Positions 1 through 64,000 of a stretch of DNA of 64,000 nt are shown piece by piece. Position numbers and translations under genes: made by a program. A model generated the notes under the pieces. The model was not told where the DNA came from and searched no databases. It was given only the letters and a program-made list of their open reading frames with translations. The DNA lies in contig JAJZQG010000003.1 of NCBI GenBank assembly GCA_021847645.1, forward strand, positions 26,775 to 90,774, written 5' to 3'. Origin of the DNA: Myxococcales bacterium (GTDB taxonomy: Bacteria; Myxococcota_A; Polyangia; Polyangiales; Polyangiaceae). Numbering within the stretch: the stretch's first letter is position 1; each line of letters begins with the position of its first letter.

Positions 1-129
1 GAGCAACCCAACCTGGCGGGGGCCCAGCCGCGGGAGTCGGACCTGCTCATTCACCTGCTGCAGCTGTGGCTCACGCGGGACCCGGGAACGCCCTATCGGT
101 AGGCGTGCCGGCAGCGCGTGCCGCGGTGT

Positions 130-762
130 CTAAGGTGTTGCAGCCGGCGCGAAGCCTCCCTGATGATCGTGGCACTGCCCGCACCACGCGCCGTCGTGCG
201 GATCGCCGTCGCCGGTCCTGCGATAGTGGGAAGTCGCCGTGTGGCATACCTCGCACAGCCCCGTGCCCGGTTCGGCCCCCGGCACTCCGGCGCGCACGAG
301 GCCGTCGGCGCTCGCCCCCTGCCTCTGCGTAAAGTGGATATCGACCTTGCGTCCGTCGGGCGTGGTCAGCATTTCCCGCACGAGGGCCGCATTCCTGCTG
401 CCGTGCGGGTCGTGGCAAACATTGCACGACGACGCGGTCGGATGGGCCACTTCGCTGTGGCAGCTGGAGCATTCCGCGCCGGAGCGATGCCCCGGGCCAG
501 GGGTGGCGGACACCTGCTGATGGCACACGGGGCAGCCGAGCACGAGCTGATGGGACGATGCATTGCGCCAGGCCGATTGCACCTCGACGTGGCACGACAG
601 GCAGTCGGAGACGGTCTGCTCGTCGGTGCCGACGCCGTTGGGCGGTGGCAGGTCGGAAGACGAGGCTGCGGGAACGGGCGCCGGATCGGCGGTGAGGCTG
701 CCTTGTGCTTCGGGGCCGCAGGCCGAGAGCGCGATCAGGAAAGCGGGAATGAGCGTTCTCAT
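130..762 (-). CDS. multihaem c-type cytochrome lipoprotein (six CxxCH motifs), probable electron-acceptor subunit of the adjacent dehydrogenase
   Basis: ORF 130..807(-). The internal ATG at 762 gives the lipoprotein signal MRTLIPAFLIALSAC. Motifs CLSCH, CPVCH, CSSCH, CNVCH, CEVCH and CGQCH are present. The start overlaps the stop of the upstream GMC gene (ATGA). Confidence 0.7.
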   Translation of the reverse strand: MRTLIPAFLIALSACGPEAQGSLTADPAPVPAASSSDLPPPNGVGTDEQTVSDCLSCHVEVQSAWRNASSHQLVLGCPVCHQQVSATPGPGHRSGAECSSCHSEVAHPTASSCNVCHDPHGSRNAALVREMLTTPDGRKVDIHFTQRQGASADGLVRAGVPGAEPGTGLCEVCHTATSHYRRTGDGDPHDGAWCGQCHDHQGGFAPAATP

Positions 763-2397
763 GGGCGCGGGTCTTCCGCATCGACCAGATGCGCAGCCGT
801 GCGCCACGCCAGCGCCTGCTGCGTCAGAGTCGGGTTGAACGCCGTCGAAGTGGGGAAGACCCCGCCGTCCGCCACCCAGACGTTCTGCAGATCGTGCAGG
901 CGTCCCCAGGGGTCGGTGACCGAACGGGTCGGGTCCGTGCCCATCCGCGTGGTGCCCAGCAGGTGCTTGGTGTCAGGGATTCCCGTGCGCGCGGCGCCGT
1001 CTTCCTCCATCACCTCCACGGCCCCCGCGGCCGTGGCGATCGCTTTGAGCTTGGGCATGTAACGGTCGATCACGGCTTGATCGTGGGGGCTGGCGTGCGT
1101 ACGTGATCCGCGCTACCGGCTGGCCGTACACGTCGCGCACGTCGGGGTCGAGCTCTACGCGATTGTCGAGGACGGGCAGATCCTCGCCCATCATCGATAC
1201 CGCCGCAATCCGCCGACGGTACTTGCCGCTCTTCATCAGGTCCTTGTGCAGCAGCCAGGGGTAGCTGACACCTTCCTGCACCGGGCGAATCTGGCCGCCG
1301 AGCTCCACGTATCCCCCTCGCACGAAGTCGTCGCTCCCGTCGTGGACCGTGAAGTCGGCCAGCGCGTGGGTGACCACCCGGCCACGGTACGACCGTATCT
1401 CCTGGTCGAAAACGCCGATGGCCGCGAACACGATATGGAACATCAGATAACGCCCGACCAGCCCCGAGCTGTTCCCGAGTCCGTCGGGGTGGGCGGAGCT
1501 CGACGACAACAGCATCAGCCGCGGAGTTTCAATCGCGTTGCCGGCAAGGACCACGTGACGCGCCGTTGCCACGCTTTCGCGCCCCGAGCGGTCGATGTAG
1601 CGCACCCCCGTGGCGATCTCGCCCGAGGGCGACGTCTCCACGCGGATGGCGCACGACTCGGGCAGCAGGGTGCAATTGCCGGTCAGCACGGCGTCGCGAA
1701 CCACGGTGACGGCGGTGGAGCCCTTGGCGTTGATGGGGCAGCCGAACAGGCAGAAGCCGCAATTGACGCACGCCGGCCGACCTCGGTAGGCCACGGAATT
1801 GAGCGCCATGGGCATGGGGTGCGGGTGGTAACCCAGGCTCTGCGCGCCGATCGTGAGCAGGTGCGCGCCTTTGGGGACGTAGCCGGGCGGCATGGGATAC
1901 TCGCCTCTGGGCTCGGCGAACGGGTCGGCGCCAGCCCGGCCTTGTACGCCTATCAGACGCTCCGTCTCGTCGAAGTAGGGCGCCAGGTCGGAATAGGAGA
2001 TCGGCCAATCCACCACGTCGGCCCCGTCCACCGGACCGAACAGCGAGAGCAGCCGCAGATCGGCCTGCTGCACCCGCGGGCTGTCGGCGTCGTACTGCAC
2101 CGTGCCGCCGCCCACCGTCACGCCCAGGCCCTGCACGGCGCCGGTCACGATCCGTGCGCCTTGCCCCTTGCGAAAGGTCCTGGGCTCGATGAACGGATCC
2201 TGAAACGCATAGTAGCGCCGGCCCCGGATCTCGTCGTTGCCGTAGAGCGAGCCGCGCAGCTCCGCCTGCCCCAACGTGGGATAGGCGTTGCGTCCTTTCT
2301 CGAGCAAGGCGACCTTCCAACCGCGCGACGCCAGCACTCAGGCCGCCACGCCGCCTCCCGCGCCCGAGCCCACGATGACCGCGTCGAAGTCCGTCGA
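759..2397 (-). pseudogene. GMC-family FAD oxidoreductase (dehydrogenase large subunit) disrupted by an in-frame TGA and a frameshift
   Basis: The N-terminus DFDAVIVGSGAGGGVAA is followed by TGA (2338-2340) and then VLASRGWKVALLEKG. The GMC body lies in ORF 973..2337. The C-terminus (HDQAVIDRYMPKLKAIATAAGA...GTTRMGTDP...SVTD...NVWVADGGVFPTS) lies in another frame (ORF 759..1073). The frame switch is near 1095-1118. Confidence 0.6.
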
Positions 2398-2406
2398 TCC
2401 CACGGC

Positions 2407-3168
2407 TCAGCCCTCCTCGGGGTACATCATCTGATGGGCCGTGAAGCCCACTGGCTGCCGGTCTCCCTCGTAGTCGACCGATTGCCACCCGCTCATCTGC
2501 GAGTTGCCGCCGTACACCGGATCGCCGTAGGTCCCCTCCACGGCGTGCTCGTAGGCCATCTGTACGAACGCGCCGTCGGCCTGGGACAGCATCGCGCGCC
2601 GATCGTCGAGAGCCAGCATCGCAAAGCCTTGTCCGTAGGTCTCTCGTGCGGCCTGGTCCAGCGCATCGAGCCCCTGGCGGTAGCGGTCCACCAGACCGAC
2701 TACCGGTCCGTTGAATTCCCGCTCGGCGATCCCCTGCGAGCCCTCGAGGTACGTGCGCCAGCGAATCTCCTCGACCCGCGTCAGCGCCTGGAAGTGCGAG
2801 AAGCCGTCGAGCCCGCCATGGCGGCCGGAGTACGGTCCGCCCGCGAAGATGCGAGGCGGGTCGTGCCGGAACGCCCCGAAGAGCTGGTCGATATACCACG
2901 CAGCGTGAGCGCCGGTGGCCCCCGCGAAATCGTCGTCCGACGGCACCAGGGCGTCGACCAGGGCGCATAGCAGGGCATAGTGGGCCGCGTCGAGCACGGT
3001 TCCCTGCGGGATGGGCCACGGGCCGATGTTCGAGGGGGGTGTGTCGGCCGCGGGCTCGGACGATGAGCACCCGGCAGCAGCGGGCCCGAGGAGGGGCGGC
3101 GCGCAGATCAGCAAGACGGCTCCGCCCAGGAAACGGCGGCGGCTCGTGAGCGGGCGTGAGGTGGTCAT
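2407..3168 (-). CDS. gluconate 2-dehydrogenase subunit 3 family protein (small subunit of a GMC dehydrogenase complex), TAT-signal lipoprotein
   Basis: An internal ATG gives MTTSRPLTSRRRFLGGAVLLICAPPLLGPAAAGC (twin-arginine motif plus lipobox). It is followed directly by the GMC flavoprotein gene on the same strand. Confidence 0.7.
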   Translation of the reverse strand: MTTSRPLTSRRRFLGGAVLLICAPPLLGPAAAGCSSSEPAADTPPSNIGPWPIPQGTVLDAAHYALLCALVDALVPSDDDFAGATGAHAAWYIDQLFGAFRHDPPRIFAGGPYSGRHGGLDGFSHFQALTRVEEIRWRTYLEGSQGIAEREFNGPVVGLVDRYRQGLDALDQAARETYGQGFAMLALDDRRAMLSQADGAFVQMAYEHAVEGTYGDPVYGGNSQMSGWQSVDYEGDRQPVGFTAHQMMYPEEG

Positions 3169-3296
3169 GGGGCGAGGGACGCTATCGGTGAGTGGAAATC
3201 GTGTCAATCGACGGGGAGGGCAGAGCGATGCTGCGTGCCGGGACGGCAGTGGGAAGGGCTCGGGAGAGGGCCAGGGAGCGGAGAGGAAACGGCGGG

Positions 3297-5588
<2,292 letters not shown>

Positions 5589-5669
5589 GGCGAGCGAAGT
5601 ACCAAGTTCTCCCGCCGAATACAATGCTCGGCGCGTTGTTCGGTCGACGATATCGAGGTTCACGGAAGC

Positions 5670-6170
5670 ATGACCCGCGCATTCCAACCAGACCACGCGC
5701 CCAAGCACGGCGCCGTGCGCAGCGCTGCGAGGCCTTGTCGCACGGCCGGCGACTCACCCGTCGTCCGCCCGCTGTTCGGCCTCGCCATCGCCCTGCTGCT
5801 TGCCTGCTCGTGCCGCGGCGACCCGGCCAAGGACCAGGCCGCCGCTCTGGTCCGCCTCGTCTCCGATCTGCGTGACGCCCCCAACGCGGCCAAGCGAGGT
5901 CCCCTCGATCGCCTCCAGGCCATGACCTGCTCGTTCTCCGACGTCTGCGAAGCGCAAGCCGCCTGTGTCGACGCCTACAAGCACCACGTGCACGGCATCG
6001 AGATCGGCGCGCACCTGCACGACGTCGACGCTTCCGCGCCCGGCCAGGACGAGTCCACCGGACTGACCATGCGCCTGCTCGAGATGAACCTCGAGATCGA
6101 GGAGGGCAAGTCGCGCATGCCCCTGTGCGAAGAGAAGATGGCCGCGCTTCGCGTGGCCCACAACGTCTGA
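5670..6170 (+). CDS. hypothetical lipoprotein
   Basis: High-GC3 ORF embedded in the spurious 3192..6170 frame. It has a signal/lipobox LFGLAIALLLACSC. An alternative GTG start lies at 5715. Its stop is convergent with the bestrophin gene (tgaGtca). Confidence 0.5.
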   Translation: MTRAFQPDHAPKHGAVRSAARPCRTAGDSPVVRPLFGLAIALLLACSCRGDPAKDQAAALVRLVSDLRDAPNAAKRGPLDRLQAMTCSFSDVCEAQAACVDAYKHHVHGIEIGAHLHDVDASAPGQDESTGLTMRLLEMNLEIEEGKSRMPLCEEKMAALRVAHNV

Positions 6171-6171
6171 G

Positions 6172-7065
6172 TCAGCCGCGTTCCGCCCGCAGCGACTCGT
6201 CCAGGATCTCGCGCGTGCTCTGGTCGATCGTGGCCTGGATCCGATCGATGGGCAGATCGTTGGCGTCGTATCCGAACGGATCCTCGATCTCCACGCCGAT
6301 CTCGTCGATGCCGAACAGCGCGAAGCCCAGCACCCCAGCCGCAACCGGCGTGTACCAGCGCAGTGCGTCGACCATCGCGAACGGCACCGTGAAGCAGAAC
6401 AGCAGCACGAACGTCTTGATGTGGTGCGCGTACGCAAACGGAACGGGCGTCTTCACAATCCGCTCGCACCCCCCGAGATTGTCCAGCAACGCCGTGACGT
6501 TGCCGTCGAGCGCGAGCAGCATCGTGTCGCCGAGCTTGCCTTCGCGGTGAAGCTGCACCACCCGCGACGAGATCATCGTCGCCACGACCGGCGCGCGCCC
6601 CTGGTGCGGCTCGATCGCCTCGCGGTCCCGATCGGTGAGCAGCCCGCCCAGCGCGCCCAGGTCCCGCTCGCCGCGCAACCCCTGCATCGAAGTGGCGTAG
6701 AACACGACGACATAGCGTCGAATGTCCTCGAGCGCGGCCACGGTCGCCGCGTCGCGCTCGCGCACGAAAGTGGCTGCCTGACGCACCAGATCCCGGCATC
6801 GGTTGACCATGGCCCCGAGCAGCTTGCGCCCTTCCCAGTACCGGTCGTAGGAGGCGTTCGTGCGGAACACCAGCAGCAAGCCGAGGGCCACGCCGATCAT
6901 CGTGTGCGCGATCGGTGGAACCTTCGTGCCCTCGCGCTCGTACAACCACGTCGCGATCACGCCGATGGCGGCGACCAGCAACGTGCGCCACAGCAGCCGC
7001 GGCAATACGGTCCCGCGCACCCGCACTGCGATGCGGAACCAGTGTCTGGGCTCGTAGTCGATCAT
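6172..7065 (-). CDS. bestrophin/YneE (UPF0187) family anion channel protein
   Basis: MIDYEPRHWFRIAVRVRGTVLPRLLWRTLLVAAIGV... is typical of the bacterial bestrophin-like family. Confidence 0.75.
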   Translation of the reverse strand: MIDYEPRHWFRIAVRVRGTVLPRLLWRTLLVAAIGVIATWLYEREGTKVPPIAHTMIGVALGLLLVFRTNASYDRYWEGRKLLGAMVNRCRDLVRQAATFVRERDAATVAALEDIRRYVVVFYATSMQGLRGERDLGALGGLLTDRDREAIEPHQGRAPVVATMISSRVVQLHREGKLGDTMLLALDGNVTALLDNLGGCERIVKTPVPFAYAHHIKTFVLLFCFTVPFAMVDALRWYTPVAAGVLGFALFGIDEIGVEIEDPFGYDANDLPIDRIQATIDQSTREILDESLRAERG

Positions 7066-7188
7066 GGCACCCCTGTACCACGGGTTGGGCCGCGGGAGTG
7101 ACGGCTGCCGCTGCCCCCCCCGGGCGCCTACCAGGGGCTCCCAGGTTCTGCCAGGACGTGCTAGAAGCTCCGTACCCTAGGAATCCCC

Positions 7189-8811
7189 ATGTTCGAAGCA
7201 CTCACCAAAGGCTTCCGGCAGGCCCGCAATCGCCTCGCTGGACTCACCGAGCTCAACGAAGCCAACCTCGAACCCGCGCTGCGCGAAGTGCGCTTGAGCC
7301 TGCTCGAGGCCGACGTCGACCTGGGCGTGGTCAAGGCGTTCCTCGCGACGGTCAAGGAGCATGCGTTGGGCCAGACGGTCCAGACGCGCGTGAAGGCGGA
7401 CGGGGCGCAGCACGAGGTGTCGGCCAGCGACCAGTTCATCAAGCTCTGCCACGACGAGCTCGTGGACATGATGCAGTTCGACGGCGAGCCGATCACGTTT
7501 GCGCAGACCGGTCCGACCGGCATCATGATGGTGGGCCTGCAGGGCTCGGGCAAGACGACCTCTGCCGCCAAGCTGGCGCGCTGGCTCTCGAAGGAAGGCA
7601 AGAAGCCCCTGCTGGTGGCCGCCGACATGCAACGTCCCGCCGCCGTCGAGCAGCTCCAAATCCTCGGCCGTCAGATCGGCATTCCGGTCTTCAACCTGCC
7701 CCACAAGAGCCCGGTCGAGATCTGCTCGGCCGCGGTCGAAGAGGCCAAGCGCAAGAGCCACGACGTCATCATTTTCGACACCGCTGGCCGTCTGGCGATC
7801 GACGACGCCTTGATGGAAGAGCTCGACGAGATCAAGGCGAACGTCTGGCCGGAGAACATCTACCTGGTGGTCGACGCGATGATCGGCCAGGACGCCGTCA
7901 AGACGGCCAAGGCATTCCACGAGAAGCTGGCGCTGACGGGGGTCGTGCTGACCAAGCTCGACGGCGACGCGCGCGGCGGTGCGGCCTTGTCGATCAAGCA
8001 GGTCACCGGCGCGCCGGTCATCTTCAGCGGTGTCGGCGAGGGCACCGACCGCTTCGAGCCCTTTCGCGCCGACGGCATGGCCGGCCGCATTCTGGGCTTC
8101 GGCGACGTCGTTGGCCTGATGCAGGACTTCGAGGAGGTGATCGACAAGAAGGAAGCGAGCGAGAAGGCCCTGAAGATGATGCAGGGCGACTTCAGCTTCG
8201 ACGACTTCTTGGAGCAGGTGCGCACGATCCAGAAGATGGGGTCGCTGCGCGACCTGGTGGACAAGATGCCCTTCTTCCCGGGCGGCCTGCCCGAAGGGGT
8301 CAATCTGGACGATCGGGAGCTGGTGCGCATCGAGGCCATGATCCAGTCGATGACCCCCGCGGAGAAGGCCGACGCGTACGTGCTGGTGCGGGAGCCGTCG
8401 CGGGTCAAGCGCATCGCCAAGGGCTCCGGCCAGCCCGAAGTGGGCGTGCAGGAGCTGGTGCAGAAGTTCCTGTTCATGCGCCAGATGATGGGCTCGATGT
8501 CCGGCAACCTCGGCCTGCTCGGCAAGATTCCCGGCATCAAGCAGATGGCCACGGCGCGCAAGATCAAGAAGGCGATGGCCGGAGGCGGCATGCCCAACAT
8601 GGGCGACCTGTTCGGAGGCATGGGCGGCATGCCCGGCCTCGGCGGCTTCCCGGGGATGGGCGGCCTGCCCGGCATGGACCCGTCGATGCTCGCCGCCGAC
8701 GGTGCGCGCGAGAGCATCACCAAGATGAAGCCGCTGTCCAAGTCCGAGAAGAACGCGAAGAAAGCGCAGCGCAAGCGCGAGCGCGACGCGCGCAAGAAGT
8801 CACGCAAGTAG
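7189..8811 (+). CDS. ffh: signal recognition particle protein Ffh
   Basis: The NG domain motif GLQGSGKTTSAAKLA and the Met/Gly-rich M-domain tail are present. An AGGAA SD lies 7 nt upstream of the ATG. Confidence 0.95.
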   Translation: MFEALTKGFRQARNRLAGLTELNEANLEPALREVRLSLLEADVDLGVVKAFLATVKEHALGQTVQTRVKADGAQHEVSASDQFIKLCHDELVDMMQFDGEPITFAQTGPTGIMMVGLQGSGKTTSAAKLARWLSKEGKKPLLVAADMQRPAAVEQLQILGRQIGIPVFNLPHKSPVEICSAAVEEAKRKSHDVIIFDTAGRLAIDDALMEELDEIKANVWPENIYLVVDAMIGQDAVKTAKAFHEKLALTGVVLTKLDGDARGGAALSIKQVTGAPVIFSGVGEGTDRFEPFRADGMAGRILGFGDVVGLMQDFEEVIDKKEASEKALKMMQGDFSFDDFLEQVRTIQKMGSLRDLVDKMPFFPGGLPEGVNLDDRELVRIEAMIQSMTPAEKADAYVLVREPSRVKRIAKGSGQPEVGVQELVQKFLFMRQMMGSMSGNLGLLGKIPGIKQMATARKIKKAMAGGGMPNMGDLFGGMGGMPGLGGFPGMGGLPGMDPSMLAADGARESITKMKPLSKSEKNAKKAQRKRERDARKKSRK

Positions 8812-8872
8812 GGAGTGCATACCTTGGCGGCGCCGCTCGTGGCGCCGCAGTCAACCGAAGGGGAGACGTACG

Positions 8873-10303
8873 ATGGCAGGACGATCCAGCAAGTGGGCAC
8901 TGGCGTTCATCACGGTCGCGATGGTTGGGATGGGGTGCGTGGGCGGATCGAAGTCGGCGACGGTCGACAAGGAAGCGCTCAAGCAATACATCCTCGACGC
9001 GCCGCCGGCGAACATTCCCCACCGCATCGATGCCGACTTCGAGGGCAAGGCCAAGCTGCTCGGCTACGCCATCAGCCCGGAGGGGACGGTGGGCAATGGC
9101 GCCGAGGTCAAGCTGACCCTGTACTGGCAGTGCACCGGCAAGATCGACGAGGGCTGGGGCTTGTTCACCCACGTCCTGGACAACGCCGGAAACCGTTTGC
9201 TCAACATCGACAATGTCGGCCCGCTGCGCGCCTGGGTCGACACCCACCAGGCACTCGCTCCCTCGTACTGGGAGAAGGGCAAGGTGTATGTCGACGAGCA
9301 GACCTTCCGCATGCCCGACAACATGACCACGCCGGAAGTGACCATCGTGACCGGCATCTGGAAGGGCGAGGCGCGGCTCAAGATCATCTCCGGTCCCCAC
9401 GACAACGAGAACCGCGCGATCGTGGCCCACCTCAAGACCGGTGTCGCACCCAAGCCCAAGCCCAACCTGACCATGATCAAGACGCTCCGTGTCGACAAGC
9501 TAGCCGACAAGGAGACCATCACCATCGACGGCAAGCTCGACGAAGAAGCGTGGAAGAAGGCGGCCACCACTGGCCCTTTTGTCGACGTGGGGAGCGGCGA
9601 GCCTAATCCGTCGTTCCCCGTGCAGGGGTCCGCCAAACTCCTCTGGGATGACAAGAACTTCTACGTGGCATTCGAGGTCAAGAGCAGGACCGTGGTCGGC
9701 GGCTGGCCCAAGGACGCCAAGGACCCCCACCTGTGGGAGAAGGATACCGTCGAGATCATGGTCGACCCCGACGGTGACGGCGACAACAAGGACTACTACG
9801 AGATCCAGATCAACCCGCAGAACCTCGTGTTCGACACGCAGTACGACGACTACAACAAGCCCAAGGACGACTCGAAGAACGTCTTCGGCCACATGGAGTG
9901 GTCGGCCAAGGTCAAGTCCGCGGTCGTCGTGCAAGGCGAGCTGGACAAGCCGAACGGTGCGCAGGGCTACACCGTCGAAGCCGCCATCCCGTGGGCCTCG
10001 TTCGCGAAAGCCGCTCGCACGCCCCCCAAGCCGGGTGACACGTGGCGCTTCAACTTCTACGCCATGAAGAACAACTCTGGCGTAGCCTGGTCGCCCATCC
10101 TGGGCCAGGGCAACTTCCACCGCGCCTCGCGCTTCGGCCGCGTCGTCTTCGCGCTCCCCGGCCAGCCCCTGCCCGCGGCCTCCGCGTCGGCGGCCCCTGG
10201 ACCCTCCAGCTCCGCTCCTGCCGCACCGTCGGCCTCCGGCCCCCATCCGCTCCTGCCCCCGCACGTCCCCGCCCCCAAGCCCTCCGCTCCTTCCCCGCAC
10301 TGA
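8873..10303 (+). CDS. secreted lipoprotein with CBM9-like (carbohydrate-binding family 9/DOMON-like) domain and Pro/Ala/Ser-rich tail
   Basis: Signal plus lipobox MVGMGC. The domain runs ITIDGKLDEEAWKKA...DKNFYVAFEV...YYEIQINPQN...DTWRFNFYAMK. Confidence 0.65.
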   Translation: MAGRSSKWALAFITVAMVGMGCVGGSKSATVDKEALKQYILDAPPANIPHRIDADFEGKAKLLGYAISPEGTVGNGAEVKLTLYWQCTGKIDEGWGLFTHVLDNAGNRLLNIDNVGPLRAWVDTHQALAPSYWEKGKVYVDEQTFRMPDNMTTPEVTIVTGIWKGEARLKIISGPHDNENRAIVAHLKTGVAPKPKPNLTMIKTLRVDKLADKETITIDGKLDEEAWKKAATTGPFVDVGSGEPNPSFPVQGSAKLLWDDKNFYVAFEVKSRTVVGGWPKDAKDPHLWEKDTVEIMVDPDGDGDNKDYYEIQINPQNLVFDTQYDDYNKPKDDSKNVFGHMEWSAKVKSAVVVQGELDKPNGAQGYTVEAAIPWASFAKAARTPPKPGDTWRFNFYAMKNNSGVAWSPILGQGNFHRASRFGRVVFALPGQPLPAASASAAPGPSSSAPAAPSASGPHPLLPPHVPAPKPSAPSPH

Positions 10304-10428
10304 TCGCCCTGAATGCCCGCCAGGCCGCTTGCGCGCCCTGCCGGATCGTGCTGCGATGTCCCGCCCGCTCGTCCTACGGTGTCGGATCGGATTCCGCGCC
10401 CTCCACGAACGCAGCAAAGCATCTTCCC

Positions 10429-10987
10429 CATGACCCCCGGTTCCCATTCGGCCCTGTATGTCGCTGGCGGCAGCGTCGTCACCATCCTTGCCGTGGCCCT
10501 CGGCGTGCGCGCCGTCTCCCCGCCCCCACCCAGGTCCGCCGCCGCATCCGCCCAATCCCCGTTCACCAGCCTCAACGGCCCCGGCGCCCAGCAAGGCTTG
10601 CCCGCCGGCGCCTCCTCCGCCGCGGCCGCCGGGTACCGCGTCGAGCAAGCCGTCCCCATCGAGCTTGGCGGCCAGCCCGGCATCGCCGTCCGCTTCAGCG
10701 GCCAGGGGCTCGACGCCGCCGGCAAGCAGATGGCCGCGCGCGATATCTTTCGACGCATGAAGGACGACGCCGAGTCTGCGGGCGCTCAGGTGCTCGTCAT
10801 CTCGTATGGGGAAGAATTGCCGGCCCCGGGCGACAAGCCCAGCGCCGAAGACAACTTCATCTTCATGCGCCAGCCCGACGGAACCTGGGCTCGCCTGCGA
10901 ACCGATGCGCCTCCGGACGAGTCGGCCTCCGCGGCGCCACCCGCCGGTTCCGTTCCCTTGCATCGGGTCGTGCCCGCGCCCAAGTAG
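10429..10987 (+). CDS. hypothetical membrane-anchored protein
   Basis: The internal ATG gives MTPGSHSALYVAGGSVVTILAVALGV (N-terminal TM helix). The rest is Ala/Pro-rich. High GC3. Confidence 0.45.
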
Positions 10988-10995
10988 CCCGACGC

Positions 10996-11012
10996 CGCGC
11001 GCTCGCCTGCGA
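10996..11012. terminator. short GC hairpin between convergent genes (possible bidirectional terminator)
   Basis: gcgcGCTCGcctgCGAGCtac lies between the stop codons at 10987 (+) and 11014 (-). Confidence 0.2.
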
Positions 11013-11013
11013 G

Positions 11014-11589
11014 CTACTTCAGCTTCGTCAGAGCCTCATCCATGCCCGCAAGCAGGCTGGCGGCGTTGCTCTCGTCGTAGAAGTACTTGTACTGGGGTCG
11101 AGGGGCATGAATCGAGTCGTCGACCACGCCTTGCGAGGAAAGGAACAACGTGCGTGGGATGTACTCACCGTCGGGCGCGAACTTCGCGCTCAGCTCCGTG
11201 TTCTTGTCCTTGTCCAGGTGGATCATGACGAACTGCCTGGCCTTGTCGACCACGCGAGGATCGCTGAAGACCTTGCGATAGTTCCTGCAGTGGGGGCACC
11301 ACTGCGTGTAGAAGACGAGGCAGATCGGCTTGTGCTCGGCCTTGGCCGCGGCCAGACCTTCGTCGAAGCCCATCCACTTGATCTGCGCGTCGTTCCAGTC
11401 TTCCGCTGCTGCCGCGGGCGGCGGGGCGGTCCGGGCCGGCGGGACCGCCGCCGAAGCCACAGCCGCGGTCGTGTGCGGCGCGGGTGTGGCCTTGGTCGAT
11501 TGGCCTCCCGCGTCGCATCCGGCGAGCAGGACGGCGGACGCGATGACGACGAGGAAACGGGTGGGGATGGCGAGCGACATGCGCCGCAT
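11014..11589 (-). CDS. thioredoxin-fold lipoprotein (WCPHC active site; DsbD-gamma/thioredoxin_7-like)
   Basis: Lipobox VLLAGC; Ala/Pro linker; FYTQWCPHCRNY. Confidence 0.75.
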   Translation of the reverse strand: MRRMSLAIPTRFLVVIASAVLLAGCDAGGQSTKATPAPHTTAAVASAAVPPARTAPPPAAAAEDWNDAQIKWMGFDEGLAAAKAEHKPICLVFYTQWCPHCRNYRKVFSDPRVVDKARQFVMIHLDKDKNTELSAKFAPDGEYIPRTLFLSSQGVVDDSIHAPRPQYKYFYDESNAASLLAGMDEALTKLK

Positions 11590-11661
11590 GCTGTCACATT
11601 TCGGCTTCGGTTGCCCGGGTTTCGAGGCGTACGACCGCGCCGTTTCCCCCGTGGAACCGGG

Positions 11662-12132
11662 CTACATGTGCTTGCTGATCACGCACATCTCAGGCTGGAC
11701 GAGGCGCGCGAAGTCGTCGAAGAACATCCGGATTGCCTCCATGTGAGACCCGGCGTTGAAAACGATCTCGTCTTCGTCCGCCAGGCTCCGATCGCACAGC
11801 ACCCGCATCCCGTACAGATTGCCGAACGGCGGCATGGCTCCCGGCTCGCACTCCGGGAACAGTTGCTGGAACTCCGTCTCGGTCGACAGCCGCACATCGG
11901 CGTTGTGGGTGGCGCGCGCCAGGTCCTCGAACTGCACGCGATGTGTCGCCGGCACCACCGCCATCAGGTTCTCGCGCCCCGCCTTGACCATCACGGTCTT
12001 GGCGAAGCACGCCCCCTTGACGTGCGCGCTCGCGGCAATCTCCTGCGACGTGGGCGCGACCGAGTGCACGATGGACACGTATTTCACATTCTCCCTATCG
12101 AGTAACGCCTTCAATCGCTGTGATATCGCCAT
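11662..12132 (-). CDS. YbaK/ProX-like aminoacyl-tRNA deacylase domain protein
   Basis: 156 aa: LKALLDRENVKYVSIVH...GACFAKTVMVKA...MPPFGNLYGM...IVFNAGSH resembles the tRNA_edit fold. Confidence 0.5.
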   Translation of the reverse strand: MAISQRLKALLDRENVKYVSIVHSVAPTSQEIAASAHVKGACFAKTVMVKAGRENLMAVVPATHRVQFEDLARATHNADVRLSTETEFQQLFPECEPGAMPPFGNLYGMRVLCDRSLADEDEIVFNAGSHMEAIRMFFDDFARLVQPEMCVISKHM

Positions 12133-12242
12133 GACCCACCCCCCTTCGTCTCCTTGACCGATTCCTTCTTTCGCTCACTCTCGGAGCGACTCGCAACGAT
12201 GAGCGGACCGACAGACGCTTGTTCGATCCCCGCCCGCGCCCC

Positions 12243-12749
12243 TCAACGTCGCCACGTCACTCGCACAAGATTCTCCTGCTGGACGTACTGCAGCTCGAGA
12301 TCTCCCTTGTAGGCGTGGCGCAACGTCTCGCCGAGGCCCCGCGCCAGGTGCGTGTCGGTGGTGGTGATCAGCGCGTGGTCGGCGGCCTGCGTGATGCTCA
12401 TGATTCGCTGCAGCGCGTGGTTCGCCTTGGCCTTGTCCGCCTCGTTGCGCACACAGCTCAGGATCTCCCCCACGTGCGCCGAGAAGAATGGCCCTTCCAG
12501 ACGCAGGAACCCCACGGGCATCCTGTCGTGCAGCCGTTGACATGCGGGACAACGCTCCTCCCGTGCGTTCTCTGCGTGCTCCGACCACTGCCATCGCCCG
12601 TCTTGAAACACCGCACCGCACCCGGGGCATCGGGTCGGCGCAGACGGCTTGCGCCGCATTCGGTAGCAGTCCGGATTGCGGTTCCCCAGGCGTCGGTTTC
12701 GACGCTGCTCGAGCCCCCCGGCGGTCGTGAGTTGCAGCGGCATGAGCAC
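12243..12749 (-). CDS. hypothetical protein with N-terminal CxxC...CxxC zinc ribbon
   Basis: CPGCGAVF...CPACQRL is followed by a conserved-looking domain (GPFFSAHVGEIL...ALITTTDTHLARGLGE). The start is uncertain; MRRKPSAPTRCPGCG is possible. Confidence 0.45.
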   Translation of the reverse strand: MLMPLQLTTAGGLEQRRNRRLGNRNPDCYRMRRKPSAPTRCPGCGAVFQDGRWQWSEHAENAREERCPACQRLHDRMPVGFLRLEGPFFSAHVGEILSCVRNEADKAKANHALQRIMSITQAADHALITTTDTHLARGLGETLRHAYKGDLELQYVQQENLVRVTWRR

Positions 12750-13174
12750 CCCCCTTTGTCATGGGGCCGTCCAAGGCCCCGAGCCCACTCCCGCGAACAT
12801 GGAAAGGGTAACGCCGCGAAAAGCAAAGGCCACCCCCAATGAGGCATGGTTCGCGCGCCGGGGTTCATCCTTGCCGCTTCCCTTGTTGCCGCAGCTGTCA
12901 CCGTCCCCGGCTTTCGAAACGCCGCGCGCCTCGGCCCGGATCCGAGTCGCCCGGATCGGGCAAGGACCAGGATGCGGGCAGTACCGATGACACGGATGAG
13001 GCCGGTGTCAGAGCCATTGCCGGGCTACGGCGCGATGATTGCGACGCCTTCGTCCGGGTCGGACGTCTGCTCGCGCTTGGAAGCTGTGCATGCGGCGGAT
13101 CGGCCGACCGGCGCGTGGGAGCCTTGGCCTGCGCCGGTGTCGACCATTGCGGTTGCCATCGTCGCGGGATGTCT

Positions 13175-13293
13175 TCAGGACTTGTCGCCCGCAACGGGCG
13201 CGTGCTTGTCGCGTTTCGGCACCAGGCCAATGAGCAGATTGGCCACTGCCGCCACGACGATCGCGCCGACCAGGATCTCGAAAATCACGGTCA
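13175..13293 (-). CDS. small hydrophobic membrane peptide (39 aa)
   Basis: MTVIFEILVGAIVVAAVANLLIGLVPKRDKHAPVAGDKS is preceded by the perfect SD GAGGGAGGGCatcATG. It lies in a region otherwise covered only by a doubtful + strand ORF. Confidence 0.5.
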
Positions 13294-13649
13294 TGATGCC
13301 CTCCCTCGTACTGCTCGCGGACCTTGACCCAGAATCGATCGTGCCGCCGCCCAGACGCCCCGTGCACCGTCGTCGCGTCGGTGCCCTGCCGAACAGCACG
13401 CTCGGATCGTATAGTGGATCGATATGTGTACAGTGTCCAGCAGCTTTCACGAGATGCGCCGGCAAAGCAATTGGCGCGCAGCGTCGTCGCGCCTGACGCG
13501 GAACGGGGGATCTCGCCGTGCTCGACGGAATGGCTATGTGGCAATCGTTCCGGTCGCCGCCGGCGCCCGAGGAGCCGCGCTGCCGTGGCGCGTGCAGGGA
13601 TCGACCGGCTGGACAGGCTTTGGGCTATGCTGCCTGTCGAGGTGTCCCC

Positions 13650-14114
13650 ATGCCCAAGTTCACCGGAGAGCAGGAAGAGACCTTCACCATCGACCTCCCC
13701 GCCGACAAGGTGTTGGAGCACTTCCTCGATCTCCGCAACATCACTGCCGCCTATGTTGGATTGCAGCGCTCGGAGACGATGGACCCACATACGCTCCGGC
13801 TCGTGCTCGAGCCCCAAAGCGCCCTGGGCACGACGTTCCAAGGCACGTACGTGTGCCGCTACACGAAGGCCTCCGATCGATCCATCACGTTCCGGTCGGT
13901 GGGCACGGGCGATAACATGGAGTCGGTGGGTGGCGCGGAGTTCGTCGCCGAAGGGCCCCATCGGACGCGCGTGACGTACCGCGATCGAATCACGTGTGAT
14001 ATTCCGATCAACCGCCTCCTCGCCAAGGCGCTCGCTCCTATCGTGGAGAGGAACATCCGAAGCGGCGTCAAGGCGTACGTGGCGCGCATGAAGGCGTCCC
14101 TCGAAAGGCAGTGA
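13650..14114 (+). CDS. SRPBCC (Bet v1/CoxG-like) family protein
   Basis: MPKFTGEQEETFTIDLPADKVLEHFLDL...; the size and pattern fit the polyketide-cyclase/CoxG-like fold. Confidence 0.55.
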   Translation: MPKFTGEQEETFTIDLPADKVLEHFLDLRNITAAYVGLQRSETMDPHTLRLVLEPQSALGTTFQGTYVCRYTKASDRSITFRSVGTGDNMESVGGAEFVAEGPHRTRVTYRDRITCDIPINRLLAKALAPIVERNIRSGVKAYVARMKASLERQ

Positions 14115-14172
14115 GTGCGGAGAGGCGATTCGAGCCGCGAGCGTAGGGGCAGCAGCCCGCGGGCCGGCGGGT

Positions 14173-14991
14173 TCATGGCTCGGGCGGCATCAGGGTGTCG
14201 AGACGGCCCACCCGGTCGCCCAGCATCTTTTCCATGACCTTGCGCACGTCGTGGTGCGTGCGTTGCGACAGCAGGGTGATGTCCAGCGCGATCTGGCTGG
14301 TGGCCACCTCCGCGACGGGCACGGTCTCGCTGAGCACGCCGTGATCGTGGTCGGTGTTTTCGGTCGAGGCGATCAGCGTGCGCTTGTCGTCGGCCACGAT
14401 GATGAGGCGGTGTTTCCAGAAGGCTTCCAGGTCGGTCTCGCGCAGGCCGTAGCTGAACACGTTGCCCGGCAGCTTCGGCAGCGCGGAGTGCGAGAACATC
14501 ACCAGGAACGCCCCTCGCTTGTAGGCCTTGCGGACCTCGGCGGCCAGCTTGGCGACCTCTCGCGGCCAACCCGAGATGATCAGCCGCGACTCGGCTCCCG
14601 CCACCAGCCGCTCTGCTTCCTCCAAGATCCGCGCGTAGCCGCGAACGCTGTAGGCGTCCGGCGCGATCGGCGCCACGTCGATCCGGCTCACGGACTCCTC
14701 GAACTTGGACGCGGTCTGGTCGAACCTCTTCCTGAGCAGCGCCAGCACGTGGTCCGCGGGGACGGCTGCGAACCGCTCGGGCGTGCCTGCGACCGACCTG
14801 GCCAGCCCTTCGGCTACCAGGCCTCTCAATACCCCGTACACCGCAGAGCGCGGAATCTTGGCCCTGGCCCCTACCTCGTAGCCCGTGGCCGGGCTCTCGC
14901 GCAGCAACGCATGATACGCCCGTGAGGCATTCAGGCTGAATCCCAGCGCGGTCAGCGCAGTCACAACCTCCGGCTCGGCCATTCCATGCAC
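14173..14991 (-). CDS. TrmB-family sugar-responsive transcriptional regulator
   Basis: N-terminal wHTH LTALGFSLNASRAYHALLRESPATGYEVGARAKIPRSAVYGVLRGLVAEGL, followed by a C-terminal effector domain. Confidence 0.75.
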   Translation of the reverse strand: MHGMAEPEVVTALTALGFSLNASRAYHALLRESPATGYEVGARAKIPRSAVYGVLRGLVAEGLARSVAGTPERFAAVPADHVLALLRKRFDQTASKFEESVSRIDVAPIAPDAYSVRGYARILEEAERLVAGAESRLIISGWPREVAKLAAEVRKAYKRGAFLVMFSHSALPKLPGNVFSYGLRETDLEAFWKHRLIIVADDKRTLIASTENTDHDHGVLSETVPVAEVATSQIALDITLLSQRTHHDVRKVMEKMLGDRVGRLDTLMPPEP

Positions 14992-15004
14992 TCCTTGTCT
15001 CTCC

Positions 15005-15020
15005 GCCGGGAGCTCCCGGC
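15005..15020. promoter_or_regulatory. perfect 16-bp palindrome GCCGGGAGCTCCCGGC upstream of the trmB start
   Basis: Seen directly. It lies 14 nt upstream of the GTG (14991) and downstream of the stop of the secreted-protein gene (15143). Confidence 0.3.
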
Positions 15021-15142
15021 CGGTTACGGCGCATGACCCTACAGGCCGACGCTTCGGCGCGCAAGACGCAACTCCGGGATGCGTTCCGGTTCGCGGGGCT
15101 GCGATCAGGGAAGGAAGGCGCGACGCGGCAGGCGTCAGCGTT

Positions 15143-16924
15143 TCATGGAGACCCGTTGCCGCTGGGCATGTCCACGAACGTCACGCCGCTGCTGCCCCAC
15201 TCGAACACGTTCACCATGCCGCAGCGCCCGAAGTGATTGTTCGACGGATAGGGGGTCTCGACCTGCTTGAGGTCCGGCTCCCATCCGGGCCCGTTCGAGA
15301 TGTACGCCTTGATCTCGAACCACCGGTTGCCGTTAGAGTCGGCGTAGGCGCGCGAGCAGTCCATGTCCACATCGAGCATCCAGTAGTGCATGCCGTACGT
15401 GTTCAACGGCTCGAGCCCGTAGCCGTCGAGGGCGACGGTCTTCTGCGGCCCGTAGTCCTCCGGCCACACGTTGGTGGTCCAGTCCGACGGCGATCCCTGG
15501 GCGAGCAGGCCCGAGGAGACCCCTAGCTGCGTGGGCTCGTGCCCATACCAGTCCAGGTACCGGTCTCCGGGCTTCCACGGCGCCGTCGTCGGGTTCTTCA
15601 GGTTGCGGTGCACGATCGGAATCGCGCACTTGTAGTTGGGAGTCGAATCCCCGTTGGTGCACTGCACGCCGCGCTGCGCTGCAGCGTCGTGATCGATGCC
15701 GCCCCGCAGGAACATGTCCTGGCCCGGCTGCGTCTCGGCCTTGAGGAACACCACCGTGCGCTCCAGGTTCGGATTGGCCTCCGCACCCTCCACGCCGATA
15801 TCGAAGTTGCTCCCAGCGCCTTGCGGGTTGTCCCAGCGCTCCGCCACCAGCAGCCGCTGCCCTTGCTGATACCACTGCTCCGTCACCGACCCGTATCGCG
15901 TGTAGTCCACCACCAGCCACGTCTTGACGTGGTAGTAGACCTGCATCTTGCGCGCTTGGGAAGGTACTGCCACCTTCGACTCGAACACCTTGCGGTACGG
16001 CTCCGGCGCAAACACCGAGGCCGCCGTCGGCGTCATCTCCACCTCCGAACGCCAGCCCTGCTGGTCGTCGAAGTACACGCCCATCGTCACCTCGTGCACG
16101 AGGTCGCCGTAGATGGGCTGAATCGCCTGCCCGAACCGCGTGTAGGTCTGCGCCTTGCCGATTGTCCGATCGATGGCCGACGCGTTCACCAGGGTGTCTG
16201 CACGGTATTCGGTGTAGCCGAACAGCACGTCCGCGCCCGCGACGGGCCCTCCGCCCTCGATGACGCGGTTGCGGAAGTTCGGGCCGTCGCTGTCGAACAG
16301 CACGGCCTTGTCCGGCAGGTCCCCGCCGAATACCGCGATCGGGCGGATCACCGACGCATCCACCGACGCGGTCGCCGCCGCGTCCCCACCGTCGGAGTAC
16401 GCCACGGCGAAGCGGATCTGATCCACGCCCGCGGGTACCACGAACGAGTCGGTCTTCGCGTACAGAGCCCAGTAGGCGTCCCCGGTCCACGACGAAGTCG
16501 ACAACGTTGCGGAGCCGACCTGCGCGCCGTTCTGGTAGTAGAGCGCCGTGACCGTCATCTTGGTCTGCATGACGCGGTCGAGCGCGGGCTCCTCCCATTG
16601 GTCCGGATGCAGCGCCTGCCACAGCTGGTAGGCCGGCACCGACAGAGTCAGCGTCTCGCCACTGCGCACGAACTCGTCCGTGGTCGAGTCCGTCAGCATG
16701 CACTCCATCTGGTAGTCGCCCCAGGTGCTCGTCAGGTTCAGCACCGCGCTGCCCGGATCCGTCACCGAGTACGCGCTCGAGGCCGAGCCGAGCTCGACGT
16801 CGTGCTGGTCGGCGACCGCCTCCGTGGCGCTGGCGCCGCAGCCCACCGCGGCCTGTCCCGCCAGAAGTACGTTCGAAGCGGTGATGACCACCGCGCCCAT
16901 CCTGCGTGCCTTCACCTTCAACAC
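15143..16924 (-). CDS. large secreted hypothetical protein
   Basis: N-terminal signal [24 protein letters not shown]; 593 aa; high GC3; no motif recognised. Confidence 0.65.
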
Positions 16925-16950
16925 GGTCGGCCTCCTTGAGGGCGGTCAGC

Positions 16951-16970
16951 GTGACTCAGTGCTGAGTTAC
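16951..16970. promoter_or_regulatory. near-perfect 20-bp palindrome GTGACTCAGTGCTGAGTTAC in a divergent promoter region
   Basis: The arms ACTCAG/CTGAGT are perfect. It lies between the divergently oriented secreted-protein gene (start 16924) and the PI-PLC-like gene (start 17088). Confidence 0.35.
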
Positions 16971-17087
16971 AACTTGTAGGACAAGGTGGGGCGCCTGACA
17001 ACCAAAATCGACCGCGCGCCTCCCCGCCCGGATCAGGCTCCACACGTCGCACCGTACAATCCACACTGGCCGCGGTATCGTTCACGC

Positions 17088-18125
17088 ATGCCCGTCCTGC
17101 GCTCCGCCCTCGCATCGCTCGCGCTCTGCTTCCCATTGGCCATCGCCGCATGCGGCGCCAGCGACGCGACCGGGCAGTCGGTTGACGACCAGCCGGTCTT
17201 TCCCTATCCCCTGGACGACACGCTGCGTTTTCAGGACGTGCAGAGCAAGTCCACGCACAACAGCTATCACGTCGAGACTCCGGGCAACGAAGTCGGCGAT
17301 TGGCACTACTCCCACGTGCCGCTCGACCGACAGCTCGGCGAACAGGGCGTGCGCCACATCGAGCTCGATCTGCACTACAACGCAACCGACGCCGTCTTCG
17401 AGGTCTATCACCTCAAGTATCTCGACGAGCAGTCCACCTGCCACCTGTTCACGGAGTGCCTGTCCGTCGTCAAGGGCTGGTCGGACCAGCACCGGGCGCA
17501 CCAGCCCATCGTGATCCAGCTCGAGCCCAAGGACGCCGTTCCCGACGACATCGAAGCGTGGTTCGCCGCGCTGCACGCCGAGATCACGTCGGTATGGCCG
17601 ATGTCGCGGCTCATCACGCCCGCCTTCGTGCAGGGCAGTCATGCGACATTGGGCGAGGCGATTCGGCAGGACGGGTGGCCCACGCTCGGCCGGCTTCGCG
17701 GGCGGGTGATGTTCACACTCGACAATAGCGCCGAGTTCCGCGACGCGTATACGCACGGCGGACAGAGTCTGGACGGGCGCCTCATCTTTGCCGATTCGTC
17801 GCCGGGGGATCCGTATGCCGCCATCGCGATCCTGAACGACCCGGTGGGAGGCGCTGCCGCCATCGCGGATGCCTTGGCGGCGCACATGCTCGTGCGCACG
17901 CGCGCGGACTCGTCTCCAGCGGATGTCCTTGCAGGCAAGGGCGACCATCGGGCGGCCGCCCTGGCGAGCGGGGCGCAGTTCGTCAGCACCGACTTCCCGG
18001 CTCCCGTGCCCGGCGTGGACTATTGGCTGGACATTCCGGGAGGCACACCCTCGCGGTGCAATCCCGTCACCGCGCCGCCGGAGTGCACGTCGGAGGCCAT
18101 CGAGGACCCGAAGTTCGTCCGGTGA
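17088..18125 (+). CDS. lipoprotein with PI-PLC X-domain-like (Ca-dependent phosphoinositide-specific phospholipase C-like) phosphodiesterase fold
   Basis: Lipobox LAIAACG. The catalytic-His motif KSTHNSYH is present. The stop is 84 nt upstream of the GH13-rSAM ORF on the same strand. Confidence 0.65.
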   Translation: MPVLRSALASLALCFPLAIAACGASDATGQSVDDQPVFPYPLDDTLRFQDVQSKSTHNSYHVETPGNEVGDWHYSHVPLDRQLGEQGVRHIELDLHYNATDAVFEVYHLKYLDEQSTCHLFTECLSVVKGWSDQHRAHQPIVIQLEPKDAVPDDIEAWFAALHAEITSVWPMSRLITPAFVQGSHATLGEAIRQDGWPTLGRLRGRVMFTLDNSAEFRDAYTHGGQSLDGRLIFADSSPGDPYAAIAILNDPVGGAAAIADALAAHMLVRTRADSSPADVLAGKGDHRAAALASGAQFVSTDFPAPVPGVDYWLDIPGGTPSRCNPVTAPPECTSEAIEDPKFVR

Positions 18126-18209
18126 AGCCGACTCCCCGGCCGTCCAGCGTCACGCCGAATTCGCACCCTGTCGGCGGTCGATTCCGCGCCGTGCTATGAA
18201 TGCCCCGAC

Positions 18210-21200
18210 GTGCACCGCTTCGGCCACCCGCCCCAGCCGCTCGCAGGCTCACCGACCCGACGGATCGTGCTCGAAGTGCGCCTCGAGCGGCCGGCCCAGC
18301 GCGTCGAGCTGTTCGGCGAGATGGGAGACTGGCTCACGCCCAGACTCCTCGACGGTGACGGCATTACGTTCGGCACCTCGCTCGACCTACCCGATGGTGT
18401 CTATGCCTACAAGCTTCGGGTCGACGGTACGTGGCAGATCGATCCGGACAACCCGCGTACGCGCTCGTCGCGAGGCGAACGCAACAGCCTGCTGGTGGTG
18501 GGCGGAACGCCCGAGCCGATCGTCTTTGCGCCGACCCTGCCGTTCGTCTTCGTGGACGAGAGCGGCTTTCTTCAAGTAACGGCAGGGCTCCGCAAGAGTG
18601 CGGGGGACACGCTCGGCGTGCGGTGGGCCGAAGACGCGGACACGGCCGAGCATCTGAGCGCGATGTCCTGCCTCGCGGAAGAAGACGAGCACCGCGTGAT
18701 GCGAGCGGCGATTCCCGCCTCCACGCCGAACGTGCACATCAGGTTCGAGCTGGCCGACGGCACGCTTGTCGGGCACGGCGATGCCGCGGAGCCGTTCGTG
18801 GCGCGGCGCGAGCCGGCGCCCTGGCCGTCGTGGTGGCCCGAAGCCGTGCTGTACGCGATATTCGTGGACCGGTTCAGGCCATCGGCGGATCGCGCCGACT
18901 GGGAGCGCAACCCGGGAATCGACGTCGCCGCGGGAGGGCACCTGGACGGGATCCGTCGTTCGCTCGGCGAGCTTGGGGAGCTGGGCGTGACGGTGCTGTA
19001 CCTGACACCGGTTCACGTCGCCGCGACCTGCCACCGCTACGACGTAGTCGATCCGTTCCGCGTCGACCCGGCGATCGGCGGGGAAGAGTCGTTCCGAGCC
19101 CTGCTCGACGAAGCGCACGGCATGGGCATGCGCGTGCTGCTGGACCTGTCCTTTGCACACGCGGGCCGCGGCTTCCCGCCGTTCGAGGACGTACTCTCGC
19201 ACGGCCGCGACTCCCGCTTTGCGGGGTGGTTCCAGTGGAGCGACGGCGAGCCGCCCGCGCTGCGGCACTACGGCAAGCGCGCGGACGCTCCCCTGTTCGA
19301 CCTGGATCACGCCGACGTGCGGGCCATGGTCGTCGACGCGGCGAGGCATTGGGCGCGGCTGGGCGTGGACGGGCTGCGGCTCGATGCCGCGGCCGAGGTG
19401 CCGCACGAGCTGGCTCGCGAGGTCAATGGCGCATTCAAGGAGTTGCGCCGGGACGGCATCGTGCTCGGCGAGGTCGTGCCCGCGCACGCTTGGCGGTGGC
19501 GCCAGGAGCGCTCCGTGGATGTCGCCTATGACTTCGGCTTCCAGTCGGCCGTGGCAGACTATGCCGCAAGCCGGACCATCGACGCGGCCGAGGCCGCGCG
19601 GCGCCTGCTGGCCGGATCGCTGGCCCGGGGCGGGCCCGAAACGGCGTCGCTGCGCTTCCTGTCCACCCACGACCACGCGCGTTTCGCCACGATCGCGCGC
19701 CTGCACCACGACCCGTCGCGTGTTCCGCTCGGGCTTCTGCTGCTGGCGGCCAGCCCCGGCGTGCCCGGCCTGCTGTACGGCGAGGAGGTCGGCCTGGCTG
19801 CGGATGTCCTGGAGCTCCTGCCTGAGCACGCATGGCAGGATCGGGCCCCCATGCCCTGGGATCGGACCCGGCGCAACGAGCAGTTGCGCACGCTCGTGCG
19901 TCGGTTGCTGTCGCTCCGCAAGAGCACGAGGGCGTTGCTTCGAGGCGATGCCGCCGTCGTCTTTGCGGAAGGCCCCTGGCTCGTGATGCGCCGCGAGGCG
20001 GCGGCACAGGCTGTCGACGTGGCCGTCAATGCCTCGGACGAGCCGGTGGAGCTGGACCTCGAAGACGACCGCCTCGAGGTGATCGAGCCGCTGGTGCAGG
20101 TGGGACAGGTTCGCGTGAACGGCCAGTCGGTCACACTAGGTGCCAATTCGGGGCTCATCGCCCGGCGCTCCGTCGCGCACGCGGCCGCGCGGGCTCGGAG
20201 GCAGTTTGACGCAAACGTATCGATGGCTGAGTCCGAGTTTCGCGCCGGCGCCTGCGGCGTGCGGAGCCGTCCCCGGCGGCTGGACTTCTCGCTCACGGAG
20301 CGCTGCAACCTGCGATGCCGTCACTGCATCAACGACTCCCCCGCGAGGACCGAGCGCCGCAGCGCGAGGAGCATGACCGAGGGCGTGCTCGATCGCCTCC
20401 GAGGGGATCTGGCGTTTGCCGATTACTTCGGATTCGTCCATGGTGGGGAGTCGCTCACCTCGCCGCTTTTCTTCGAGCTGCTGGCGGCCATCCGGACGGA
20501 GAAGCGCGGCATGCCCTACGTGGTCCACCTGCTGTCCAACGGGATGATGCTCACGGCCGAGGCTGCGCGCAGGTTCGCCGAGCTCGGTGGCAGCTCCGTC
20601 TCGGTGTCTCTCGACGGTGCCACCGCGGCGACCAACGACGCCGTCCGCGCCGGCGCCCGGTTCGATACCGTCGTTGCCAATCTGCGTGAAGTCGTACGGA
20701 TGCGGCGAGAAACGAAGGCCGATCTGCGCATCGGGATCTCTTGCGTGGTGCTGCGCCGCAATCTGGGCGAGCTGGGCGCGCTGGTCGACCTGGCCGCGGA
20801 GGTGGGACTCGATTGGGTCAAGCTCGAGGAGTTGGTGGACAAGAGCGAATTCGCGCACGGCGAGCTTCCGGAAGAGGCGGCAACGCGACAGGCCGTGGCT
20901 CGCGCGATCGAGCACGGCAGGGGCCGTGGGCTGGTGATGGTCGAACACGTGTTCCCATCGCCGGTGTGGCGATGCCAGCTCGACGAGCACCCCGGGGCGC
21001 GGGAGTTCCTGGAGGCGGACGAGTTCGCCAATCGGAGCCGAATCGACCCGTGTCGAGCGCCGTGGGAGCTGGCGTGCATCGCTCCGAACGGCGACGTGCG
21101 CATGGCGGACTTCTGGGGACCGGTGCTGGGCAACGTGGTGGAATCGTCCCTGCAGGCCGTCTGGTCGGGCGAGGCCGCCCGAGCGGAGCGGGAGCGCGCG

Positions 21201-21248
21201 ATGCTGGCGCGTCCGTGCGGGATGCGTCGCCCGACGTGCGGACGGTAG
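18210..21248 (+). CDS. fusion protein: CBM48 + GH13 alpha-amylase-family catalytic domain + C-terminal radical SAM domain with degenerate SPASM/twitch-like tail
   Basis: Single uninterrupted 1012-aa frame (GTG start). CBM48: VELFGEMGDW...YAYKLRVDGTWQIDPDNP. GH13 regions: GVTVLYLTPVH, GMRVLLDLSFAHAG, GVDGLRLDAAAEVP, GEVV, FLSTHDHARF. Radical SAM: FSLTERCNLRCRHC (aa 699-706), GGESLTS, LLSNG, VSVSLDG. Tail: CRAPWELACIAPNGDV...GPVLGNVVESSLQAVW. Confidence 0.7.
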   Translation: MHRFGHPPQPLAGSPTRRIVLEVRLERPAQRVELFGEMGDWLTPRLLDGDGITFGTSLDLPDGVYAYKLRVDGTWQIDPDNPRTRSSRGERNSLLVVGGTPEPIVFAPTLPFVFVDESGFLQVTAGLRKSAGDTLGVRWAEDADTAEHLSAMSCLAEEDEHRVMRAAIPASTPNVHIRFELADGTLVGHGDAAEPFVARREPAPWPSWWPEAVLYAIFVDRFRPSADRADWERNPGIDVAAGGHLDGIRRSLGELGELGVTVLYLTPVHVAATCHRYDVVDPFRVDPAIGGEESFRALLDEAHGMGMRVLLDLSFAHAGRGFPPFEDVLSHGRDSRFAGWFQWSDGEPPALRHYGKRADAPLFDLDHADVRAMVVDAARHWARLGVDGLRLDAAAEVPHELAREVNGAFKELRRDGIVLGEVVPAHAWRWRQERSVDVAYDFGFQSAVADYAASRTIDAAEAARRLLAGSLARGGPETASLRFLSTHDHARFATIARLHHDPSRVPLGLLLLAASPGVPGLLYGEEVGLAADVLELLPEHAWQDRAPMPWDRTRRNEQLRTLVRRLLSLRKSTRALLRGDAAVVFAEGPWLVMRREAAAQAVDVAVNASDEPVELDLEDDRLEVIEPLVQVGQVRVNGQSVTLGANSGLIARRSVAHAAARARRQFDANVSMAESEFRAGACGVRSRPRRLDFSLTERCNLRCRHCINDSPARTERRSARSMTEGVLDRLRGDLAFADYFGFVHGGESLTSPLFFELLAAIRTEKRGMPYVVHLLSNGMMLTAEAARRFAELGGSSVSVSLDGATAATNDAVRAGARFDTVVANLREVVRMRRETKADLRIGISCVVLRRNLGELGALVDLAAEVGLDWVKLEELVDKSEFAHGELPEEAATRQAVARAIEHGRGRGLVMVEHVFPSPVWRCQLDEHPGAREFLEADEFANRSRIDPCRAPWELACIAPNGDVRMADFWGPVLGNVVESSLQAVWSGEAARAERERAMLARPCGMRRPTCGR

Positions 21249-21278
21249 CTGTCAGAGGTCCGGGGGCGCGATGTCCAG

Positions 21279-22124
21279 CTACTGCCCGTTCTTGCGCTCC
21301 AGCACGCGCGCGTACACGTCGCGCTTGGGTCGCCCGCTCCAGGCCGCCACGCGTTCGGCCACCGTTCGCGTGTGCGTTCCTCTCGCCAGTTCCTCGTCGA
21401 TGCGCGCGTCCACCGCCGCGTCGTCTGGTGCCTCGCCGGTCTCGCGCTTCCAGGCGCCGAGCACGACGGTGATCTCGCCGATCCATTCCCGATCGTCGGC
21501 AGCCAGCTCCTGCAAGGTGCCGCGAAGCACTTCCTCGTGCACCTTCGTCAGCTCCCGCGCGATGATGGCCTGCCGCTCCGGCATCGCGTCGGCCATCGCC
21601 CGCAACGCTTCCGTCATGCGGTGCGGTGCCTCGAACAGCACGACGGGTTCCGCGCGCTGTGCCAGCTCGGCCACGGCTGCCGCCAGCTCGCCCTTTCCCC
21701 TGGGCAGGAAGCCCGCAAAGTAGAAGGGTCCGTCCACCAGCCCCGACAGCGCCACGGCGGTCGTCACCGCCGACGCTCCGGGAAGCGCCTCCACCGGCAC
21801 ACCGCGCTCGATCGCGATTCGCACGATCGCCACGCCCGGGTCGCTCACGCACGGCATGCCCGCGTCGGTCACCAGCGCCACGTCGCTGCCGCCTTCGAGC
21901 CATCGCGCCACGCGCTCCAGGTCGGCTTGCATGGCGTTGGCGTCCAAACGCGTGAGCCGCGAGCCGTCCGCTCCTAGGTGCGACAGCAGCTTGATCGTGC
22001 GCCGCGTGTCTTCCGCCACGACGTGCGCACACGTTCGAAGCAGGTCCGCGGCGCGGACCGTGATGTCGCCCAGGTTGCCCAGGGGCGTCGGCACCAGATA
22101 CAGCTTGCCCGATGGTTCTGCCAC
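21279..22124 (-). CDS. rsmI: 16S rRNA (cytidine1402-2'-O)-methyltransferase RsmI
   Basis: MAEPSGKLYLVPTPLGNLGDITVRAADLL...VAEDTRRT matches the tetrapyrrole-methylase fold typical of RsmI. Confidence 0.85.
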   Translation of the reverse strand: MAEPSGKLYLVPTPLGNLGDITVRAADLLRTCAHVVAEDTRRTIKLLSHLGADGSRLTRLDANAMQADLERVARWLEGGSDVALVTDAGMPCVSDPGVAIVRIAIERGVPVEALPGASAVTTAVALSGLVDGPFYFAGFLPRGKGELAAAVAELAQRAEPVVLFEAPHRMTEALRAMADAMPERQAIIARELTKVHEEVLRGTLQELAADDREWIGEITVVLGAWKRETGEAPDDAAVDARIDEELARGTHTRTVAERVAAWSGRPKRDVYARVLERKNGQ

Positions 22125-22128
22125 GATG

Positions 22129-23283
<1,155 letters not shown>

Positions 23284-23355
23284 GTCATATCATCGGACGG
23301 CGTCCCTTCGTAGGATTCGCCGCGCTCGATTCGATGACCGGCGCGAAACTTGGTG

Positions 23356-24135
23356 TCACGCGTCGCTGCCGGGGCCTGCCTCGTCGCGCGTGGGGGCGCG
23401 CCGTGCATCGAAACACGCCTTGCAGTACACGTCCCGGCCAGCCGTCGGCTCGAACGGAACCTGCGCGACGCCGCCGCATTGCGCACAGACCGCATCGAAC
23501 ATCGCTCGCGGACGACGACGTCGGGCCCGACGCTCCCCGCCTTCGGCCGCCCCTGGCCTAGCCGCGCGAGCTGCATCGTCGCCGCGCCGACGGGGCTGCC
23601 CCTCCGCCCCGGTGGAAAACTGACCGGCCATCGGGCTTCGGTAGTCATTCGTGTCTCCGACGATCTGACGCTGGTATGCGTACGCCCGCGCTTCGTCGCC
23701 GCGATCCGGCCGACGCCCGAACCTGCGCCGTGCCCCGGCGCCCGCGTGCGCTTGCTCCCCGCCCTGCATCGGGCTCCGATACTCGTTGGGATCGCCGATC
23801 GCGTTGGGATCCCGCGCCCAGATGTCGTCGTCCTCTTGCTCGCCGCCATCGGTGGCGACCGTCCGTGTCGGACGCCAGTCCCGCATCTTGGGCGCTGTTG
23901 AGTACGCGCCCTGCATCGGGCTCCGATACTCGTTCGGATCCCCGGTCGCATAGGACGGCGTCGCGGCTGGTTGAGGCTGCGACGCCTGCTGCCGCTTGGT
24001 GCGCGTCCGGCAGCTGCGACATGTGGCCGGCGGCATCGGCCAGCCCCGCCGCTGGAAGTACGACGCATCCTCCTGCGAGAACGTGAACGTCTTGCCGCAA
24101 TCCCGGCAGACCAGATCCTGATCCTTGTTGTCCAT
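23356..24135 (-). CDS. double zinc-ribbon protein with three GDPNEYRSPM-type repeats in a disordered core
   Basis: N-terminal CRDCG...CRSC and C-terminal CAQCGG...CKAC flank the repeats GDPNEYRSPMQG x2 and GDTNDYRSPMAG. The ATG (MDNKDQ) is at 24135. Confidence 0.55.
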   Translation of the reverse strand: MDNKDQDLVCRDCGKTFTFSQEDASYFQRRGWPMPPATCRSCRTRTKRQQASQPQPAATPSYATGDPNEYRSPMQGAYSTAPKMRDWRPTRTVATDGGEQEDDDIWARDPNAIGDPNEYRSPMQGGEQAHAGAGARRRFGRRPDRGDEARAYAYQRQIVGDTNDYRSPMAGQFSTGAEGQPRRRGDDAARAARPGAAEGGERRARRRRPRAMFDAVCAQCGGVAQVPFEPTAGRDVYCKACFDARRAPTRDEAGPGSDA

Positions 24136-24377
24136 GGCTTTCCCTGCGAGTCGGCGTCTTTCTGCCATGTCGCATGGCCCGGTCAAGCGGGATCGTCGCG
24201 ACCTGTCCCCGCGCGGCCGCGGCCCATTTCCTCACGGGGCCCGACAGCGCCTTTTCTCCGGGTGGCCCGCGCATCGTCGCGATTGCCGCCGTTGCTTGCG
24301 GCCCATCGGTGCCCCGGGCACTTTGCGACGTTGACACCACGCCGTCCGACCGTCTACTTCACGAGCAGCATTCCGCC

Positions 24378-25766
24378 ATGACTCTCGCAGCCCTCGGCCT
24401 GTCCGCGAATGACTTCGACGCCTACCTCCCGGAGCGCGCGAGCTCCAACGCGTTTTCGCGCCCCAGGCTCGAGTTCAAACAGCGCGCGCTCGCGTGGGCT
24501 CGCGGCGTGACCGCCCGGCTCGCCCAGCTCGGCATCGCCGTCGATGTCCACGGATCCGACGAGCACCCCAGCCTGTGGAACCACCACCGCGTCGACTGCC
24601 AGTGGGTCTTCTTCTGGAGCCAGGCCGACGAGCGCGCGGACATCGACGCCCTGCTCGACCTGCGTCGCGGCATCGCCCAGACCGTCCGAGACCCGTCCCC
24701 CGCGTTCCGCCACGCGTTCCTCGCGCTTCGTGTCGATTCGGAAGGCGTCGAGATCTGCGTGCAGGTCCACCCCGATGCCTGGCTGGACTTCGAGACGGTC
24801 GCTGCTCGGCTCCACGACGGCGCGCGAGCCGTGTCCCTGGTCGGCGCCTTGTCCAAGCTGCCCGACGAGTTCGGCTTCGGCGTGGGACGCGAGCTGTTCG
24901 CGCCCTGCGAGACCGCCACTGTCGACAGCTTGCTCGACGCTCTCGGCCAGGCGCGCCAGCGTCCCGAAGCGCTGTGGGTCGGCTGGAGGATCCCTCGGGC
25001 CGTCGCCGTCGAGCACACGGCGCTTCTCGATGAGCAGCTCGAGGACGCGATCGTGGCGCTCGCGCCTTTGTACCGCGAGCTGTCATGGCGCGCGGACGAC
25101 GACCCGGCGGGCCTGCGCGGGCAGTTGGACCAAATGCGAAGCGATACCCAGCGTCACGTGGCCGAGCGCGTGGCGCAGGATGAACGACGCAAGGCGGAGG
25201 ACGAGGCGCTGCGTGTCGAGACGACCGAGAAGAGCCGCGAGCGCACGCGCGAGAAAGTCGACTACGCCGCGCGCCCCAACGTCACGCTCGCCAACCTGTT
25301 CAAGTCCGACTCGCCGGCCGCCGCGCCCGCCCCTGCCAGGCAACCTCGCGCGCCCCATCCACAGCTCCCTGCGCCGTCGCCCGGCAAGCCGGCCGCCGCG
25401 CCCGCCGAACCCCGCGAGCCCGCCGCATCCCGCCGCCCGCCGCGCGAAAAGGCCGGGTCCAGCCGACCATCGCCCCGGCGCGATGCGCCCGTTGTCGAGA
25501 CGCCGCGCGACTTCCGCGATGCCGAACTGGTCGACGACCCGGACGGTGTCCTCGACAAGGGCGCGAAGGTTCGCGTGAACTCCGGGCCGTTCGCCGGCAA
25601 GGTGGGAGTCGTGGGTGAGCTCGATGGCCGCGGAGGCGCACGCGTGCTGCTTGGCCTGCTGTCCACCCGCCTCGCTGTGGCCGAGCTGTCCGTGCTGGCC
25701 GAAGCTCGCGACCGCCCGCCCATGCACTCTTCCCACCGCCATCCTCCCCTCCGCTCGGGAAAGTGA
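24378..25766 (+). CDS. hypothetical protein with Pro/Ala-rich linker and C-terminal KOW-like motif
   Basis: MTLAALGLSANDFDAYLP... The C-terminus GAKVRVNSGPFAGKVGVVGELDGRGGARVLLGLL resembles a NusG-type KOW. Confidence 0.5.
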   Translation: MTLAALGLSANDFDAYLPERASSNAFSRPRLEFKQRALAWARGVTARLAQLGIAVDVHGSDEHPSLWNHHRVDCQWVFFWSQADERADIDALLDLRRGIAQTVRDPSPAFRHAFLALRVDSEGVEICVQVHPDAWLDFETVAARLHDGARAVSLVGALSKLPDEFGFGVGRELFAPCETATVDSLLDALGQARQRPEALWVGWRIPRAVAVEHTALLDEQLEDAIVALAPLYRELSWRADDDPAGLRGQLDQMRSDTQRHVAERVAQDERRKAEDEALRVETTEKSRERTREKVDYAARPNVTLANLFKSDSPAAAPAPARQPRAPHPQLPAPSPGKPAAAPAEPREPAASRRPPREKAGSSRPSPRRDAPVVETPRDFRDAELVDDPDGVLDKGAKVRVNSGPFAGKVGVVGELDGRGGARVLLGLLSTRLAVAELSVLAEARDRPPMHSSHRHPPLRSGK

Positions 25767-27583
25767 AGCAGGCAGGCCCGCTGCCCAATCAGCCTGCGAA
25801 ACCCATGCGGTCCGCGCCGGCAGGCCTTTGGTCTCACTTCCGCCGGCAGGCCCCCGCCTACGCGCTCGGTGCCCTGCTGCTCGCCGCGCTCCAAACGCTC
25901 ATGAGCGTGCGCGATCGCCTCCTGCGCGCCGGCGTCAACGCCGCCCTCGCTTCCAACGCGTCCGCCACCATCCGCGTCGTCGTCCTCATTCTCGTCGTCG
26001 TGGTCTCCGCCGCGGGCATCCGCGTGCTGTCTCGCATGACCATCTTCCACGCCGGGCGCATGGCCGAGTACGAGATCCGCAACCTGCTCCTGCGGCGCTT
26101 GCTCGTGCTCGGCGTCTCGTTCTTCCGTCGCATGCCCACCGGCGAGATCATGAGCCGCGCGACCAACGACCTGACCCAGGTCCGCCTGCTGCTCGGCTTC
26201 GGCGTCCTGAACGTCGTCAACACCCTCTTTGCCTTGATCAGCGCCCTGTCCGTCATGATCGGCGTCTCCGGACGGCTCACCCTCGCCGCGCTCGCTCCCT
26301 TCCCGTTCCTGGTGTTCGTCACCCGCGGATACGGCCGCGCCATGTTCCGTCGCACCCGCGACAACCAGGCCGCCATCGGAGAGCTGAGCGAGCGTGTGCA
26401 GGGAAGCCTCGCGGGCGTTCGTGTCGTGCGCGCTTTCTCCCTCGAGGAATCCGAAAAGCGCGCCTTCCACGCCGCCAGCTTGGGCTACCTCGGCAAGGCC
26501 CTCGCCCTGGCCCGCCTTCGCGGCTTCATGGGCCCGACCATGAGCGCGATCGGCGCCACCGGCATGCTCGTGGTCTTCTGGTACGGCGGCTACCTCGTCA
26601 TGACCGGCCACATGAGCCACGGCGATTTCGTCGCCTTCTGGGCGGCGCTCTCGCGCCTGACCTGGCCCATCATGGCCTTCGGCTTCGTCGTATCCATGGT
26701 CCAGCGCGGGCGCGCAGGCTACGCACGCATCCAACATATCTTCGAGGCCGATCCGGACGTGGTCGACGGCTCCCGCCCGGCGCCTGCCCACGTGCACGGC
26801 TCCCTCGAGGTTCGCGCTCTCGGCTTCTCCTACCGCAACGGCAAGGTCCTCGACGACGTCTCGCTCCGCGTCGACGCCGGCCGATCGCTGGCGATCGTCG
26901 GCCGCGTGGGCAGCGGCAAGTCCACGCTCGCTGCCCTGCTCGCACGCCTGCTACCGACTCCGCGCGGCACCGTCTTCGTCGACGGGCACGACGTGTGCGA
27001 CCTGCCCCTGTCCTCGGTTCGCCGCGCCATCGGATACGCACAGCAGGATGCGTTCCTCTTCAGCACCACCGTGGGCCGCAACGTCGCCTACGCGCTCGAC
27101 GACCCGGACACGGTCCAGGGCGTGGCGAGAGTGCGCGAAGCCATGCGCGATGCGCAGATCCTCGACGAGGTCGAGCTGCTGCCCGACGGCCTGGACACGG
27201 TCGTCGGCGAGCGCGGACTGCAGCTGTCCGGCGGCCAGAAACAGCGTGTCGCCCTGGCTCGCGCGCTGCTCTACGAGCCGGCCATCGTGCTGCTCGACGA
27301 CCCGCTGTCGGCTGTCGACGCCCGCACCGAGGCCGCGATCCTCCAGGCCATCGACCAGCAGATCCGGCAGCGCACCGTCGTGCTCATCACGAGCCGCGTG
27401 GCCGCTGCCGCACGTTGCGATCGCGTGATCGTGCTCGACCGCGGACGCATCGTGGAGTCCGGCACCCACGAGCAGCTCGCATCCGCCGGCGGCGTGTACA
27501 GCAGGTTCGTCGAGGAGCAGCGTCTGCAAGGCGAGATCGAACGCGCGGGCGACGCCGCCCTGGCCACCGAGGGCGCCTCATGA
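25763..27583 (+). CDS. ABC transporter permease/ATP-binding protein (type I exporter half)
   Basis: Six-TM domain followed by Walker A GRVGSGKST, signature LSGGQKQR and Walker B. The stop overlaps the start of the next ABC gene. Confidence 0.85.
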   Translation: MKQAGPLPNQPAKPMRSAPAGLWSHFRRQAPAYALGALLLAALQTLMSVRDRLLRAGVNAALASNASATIRVVVLILVVVVSAAGIRVLSRMTIFHAGRMAEYEIRNLLLRRLLVLGVSFFRRMPTGEIMSRATNDLTQVRLLLGFGVLNVVNTLFALISALSVMIGVSGRLTLAALAPFPFLVFVTRGYGRAMFRRTRDNQAAIGELSERVQGSLAGVRVVRAFSLEESEKRAFHAASLGYLGKALALARLRGFMGPTMSAIGATGMLVVFWYGGYLVMTGHMSHGDFVAFWAALSRLTWPIMAFGFVVSMVQRGRAGYARIQHIFEADPDVVDGSRPAPAHVHGSLEVRALGFSYRNGKVLDDVSLRVDAGRSLAIVGRVGSGKSTLAALLARLLPTPRGTVFVDGHDVCDLPLSSVRRAIGYAQQDAFLFSTTVGRNVAYALDDPDTVQGVARVREAMRDAQILDEVELLPDGLDTVVGERGLQLSGGQKQRVALARALLYEPAIVLLDDPLSAVDARTEAAILQAIDQQIRQRTVVLITSRVAAAARCDRVIVLDRGRIVESGTHEQLASAGGVYSRFVEEQRLQGEIERAGDAALATEGAS

Positions 27584-29439
27584 ACGAGCCCTCGACACCT
27601 CGCAAGACGTCTCGCACCGAGGAGGTGCTGCGCGCGTTCCACGAGGAGCGCGACGTCGGCGCCCAGCTCGACCGGCGCCTGGCCGCGCGCGTCTGGCCCT
27701 TCGTCCGCCCGCACACGCCGCTGCTCGGCTTGTCCATGCTCGTGCTCGTGGCCGTCGCCGGCTTGGGGCTCGCGCGGCCCCTGATCATGCGCCGCGCCTT
27801 CGAGGGCAACGAGACCACTCTCATGCACGCGGGCTTCGTGCTCGCCGGCGTGATCCTCGTCGAGCAGTTGTTGGTGTTCGTCCAGGTCTACTCGATGCAA
27901 GTCGCGGGCGCGCGCGCTATGCACGACCTGCGCGTGCGCGTGTTCGAATTCCTCCACGGCCAGAGCCTGGCCTTCTTCGACCGCAGCCCCATCGGCCGCC
28001 TGGTCACGCGCGTCACCAACGATACCGACTCCATCGGCGAGGTCTTCGCCTCCGGCGCTCTCAATGCCCTGGGCGACTTCATCCGCCTCGCCGGCATCGT
28101 CGTCATGATGCTGCTGCTCGACTGGCGCATGTCCCTGTTCGCCTTCGCCCTGGTGCCTCCCATCTTCGTGCTCGTCGAGCTCATCCGGCGCCAGGCCCGC
28201 AACGCATTCCGTGCCATCCGCGTCAAGCTCGCCCGCCTCAACGCCTTCCTCAACGAGCAGGTCCAGGGCATCTCCGTCGTGCAGAGCTTCTGCCGCGAGG
28301 AGCAGACCGCCGTGGAGTTCGACGACATCAACCGGGCCTACCGCGACGCCAACTTCCGCGCGATCACGCTCGAAGCCACGGTCGACGCCTCCATCGAGAT
28401 GGTCTCGAGCATCTGCATTGCCTCGATTCTCTGGTACGCCGGCGCCCACGCGCTGCGCCACGAGGTCACCTTCGGAACGCTCGTGGCCTTCGTCGCCTAC
28501 ATCGAGCAGTTCTTCGGCCCCATCCGGGACCTGAGCTCGAGCTACACCGTGCTGCAGTCCGCCATGGCCAGCGCCGAGCGGGTCTTCCAGCTGCTCGACA
28601 GCCACGAGCCCGACGCTCCGGTCGATGCCGCGCGGGCAGCGCATGCCTCGTCGTCCGACGGCAAGCAGGGCGGCTTCGAGCTCGACGGCGTGACGTTCGG
28701 ATACCGGGCCGACGCCGACGTGCTTCACGACGTGACCATCCGCGCCCGAAAGGGCGAGAAGATCGCCATCGTGGGCCCGACCGGCTCGGGCAAGTCCACG
28801 ATAGCCGCGCTGCTCCTGCGGCTTCGCGATGCCGATCGCGGGACCGTGCGCGTGGACGGCCGCGACGTGCGCACGATGGAACGCCACCAGCTTCGCAAAC
28901 GGTTCGCGGTGGTGCCCCAGGAGCTGTACCTGTTCCGCGGAACATTGGCCTCCAACGTGGCAGTCGGCGATCCGAATCCGGACCGCGCGCGCGTCGAGCA
29001 GGTGCTGCGGCGCGTGGGCGCGGGTGACTTGATCGATGCCCGCGAAGGGGGCATCGACGCGACGGTCGACGAGCGTGGCGCAAACCTGTCCGTCGGCGAG
29101 CGGCAGCTCATCGCCTTCGCCCGGGCGTTGTACAGGAATGCACCGATTTTGCTGCTGGACGAGGCCACGGCGAGCATCGACTCGGACACCGAATCCAAGC
29201 TCCAGGCCGCCCTCGCCGAGCTGTTGGAGGGCCGGACGGCGCTCGTCATTGCGCACCGCCTATCGACGATTCGGGCGGCGGATCGGATTATCGTTTTGCA
29301 CCGCGGGCACGTCGTCGAAGAGGGCACGCACGACGAGTTGGTCGAGCGCGACGGCTTGTATGCGAGATTGCACCGGCTGCAGATGGCGAGGGGGAGCGAG
29401 GGGACCGTTCCGCGCGCGACGGCTCGTGCGCCCGCCTAG
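27580..29439 (+). CDS. ABC transporter permease/ATP-binding protein (type I exporter partner half)
   Basis: The ATG overlaps the upstream stop (ATGA). TMD followed by GPTGSGKST, LSVGERQL, LLLDEATASID. Confidence 0.85.
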   Translation: MNEPSTPRKTSRTEEVLRAFHEERDVGAQLDRRLAARVWPFVRPHTPLLGLSMLVLVAVAGLGLARPLIMRRAFEGNETTLMHAGFVLAGVILVEQLLVFVQVYSMQVAGARAMHDLRVRVFEFLHGQSLAFFDRSPIGRLVTRVTNDTDSIGEVFASGALNALGDFIRLAGIVVMMLLLDWRMSLFAFALVPPIFVLVELIRRQARNAFRAIRVKLARLNAFLNEQVQGISVVQSFCREEQTAVEFDDINRAYRDANFRAITLEATVDASIEMVSSICIASILWYAGAHALRHEVTFGTLVAFVAYIEQFFGPIRDLSSSYTVLQSAMASAERVFQLLDSHEPDAPVDAARAAHASSSDGKQGGFELDGVTFGYRADADVLHDVTIRARKGEKIAIVGPTGSGKSTIAALLLRLRDADRGTVRVDGRDVRTMERHQLRKRFAVVPQELYLFRGTLASNVAVGDPNPDRARVEQVLRRVGAGDLIDAREGGIDATVDERGANLSVGERQLIAFARALYRNAPILLLDEATASIDSDTESKLQAALAELLEGRTALVIAHRLSTIRAADRIIVLHRGHVVEEGTHDELVERDGLYARLHRLQMARGSEGTVPRATARAPA

Positions 29440-29514
29440 TGCTACTCTGCGGCCGAAACGTCGAGGGAAGATGGACGGCCACGTGCCGTATCAAGAATCG
29501 GAGGTGGATACTCA

Positions 29515-31401
29515 ATGCGCCGAAATAGCCTGATCTTGTCCCTTGGGATGCTGGTTGCCGTGGGGTGTGGCGGAGGCTCCTCGCCCGCGGGCGGGGCGAC
29601 GGGCGGAACAGGGGGAACCGGCGGAACCGACGTGGAAGCTGGCGGCACGGGCGGCACGGCTACCGGCGGCACGGGCGGCACGGCCACCGGCGGCACCGGA
29701 GGCGGTGCGGACGCGGGTCCCATCGACCCGTGCGCGAACGTGGACGCCATCCGGGCAACGTGCGGTGCTCTCCCTTCGCACTTCGCGCAGTCGACTACGC
29801 TGCCGAAGGGCTGCTACCACGCGGACGCCACGCCGACCCTCGCGGCTGGCGTGACGCTGACGATCTCTCCTGGAACGACCCTGATCTTCGCCGACGGCGC
29901 CGGTTTGACCGTCGAGGCCGACCAGGCGCTGGTCGCGGTCGGAACGCAGGACGAGCCAATTTGCATGACAGGCGATACGGCGCAGCGAGGGGCGTGGGAC
30001 GGCGTGCGCCTGGGGCGCACCGAGGGCAGCGACGACCAGCTCGATTATGTGACCATCGAGTACGCGGGCAGTACCACGGTCGACCCCGAAAACGCCGCGC
30101 TCAAGCTGTCCTCCGACAGCCGCCCCGTTCGCCTGAGCCTGACGAACACGACCGTGCGCGAGAGCCAGGGGCACGGCTTGTATCTGGTGGCCAGTGCCGA
30201 CCTCACGTCTTTCTCCAACAACAGCTTCACCGCGAACACGAAGGGACCGGCCAACGTCGACTCCGACGTGGCGGGCTTGCTGGACACCACGTCGTCCTAC
30301 ACGGGTAACGACGTCGACGAGATCACGGTCCGCACGAACAACGTCAGCAAGAACGCCACGTGGCATTCGCTGGGAGTGCCCTATCACCTCATGGGCAACC
30401 TGGATGCCGTCGTGCCGTGGACCATCGAGGCGCCCAACACCTTGATCGCAGCCGAGGGGACGCGGATCAGCGTGGGCGGCGACGCGGCGGCGCTGCACGC
30501 GGTCGGGACTGCCACCGACCCGATCGTGTTTACGGGTGAGACCAAGCAGCGAGGCTTTTGGAACGGCCTGGTCTTCGACGGCACCAACAACGCTTCGAAC
30601 GAGCTGACGTACGTTACGGTGGAGTACGCGGGCAATACCGCGCACGACGCGGCCAATGCGGGAGTCAAGGCGATCGCGGACAGCCATGGCGTGACGCTCA
30701 CCATCTCCCACACGACGATGCAGGAGAATCAGGGATACGGTCTCTTCCTCACGGGCAGCGCCACGCTGCCTGGCTTCGCCAACAACACCTTCACCAAGAA
30801 CACCCTCGGACCGGTGAACGTGGGCTCGCTCGCGGTCCACCAGCTGGACACCGCCTCGAGCTACACCGGTAACGACCTCGACCGCGTGCGCGTGCGCGAC
30901 AGCTATGTCAACGAGACGGTGACCTGGCTGGATCTGGGCGTGCCGTATCAGCTGGAGTCCAACATCCACGTGGGCAAGGTGTGGACTCTGGCCCCGGGCG
31001 TGACGCTGATGATGGCGCAGAGTTGCTGGATCAGCGTGGCGAGCGACGACGCCGGGTTCCACGCGGTCGGCACGGCACAGAAGCCGATTACCATCACCGG
31101 CGTCGAGCCGACGAGCGGCTACTGGCACGGCATCATCTTCGACGGGACGCTCAACGCCGCCAACGCGCTGGAGTACGCAACGGTGGAGAACGGCGGTTCG
31201 ACCACCGGCGGCGGTGAGCAGGGCATGATCACGGCGCAGTCCGACAGCCACGGAGTGGCACTGTCCGTGAAGAGCTCGACCATCCGCGGCAGCGCGCAGT
31301 ACGGCATCTGGCTGGGCATGTGGGCCAGCTACAACGACGACATCGACTCCGCCAATACCTTCGCCGACAACGCGGGCGGCAACGTCTTCCGCCAGCAGTG
31401 A
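29515..31401 (+). CDS. secreted lipoprotein with Gly/Thr-rich linker and three tandem ~150-aa beta-helix-like repeats
   Basis: SD GGAGGTG. Lipobox LVAVGC. Linker (GGTGGTGGT)n. The unit ...PI.FTG....G.W.G..F.GT.....L.YVT.EYAG......NA..K...DS..V.L....T...SQG.GL.L.....L..F.NN.FT.NT.GP.NV is repeated three times. Confidence 0.75.
   Translation: MRRNSLILSLGMLVAVGCGGGSSPAGGATGGTGGTGGTDVEAGGTGGTATGGTGGTATGGTGGGADAGPIDPCANVDAIRATCGALPSHFAQSTTLPKGCYHADATPTLAAGVTLTISPGTTLIFADGAGLTVEADQALVAVGTQDEPICMTGDTAQRGAWDGVRLGRTEGSDDQLDYVTIEYAGSTTVDPENAALKLSSDSRPVRLSLTNTTVRESQGHGLYLVASADLTSFSNNSFTANTKGPANVDSDVAGLLDTTSSYTGNDVDEITVRTNNVSKNATWHSLGVPYHLMGNLDAVVPWTIEAPNTLIAAEGTRISVGGDAAALHAVGTATDPIVFTGETKQRGFWNGLVFDGTNNASNELTYVTVEYAGNTAHDAANAGVKAIADSHGVTLTISHTTMQENQGYGLFLTGSATLPGFANNTFTKNTLGPVNVGSLAVHQLDTASSYTGNDLDRVRVRDSYVNETVTWLDLGVPYQLESNIHVGKVWTLAPGVTLMMAQSCWISVASDDAGFHAVGTAQKPITITGVEPTSGYWHGIIFDGTLNAANALEYATVENGGSTTGGGEQGMITAQSDSHGVALSVKSSTIRGSAQYGIWLGMWASYNDDIDSANTFADNAGGNVFRQQ
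29641..29700 (+). repeat. coding tandem repeat (2 x 30 bp, Gly/Thr codons) inside the lipoprotein linker
   Basis: ggcggcacgggcggcacggctaccggc is followed by a near-identical copy. Confidence 0.6.
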
Positions 31402-31420
31402 CGTCCACCGCGCCTCCGCG

Positions 31421-31890
31421 TCAGCGGCTGAGCGGAATGTGGCTCACCATCGCCTGCATGCTCCGCATGACCTCCGTGTAGCGCGTCATGTACAGCTTGG
31501 CGACCTCGCGCGTCACCTCGAGCCCCGCCTTGGGGTTCTTCTGCAACGTGTCGAGCATCACCGACGCATCGATCGCGATCATGGTCGTCGGCTCGACCGC
31601 GACGGCCGCGGCCGTGTAGCGCTCGCCGCCGAGCAGCGGAGCGATGCCGAACAACTCGCCGCGCGACACGCGCGAGATGAGCAGCCGGAAATCCTTCGAC
31701 ATGGCCGGCAGCATCATGTGCACCGCCCCCTCGATTACGAGCATCAGATGCGTCGCCCGATCGTCGTGTCGATAGATCGTTTCCCCCGCCTTGAACGAAC
31801 GCATCGTGGCGTGGCTGCTCACACGCTCGATCTCCTCATCGCTCAACGGCCGGAACAGATCATAGCCCCGCAGCGTCTGCTGGATGCTCA
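31421..31890 (-). CDS. stand-alone cyclic-nucleotide-binding (cNMP) domain protein
   Basis: MSIQQTLRGYDLFRPLSDEEIERV...GELFGIAPLLGGERYTAAAVA. No HTH region follows. Confidence 0.7.
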
Positions 31891-32058
31891 TCGGACCCTC
31901 CCCTGGTGGACGACACATGGAACGTAACCGTCGCCAGGGAATCCGTCGACCTCGCAGGTGCGCCAAAGCCGGGTGCCGGGCGCACACGCGTGCGGGGCGA
32001 TGGCGCTGCATACGCCCCGGACGTTGACTTGCGGGTGGCAGAGGGGGATTGCGGAAGG

Positions 32059-33996
<1,938 letters not shown>

Positions 33997-34273
33997 GTCG
34001 AGATGCTCCTCCGAAGCCTCACCTGGTGCACGCGGAACACGGGCCTGATGGCTGCGGAGAACCCGACTTTCGAGTCCCGCGTGGGGGTTGATGCGACGTT
34101 GTTGGTGCGCAACTCCTGCGCGCCGCGGCCAAAGTAACCATGGCGCCAACTCCGTCAACTGCGCGGCGCGCGTGGTTTTCGGGGAGATCGGCCGCTGTTG
34201 GTCGGGCGCAGGGGCTTGCCCGCCACCCAGGGTCGGCCGCTGGGGCGATTGTGCAGATGCTGACAGGTTCGGC

Positions 34274-34301
34274 TTGACATCCCCGTCGCCGCGAGTAGGC
34301 T
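34274..34301 (+). promoter_or_regulatory. candidate sigma-70-like promoter for tRNA-Ala (TTGACA-16nt-TAGGCT)
   Basis: TTGACA at 34274-34279 and TAGGCT at 34296-34301 lie about 45 nt upstream of the tRNA 5' end. Confidence 0.3.
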
Positions 34302-34319
34302 CCGCGCGTTGCTTCGGCA

Positions 34320-34328
34320 CCCCCCCCC
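34320..34328. repeat. C9 homopolymer tract
   Basis: acCCCCCCCCCgc lies between the candidate promoter and the tRNA, in the dnaK upstream region. Confidence 0.9.
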
Positions 34329-34342
34329 GCAACATCAGTCCG

Positions 34343-34422
<80 letters not shown>

Positions 34423-34535
34423 GTCGGGGATGCTCCGTTGCCGCGCGAGGCGGAGTAGCAGTGGACACCCGCTCGCGCGACTCATCCCACGTCGCACTTG
34501 ACCCGCGCGGTGCGCCGGACCACTTTGCGTGCGCC

Positions 34536-35204
34536 ATGCGCAGACCCTCCGTCGCAGCAGCCAGCGCCTCTGCCGCCGTCGTGCTCGCCGTCGCGTCGCT
34601 CGCACCCGATGCGCAAGCGCAAACTGCTGCCGGCAACCACGAAGCGGAAGTCTCCAAGCCCTACGAACGGCGTGGCGGATTCGTGCTCGGGACCGTGCTC
34701 GGAGCCGCACTCGGCACCGCCAGCGGCAACCCCAAGGGCCAGAACTACCGCTTCGATCCTGCCTACGAAGCCAAGCTCGGCTTCGCTTGGGGATACCGCT
34801 GCACCCCGTTCCTCGGCGGCGCCCTGACTGATTGGCTGACCGTCGGCATCGGCGCGTCGTTTGGCTCCATGTGGACCGGCGAACACCACGACGCCACCGT
34901 CACCTCGTTCGTCTTTCACTTCGAGGCATTCCCCCTGTACGCCAAGGGTGGGCCGTGGCGAGACCTCGGCGCCATGGTCGACTTCGGCGCCGGCGTGGGG
35001 ACCATCCACAACACTCGCACCGGCGAGGAACTCGCCAACTCGGCGGTCGCTTCCACCGCTGGCCTCGGCGTGTTCTGGGAGCCCTGGCGCATCTGGCACG
35101 TGGCCGCCGGCCCTGCCGTCGCCTACCAGCGAAACTGGAGCCAGTGGTACGAGCGTGACGACGTGCTCGTGGGGCTTCGGGGAGTATTCTACGGGGCACC
35201 GTGA
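34536..35204 (+). CDS. secreted hypothetical protein (possible small beta-barrel/OMP-like)
   Basis: Signal MRRPSVAAASASAAVVLAVASLAPDAQAQ. Aromatic/Gly-rich. Ends YGAP. Confidence 0.55.
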   Translation: MRRPSVAAASASAAVVLAVASLAPDAQAQTAAGNHEAEVSKPYERRGGFVLGTVLGAALGTASGNPKGQNYRFDPAYEAKLGFAWGYRCTPFLGGALTDWLTVGIGASFGSMWTGEHHDATVTSFVFHFEAFPLYAKGGPWRDLGAMVDFGAGVGTIHNTRTGEELANSAVASTAGLGVFWEPWRIWHVAAGPAVAYQRNWSQWYERDDVLVGLRGVFYGAP

Positions 35205-35248
35205 GCCGCGGCACATGACGCGCCGGTGGCATCAGGCAGGCGGGATGG

Positions 35249-35920
35249 TCAGCAGGGCTGCAGGACCTTGGTGTCGGCCTCGTCCAGGTAGCGCGACAGG
35301 CGGCCAACGCTCTCGGCCAGATGCTCGTTGAGCACGCGTACGCCGGGCGGGGTCTGGGGACGAATCGGGGCGAAGTTCCAGATGACGCGGATGCCGGCCG
35401 CCGCCATGCGGTCAATGACCGCCTGCGCGTTTTCGGCCGGAACCGTCACCACGCCGAGCTTGGCGCCCGTCTTGTTGATGACATCTTCGAGCTGGTCGAT
35501 GGTCTCGATGCGATGACGGCCGACCTCTTGGCCGATCTTGGTGGAGTCGCGGTCGAACACCGCCTCCAGATGGACGCCGTGACGCTCGAGGGTGCCGGAG
35601 CGCACCAGGGCCACGCCCATGTTGCCGACGCCGACCAGGACCGCGGCGCGCTGGGTCTGCTCGTCGACGTGACGCTCCAGGGCGGTGATGACTTCGGCCA
35701 CGGGGTAGCCGACGTGGGGCTTGCCGATAACACCGAGGCAGGCCATGTCCTTGCGCACCAGGGTGCCGTCGACGTGCAACTCGCGACCGCACGCGTCGGA
35801 CGACACGTAGGTCTTTCCGGCGTTACGCGCTGCGTCCACGATCTCGCGATATCGTGCAAGTCGTCCGGCTAGTGCTCGTGACAGTTTCCTCTGCGCTCTT
35901 GCTTGTACTGTGTCTGCCAT
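35249..35920 (-). CDS. rex: redox-sensing transcriptional repressor Rex
   Basis: MADTVQARAQRKLSRALAGRLARY (wHTH) plus Rossmann GVGNMG. Confidence 0.8.
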   Translation of the reverse strand: MADTVQARAQRKLSRALAGRLARYREIVDAARNAGKTYVSSDACGRELHVDGTLVRKDMACLGVIGKPHVGYPVAEVITALERHVDEQTQRAAVLVGVGNMGVALVRSGTLERHGVHLEAVFDRDSTKIGQEVGRHRIETIDQLEDVINKTGAKLGVVTVPAENAQAVIDRMAAAGIRVIWNFAPIRPQTPPGVRVLNEHLAESVGRLSRYLDEADTKVLQPC

Positions 35921-36116
35921 TTTCGTTGGCCTCCGGTCTGGAGCCGTGGGTCCCCTCGTCCGCGCGGCCACTGTCTAGTCGTGAGCGTAGTAGGACGGGG
36001 TCGCCGATCAAGCATTAGCGACCGGTGACACCAAGAAGTCACGGTTGGCCTCCATTGGCTTATAACCATGCGAAATTCAAAACGAAACCACGTAGCAAAA
36101 ACCCTTATACGTGTCG

Positions 36117-36132
36117 TTCACGATTTCGCGAA
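36117..36132. promoter_or_regulatory. imperfect palindrome TTCACGATTTCGCGAA in the AT-richer rex upstream region (Rex-operator-like half-sites)
   Basis: Seen in sequence. A second TTCACA half-site lies at 36202-36207. Confidence 0.2.
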
Positions 36133-36455
36133 ATAGGTCTTGCGCGCCGCGTAGAAACCGTTCCACGCACTTCGGCGGCCTCCCCGACGGTACGTCCGTG
36201 GTTCACAGATCGTGCGGAAAACTCTGTCGTGCTACGACACAACCCCGCGTCCCGGGCCTCCGGCGCTGTGTGGCAAAAACCGTGATCCCCACAAACGCTC
36301 GGGAATTTGCCGCAAATTATTCGCGGATCAGCGCGCCCGTGGCGACCAACGCCCTCCCCACACCACCTCGAAACGCGCGTCGCCCTTGTTCTTGAGCCAT
36401 TTCGACGTGATCGCCGCGCCCCCAGCACGCGCCTTGGCGCCGCGCGCTACCGCCT

Positions 36456-37269
36456 TCACAGGCATGCGTTCGAGACACAGTCCTCGCCGGCCGCGCAATC
36501 GGCCTTCGTCACGCACTGCGGATCCGCCTCCGCCTCGCTCTTGCAGATACCGCCGTCGCAAACCGGAATCCGCGCGTCGATCAACTCGCACTCGCTGCCC
36601 GTCGTGCACGCATAGCGGCAGTAGCCCTCCACGCAGGTCTGGGCCGCGGTGCACACCGACGGGTCCTTTTCGCAAGGCGCCTGCGGTTGCGGGTCCGCAA
36701 TGCACGTACTCGTGGACGCGTCACAGATCTCGGTTGCCGCGCAGTCCGCGTTCGACCCGCAGGCGCCCACGCACACTCCGCCCGAGCACACCATGCCGCC
36801 GAGACACGGGTTGGTCGCGCTGCACTGCGGATTCGTCGCGTCGACCTCGCACACCTTCTTGGCATTGCACACGAAGTTCGCCGGGCACGAGTTCGCGTCG
36901 CATCCCACGACGCACTTGCCGTTGACGCAGATGCGCCCGCCGCCGCATTGGGAGGTGTACTCGCAGGGCACCAGACACAGCCCGTCGATGCATTCGGTAT
37001 TCCCTTGGCAAGCGTCACTGCTCGCGCATGGGCACGTGGTGCTGGCCGGATCACACGTGGCCGCGTCGGATGCCGTGCCCTCGCTCCCGCCCGTGCCGCT
37101 TGCCGTGGGCTCTGCGGGGCGGCAGCCGTACGCGTCGCAGACCGAACAACCGTTCGGTCCGCAGGAGGCCTGCTCGTGGCCGGCGCCGCACCCGGTGGCC
37201 GACAGGGGGACCAGCAAGGCACAGCACGATCCGAGGGCGAGGACGAGGGGCGAGAATGGGTGAGCCATG
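36456..37269 (-). CDS. secreted Cys-rich repeat protein (Myxococcus-type cysteine-rich repeats)
   Basis: Signal MAHPFSPLVLALGSCCALLVPLSATGC. GxCxxxxC-type repeats occur more than ten times. Confidence 0.65.
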
Positions 37270-37639
37270 GGACCTCCTGAGCGGGGCGTTGGCGGTCTTC
37301 CTATCCAACAGCCGTGCCAGGCAGGATGGGTCTGACCCAAGTCGCCGCGGAGCAATGGGTGACTGCATCCCGGCTCGGGCGGGGGCTCGCGCACGGTCTC
37401 GCGCTCGACCGGAGGGCTCCATTGTTTCTGCTCGGCGACCGAGGTTGACAGGTGCTGTCCCCGCGTGGGTTCGGGTCCAAGAGGAACGGCACATGGCCAG
37501 GACCGCCCGCGTTAGCCGTGAACCCGTTGTCCCAGGCCTCGTGAACCCAGCTTCACACTCCTGTCGCGCTCCGCGCCCTCCATCCTGGACCCGCGCTCCG
37601 CTCCCCGCGCTTGACCACCCGTGCGCCGAAGGCTAGGGG

Positions 37640-38275
37640 TTGCAGACCATGACTCGTACCCGTTCCGTGCGTCTGATCGTCGCCTTGCTTTCGATCGCCG
37701 TGGTCTTGTTGGTCGCCCCCGCCGCGTTCGCCCAGATGAAGTTCGCTGTGGTGGACGTCCAGCGCGCCGTGATGGAGACCGAAGACGGCCTCCGCGCCCA
37801 AGCCACCCTCAAGAAGCTGTTCGACAAGCGCCAGAAGGAGCTCGACACACGTCAAGAGCGGCTCCAGCGCGAGCGCGACGACATCGAGAAGCAGCAGCGC
37901 GTTCTCTCGCGGGACGCTCTGCAGCGTCGCACGGACGAGTGGCAGCGCCAGGCGGTGGAGCTGCAGGGCGTGTTCGTGGAGTTCAACAAGGAGCTCCAAA
38001 AGAAGCAGAACGAGCTCACCCAGCCCATCCTCAACCGCGTGCTGAGCGTGCTCCGGCAGATCGCGTCGCAGGACGGCTACGACGGCGTGTTCGACCGCAA
38101 TTCCGTGCCGTACGTCCGCAACGACCTCGACATCACGGACAGGCTCATTCAGCGCTACAACGCCACATCGACCACGCCTGCCACGGGCGACTCGTCCGGC
38201 ACGCCGGCCCCGCGGGCGCCCGCCGCTCCGCCCGCTCCTCCTGCCGCGCAGCCACGGCCTGCCGGCTCGCACTGA
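37640..38275 (+). CDS. skp: OmpH/Skp periplasmic chaperone
   Basis: Signal plus MKFAVVDVQRAVMETEDG and a coiled-coil. It is the first gene of the lpxD-fabZ-lpxA block. Confidence 0.8.
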   Translation: MQTMTRTRSVRLIVALLSIAVVLLVAPAAFAQMKFAVVDVQRAVMETEDGLRAQATLKKLFDKRQKELDTRQERLQRERDDIEKQQRVLSRDALQRRTDEWQRQAVELQGVFVEFNKELQKKQNELTQPILNRVLSVLRQIASQDGYDGVFDRNSVPYVRNDLDITDRLIQRYNATSTTPATGDSSGTPAPRAPAAPPAPPAAQPRPAGSH

Positions 38276-38293
38276 CCTGCGGCGGCCTTCCAC

Positions 38294-39277
38294 GTGACTA
38301 CCGCGCGTGACGACACCCCGTCGGACGGAGCCACCGCGCGCGGCGTGTACCTGCAAAGCCCGTTGAGCTTGCGCTCGCTGTGCGACGAGCTCGGCGGTCA
38401 GCTCGATGCGGCGATCGAAGACGCGGTCATCGACAAGGTGGCGGCGGTGGAAGACGCGGACGCGCGAAGCCTGGCGCCGGTGCTGTCCTCGCGAGGCAGC
38501 TCGGCGTGCCGGGCGAGCAGCGCGGTCCTGCTGGTCGACGCTGCGTGGGCGTCGTCCGTGCCGCAAGGCAGACGCTGGGTCCACACGCATGCCCGCTGGG
38601 TGATGGCGTCGATTCTGCGAGGAGCCGAGCGGGCCAGCGCCGAGCGGATCAGTCCCCGCGCGGTGATCGAGCCGGGTGCGACGATCGGGGTCCGGGTGCG
38701 GGTGGGGCCGGGCGCGGTGGTGATGGCGGGCAGCCGCATCGGAGATGACTGCGCCATCGAGCCGAACGCGGTGGTCTACGGCGGGGTCCGCATGGGGGCT
38801 CGCGTGCTGATCGGCGCCGGCGCGGTCGTGGGGCGTCCCGGGTTCGGTTGGGCGACCGGGCCGCGTGGGGAAGTGTGCCGCGTGCCGCAGCTGGGCGGCG
38901 TCGAGATCGAGGACGACGTGGAGGTGGGGGCGCTGGCGACGGTGGACGCCGGCACGCTGGGCCCGACGAGGCTGCGTCGAGGGTGCAAGCTCGACGCCCA
39001 CGTGCACGTGGGCCACAACGTGGAGATCGGCGCCGGGACGATGATCGCGGCGCAGTCGGGGTTCGCCGGATCGGCGCGTGTGGGCGCGGGCGTGTTGGTC
39101 GGTGGCCAGGCCGGTGTCGCGGACCATGTGGTCATCGGCGACGGCGCACGTCTCGCGGGCAAGGCAGGCGTGATTGGGAATGTTGCCCCCGGCGCCACGG
39201 TGGCGGGGTATCCTGCGGTCGAACGCATGCGATGGCTGCGTTCAGTGGCGACGTCCCTGCGAGGCCGATCGACGTGA
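38294..39277 (+). CDS. lpxD: UDP-3-O-acylglucosamine N-acyltransferase LpxD
   Basis: Left-handed beta-helix hexapeptide repeats; gene order. Confidence 0.85.
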   Translation: MTTARDDTPSDGATARGVYLQSPLSLRSLCDELGGQLDAAIEDAVIDKVAAVEDADARSLAPVLSSRGSSACRASSAVLLVDAAWASSVPQGRRWVHTHARWVMASILRGAERASAERISPRAVIEPGATIGVRVRVGPGAVVMAGSRIGDDCAIEPNAVVYGGVRMGARVLIGAGAVVGRPGFGWATGPRGEVCRVPQLGGVEIEDDVEVGALATVDAGTLGPTRLRRGCKLDAHVHVGHNVEIGAGTMIAAQSGFAGSARVGAGVLVGGQAGVADHVVIGDGARLAGKAGVIGNVAPGATVAGYPAVERMRWLRSVATSLRGRST

Positions 39278-39738
39278 GTGCCCCTGACAAGACGGTACGG
39301 CTCGATATCCACCGGATCCTGCAGATCCTGCCGCATCGGTTTCCGTTCGTGATGGTCGACAGTGTCGACGAGATCGTGCCGTACAAGTTCGTGCGCGGGC
39401 ACAAGTGCGTCTCGTACAACGAGCCCTGGTTCCAGGGTCACTTCCCGCACCGTCCCATCATGCCCGGGGTGCTCATCCTCGAGTCGCTCGCGCAAGTCGG
39501 CGGCATCCTCGCGTACGCGTCCGAGCCCTTCGATCCCACCACGAACCTGATGTTCTTCCTGGGCATCGACAAGGCGAAGTTCCGTCACACGGTCGTGCCC
39601 GGAGACCGCCTCGACCTCGAGTGCCGTGTCATCCACCACCGGTCCAACGTGTGGAAGCTCAATGGCGAGGCGTCGGTCGGCGGCACGCTCTGCGCGCAGG
39701 GGGAGCTGCTCGCCACGATCGTCGATCGGGCACCCTGA
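39274..39738 (+). CDS. fabZ: 3-hydroxyacyl-ACP dehydratase FabZ
   Basis: GTG start overlapping the lpxD stop. ILPHRFPFVMVDSV...PWFQGHFPHRPIMPGVL. Confidence 0.9.
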   Translation: MSAPDKTVRLDIHRILQILPHRFPFVMVDSVDEIVPYKFVRGHKCVSYNEPWFQGHFPHRPIMPGVLILESLAQVGGILAYASEPFDPTTNLMFFLGIDKAKFRHTVVPGDRLDLECRVIHHRSNVWKLNGEASVGGTLCAQGELLATIVDRAP

Positions 39739-39753
39739 GCCCGGGAGTGACCC

Positions 39754-40533
39754 ATGGCGCCTGACATCCACCCGACTGCGGTCGTCGATCGCAACGCGCA
39801 GCTGGGCGACGAGGTCCACGTCGGGCCGTACTGCGTGATCGGTCCGTCGGTACGACTCGGGCGTGCGACGAGGCTGGTGGCGCACGTGACGGTGTTGGGG
39901 CCGTGCGAGCTGGGCGAGCGCAACGAGGTGTTCCCGTTTGCGGTGATCGGCGCGGCGCCGCAGGACCGCGGCTACCACGGCGAGCCGACGACGCTGGTCA
40001 TGGGCGACGACAACGTGGTGCGCGAGCACGTCACGGTGCATCGAGGCACGACCAAGCAGGAGGGTGTGACGCGGATCGGCAACCACACGATGCTGATGGT
40101 GGGAGCGCACGTGGCCCACGACTCGGTGATCGAAGACCATGTGACGCTGACCAACGGGACGATGCTCGGAGGGCATGTGCACGTGGGGGCGTGGGCGATC
40201 ACGGGCGGGGCGGTGGCTGTGGCGCCGTTCGTGCGCATCGGGGAATCGGCGTTTCTGGCGGGAGGGGCGATGGTGGAGCGGGACGTGCCGCCGTTCATGA
40301 TGGCCGCTGGGGACCGTGCGACGATTCGGGCGGTCAACCGGGTAGGGCTGGTTCGGCGGGCGGTGCCGGAAGCCTCGCGGGTGGCGATCAAGCGGGCGTT
40401 CCGCATGCTGTACCGGTCGGGAGAGCCGCGGGCCGAGGCGATGGCGGCGGTGGAGCGGGAGCTCGGCGATGATCCGTGGGTGGGGCGGATCCTCGCGTTC
40501 CTGAGGGAAGCGCGGCCGTTGCGGGTTGCGTGA
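39754..40533 (+). CDS. lpxA: acyl-ACP--UDP-GlcNAc O-acyltransferase LpxA
   Basis: MAPDIHPTAVVDRNAQLGDEVHVGPYCVIG; hexapeptide repeats. Confidence 0.9.
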   Translation: MAPDIHPTAVVDRNAQLGDEVHVGPYCVIGPSVRLGRATRLVAHVTVLGPCELGERNEVFPFAVIGAAPQDRGYHGEPTTLVMGDDNVVREHVTVHRGTTKQEGVTRIGNHTMLMVGAHVAHDSVIEDHVTLTNGTMLGGHVHVGAWAITGGAVAVAPFVRIGESAFLAGGAMVERDVPPFMMAAGDRATIRAVNRVGLVRRAVPEASRVAIKRAFRMLYRSGEPRAEAMAAVERELGDDPWVGRILAFLREARPLRVA

Positions 40534-40603
40534 GGCGTTGCGGACTGACGGGCGCGCGACGACTTCACGCGCCGCGCAGGTGACGGCTCCCAGAGCCCGT
40601 CAC

Positions 40604-40760
40604 CCGCCGTGGAACGCCCGCTGAATGGCGGCGATGTCGAGTTTGCCCATGTGCATGACGGCGTCGAACGCGCGCTCGCGCGCGGCCGGGTCTCCGCCGG
40701 CCATCCACGTCGCGAGGTTCGCGGGGACGATCTGCCAGGAGAGCCCGAAGCGATCCTTGA
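40604..40760 (-). pseudogene. possible C-terminal remnant of a PhnB/VOC (glyoxalase-like) family gene
   Basis: The minus-strand frame reads ...LLKDRFGLSWQIVPANLATWMAGGDPAARERAFDAVMHMGKLDIAAIQRAFHGG*. No in-frame upstream continuation exists. Confidence 0.25.
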
Positions 40761-40857
40761 GCAACCTCGTACAAGCGCGCGTCGAGCGCGCCGCGTTCGC
40801 AAGCCCCCCGCCGTGCCGGAGGGCGTCGACTTCCGAACGTTCTCTGACGGACGCCGT

Positions 40858-42819
40858 TCACCTGCGTCGGCGGCGGGCGAAGGCCAGCGCGACCGCCAAC
40901 AAGCCCCAGGCAGCCGTGTTGCGTGCCGGCGCGTGCACCGTGCTGCAGGCGCAGCCGTCCGGGGATTCGGCCGTGCTCCAGCCGGAGGCGTTGATCGCGC
41001 TAGCGGCGTCGGGCGCGGTGGATGCGTCGGGCGCGGTGGATGCGTCGGGGCCAATTGACGCCTCGGGCGCGGTCGAGGCTTCGGGCTCGGTCGAGGCTTC
41101 GGGCGGGCTAGAGGCATCGGGCTCGGGTCCGGCATCGGGCTCGGGCTGGAGCGTGCCGCGGCTCCAGATGAAGCAATGAACCGTGTTGAGGTTGGAGTAG
41201 CCGTTGTTGTAGCCGGGCCAGTCGTAGCGGGCGCCGGCGCCGTCGTAATTCATGTAGCCATTGTTCTTGTTGCCGTACGGATCGTTGAAGATCGCGGTGT
41301 GCTGGCTCTGCAGGTAGCCGATGTCGACGATGTAGTGGCCCGCGGTCGTGAGGGACGTGAGGACGACGAAGGGGCGCTTCGCGTCTATCTCGCTGATGAC
41401 CTTGTCCCAGGTCGGCGACCAGTCGACACCTGAGCTCGGGCCGTGGAACTCGATGTATTCGGCCATGTGGCCCTTGGTGTCCGCCCAGTCGTTCTGAACG
41501 ATGTAGCCGTATCCTCCGTAGGCCGTGTTGCCATTGGGATCGGCCGACCCGACGTCGAGCGTGTGGCCGTTGACCGTGTAGATCTCGGAGACGTAATTGC
41601 CATAGTGGCTGACATGCGAGGACGGGACGCTGACCGTGGTGTCCCATGCGTCGATGACACCCCAGTAGGCGAGCGTCATGACGGCGGAGGTTGCGTTGCA
41701 TGCCCAATTGCCGTCGAAGTTGTCGGGTGTGTCGTAGACCTGATGCAGGTAGGGGACGTTCGGGATCTGCACCGGGGCGCCGGGCGCAGGCGGAAGAGGC
41801 GTGCGAAGCAGCGTGGCGGCTCGGAGGTCCAGGTGCGATTGCGCGAAGCTCTCCAACGGAACGGCCGAGAGGGCAGCGAGGGTTGGCGTCTGGGCCAGCG
41901 GTGCGATGACAGGTGCAGTGTCGAGAGCCGCGCGGTACACGAGGCTCCTGCCGTCGGGGGAAACGCGCGCGTCGAAGCCGATGGCGCCGGCCACGACGCG
42001 ACGCGCGGTTCCGTCGAAGCGCACGGTCTCGAGCCGGGAGGGCTGCGCGCGGCCGTCCCCGCGAGGGAGGTCGGCGGCCGTGAAGATCACGCGCTCGCCG
42101 TCGGGAAGCCAGGACGGCGAGGTTCCGCGGCCAAGGGAGACAACCGCTCCGGATTGCAGGTCGGCGCACGCGATCGTGCCGTTGGTGCCGCGCAGGAGCA
42201 GCCTCTTGCCGTCCGGCGCCCACGAGGGCGCGTAGAAGGCGCCGTGCGTAATCGGATGGCGATCACCGGTGGCCAGGTCGAGCACCCAGATCGCGTCGTC
42301 CGGAGCGTTGTAGGCGAGGCGCGTCCCGTCCGGGGACACGACGGCCAGGTTTACGTAGTGGCCGAGATCGCGCCGGGACTCGGCGCCGTTCGCAGACACC
42401 AAGATAGCCTCGCGCCCGAGGGTGAAGACGACACCGCCGCGGGCGGAGAACGATGGGACGCCGGCGAGGCGCGAGGGAGCGGCCAGCGATCGGAGCGTGC
42501 CCGTTCTCGCGTCATAGACCATCGGCTCCTGGAGGAAGCCGTCGGCGACCGCGTGCAGCACCTTGAAGCCGAGCTTGGTTCCGTCGGGAGACCAGGCAAA
42601 GGCGTAGCCGCTCGAGGGCGTGTCCGTCAGCGTGGAGACGACACCGCTCTCGCGGTCGAACACCATCAGGCCACGGTCGGACGTCGCCGAAAACGCGAGG
42701 CGCGCCCCATCGGGGGAGAAAGCAGTCTCCGCGTGCGCCGTCGTCGCCGATGCGACGAAAGCGAGGGCAAGAGCCGAGACGCGAGCGTGCCTGAATGGAT
42801 AAGAGGAAGTCCGCGGCAT
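40858..42819 (-). CDS. secreted PD40/WD40-like beta-propeller + C39-like peptidase domain protein with MYXO-CTERM-type C-terminal sorting tail
   Basis: Signal peptide; SPDGTRLAY-type repeats; NWACNATSAVMTLAYWGV (C39-like); PEPDAS low-complexity region; tail GCACS...AAWGLLAVALAFARRRRR. Confidence 0.75.
   Translation of the reverse strand: MPRTSSYPFRHARVSALALAFVASATTAHAETAFSPDGARLAFSATSDRGLMVFDRESGVVSTLTDTPSSGYAFAWSPDGTKLGFKVLHAVADGFLQEPMVYDARTGTLRSLAAPSRLAGVPSFSARGGVVFTLGREAILVSANGAESRRDLGHYVNLAVVSPDGTRLAYNAPDDAIWVLDLATGDRHPITHGAFYAPSWAPDGKRLLLRGTNGTIACADLQSGAVVSLGRGTSPSWLPDGERVIFTAADLPRGDGRAQPSRLETVRFDGTARRVVAGAIGFDARVSPDGRSLVYRAALDTAPVIAPLAQTPTLAALSAVPLESFAQSHLDLRAATLLRTPLPPAPGAPVQIPNVPYLHQVYDTPDNFDGNWACNATSAVMTLAYWGVIDAWDTTVSVPSSHVSHYGNYVSEIYTVNGHTLDVGSADPNGNTAYGGYGYIVQNDWADTKGHMAEYIEFHGPSSGVDWSPTWDKVISEIDAKRPFVVLTSLTTAGHYIVDIGYLQSQHTAIFNDPYGNKNNGYMNYDGAGARYDWPGYNNGYSNLNTVHCFIWSRGTLQPEPDAGPEPDASSPPEASTEPEASTAPEASIGPDASTAPDASTAPDAASAINASGWSTAESPDGCACSTVHAPARNTAAWGLLAVALAFARRRRR
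40981..41140 (-). repeat. coding tandem repeats (about 18-21-bp units) encoding the PEPDAS/TAPDAS linker
   Basis: gcgtcgggcgcggtggat x2, then gcctcgggcgcggtcgag / gcttcgggctcggtcgag. Confidence 0.5.
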
Positions 42820-42900
42820 GGGACGATTCTAAGCGGCATACGCCTGGGTGCAAGCGTTGTGGCGCGCCCCGTTTGGCTGGCGTTGGCTGCTTTCCGAGCC

Positions 42901-43563
42901 CTATTGCGCAGGCAGCTCGAACGGTTCGCGTCCGGGAAGTGTCTCGCTTTTGAGGACCGTGTCCTCGATGATCCGCGTGCCGAGCTCCAGGCGGCTTGCC
43001 AGCACGGACGCGCTTCCGGCGCTGCGCACCAGGCTCGTGAACACCAGCGCAACACACTTGTGCTCGGAAGCGCCGATGGCGAGCGCGACACCTCCGATTG
43101 CCGGAGGCGGCGCGCCAGGGGGCGTGGCGAGGCCCACGACCAGGTGGGAGGTGAAGCCCTTGGCGGGGAAGTCCGGCAGATCGCGCTCGTCGATGACGTT
43201 TTTGCCAGTGGGTGCCGGCAGATCCGGTTCCCAGTAGCGCAGCTTCTTCTCGCAGGTCTGGGGTGTCATCAGGTCGTGTTCTGCCCACAGCCGTGCGCGA
43301 ACGATCGTATTGGACGGGTGCGTTGCCTGGAGCCACTCGGTGGTGTGGTCATCGATGCGCCAGGCCTTGCCGTCGGGAAGCGGGATCGACAGGTGGAAGC
43401 GGTGGGAGAGGAAGTTCGCCCAGCCAATGTCCTTGAGCTCGGCCGGAGGCGCTGGCCGGGGAGCGGCCGGTGCTGGCGGTGTGGGCCTGCTCGCGCATCC
43501 GCTCATGGCGACCAGGGCTGCGGCGGCCAGGACAACGGCAGTGGTCTTGGGACGGTTGAGCAT
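42901..43563 (-). CDS. hypothetical lipoprotein
   Basis: Lipobox LVAMSGC; Pro/Ala-rich linker; high GC3. Confidence 0.6.
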   Translation of the reverse strand: MLNRPKTTAVVLAAAALVAMSGCASRPTPPAPAAPRPAPPAELKDIGWANFLSHRFHLSIPLPDGKAWRIDDHTTEWLQATHPSNTIVRARLWAEHDLMTPQTCEKKLRYWEPDLPAPTGKNVIDERDLPDFPAKGFTSHLVVGLATPPGAPPPAIGGVALAIGASEHKCVALVFTSLVRSAGSASVLASRLELGTRIIEDTVLKSETLPGREPFELPAQ

Positions 43564-43576
43564 GGTGTCTCCTTGG

Positions 43577-44386
43577 TCAGCGGCGCGCGGGACGATCGTC
43601 GGCCCCTACCAGCAGCACGCACAACGCACCTTCGCCGCCGTGCTCCGGCGGTGCGGTGACGAAGGCCGAGACGTGCTTGCAGGACTTGCCTTCGCTGAGC
43701 CACGCGGCCACCTCGCCGCGCAGCACGGACTGTCCGGCCGGCGAATTCCTCCCACGACCGTGCACGATGACCACCACGCGATCTCCCTTGGCGCGTCGGT
43801 CGCGCACGAACGTCTCGACCGCTTCGCGCGCCGGATCGAGACGCATGCCGTGCAGGTCCAGGGTCGCGTCCACGGGCAGCTCGCCGTGCTTCATGCGACG
43901 GACCAACCCGCCGTCCACGCCGCGACGACGTCCCTCGATCTGTCGCCCGTCGTCGACGATCTCGAAGCGGCTGCCCTCGTCGACGAGCGCGCGGAACCGG
44001 GCCCGGGCCTGCACCTCGAGCTCCTGCTCGTGAGCGAGGGTTTGCTGGATCTCCTGGTCGCGGTCGGCGCGCACGGGTGCGCCGGAGGTGGGCACGCGGC
44101 GGGCCGGACCTCGATCGAGTGGGACGACGCCGCCCATGAGGCGGTCGAAGGTCAGCAGGTCGTCCTCGGTGGGCGGGGCAGGTTTTGCAGGCTTCGTTGC
44201 CGGGCGAGGGGAGGGGGTGGGCGCGGTGGGTCGCGCGGCCTTCGGTTGCGGCGCATTCGACGGTTGGGCTGGTGGCGCAGGCTTGGGCAGGGCGGCGAAG
44301 GGGCGGAAGAACCCGTCACCTTCCTTGGGCGTGGCTGGCTGCTTGCGTGGACCGGGTCCGCTCTTGTCGCGCTTCTTGCTGCTCAT
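43577..44386 (-). CDS. Smr (MutS2 C-terminal-like) domain protein with Pro/Lys-rich N-terminus
   Basis: LDLHGMRLDPAREAVETFV...VVVIVHGRG. Confidence 0.75.
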   Translation of the reverse strand: MSSKKRDKSGPGPRKQPATPKEGDGFFRPFAALPKPAPPAQPSNAPQPKAARPTAPTPSPRPATKPAKPAPPTEDDLLTFDRLMGGVVPLDRGPARRVPTSGAPVRADRDQEIQQTLAHEQELEVQARARFRALVDEGSRFEIVDDGRQIEGRRRGVDGGLVRRMKHGELPVDATLDLHGMRLDPAREAVETFVRDRRAKGDRVVVIVHGRGRNSPAGQSVLRGEVAAWLSEGKSCKHVSAFVTAPPEHGGEGALCVLLVGADDRPARR

Positions 44387-44511
44387 CGTGTGTCTCTGGC
44401 TCCGCCACCGACGGGCGGTAATCCTGGTGCGTAGCACGAGCGGCGGGTGCCGGACAGGCGCCCCGCAGCTGCGGGCTTTGCAGGGCGCTTGGGTTCGCGT
44501 AAGCAGAGGGC

Positions 44512-46314
44512 ATGCGAGGTCGACTCTCCGAGTGGTTGAGCGCTCCTGTTGTATGCCTGATCGTCGCCGTTGCGTGGTTGGGAGGCGAGCGCAGTGCAGC
44601 GGCGCAGGCTGAGCCGACGCACGAAACCGCTGCGCAAGGTAGCGCAACGAGCGTGGTCGTGCCCTCCGGATCGGGCGCGGAGCCTGGCGATTCCTCGGCC
44701 CAGCCGGCAACGAGCCATTCGGCGAGCGTACGTCGCGAGGCGCCGACGACATCGCCAAGCGCGGAGCCGGAGCCAGCCGCGAAACAAGAGCACGCACCCT
44801 TGGTCATCGGGATGCCGGGGCCGGTGCCGCCGGAGGTGGTGCGCGACACGCCGCGCGACACCGTGTCGGGATTCGTCGATGCGGCTGCCGCCGAGGACTT
44901 CGATCGCGCAGCGTTCTACCTGGATCTGCGGACCGTACCGTTTTCGCAGCGCAAGACGCGCGGTCCCGAGCTCGCCCGGGAGTTTTCCGAAGTCCTCGAT
45001 CGCACGGTGTGGCTCGACGTCGAGTCCATCCCCGACGATCCGGAAGGCGGGGAGCACGGCGGGGCGGCGTCGCAGGACGTGCGCGTGGTGAACATCCCGA
45101 TGCCTGGGGGCAGCCAGGGAATCCGTGTGGAGCGCGTGCGCGACGCGGTGACGGGCAGCCCGATCTGGTTGTTTTCGAAGGCCACGGTCCAGTCGATCGA
45201 CAAGCTGCACGCGGAGCATGGTTTGCCGGACGTGGTCCAGCAGCTTCCCGCCTGGACGCGGCGTCGCGCGTTGGGCATGCAGCTGTGGCAGTGGGGCGGG
45301 CTCGTGCTGCTCGCGGTGCTTTCGTGGTTGGCGGGCCATCTGATCGAGCGGCCGTCGATGTGGGGCATTCGCCGTGCGCTGGACAGAGCAGGGATTCGCA
45401 GGCTGCGCGAGTTCACGCACGCCTGGGAGGGGCCGGTACGCAGGATCTCGGCGCTGGTGCTCGCGCGTTTCGGCCTTGGCTTGCTCGCCCTGTCGGCGAA
45501 CGCCGAGACGGCGGCGACCCGCGTGGTCGACATCGGCTTGATCCTGGCGGGCATGCAGGCAGCCACCCGGCTCGTGGGATTCGCGGCCGGGGCGGTGCTG
45601 GAGGACAGCTCGCTGGATGAGGACGAGCCCGCGCGCAGGAAGACGGTTGCGACGCGGGTGACGGCGATCCGTCGCATCGCGAACGTGATTGTCTTCGTGG
45701 CAGGCGTGGCGCTGGCCCTGATGCAATTTCCCGTGGCGCGGTCCGCGGGCTGGAGCCTGCTGGGGTCAGCCGGGTTGGCCGGCGCCGTCCTGGGCTTCGC
45801 AGCCCAGAAGACCGTCTCCAATCTCTTCGCCGGAATCCTCATCGCCCTCACGCAGCCCGTGCGGATCGGCGACACGGTCATCGTCCAGAACGAGTGGGGG
45901 ATCGTCGAGGAGATCGGGCTGACGCACGTGGTCGTGCGCATCTGGGACCTGCGACGGCTTGTGCTGCCGGTCACGTGGTTTCTGGATCAGCCCTTCGAGA
46001 ACTGGACGCGTTCGTCCACCGAGCTGGTGGGCACGGTGTTCGTGCACACGGACTTCGGCGTGGACGTGGACGCGGTGCGCGCCGAGGTCATGGCGCTGCT
46101 CGAGCACGAGCCGTTGTGGAACCGCAAGCAGGCGCGGGTCATCGTCAGCGAGCTCAACGATCGGACGGTGGTTCTCCGCGTGACCGTGAGCGCGGACGAC
46201 GCGGACAAGCTGTGGGATCTGCGCTGTCTGGTGCGGGAGCGAATGCTCAAGTTCCTGCAGTCCGACGACTCGCGCATGCCGCAGTGGCGTATGAAGCCGC
46301 CGGCATCGAGCTGA
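44512..46314 (+). CDS. mechanosensitive ion channel (MscS family) with long N-terminal extension
   Basis: TM3/beta-domain signature ...AAQKTVSNLFAGILIALTQPVRIGDTVIV.... Confidence 0.8.
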   Translation: MRGRLSEWLSAPVVCLIVAVAWLGGERSAAAQAEPTHETAAQGSATSVVVPSGSGAEPGDSSAQPATSHSASVRREAPTTSPSAEPEPAAKQEHAPLVIGMPGPVPPEVVRDTPRDTVSGFVDAAAAEDFDRAAFYLDLRTVPFSQRKTRGPELAREFSEVLDRTVWLDVESIPDDPEGGEHGGAASQDVRVVNIPMPGGSQGIRVERVRDAVTGSPIWLFSKATVQSIDKLHAEHGLPDVVQQLPAWTRRRALGMQLWQWGGLVLLAVLSWLAGHLIERPSMWGIRRALDRAGIRRLREFTHAWEGPVRRISALVLARFGLGLLALSANAETAATRVVDIGLILAGMQAATRLVGFAAGAVLEDSSLDEDEPARRKTVATRVTAIRRIANVIVFVAGVALALMQFPVARSAGWSLLGSAGLAGAVLGFAAQKTVSNLFAGILIALTQPVRIGDTVIVQNEWGIVEEIGLTHVVVRIWDLRRLVLPVTWFLDQPFENWTRSSTELVGTVFVHTDFGVDVDAVRAEVMALLEHEPLWNRKQARVIVSELNDRTVVLRVTVSADDADKLWDLRCLVRERMLKFLQSDDSRMPQWRMKPPASS

Positions 46315-46363
46315 ATCGGGACGGGGAGCGGGAGCGCTTGCCGGCAGGCTTGCCGGTGTGAGC

Positions 46364-46840
46364 TCAGGGTTCGATGGCGGGCTTGGCGACCGGCAGGATG
46401 GGCGCCCACACGAGCTTGAACAGCAGGTTGTCGTCGACCACCACGCCGCGGTCGCTGAACCGCAGCACGTTGGCATCGTCGGCGTCGTGGCGCTCACCGA
46501 CGAAGATGATGCCGCGGCCCTCGCCGTTGTAGCCGAGCTGGACGATCGCGTTCTTGACCCAGCGGCCGCCGTCGCCCAGGTCGAGATCGTAGGGCAGCGT
46601 GTAGAAGCCCTCGGGCGGGAGGGACTTGAGGGACTTGGCCCAGGAGGTGGCGCGGATGGGCACGGTGGGCTCGCCCCAGAACCATTGGTTCTTTCGATTG
46701 GCGCCGGGGCGCACGACGAACGTCAGGCCGCCGTTGGGCGGATTGCCGACGTAGACCAGGGCGTTGGCGGGGATTTCGTCTTCCTTGCCGGGGTAGGCGA
46801 GGGTGGTTCGGTACAGTCCAGGCTCAGGCATGTCAATCAT
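46364..46840 (-). CDS. hypothetical protein
   Basis: 158-aa high-GC3 ORF; no motif recognised. Confidence 0.5.
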   Translation of the reverse strand: MIDMPEPGLYRTTLAYPGKEDEIPANALVYVGNPPNGGLTFVVRPGANRKNQWFWGEPTVPIRATSWAKSLKSLPPEGFYTLPYDLDLGDGGRWVKNAIVQLGYNGEGRGIIFVGERHDADDANVLRFSDRGVVVDDNLLFKLVWAPILPVAKPAIEP

Positions 46841-46993
46841 GGGTCACTCACGTGTTGAATCGATGCGGGGGTTGGAGCCGAACACCGTGCGAAGGATTCG
46901 GCGGGCGCGCAGCTTAGCACGGGGAGGGCGGATGGCTACGGGGGGCGTAGGCGGTGTGATCCGAAAATGAAAGGGTCTGCGCCGGCGCGCCTC

Positions 46994-48781
46994 TCAGCGG
47001 CCCATCGTGCCCGTGACAACCTGGGTCTGGACGTCGAACAGGTGGACCAGCTCGTCGCGGTCGCGCAGAAGCAGCGTATCGCCGTCGGGGGTCATGTTGA
47101 TGCCCTCGGGCGTGAACGACAGACCGATCGTGCGCGCCATGGCCGTCGCCACGTCGAGCTCGAACAGGCCTTGCTGGATGCCGTAGACGTGCTGCGAGTC
47201 GGGCAGCATCACGTAGTCGTCGAGGAGGACGTATGCGCCTTGCACGGTGCGCAGGCTGCGCGTCTCGATGTCGAGGATTCGCACGTTGTTCTCGCTCAAG
47301 AACGCATCGACGAGCAGCATCTTGCCATCGGGCGTTACTGCATAGCGCGGCAGCTCGTCACCGACGGCGAGCGTACCGTACGCGAGCGAGCCGACATTGA
47401 TGAACATGAGGTGATAGCGGCTGTCGGACTGCGCCACCTCGGGCGGCATGGCAGGCGCCGTGGGGTCGGTGGTGTCCCGATCGAGGAAGGCTACGGCGGT
47501 ATTGCCGCTCTGCGAGAGTGCGACCGGACCGAACCCGGGAAGCTGCTTCTCCAGCTGGCAATTCTCCAGATCGAGAACCGACACCGGGTCTCTGGAGCAC
47601 CACGTCGGAGCGAGGAACGCACGCGTTCCACCCCGCGCAACCACGAACTCGTCGGCGCAGTTCGGCGCCGTTATCTGGCACGTGACGCCCGCATCCAAGG
47701 AACGCAGCACCTGCACCGTCGTAAACGGCATCGCCGCGTCGTTGGCGCCGTCCCACCAGGTGTCGGTCGTGACGATGATCTCGTCGTTCAGGTCGCGCAG
47801 GTCCACGTCGCGAATGGCCCGGTCGGGCGTCAACGAGCCGCGCTTCGCGCCCGTGTCCGGATCCAGGACGAACAGGGCCTCATCGCTCCAGACCACCAGC
47901 GACCCGTCCTTCTCGTTCGCCTTCATGTGCGGGTATGCGACAGGCGACGGAATGGACCATTGCACGGAGCGAGAGGCGAGGTCGTAGGACACGACACGGT
48001 CGCCGCTGGGGGTGCTGCCGGCGAGAAAGAACCCCTCGCCGCGGGCACGACTCCAGAACGCGAGCACGTCGGCGGTGGGCAGGCCGGCGACGACTTCGTA
48101 GGCCCGTGTCTCGAGGGTGCCGATGACGATCTGGTCGCCTTTCTTGGACAGGAAGTACAGGCCGCTCGGGGACACGGCGATCTCGCCGCTGCCCAGGAAG
48201 ACTCCTTCGTCGCCGCTGCCTGGCGCGTGTCCACCCGTGTTGGCGCCGCCCACGTTGCCAGAGCCGAGCATCACGGGCAGGGCGAACGCGGCCGCAACCC
48301 ACGACGCGAGCTTGCCGAGCCGGAAGGGAGCGTTGCCTAGCATGCGGGGAAGCAACATGCCCCAAGACGCGACCAGGGCGACGAGCGCGAGCAGATCGGT
48401 GGGATCGACGGTGTTGTTCCACGGCAGATGGGCGAGAGCGAGGGCCGCCGCGAAGGCCGAGGAGGCGGACGCCGAGACCTTGATGGCGGTGAAGACCAGG
48501 GCGGTGGCGGCATAGCAGGCGAAGAGCGCGCGGCGCGAGCGGGCGCGCACGAGCGCGGCCAGGAGCACGGGGGCGGCGAACAGGCCAGCGAAGTCGCTGG
48601 CCTTGCCCGTGAGCCAGACGGGCAGGATCCCCGCACCTTTGAAGACGTGATCGTTGAGCGCAAGGACGGTCACGGCGGCGAGCCAGCTGGGGTGCAGCAA
48701 CGCGTGAGCGGGCTGCAGGCCGTGGCTCCGGACGTACTCCTCCCTGCGCTTGCCCCGGAAAGACAAGCGAGTAAGCGACAT
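46994..48781 (-). CDS. membrane protein (N-terminal multi-TM domain, possibly DUF2809-like) fused to a beta-propeller-like C-terminal domain
   Basis: LNDHVFKGAGILPVWLTGKASDFAGLF plus hydrophobic segments, followed by repeated YAVTPDGKML-type strands. Confidence 0.6.
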   Translation of the reverse strand: MSLTRLSFRGKRREEYVRSHGLQPAHALLHPSWLAAVTVLALNDHVFKGAGILPVWLTGKASDFAGLFAAPVLLAALVRARSRRALFACYAATALVFTAIKVSASASSAFAAALALAHLPWNNTVDPTDLLALVALVASWGMLLPRMLGNAPFRLGKLASWVAAAFALPVMLGSGNVGGANTGGHAPGSGDEGVFLGSGEIAVSPSGLYFLSKKGDQIVIGTLETRAYEVVAGLPTADVLAFWSRARGEGFFLAGSTPSGDRVVSYDLASRSVQWSIPSPVAYPHMKANEKDGSLVVWSDEALFVLDPDTGAKRGSLTPDRAIRDVDLRDLNDEIIVTTDTWWDGANDAAMPFTTVQVLRSLDAGVTCQITAPNCADEFVVARGGTRAFLAPTWCSRDPVSVLDLENCQLEKQLPGFGPVALSQSGNTAVAFLDRDTTDPTAPAMPPEVAQSDSRYHLMFINVGSLAYGTLAVGDELPRYAVTPDGKMLLVDAFLSENNVRILDIETRSLRTVQGAYVLLDDYVMLPDSQHVYGIQQGLFELDVATAMARTIGLSFTPEGINMTPDGDTLLLRDRDELVHLFDVQTQVVTGTMGR

Positions 48782-49282
48782 GTCCGCCGGTCAGCAAGCG
48801 CCGGGCCACCGCAGGTCGCATCCGCGTTGAGGCTTTTTCTCGAACGATTGCAGCGGGAGTGTCGCGGGTGGCCATGCGCGGGATGACACTCGTGTCGCAG
48901 TGTGGTGCTCCGTCCACAGGTGGGACGTGGGACCGCTCCCGGCCGGTGGGGCGGGCAGCGCCGCTTTGCACTCGCCTGTTGGCGCGACGCTTCCGGGCGT
49001 GGATCCGCACAGCCAGGACACGACTCCCGGGCGTACGCGACGGCTGGTGGGGGTGAGGTCCACTGGCCCTCGGATGGTCGTGCGCAGTTGTCTATGTGCC
49101 AATTCCTGCCGCTGACATGCCTCAAGGCGAGGACGAATCACGGCTGTTTGCGGGAGGCGCGCTCGACGGGCTCGTTGCCTCGCCGCTCCCTCCGGTGCGG
49201 TCGTCGGGTGGAGGCTATGGCGGTGACATCCAGCAAACACCGCAACCTCGTGTGGGTGTGACGGCCAGCCCCTGGACTTCCA

Positions 49283-50386
49283 TTGGGCTTGCGTGGCCGG
49301 GATTCCGGCGCTGGACTGGTCGTGCGGCACGGCGTTCATGAATGGCGGCAGCGTACTGACCGCGTGTGGAAACTCGTCGAGTTGGTGTCCCGGGACTCAG
49401 CAGTGCTGCCCCATCACCGGCACGTGCTACGACCCGGCGAAATCGGAGCTGTGCAAGGTGCCCCCGGCGGGCACCTACTTCCCTTGCATTCAAGACTCGG
49501 ATTGCCCGCTGCCGACAGACTTCTGCGTGGGACCGACCTGCGGGCGCCGGGCGGCTGCGTGCACCAGGCCAAGCACGACGACTGTACGGGGCAATGGGAC
49601 CCGGTGTGCGGCTGCGATGGGAAGACGTACGTCAACGCCGTTTGCGCTCAGGCGAGCAGGATGGCCGTGGCCCACAACGGCTTGCCGCGTGTCAGTCCAC
49701 ACCTGCGGCGAATCCAACCAGAGAAACGCAGAAACGCAAAGGCGCAGAGGATGGCCCCTTCCTCCGTGCCTCAGCGCCTCTGGTCTCTGCGTTGTTTTCT
49801 GCGAAGCGCTGGCGTGCCGATGGACGGGACGCAGCGGGTGAACAACCTGTTGGGGCAGGAAACGCGCGAGCAGAAGCGCAAGTGGGGAAAGACCTACTGG
49901 GGAGTCGGGGTCGGCGCCACGGCCTTTCCGGGAGGCGTGGGGCTGGTGGCGCCTACCGTCGACCTGGCCGTCTACCACGAAACCGAGACGGTCGCGGTCG
50001 GCGGAGATATCCGGCTGAGTACGGGCGGCAGCGGAGCAGGCGAAAAGGAGGGGTCCTTCGAGGCGCTGTCCGTGGGTGCGCGATACTTCACGTCGGACGC
50101 AGACTCCACGGCGTTCCTCGGGGGCGGACTCTCCTGGTCGGGCGTCCAACTCTACAACGGAGATTGGGATGGCGACGGTATCGGCTTCAGCTTCTGCGCG
50201 GAGGGAGGAGTCGAGGCGCTTCGAACGTACAAGACCCGCCTGGTGGTGGGTGTTCGCGCGACGCTTCCCGTCTATCAGGTGGAACCGAGCTACATCCACC
50301 CTTCTTTTTCGGGCGGGATCGCGCCGCCCACGCCCGAGAAGAAGTACGTGGTGCCGATCAGCCTGGCGGTGACGTTCATGTTCTGA
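49283..50386 (+). pseudogene. frame-ambiguous secreted Cys-rich / Kazal-like region joined to an OMP-like C-terminus (possibly disrupted gene)
   Basis: The frame from 49293 encodes a Cys-rich peptide. The second frame carries the Kazal-like motif CTGQWDPVCGCDGKTYVNAVC, then a Gly/aromatic-rich region ending VTFMF. Neither frame has a credible signal peptide start. Confidence 0.3.
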
Positions 50387-50598
50387 GCCGCGCTTGCCGA
50401 TCGCGTCGATCGCGCGCGGCGAAGGCGCTGGGTGAGGGGCGCGCCGCGAGCAGCCAGAGAGAGCGTCGAGCGCGAGCTCACCTCACCACGGGGGCTTGTC
50501 CATACCCTCGCGCCCGGACCGATCACCGATGGAGCGGCGAGCGCTCCGTCTTGGCGCACCTGACCGCTCTCACGCGCGCGGATCGAGGCAAATAGCAG

Positions 50599-51990
50599 GT
50601 GATCGACGCGCGGCACGAACCTGGCACCGTCGCGCTGCAGGAGGTCATCATGCAGCTGGCGACGACGTCACCTGGCACCGGACAAGATGCAGGGGGATTG
50701 CGCGCGGACGATTGGCGGGCGGGGCGCCCGGCGGAGGATCCGGAGAAGATCAAGCGTTGGGGCGTGGTCACGGCCAAGCCCTCCGAGTACCTGGTGCACG
50801 TGCGTCGCGGGCGCGTTCTGGCGCGCAGCTCGGGGCAGGGGGCGAGCTGCTTCAAGTGGCCTTGGGATGCCGTGGCGGTGGTGCCGACTTCGCTGCAGCG
50901 GCTGAGCTTCCGCGCAGACCAGGTCACGGCCGAGAAGGTGGGCGTGGAGGTGGTCGGTCTGGCGGTCTACCGCATCGCGGAGCCGCTGCTGGCTTATCGC
51001 GTATTGAACTTCAGCTATCCGGAGCGGGCGCAGCAGAAGCTCGAGGAGACACTCTGCAGCATGTTCGTGGGCGCGGCACGTCGGCTGATTGCGAACCTGA
51101 GCGTGCAGGACTGCCTGCAGAAGCGCAAGCACGCCATTGCCGAGGAGCTGCTGCACGAGATCGCGCCCGTGGTGGGCGGCAGCGGGCGCGTGGACGACAC
51201 GACGGTGCAGGGCTGGGGCGTGGTGATCGACACGATCGAGATCCAGGAAGTGCGGGTGTTGTCCGAGACGGTGTTTCAATCGATGCAGGCGCCCTTTCGG
51301 GCCGAGCTGGAGCGCCAGGCCAGGGAAGCGCGCGCGCTGGCCGATCAGAAGGTGACCACGAGGGAAGCGTCCTGCCGTCGGGAGACGGCGGAAGCGCAGA
51401 TCACGGCGGAGGAAGCGATTCGGGAGCGGCGCGCGCTGGCCGCGCGGGCCGCGGCGGAGCAACAGGCGGGCGACGCGAGGCGGGCGTCGGAGCTGGAGGC
51501 GGAGCGGGAGCGTGCGCGGATCGCGGCCGAGACGCTAGTGCAGGAGCACACGGCGCAGGCCGAGCTCGCGCGGCACGAGGCGCGCAGCAAGGCGGCGCTG
51601 CGTCGCATCGCGCTCGAGGTGGAAGAAGCCCAAGCCGAGCGAGCCGCCCTCGAGCTCAGGCTCGGCGCCCAGGAAGCGCGTGCGGCCATGGCGCGCGCCG
51701 AGGCGCTGTTGCGAGCGGAGCTGGACGCCACGAGCGTGCAGTCGGAGCTGGTGCGGGGGCGGGCGGAAGCGGCGGTGCAACTCGAGCTTTCGCAAGTAGA
51801 GAAGGCTCGCGCGGAGGCCCACGCGCGCCGGGTGTTGGCGGAGCGCCTTCCGGATCTGGCCGGTGCGGTCGGCCAGCGCATCGGGGAGGTGCGCATCACG
51901 CAGCTGGGAACCCACGGCAATCCATTCGAATCGATCGTGCAGGCCATCGGCGCGGTCGTGGAGCTGGCTCGCGCAGCGTCGTCGGAGTAG
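50599..51990 (+). CDS. SPFH/band-7 (flotillin-like) protein with long coiled-coil
   Basis: PHB domain (GVVTAKPSEYLVHVRRG...) followed by an Ala/Glu/Arg-rich coiled-coil. Confidence 0.75.
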   Translation: MIDARHEPGTVALQEVIMQLATTSPGTGQDAGGLRADDWRAGRPAEDPEKIKRWGVVTAKPSEYLVHVRRGRVLARSSGQGASCFKWPWDAVAVVPTSLQRLSFRADQVTAEKVGVEVVGLAVYRIAEPLLAYRVLNFSYPERAQQKLEETLCSMFVGAARRLIANLSVQDCLQKRKHAIAEELLHEIAPVVGGSGRVDDTTVQGWGVVIDTIEIQEVRVLSETVFQSMQAPFRAELERQAREARALADQKVTTREASCRRETAEAQITAEEAIRERRALAARAAAEQQAGDARRASELEAERERARIAAETLVQEHTAQAELARHEARSKAALRRIALEVEEAQAERAALELRLGAQEARAAMARAEALLRAELDATSVQSELVRGRAEAAVQLELSQVEKARAEAHARRVLAERLPDLAGAVGQRIGEVRITQLGTHGNPFESIVQAIGAVVELARAASSE

Positions 51991-52012
51991 CGCAGCGCCC
52001 GGGCTTGGAGCG

Positions 52013-53239
52013 TCAGGGCGCGGGGGCTCCGGCGTCGCCCTTTTCGAGCTCCTGGAGCTCTTCGAGATTCGCCTTGGCGCGCGGGTCCTGTGGATCGAGC
52101 TGCTGGGCTTTTTCTAGCGCCTTTCGGGCCTCCGCGAGATTGCCGCGTTGCGCGAGCGCGGTGCCCAGGTTCAGCCACGCATCGACCAGCTTCGCGTCGA
52201 GCTCGATGGTCCGGTGGTACTCGGCTATGGCATCGTCGAGCTTTCCCTGCTGCTGGAGCACATAGCCCAGATTCGATCGATAGGACGCCTGCGACGGCGC
52301 CAGCGCCACGGCGCGCTGCAGAAGGGGCAGGGCCCGCGTCAGCTCGTGCATCGTAGCCAGGGCGGTGCCCAGGTCGTTGAGCGTGCCCGGATCGTCGGGA
52401 GACAGCCGCAAGGCTTTCTCGAAGGCTTGAACGGCGTCGGCGAGGCGATGGCGCAGCACGAGCGCCGTGCCGAGATTGCGCTGGCGTGCGGCGCTCGACG
52501 GGTCGAGCTCGGCCGCACGGCTCAAGGCCTGCAGGCCGTCGTCCGCGTAGCCGGTCGCGATGCAGGCGACACCGAGGGCGGATTGCGCTTCAGGGTCGTT
52601 GGGGGTGAGCGCGACGGCCTTGCGCAGGGCGACGATGGCGGGCTGCGCATGCCCGAGAATCAGCTGGACGCGACCGAGCTCGAGGCTCGCCGGTGCGTAT
52701 GCGGGATCGAGCTTCACCGCGCGCTGCAGGTCCTTGAGTGTGCGGCGCAGGCTCGGATCGTCGGGAGACGACGCATACTGCAGAGAGGAATTGCTACGTG
52801 CGATATCGACGCGCGCGAGTCCGACGAGCGGGGCGGGATCGCGCGGGGCGAGGCGAGCGGCCTTCTGATACGCACGTTTGGCGGCGTCGAGCTGGTCGGC
52901 GTCGAGGGCGGCGTCGCCTTGGGCCAGGGCCTGATCCGCGGGGGAGCCGTCGCCGCGCGCGAGGTGCGGGGGTGGCGAAGGAGGCGGCGGCACGGAGGCA
53001 GACGGGGGAGCGGAGCTGGACGGGTCGACCGGGGGCGCCGGGACCGCAGAAGCGCTCGCGGAAGCGGATGCGACGAAGAGCCCCGGAGCCGGCACGGAGC
53101 GCACGGGCTCGCGCGGTGCGGAGGGCGCCGGTGCGGAGGACGCGCAGCCCGGGGAGCCGGCCAGGCACGCGACACCAACGGCCGCGGCGAGGCACAGGCC
53201 GGCGGCGAGGGCAGCCTCTCTACTCCTTTTTCTCCTCAC
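52013..53239 (-). CDS. tetratricopeptide-repeat lipoprotein
   Basis: Lipobox, Pro/Ser-rich linker, then about 8 TPR units (AxxxYxKAxxLxP...). Confidence 0.75.
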
Positions 53240-54792
53240 GGATTTCCTCGGAGGTGTGCTCCTTGCCGTCGTAGCGGAGCATTACCGGCCTGGATTCGGT
53301 GATGGTCTTGATGACGACGGGGCGCTTCCAGATACGGAAGAGAGCCTTGAGCGCCTCTCTGGCGTAGTCGACGCGCAGGTCGAGCCCCTGGTGGTCGTGC
53401 TCGAGCAGCAGCTCGGAGCGGTTGCCGTGGTTGGCGTCGACCACATAGATGAACGGGCTGCCGAAGTTGGTGAGCTGGGAGAGGAGCTTGGTCTTGATGG
53501 ACTCGAACTGGCGCGTTTCGATTTCGAAGCGGCCGTTGCGCTCGACCCATGCGTAGGTGAACATCTTCTGCTCGACGGCGAACTCGGGAGTGAGGAACTC
53601 GTCGATGAAGGTCACGTCGGTATACAGCTGGCGGACCTGGAAGACCTTCTGGCGGCCGAGGCCCAGGCGCATGTTCCAATGGCGTTTGACCTCGAGGTCG
53701 TCGCACTCCTCCCAGTCCTTTCCGAACTGGCCCTTGTTCCAGCGCTCCTCGATATTGCGATAGAGCTCGACGCCCAGCTTGTAGGGATTGAGACGGCCCC
53801 CGGAGGTGGCGAGAACGCCCGCGGCGTTGTCCGCGTAGTCGATAATCTCGGAAGCGTCGAGCACCTTCTCGGTCATGATCTTGGAGTGCCAATAGGTGGC
53901 CCACCCCTCGTTCATGATCTTGGTCTGCATCTGGGGAATGAAGTAGTAGGCCTCGTCGCGGATGACCTCGAGCACGTCGTGCTCCCAGTTGGCCAGGGGC
54001 GCGTTCTCCAGGAGGAACTGCAGTACGTCGCGGGCGGGGTGCTCGGGGAAACGACGTTTCTTGGCGCGCTGCTCCTCGAGCTTCTTCTTCTGCTCCTCGA
54101 GATACTCCTCGGGGTTGATGAAGGAGTCCATGTACTCCTTGGCGCGCAGCCGGGGCACCTCGACGGTCTCGGGGTTGTCGTCGTTGGTGCGCATCTTGGG
54201 CTCGGCGCCGGAGAAGGGACGCCAGGGGTCGACGAGGTTGTCGAGGCACAGGCAGGTGTCGATGAACTCCTCGATGCGATTGATGCCGAAGCGCTCGATG
54301 TGGCGGCGCAGGCGCGAGCCGTGGTTTGCCATCTTGTCGATCCAACGGCGATTGGGCTCGTAGGGGTGGCGCACGCGCATCGGATCGGTGATGCGGCCGG
54401 AGGCGTCGAGGTCGGTCGCGCGGAAGGAGAAGTTGTGCTTGAAGAAGTCGACATGGGCGAAGACGTGGGCCATGACGAGCTTCTGGTCGGTCAGGGAGTT
54501 GCCTTCGAGCAGATAGGCGTACGAGGGGGTGTTGTTGATGACCATCTCGTAGATCTTCGACAGGCCGTACTCGTTGCTCTTGGCGAGCTGCTCGTACTCC
54601 ATGCCGAAGCGCCAGTGGGGATAGCGCGTGGGGAATCCCCCGTAGGCGGCGATCTCGTTCATCTGCTGGTAGTTGAGGATCTCGAAGATCGTGGGGAACG
54701 GATCGAGGCCGAAGCCTCGCGCGATCTTCTCGATGCGGTCCTGCTCTTTGCGCAGGTAGCTGGGGAGCTGGGTCTTGAGGGCGAACTGGCTC
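53220..54792 (-). CDS. spoVR: SpoVR-family protein
   Basis: [40 protein letters not shown]...[13 protein letters not shown]. Confidence 0.85.
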
Positions 54793-54805
54793 ATCGTGCG
54801 GTGCC

Positions 54806-55918
<1,113 letters not shown>

Positions 55919-56016
55919 CTCGATGCGCAGTCTAGCGGACGGTTCGGGCACGGTCGAGCACGACTCGCCGAGCGGTCCGGTCGTCTCGGGACGCCCTTGA
56001 GCCCGCGAGGTCACCG

Positions 56017-57048
56017 TTGTCACGCTTCAGCTCCGAACATGTTCTCGATGTCGCACTGCACCGCGGCGCAAACGCACGCTCGCGCACGGCGCGCGGCGCA
56101 GCGTTGTGGACGCTGGTGATCGCGCTGGCGAACGGCTGCTCGAAGTCGAGCGGCACCACGGACGCTGGCACGGCTTCCGCCCCCGACAAATCTGTCGCGC
56201 CGGCTGCCTCGGCCGTCCTTGCGACGTCCCCGGCCTCCTCGTCTGCGCCTGCCGCGGCTGCATCCTCCGGCCCGGCCGACGACCAGGCCCTGTGCCCCGA
56301 AGAGATGGTCTTCATCCCGGGCCCCAAGCCCTTCTGCATCGATCGATGGGAAGACATCCTGGTCGACCGCTCCACGGGCAACCGCCTTTCCCCTTACTAT
56401 CCGGTCGATCGCAAGCTGGCGATGCGTCTGGCCTCGGACTGGGAGACCAAGCGCAGCACGCTGGGCACCGACGAGGGCAAGGCCATTGCGGTTCCGCCGC
56501 TGTCGGCGTGGCAGCGCGGCACGGACGCCGACCCGATGGCGGTCTCGAAGCCGGGCGAGACGCCCAACGGGTACGTCTCGGGCAAGGTGGCGCAGCGCGC
56601 GTGTGAGAACGCGGGCAAGCGGCTGTGCAAGCAGGACGAGTGGGTGCGCGCGTGCCGGGGCAGCGAGAAGCGGCAGTTTCCGTACGGGGACAAGCACGAG
56701 CAAGGCAAGTGCAACATGTTCCGCTTCACGCATCCGGGCGCGGTGCTGCACAACGACGTGACGACGGGCCACCTGGATCCGCGCATGAACCTGGTGTCGG
56801 ACAAGCAGGGGCCGCTGCTTCACAAGACGGGAGAGACGCGCACCTGCCGAAGCGACTGGGGCCAGGACGGCGTGTTCGACATGGTGGGGAATCTGGACGA
56901 GTGGATCGACGACCCGGAGGGGACGTTCCTGGGTGGGTTCTATTCGCGGTCGAAGAAGGACGGGTGCTCCTCGATCGTGAAGAACCACCCGTTCGAGTAC
57001 TTCGACTACTCGCTCGGGGTGCGCTGTTGCCGCGACGCGGGCAAGTGA
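56017..57048 (+). CDS. formylglycine-generating-enzyme (FGE-sulfatase/SUMF1) domain lipoprotein
   Basis: Probable TTG start. Lipobox LANGC. The C-terminus [12 protein letters not shown]...GGFYSRS...[11 protein letters not shown] is typical of the FGE-sulfatase fold. Confidence 0.7.
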
Positions 57049-57346
57049 CGGGAGCGGCGCGCCAGGACGATCAGAGCATCTCCATCCGATAGCTGAATCA
57101 TCAGCCCATCCTGCAAAGGTGTCCGCAACACCTGCACGGACTCGAGGGACGTGCCGCAAGCGCAACCGCGAAGAGTGGCACTTTCGCGGGCCGCCCAGCG
57201 CTCGCTGCGCGCAGCGGGGCGTAGTTGATTCGCGAGTAGGCGCTGATCGCTCGCCGGCGCCTCCCCCAATTGCTCCACCGGCCTCGAGGCCACCTACGTG
57301 AAGGTCAACCACCACGATCCGTGTCGTGGTGCGCAATCGACGGTGT

Positions 57347-57620
57347 TCAGCTTACGGTCGTCTCCGGGGAAGGCTTACCGCGCAGTCGTCGGCTCGCGTC
57401 GACGAAGGTCTGCCGCATCGCTTCTACCAGCGACGGTGGCTTCTTGCGGACTTCGGAGCGCACGATGCTTTGCATGGCCTCGCGACTGTGTGCGCCCGCC
57501 CACGTCTTGGAGCACCCGGAGACCTTGCGGGCCACGACTCCCGGACGGACCTCGCGCTCGGCCGAACGATTCGTTATCGGAACCGATGGAGCCTGCAGGT
57601 ACCGAAACAGGTCGCCCCGG
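57347..57620 (-). mobile_element. IS66-family transposase C-terminal remnant
   Basis: GDLFRYLQAPSVPITNRSAEREVRPGVVARKVSGCSK resembles the IS66 TnpC motif ...dNNaAERalRPvaiGRKNyLF.... The upstream part of the ORF is not transposase-like. Confidence 0.45.
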
Positions 57621-57731
57621 CGATTGAAGCGGCTTCTTGCGCTGGAGAGCAACCCGCGGCCGCGCCGCGAGGCCGCACCGCTGCATCGCGTACGCCCCGT
57701 TCGCCAACTCCGCGCTCGGGGGAAGGCAGGA

Positions 57732-58477
57732 TCACCCGGGAGCAGTCGCGCCGAGCGCCGCTCTGAGCTTCTCGAGGCGACTCGGCCCCGGCGCGTTCGG
57801 CATGAACTGGTCCAGCATCTCGTATTCGGCCAACCCACGAGCCTGCCTCTGGATGTGCTCGGCTGCACGCTCGGAGTCGTCTTGAGCCAGCGCTTCGTCG
57901 CCCACAGCGAGGCAGGCTTCCGCGGCACACAAGACCAACGGCAGCTCGGCAAAACCACCCTTTCGCATTGCATCCAGGTCCGCCATGGCTCGTTGGGCCA
58001 CTCGATGGGCCTCCTGCACGCGCCTTTGCAGCCCGAGCGCTTCGGCCAGGTGCGACAGCATCAGGAGGCGCCGCACCGGTGTGTGCTGCGACAGCGCAAC
58101 GGCCCTTTGAGCTTGCTCTTCCGCTTCTGACAATCTCCCCGCGGCCGCATGGGTCCGCGACAAAACATCGCGCGTCATCGCTTCGTACCCGGGCGTGCTT
58201 CCGGGAGTCGCCAGCCGCGCAGCGCGAGCGCCAGGCTGTCCGCCTCGTCTCGCGGGTCCTTGTCGGCTCTGTCGGCCAGGATGTTCGCCAGCGCAAGCTG
58301 GGCATGCGAGGTGAGCCGTGCGCTTCCAACCTCTTCTGCCAGGGCAAGCCCCGCGCGAACGGTGCATTCGGCCCGCTCGAACCGACATCGATGTCGTCGT
58401 CCGGCGGTACGCGCCCTGGCGGCTAGGCTGGAATCGCGCCTCACGACACAGATGGAGTCCTGGTGACGCGCGGCCAC
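57732..58477 (-). pseudogene. frameshifted C-terminal TPR-like fragment (resembles the C-terminal TPR region of myxobacterial regulatory kinases)
   Basis: Two overlapping minus-strand ORFs in different frames (57732..58388 and 58175..58477) both encode TPR-like helices. No N-terminal domain is present. Confidence 0.35.
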
Positions 58478-58500
58478 TGGCAGGCTGATCGGCCGCGGCG

Positions 58501-58640
58501 TCCCGTTCAGACGGGGTCGTTCCCGTTCAGACGGGGTCGTTCCCGTTCAGACGGGGTCGTTCCCGTTCAGACGGGGTCGTTCCCGTTCAGACGGGGTCGT
58601 TCCCGTTCAGACGGGGTCGTTCCCGTTCAGACGGGTTGGA
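58501..58640. repeat. tandem direct repeat, 20-bp unit TCCCGTTCAGACGGGGTCGT x about 6.75
   Basis: Seen directly. Each unit contains the short palindrome CCCGT-TCAG-ACGGG. There are no spacers. Confidence 0.9.
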
Positions 58641-58650
58641 TCCGGAGAGA

Positions 58651-58810
58651 ACGTTCCTGCGAGGGTTCCATTGCTCTGCGGGAACCCCCCGGCTTTGTCG
58701 AGGGTCGGTGACTCGCGGGCGATGAACGACGGGTGTTCTTCCATCGCAGAGAATCACCCGTTCGAGTACTTCGACGACGCGCTCGGGGGGCGCCGTTCCC
58801 GCGATGCGGG
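58651..58810 (+). pseudogene. diverged duplicate of the 3' end of the FGE-domain gene (about 85% identity to 56921-57065)
   Basis: ...[29 protein letters not shown] versus the original ...[29 protein letters not shown]. The downstream ggcgc(g/a)ccaggacgatcaga is also shared. The stop is mutated (TGA to TGG). Confidence 0.5.
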
Positions 58811-59068
58811 CAAGTGGCAAGATCGGCGCACCAGGACGATCAGACTCACGAGGATCACCACGGTGCCGAGCACACCGAGGGCCAGGCCGACTGCGCTGAA
58901 GTTCATCGCTTCGGAGATTCCTTCGGCCAGCAGGCGGGCCTTCTGCGACGGCTCGACGCTGGCGACCTGGCCGAACGCGCGTTGCAGGTAGATGGCAGTG
59001 GCCGTGAAGCCGAGCAGCGGTCCGAGCAGCAGGGCCGACGCTCCGGTCAGCAGGCCGAGCCACGGCAC
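58754..59068 (-). pseudogene. truncated MotA/TolQ/ExbB-family C-terminal fragment
   Basis: ...ARLLAEGISEAMNFSAVGLALGVLGTVVILVSLIV matches the TM3 region of the family. The N-terminal half is absent and the 3' end runs antisense into the FGE fragment. Confidence 0.4.
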
Positions 59069-59306
59069 CTTGAGTGCGCGATCGGCGGTGGCGTCGGTCC
59101 CGGCAGGGCAGGCGGGGAGTGCATTGGCCGGAATGGCCGAAGCCAGGGGCCGGACTGGCCATCGAAATCACGGACGGGCGAGGTCGTCGCCGCGTTCCGG
59201 GTAAGGGTTCGTGCGATCGGTCGAACGCAACGGTTGCGTCGGGCCGGTGCCGGCGTATCATCGCGCAGAAGAAAGTAAGAAGTTGCGCTGACAAGGAGCT
59301 GCTGCC

Positions 59307-60497
59307 GTGAGCCATCGGTCGAGGACGCTTCAGGTAGGTATCTCGCTGTTCTTCGGTGTCGTTGCGACGGCGCCGCTGGGGTGCGGGAGCAGCGGACAGG
59401 ATGGACCTGCCGCGGCGAGCGGCGGGGTTGGGGGAGGCGGCGGTGCGGCCATGGGCGGCGGTGCTGGCAGCGCGGGCGCGGCAGGCGGGGGCGGAGCGGA
59501 CGGCGGAGCGGACGGCGGCGCGGCGGGCATGGCGGGCATGGGGGGTACGGGCGGAGCGGACGGCGGCGCTGCGGGCACGAGCGGAGCTGGAGGTTCGGGC
59601 GGTTCGGAGGCGATCGTCGACCCGGCGCTCGACGGGCCCTTCACCACGGCCGAGTTGGACGCGAATACCACCGTGGCGTCGACCGGCCACGCGGTGCCGA
59701 TTCACTGCGTGGTTCCCACGGGAGGTCCGGGCGCCGGTCCGTACCCGATCGTGGTCTTCGCGCATGGGTTCCAGATTCCCGCGTCGCAGTACTACGGATA
59801 CATCCGCAAGCTCGGGGGCTTCGGCTACGTGGCACTGACGGCGGACTTTCCGGCCGGGCTGCTCAGCGTCGACAACGTGGCGAACGCCAAGGATCTGCTC
59901 GGTGCGTTGGATTGGGCCATCGCGCAATCCGCGGACGGGGGCAGCCCCCTATCGGGCAAGGTCGACCCGGCGCTGGTGGGCATGAGCGGCCATTCGCTGG
60001 GAGGCAAGCTGTCGCTGCTCGCGGCCACTCTCGACCCGCGGGTCAAGGCCAGCATCACGCTCGATCCGGTCGACACCTCGGCCCAAGGCTGCGCACCCGC
60101 GAATTGCCCGGACGTGAGCGCGTCGATGTCCTCGCTCGCCATCCCGACCGCGTTCGTCGGGGAGACGACCGACGCGACGGGGACGTTCCAGGCGTGCGCG
60201 CCCGCTGCGGACAACTATGCGACGTTCTACGCCAACGCCAAGCCGCCCTCCCTGGAGGTGACCGTGCAGGGCGCCAATCACATGAGTTTTGTCGACGACC
60301 CGGTGAGCTGCGGGCTGGTGTGCTCGTTGTGCAAGCCGGCGACCGCGCCGCACGACCAGGTCATCGGCCTGTCCTATGCGTATGTCGTGGCGTTCTATGA
60401 GCGCTACCTCCGCGGCCAGGCCGGCTACGACGACTATCTGACAGGGCCGACGGCCCAGGCGAGATACGCGGGGCTGGCGGCCATCGAATCGAAGTAG
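59307..60497 (+). CDS. alpha/beta-hydrolase lipoprotein (chlorophyllase/dienelactone-hydrolase/PETase-like) with Gly/Ala-rich linker
   Basis: Lipobox APLGC; (GGA)n linker; nucleophile elbow GMSGHSLGG; Cys-rich C-terminal half. Confidence 0.7.
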   Translation: MSHRSRTLQVGISLFFGVVATAPLGCGSSGQDGPAAASGGVGGGGGAAMGGGAGSAGAAGGGGADGGADGGAAGMAGMGGTGGADGGAAGTSGAGGSGGSEAIVDPALDGPFTTAELDANTTVASTGHAVPIHCVVPTGGPGAGPYPIVVFAHGFQIPASQYYGYIRKLGGFGYVALTADFPAGLLSVDNVANAKDLLGALDWAIAQSADGGSPLSGKVDPALVGMSGHSLGGKLSLLAATLDPRVKASITLDPVDTSAQGCAPANCPDVSASMSSLAIPTAFVGETTDATGTFQACAPAADNYATFYANAKPPSLEVTVQGANHMSFVDDPVSCGLVCSLCKPATAPHDQVIGLSYAYVVAFYERYLRGQAGYDDYLTGPTAQARYAGLAAIESK

Positions 60498-60509
60498 GGA
60501 CGGCGCGGG

Positions 60510-61592
60510 CTACAGCACGCCTGCCGCGGCCTTGTCCAACAGGCCGTCGAGGGCGCGGAACAGGTCGGTGTTGCCGTCCTGCGCGTAGGACGACAGATTC
60601 TTCTCGTAGGTGGGCAGGCTCTCGAGGAAGCGATGGATCGTGGCCGGATCGTTCAGGTCGTCGGCCGCAAGCCCGTAGCCGACGTGCTGCAGGTAGCGGG
60701 CATTGAGGATCTGCTCGAACTGCCGCGCGAGGGGAACGGCGAGCATGGGCTTGCGCAGGTAGACGGCCTCTCCCATGAGGGTGAATCCGCCGCCTGCGAT
60801 GACGCCCCGGGCCGTGGCGAGGTCCTGCACGAAGCGGGCTTCGCTGAAGGGTCGGTAGCGCAGATTGCCTTCGACCTGGTCTTGCTCGAGCGAGCGGCGC
60901 ATGCCGTAGATGCGGTATTCCAGACCGGTCTTCTTCAACGTCTGAACCAGCGAGTCATAGCCCTCTCCGGTCTGGTAGACGAGGATGTGCTCGCCGCTCT
61001 GGGGTTTGGTCGAGAGGATCTCGGGCCGCAGGATGGGCGGGTGCAGCGACGTTCTGTCCTTGCGCACCTGGGGCCGGAAGAACGTGCTGATCAGGTAGTG
61101 CTCGCAGAACGGCAGCTTGCTCTTGACGAAGGTCTTGGCGACCATGAAGTCGTCTTCCACGCCCTGGATGATCTCGTCGGGCAGCTTGCAGCGATTGATG
61201 ATCTGCATGTTGTCGATCGAGATGATGGGCAACCGGTGCAGTTGGCCGTACAGGTAGGTCCAGGACTCGAAGTCGCTGATGACGACGCGCGGGTCGAGCT
61301 CCTCGATGAGCTTGAAGTAGGCCAGGACGTTCTGGGGGACGCCGGTGAGGCCGGTGAGCACGTTGGACCACAGGGTCTTGCCCCGTCGCACGCGGTTGTC
61401 CTCGTAGATCATGTGCAGGCCGTGGATGCGGTTGACGTCCTGCGCGCCGTAGCGCTTCGTGAGGAAGTCGTAGGCGCGGCTGGAGGCCATGATTTCGACC
61501 TGGTGGTTCTGCGAGAGCAGGTAGTCGATGACGACGCGCGAGCGGATCGCGTGGCCCATCCCTTCCCCGACTACGCCATAGAGTATCTTCAT
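60510..61592 (-). CDS. glycosyltransferase (GT-B, MJ1255/UDP-glucuronosyltransferase-like family)
   Basis: MKILYGVVGEGMGHAIRSRVVIDYL... ...GGFTLMGEAVYLRKPMLAVP. Confidence 0.7.
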   Translation of the reverse strand: MKILYGVVGEGMGHAIRSRVVIDYLLSQNHQVEIMASSRAYDFLTKRYGAQDVNRIHGLHMIYEDNRVRRGKTLWSNVLTGLTGVPQNVLAYFKLIEELDPRVVISDFESWTYLYGQLHRLPIISIDNMQIINRCKLPDEIIQGVEDDFMVAKTFVKSKLPFCEHYLISTFFRPQVRKDRTSLHPPILRPEILSTKPQSGEHILVYQTGEGYDSLVQTLKKTGLEYRIYGMRRSLEQDQVEGNLRYRPFSEARFVQDLATARGVIAGGGFTLMGEAVYLRKPMLAVPLARQFEQILNARYLQHVGYGLAADDLNDPATIHRFLESLPTYEKNLSSYAQDGNTDLFRALDGLLDKAAAGVL

Positions 61593-61600
61593 GGCCGCGA

Positions 61601-62758
61601 GTGTACTACGGTCGGCGTTGCGAGCGCGAAGGCATTGCGGGCATGTGGCGGAAGCGAATCTGGTGCGAGACGGTATCGGTGGAAACGCTGACGTCCCGTG
61701 CGGTCGTCGACTTGCTGGCGAGGTTCTCGGTGGACCCGATCGTGGCGGTACGGCCGGGCGGGCAGGGCTCGCTCGGGGCAGCGATCGAGCGGCTGCGCGA
61801 AGCGGGCCTTCGGCCGTGCATCTGGCCGATGCTCGACGACGCCGCGGGGCGGTGGGGCAGCGCGTGGAACGCGACCGCGTTTGCCGGGTGGGCGAGAGAG
61901 GTGGCCCGCGCGGCAGGCGACCCCGGCGTTTCGCACCTGGAAATCGCCTTGGATCTGGAGCCACCCATCGCGCTGATGGCGTGGGCGTTCTCGCGCGCGC
62001 GGGGTGTGCGCCGCCGGCTTGCCGGGGCAAGACCCGGTGCACGGCTGGAGATGCGGCAAGCTGCCGACGTGCTGCGTGCGCTCAACGGGCAGCTACGCGC
62101 GGACGGGTTCCGCACGATCGCGGTGGTCGCACCGGTGGTGCTGTTGGACGAGCGGGCGGCTGACGAGCGTGGCGCGCCCGGGCCGGGCGGTGGCTGGCAG
62201 GACCTGCTGGGCACGCCGGTCGACGGGATCGCATGGGACGCGGTGGCGGTCATGGCGTACTCGTCGATCGTGCGGGGCTGGTCGCGAGGGCTGCTGGACC
62301 AGCGCGCCGTGGACGCTGTTGTGCAGACGGCGAGCGCGCTTGCGGTACGGCGGTGGGGCCGGGGAGCGGTCGTGGCGCTGGGCGCGGTGGGGACCGGAGC
62401 GTTGGGCGACGAGCCGGTCTACGCGCACGTGGGCGAGCTCGAGAGGGACGTGGTCCTTGCGCGCTCGCAAGGCGTGGGCGACATCGCGTTGTTCGAGCTG
62501 GGCGGTGTGCTCGGCAGGGCAGAGCCCGAACGGTGGCTGGCGGCGCTGGACGCAGACTGGCCTGGCGCGGGCGCGCGGCCGAGTTGGCGCGCGCGCGTCG
62601 CGATTTCGGCGGCGACTGCGGTGTCCCGGATCGTCGGCGCGGCGCATGCCCGGTGGGCTCGTTCGCGGGGGGGGCCGGACGATTCGGATGCAACGCATTC
62701 GCCGGTTGCTCCCCGCGCCCGCGCGAGTGACGATGACGTCGTGGACCACGACCGATGA
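61601..62758 (+). CDS. hypothetical protein
   Basis: Long high-GC3 ORF divergent from the glycosyltransferase. The start is uncertain (MWRKRIW at 61643 possible). It overlaps the kinase start by 4 nt. Confidence 0.45.
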   Translation: MYYGRRCEREGIAGMWRKRIWCETVSVETLTSRAVVDLLARFSVDPIVAVRPGGQGSLGAAIERLREAGLRPCIWPMLDDAAGRWGSAWNATAFAGWAREVARAAGDPGVSHLEIALDLEPPIALMAWAFSRARGVRRRLAGARPGARLEMRQAADVLRALNGQLRADGFRTIAVVAPVVLLDERAADERGAPGPGGGWQDLLGTPVDGIAWDAVAVMAYSSIVRGWSRGLLDQRAVDAVVQTASALAVRRWGRGAVVALGAVGTGALGDEPVYAHVGELERDVVLARSQGVGDIALFELGGVLGRAEPERWLAALDADWPGAGARPSWRARVAISAATAVSRIVGAAHARWARSRGGPDDSDATHSPVAPRARASDDDVVDHDR

Positions 62759-63957
62759 CGACGAACGCGAGACTGGACGAAGCCCAACGCACCGCTGCCG
62801 CCGACGATCCGCTGATCGGCACGGTGCTGGCGTCGCGCTACCGCGTGGAGAAGCGCCTGGGTGCGGGCGGGATGGGAACGGTCTATCTGGCGCAGCACAT
62901 CAAGCTGCAGAAGCCGATGGCGGTGAAGGTCCTGCACAAGGAGATGTCGACGGTGACCGAGGTGGTGGCGCGGTTCGAGCGCGAGGCCATCGCCGCGGCG
63001 CGCATCGATCATCCGAACGTGGTGGCGGCCACGGACTTCGGCACGCTCGAGGATGGGTGCTTTTTCCTGGTGCTCGAGTACATCGCTGGCCGCAGCCTGC
63101 GTTCGGCCCTGGTCCCCGGGGCCATGAGCGCTCACCGCGCCTTGCATATCGCGCGTCAGATTGCAGACGCCCTGTCCGCCGCCCACGACGCCGGCATCGT
63201 GCACCGGGACCTGAAGCCGGAGAACGTGATGCTCGTCGATCGGCGGGGCAGGTCCGACGTGGTCAAGGTGCTGGACTTCGGCATTGCGAAGGTGACGTGG
63301 GAAGACGCGCGCGGCGCTCCGCAATTGACACGGCTGGGCGCGGTGTTCGGGACACCGGAGTACATGGCGCCCGAGCAGGCGGCCGGGCTGAGCGTCGACG
63401 CTCGAGCGGACCTGTACGCGCTGGGGATTCTGCTGTTCGAGATGCTCGACGGGCGTGCGCCGTTCGAGGGATCGGATCCGGTCGCCGTGGTGCAGCGCCA
63501 GATTCGGGACGCTCCGCCGCCCTTGCCTCCCAAGACGCCTCCCGATGTGGTCGCGCTGGTCACGCGCCTGCTCGCCAAGAAAGCCGATGAGCGCGTGCAG
63601 ACTGCTGCCGAGGTGGTGCGTCGCATCGACGAGATCTTGCCGCGCATCGACGCGCCGGACGCGGATCCGGTCACCAGCGTCGGAGACGCGACGATAGCGG
63701 TGGACGCGCCGACCTCGCTCGCGCTGCCGGTCGTTTCGCAGACCGATCTGGATCGAGGGCTACCTACGGTGCTGGGGGCGCGCGCGCCCGACGCGGAGCC
63801 GATCGACGTGGCGCTCAAGCGGACGGTGCTGGTGGGAACGATGCGCGTTCCGCTGTGGCTCACCGGGCTCGCGGCGATGGGCGCGGTCGTTGCGGTGCTG
63901 CTGGGCGTGGTGCTGCTGGTGAGTCTGCTGGGGGATTCCGCTCCGCGCGTGCGTTGA
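62755..63957 (+). CDS. serine/threonine protein kinase with C-terminal TM anchor
   Basis: [40 protein letters not shown]; a C-terminal hydrophobic segment. Confidence 0.85.
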
Positions 63958-64000
63958 TCGTCGCGGCAGGCGCGTTTTCCAACGGGCGCGGTTCCACGGC

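Follow-up and report, generated by a model that had tools for sequence, protein, structure and literature searches.

A probable duplication-plus-insertion scar between convergent FGE-sulfatase and ExbB-like genes in a Polyangiaceae genome

What produced the 2.2 kb of gene fragments that separate two intact genes in a Myxococcales contig? The original prediction read this locus as a decay island of five independent relics and a tandem repeat between two intact lipoprotein genes, left by an old insertion or rearrangement hotspot and possibly by a composite transposon or genomic island. We analysed the whole 64,000-nucleotide stretch of DNA around it (the window) together with related sequences. 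The region is probably the non-functional scar of a single lineage-specific duplication-plus-insertion event, or of a short series of such events. Its features, in window coordinates, are as follows.

56017-57048, plus strand: FGE-sulfatase-domain gene, putative lipoprotein; intact, left flank of the scar (Pfam PF03781, E 1.3e-9)
56901-57075, plus strand: duplicated segment, copy A, comprising the FGE 3' end and 27 nt past the stop codon; 89.7% identical to the relative's contig L062
57076-57220, no strand: 145-bp segment beyond the IS66 end, non-local DNA missing from L062
57221-57649, minus strand: IS66-family relic, consisting of ~90 codons at the transposase 3' end and the inverted repeat of the right terminus, 57221-57234 (Pfam PF03050 and tblastn)
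57650-57731, no strand: 82-bp segment between the kinase-tail stop codon and the IS66 truncation point
57732-58394, minus strand: 3' ~15% of a PknK-like Ser/Thr kinase-AAA_16-TPR gene, here the kinase tail, with a frameshift near 58220-58229 (phmmer, tblastn)
58395-58500, no strand: 106-bp segment between the kinase tail and the tandem array
58501-58635, no strand: tandem array in which the 20-bp unit TCCCGTTCAGACGGGGTCGT recurs 6.8 times with 100% identity (TRF)
58633-58844, plus strand: duplicated segment, copy B, a pseudogene of the FGE tail (direct repeats of families D2 and D4; blastn; three-way alignment)
58754-59068, minus strand: mini-ExbB, a half-size MotA/TolQ/ExbB-like open ORF of 104 aa with a GTG start (Pfam PF01618)
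59307-60497, plus strand: chlorophyllase/PETase-like alpha/beta hydrolase, putative lipoprotein; intact, right flank (Pfam PF07224, E 1.5e-20)

Flanking genes, empty site and duplicated FGE tail

The two genes that enclose the region are intact ORFs, as was originally described, and their lipoprotein status is putative, with lipoboxes that look plausible and non-canonical. Both are under purifying selection, with dN/dS values against L062 of 0.07 for the FGE gene tail and 0.32 for the hydrolase. SpoVR and DUF444 genes, on the minus strand, also lie in the neighborhood. GC3 of the FGE gene is 0.88. The window ORF encodes an FGE protein of 343 aa, for which an exact look-up returns no record because the annotation of the metagenome-assembled genome (MAG) GCA_027356765.1 calls a version of 247 aa. 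Homologues of this gene at 59 Polyangiaceae loci align over residues 4-340 with 45-68% identity and assign the organism to this family; they share no neighbors with the window and have no mini-ExbB gene within 10 kb, and these loci are therefore uninformative on the insertion site.

L062 is the sole relative that covers the site, on a contig of 1206 bp. In it the FGE 3' end meets a convergent mini-ExbB gene, the two stop regions overlap, no DNA lies between them, and the hydrolase gene adjoins mini-ExbB in the equivalent position. A three-way alignment shows that 57076-58632, the material between copies A and B, is missing from L062. The check first proposed for this locus, comparison with a relative, thus finds an empty site that lacks the ~1.6 kb, in agreement with an old insertion.

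The junctions are defined by the duplicated segment. The similarity of copy A to both L062 and copy B ends at 57075/57076, and the sequences are unrelated afterwards. Positions 58713-58844 repeat 56944-57075 directly over 132 nt (84% identity, blastn E 7.8e-36), and the similarity reaches back to 56901 and 58633. Copy B begins beside the tandem array and runs on into the mini-ExbB gene, as in L062; beyond the point that corresponds to 57075 it agrees with L062 at 25 of 51 positions, and copy A bears no relation to them there. The 27 nt past the FGE stop codon in copy A are the remnant of the ancestral mini-ExbB 3' end. Within these 27 nt, 13 bases are common to copies A and B and differ in L062, and only one base is shared by copy B and L062 alone. 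These derived bases, common to the two copies, show that the duplication arose in the window's own lineage, and they too support an old insertion. The FGE fragment, originally counted as an independent relic, is a copy of the tail of the adjacent gene and specific to this lineage.

The FGE part of copy B is dead, judging from an insertion of 41 columns in alignment A2 (approximate bounds 58671-58712), a frameshift and 20 private substitutions. It holds only the last ~55 FGE codons, no complete PF03781 domain lies in one frame, and Pfam gives no hit to 58633-58844. The inserted ~41 nt have no match in the window or the fetched loci.

Contents of the insert

The IS66 remnant is real and severely truncated. 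It matches positions 238-283 of 284 in the Pfam DDE_Tnp_IS66 profile (E 9.6e-8, 32.2 bits against a cut-off of 23.1). Full-length IS66 transposases in tblastn recover only residues 365-443 of 455, at 57649 to 57416 (E 8e-10), and the transposase stop codon is at 57347. There is no full-length DDE transposase (~450-530 aa) and no other transposase part in the window, and a word-based homologue search with the relic returns nothing. The comparison proteins, which came from tblastn against plasmids, belong to single-ORF IS66 elements with a 455-aa transposase in Planctomyces sp. SH-PL62 (pPL62-2) and on a Deinococcus taeanensis plasmid. Over residues 365-443 the C-terminus of the relic is 41-46% identical to theirs. 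These elements carry the terminal repeats GTAnCTGATTAGCG / CGCTAATCAGnTAC, the right one of which is matched by the relic. On the transposase strand the relic reads CGCGAATCAACTAC at 57234 to 57221, with two mismatches to CGCTAATCASNTAC; only two matches with at most two mismatches exist in the 64 kb on both strands. By its match to known IS66 ends, this sequence is taken to be the preserved right terminus. Unlike intact elements, the relic lacks ~80% of the transposase and the left end, so that only one end of the element survives, no pair of terminal repeats is present and the locus shows no readable target duplication. The spacing is also different: the repeat follows the stop codon within 30 nt in the two intact elements and at 113 nt in the relic. 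Because the terminal repeat sits 145 bp inside the insert, away from the left junction at 57075/57076, that boundary is not a transposition junction.

The kinase tail is the fragment originally described as TPR. Direct Pfam TPR matches fall under the cut-offs, and an exhaustive phmmer search aligns the fragment with the last ~150-210 residues of proteins of 1279-1391 aa (E down to 1.6e-19) that carry Pkinase and AAA_16 domains. It is thus the C-terminal end of a kinase-AAA-TPR protein. In tblastn the fragment is placed at 58387 to 57735 with a change of frame near 58220-58229, and the proteins P0019, P0022 and P0023 match it only through residues ~1085-1385; no Pkinase or AAA_16 part is found. 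PknK-like STAND Ser/Thr kinases are abundant in myxobacteria. The last ~210 residues are 38-45% identical to the C-termini of the same three proteins, and the fragment resembles such kinases (Pkinase, AAA_16 and C-terminal TPR-like repeats, ~1300 aa) in this part, but it is frameshifted and has neither the kinase nor the AAA_16 part. The Pkinase match at 62.8-63.8 kb of the window comes from another gene, of 400 aa. In a different sample, the 954-bp contig L063 includes a copy of 58382 to 57966 that is 96% identical and differs from the window in its upstream sequence and in its frameshift; the blastn alignment reaches 58382 and the similarity, by eye, ends near 58394. A word-based search of 5.8 billion proteins finds a single near-identical partial relative, also frameshifted.

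Both relics, like the FGE copy, cover solely the 3' ends of their families. The remaining segments are matchless: 57076-57220 has no Pfam family hit and no match elsewhere in the window or the fetched loci, and 57650-57731 and 58395-58500 have no further match in the same sequences. The small unassignable ORF of the original prediction has no counterpart here, as no candidate has a family hit or a clear codon-position signal. A self-blastn of 57000-59310 against the window gives the FGE-tail repeat and the tandem array only, with no second IS or other repeat, and tblastx of the island against the window gives only uninformative sum-statistics noise.

Composition does not set the region apart. 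GC across the island is 0.65-0.69, as in the surroundings, and with the array left out the insert scores z = -0.08 in tetranucleotide distance (rank 106 of 251), so that the suggested k-mer analysis finds no anomaly. GC3 of the relics is 0.73-0.75 (0.73 for the kinase tail, 0.75 for the IS66 relic) against 0.84-0.89 in the neighboring genes, and their codon-position signal is weak. These values fit native or near-native drifting DNA and not a foreign island.

The tandem repeat is confirmed at 58501-58635. Each 20-bp unit can form a 5-bp hairpin, and the DNA fold of the array has a z-score of -2.55. The unit is found nowhere else in the window or the retrieved sequences. A derivation from FGE sequence upstream of copy A was tried and rejected: the local alignment scores 8.0 against a shuffle mean of 7.5, and 231 of 500 shuffles are at least as good. 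With a unit of 20 bp, ~7 abutting copies and a copy number that differs between assemblies, the array is similar to VNTRs and to plasmid iteron arrays. Unlike iteron arrays, it is single, all its copies are identical, and it has no replication initiator gene (none among the ORFs) or AT-rich region nearby. The identity of the copies fits recent slippage.

The half-size ExbB-like gene

Mini-ExbB matches PF01618 marginally, with 23.1 bits against a gathering cut-off of 22.9, and the match covers positions 53-109 of the 127 in the profile. In an alignment with homologues of 69-130 aa, each of the 12 invariant columns is preserved in it, and the family motif is complete. The closest homologue, P0002 (115 aa, 64% identity), is encoded on L062; dN/dS against this orthologue is 0.37, similar to that of the hydrolase, and GC3 is 0.86, as in host genes. 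Since mini-ExbB occupies the same place on L062, it belongs to the ancestral locus and predates the insertion rather than being a product of it. The original count of five independent relics is therefore reduced to three: the IS66, kinase/TPR and FGE relics are real, as is the array, the FGE relic is a local duplicate and so not independent, and the ExbB fragment is no relic of the insertion but an open, ancestral ORF that resembles other standalone half-size ORFs.

The ORF spans residues 87-189 (TM2, loop and TM3) of canonical ExbB proteins of 217-219 aa. In this core, which carries the motif DPSQKARLLAEGISEAMN, it is 44-51% identical to the stator proteins of the ExbB/TolQ/MotA type, as represented by the 217-219-aa ExbB of an exbB-exbD-exbD cluster (L094). 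Unlike these, it is half-size, starts with GTG, and has no TM1, no cytoplasmic domain and no adjacent exbD or tonB. No N-terminal ExbB half was found nearby, so the three-TM architecture with a cytoplasmic domain is absent, and no exbD/TolR or tonB gene adjoins it, the neighbors being the FGE gene and the hydrolase. Full-length relatives have two exbD genes downstream of ExbB, while standalone ExbB-like ORFs of 97-130 aa lie inside unrelated contigs without exbD neighbors. A metagenome scan with the mini-ExbB alignment recovers mainly full-length ExbB genes of ~217 aa, with short ones making up 4 of 59 complete ORFs. A limited literature search on short or orphan ExbB/TolQ proteins, not conclusive in its extent, returned nothing relevant.

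The start of the gene has changed. ATG 59124, the position of the L062 start, is out of frame by two bases, and the only start left is GTG 59068, right where the first membrane helix begins. As the ancestral start was lost by this frameshift, mini-ExbB may itself be decaying; we read it as a maintained small gene, perhaps recently shortened or disabled. We also put forward a speculative reading, possible though unlikely, in which mini-ExbB is no fragment but a functioning protein, one of a so far undescribed class of half-size ExbB proteins that stand alone (TM2, DPSQKARLLAEGISEAMN loop, TM3; no ExbD) able to join or modulate stator complexes encoded elsewhere, and in which the 175-bp duplication persisted by keeping both convergent genes whole.

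Origin of the scar

The empty site in the relative, the duplication with its polarity, the identity and truncation of the relics and the native composition are directly established, and on these we build the following course of events. In the ancestral state, the FGE gene (plus strand) and mini-ExbB (minus strand) would have been convergent with overlapping 3' ends, followed by the hydrolase. The overlap segment of ~175 bp would then have been duplicated in the window's lineage, and the copies parted by at least 1.56 kb of DNA of native composition, comprising the 145-bp segment, the IS66 right end, the kinase-AAA-TPR 3' end, the 106-bp segment and the 20-bp array. The FGE gene would now use copy A and mini-ExbB copy B, each keeping its complete 3' end because the overlap was duplicated. 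The FGE part of copy B, being redundant, would have decayed afterwards by the insertion, the frameshift and the private substitutions, and the array would have grown in place by slippage. As for the mechanism, a circular DNA with the overlap on it may have integrated by a Campbell-type single crossover, DNA may have been captured at the junction of a small tandem duplication, or repair by template switching may have been at work. As far as the layout goes, the locus resembles Campbell-type integration products and tandem-duplication junction scars, with an insert bracketed by direct repeats of a ~175-bp chromosomal segment and both interrupted genes complete. It differs from them in lacking a circular donor, an integrase and plasmid functions, and in having an insert pieced together from dead fragments. 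For none of the junctions of the scar was a donor locus found.

A challenge to the continuity of this locus comes from the array, since an assembler may have joined two places that both end in the 20-bp repeat, or the array may hide more sequence. The window and L060 (DAHVXJ010000339.1, MAG GCA_027356765.1) are near identical, with one mismatch and a 100-bp length difference, but L060 carries 1.75 units and the window 6.75. Four short-read contigs (L061, L067, L151 and L152) all stop within the array; among the contigs that break there, two from Logan reach ~30 nt into it, and those of sample ERZ27237050 end at 58633 on the left and begin at 58504 on the right. As assembled, the array measures 135 nt, slightly less than the k-mer size of 141 that the k141 contig names imply. 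Against an artefact, the same flanks are joined by two long contigs, although these disagree on copy number; the left and right flanks are each present in three datasets, and no alternative partner of either flank was seen in any of them. The two flanks are thus likely adjacent in the genome, and we regard an artefact as very improbable. Were the two halves unlinked, copy B would exist all the same and the FGE gene would be separated from mini-ExbB at 57075, so the rearrangement is real either way. The array copy number is either polymorphic or set by assembly; with this disagreement and the breaks inside the array, the length of the insert is therefore a minimum.

An eroded composite transposon or genomic island brought in by IS66, as first suggested, accounts for the transposase tail with its recognizable terminal repeat, and the kinase tail, present in at least two contexts at 96% identity, could travel with a mobile element. 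Yet there is a single partial IS, with no second copy in 64 kb to make a composite element, and its end lies well inside the insert rather than where the insert meets local DNA. The target duplications of IS66 elements are 8 bp long, while the repeat here is ~175 bp and is a gene segment, not an att site. Pfam finds no integrase or recombinase in the island ORFs, the sole tRNA of the window is distant (34347-34422), and the insert is only ~1.6 kb with no compositional deviation. We consider this origin highly improbable, slightly more so than an artefact. Least credible of all is that the region is functional, either through an expressed short TPR protein or small ORFs, or through the hairpin array as a copy-number-variable regulator or terminator for mini-ExbB. 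The MAG annotation does call a 109-aa gene inside the kinase tail, and the array, with its serial hairpins and its copy number that differs between assemblies, lies 118 nt downstream of the mini-ExbB stop codon. But nothing supports a function for the 109-aa ORF, the fragments are frameshifted with low GC3, and the whole region is missing from L062. A consensus scan yields a single terminator-like site, located in the kinase tail (1.8 expected by chance), and no sites that resemble promoters; Rfam gives no significant match in the scar (best E 0.93, far below the gathering score); and the hairpin stems are short and have no T tract. Nothing points to a function of the insert, and a duplication-plus-insertion scar is the reading that we retain.

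A pseudogene and IS scar is an ordinary feature of a known kind, with little bearing on anything but annotation. In curation, the 109-aa ORF in the kinase tail and the FGE-tail copy are best marked as pseudogene fragments, and the tandem array as a weak point of assembly. The locus does show, with an empty-site control, that dead DNA can come to lie between two convergent overlapping genes and put neither out of action, since their overlap was duplicated. The one lead of wider interest is the recurring family of half-size ExbB ORFs.

Half-size ExbB-like reading frames

Standalone half-size ExbB-like ORFs of 97–130 aa are repeatedly carried by unrelated contigs.

Standalone half-size ExbB-like ORFs
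Window 58754–59068 (-): mini-ExbB, between the FGE gene and the hydrolase gene
L062 754–1101: orthologue on a related 1206-bp contig
L073, L082, L091, L139: ORFs on other contigs
P0003–P0015: homologous proteins

These ORFs are limited to TM2 and TM3 with the DPSQKARLLAEGISEAMN loop between them, plus a directly fused TM1 in some cases. None of those listed, at any of the loci or among the proteins, has an exbD neighbor. The DPSQKARLLAEGISEAMN motif is likewise present in full-length 217-aa ExbB relatives, which are located in exbB-exbD-exbD clusters. In the window, the ATG at 59124 (-) equivalent to the start of the L062 orthologue lies +2 nt out of frame, and GTG at 59068 is the sole remaining possible start.

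Tandem array, kinase-tail copies and composition

In the window, the perfect array of 20-bp hairpin units (58501–58635) is 6.75 units long; in the nearly identical NCBI MAG contig DAHVXJ010000339.1 (L060, 9295–9329) it is 1.75 units long. Four short-read contigs (L061, L067, L151 and L152) terminate within the array. The difference reflects either real copy-number polymorphism or assembly collapse.

Contig L063 (1–954; ENA ERZ27237563) carries a second copy of the frameshifted tail of the PknK-like kinase gene, 96% identical to that of the window and in a different context. About 70 extra codons are readable upstream, and its frameshift differs from that of the window copy. At about 150–180, L063 also contains a strong hairpin that is rich in GC. 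The window's fragment may derive from this locus, or the L063 copy may be a paralogous relic.

The strongest tetranucleotide outliers of the 64-kb window are 50250–53000 (GC 0.70–0.71) and 53250–55000, the SpoVR gene region, with an unusually low GC of 0.62. For the first of these, GC reaches 0.78 in one 400-bp profile window, at 52.8–53.2 kb.

Hydrolase linker and distribution of the gene trio

The hydrolase lipobox is followed by a low-complexity Gly/Ala-rich linker (59400–59610) with imperfect 48–60-bp repeats; the L062 orthologue has a comparable linker of different sequence.

Among 59 Polyangiaceae and Sorangium genomes (L001–L059), no FGE-domain homologue shows synteny with the SpoVR-DUF444 neighborhood of the window. 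The FGE/mini-ExbB/hydrolase trio therefore appears restricted to the lineages of the window and L062.
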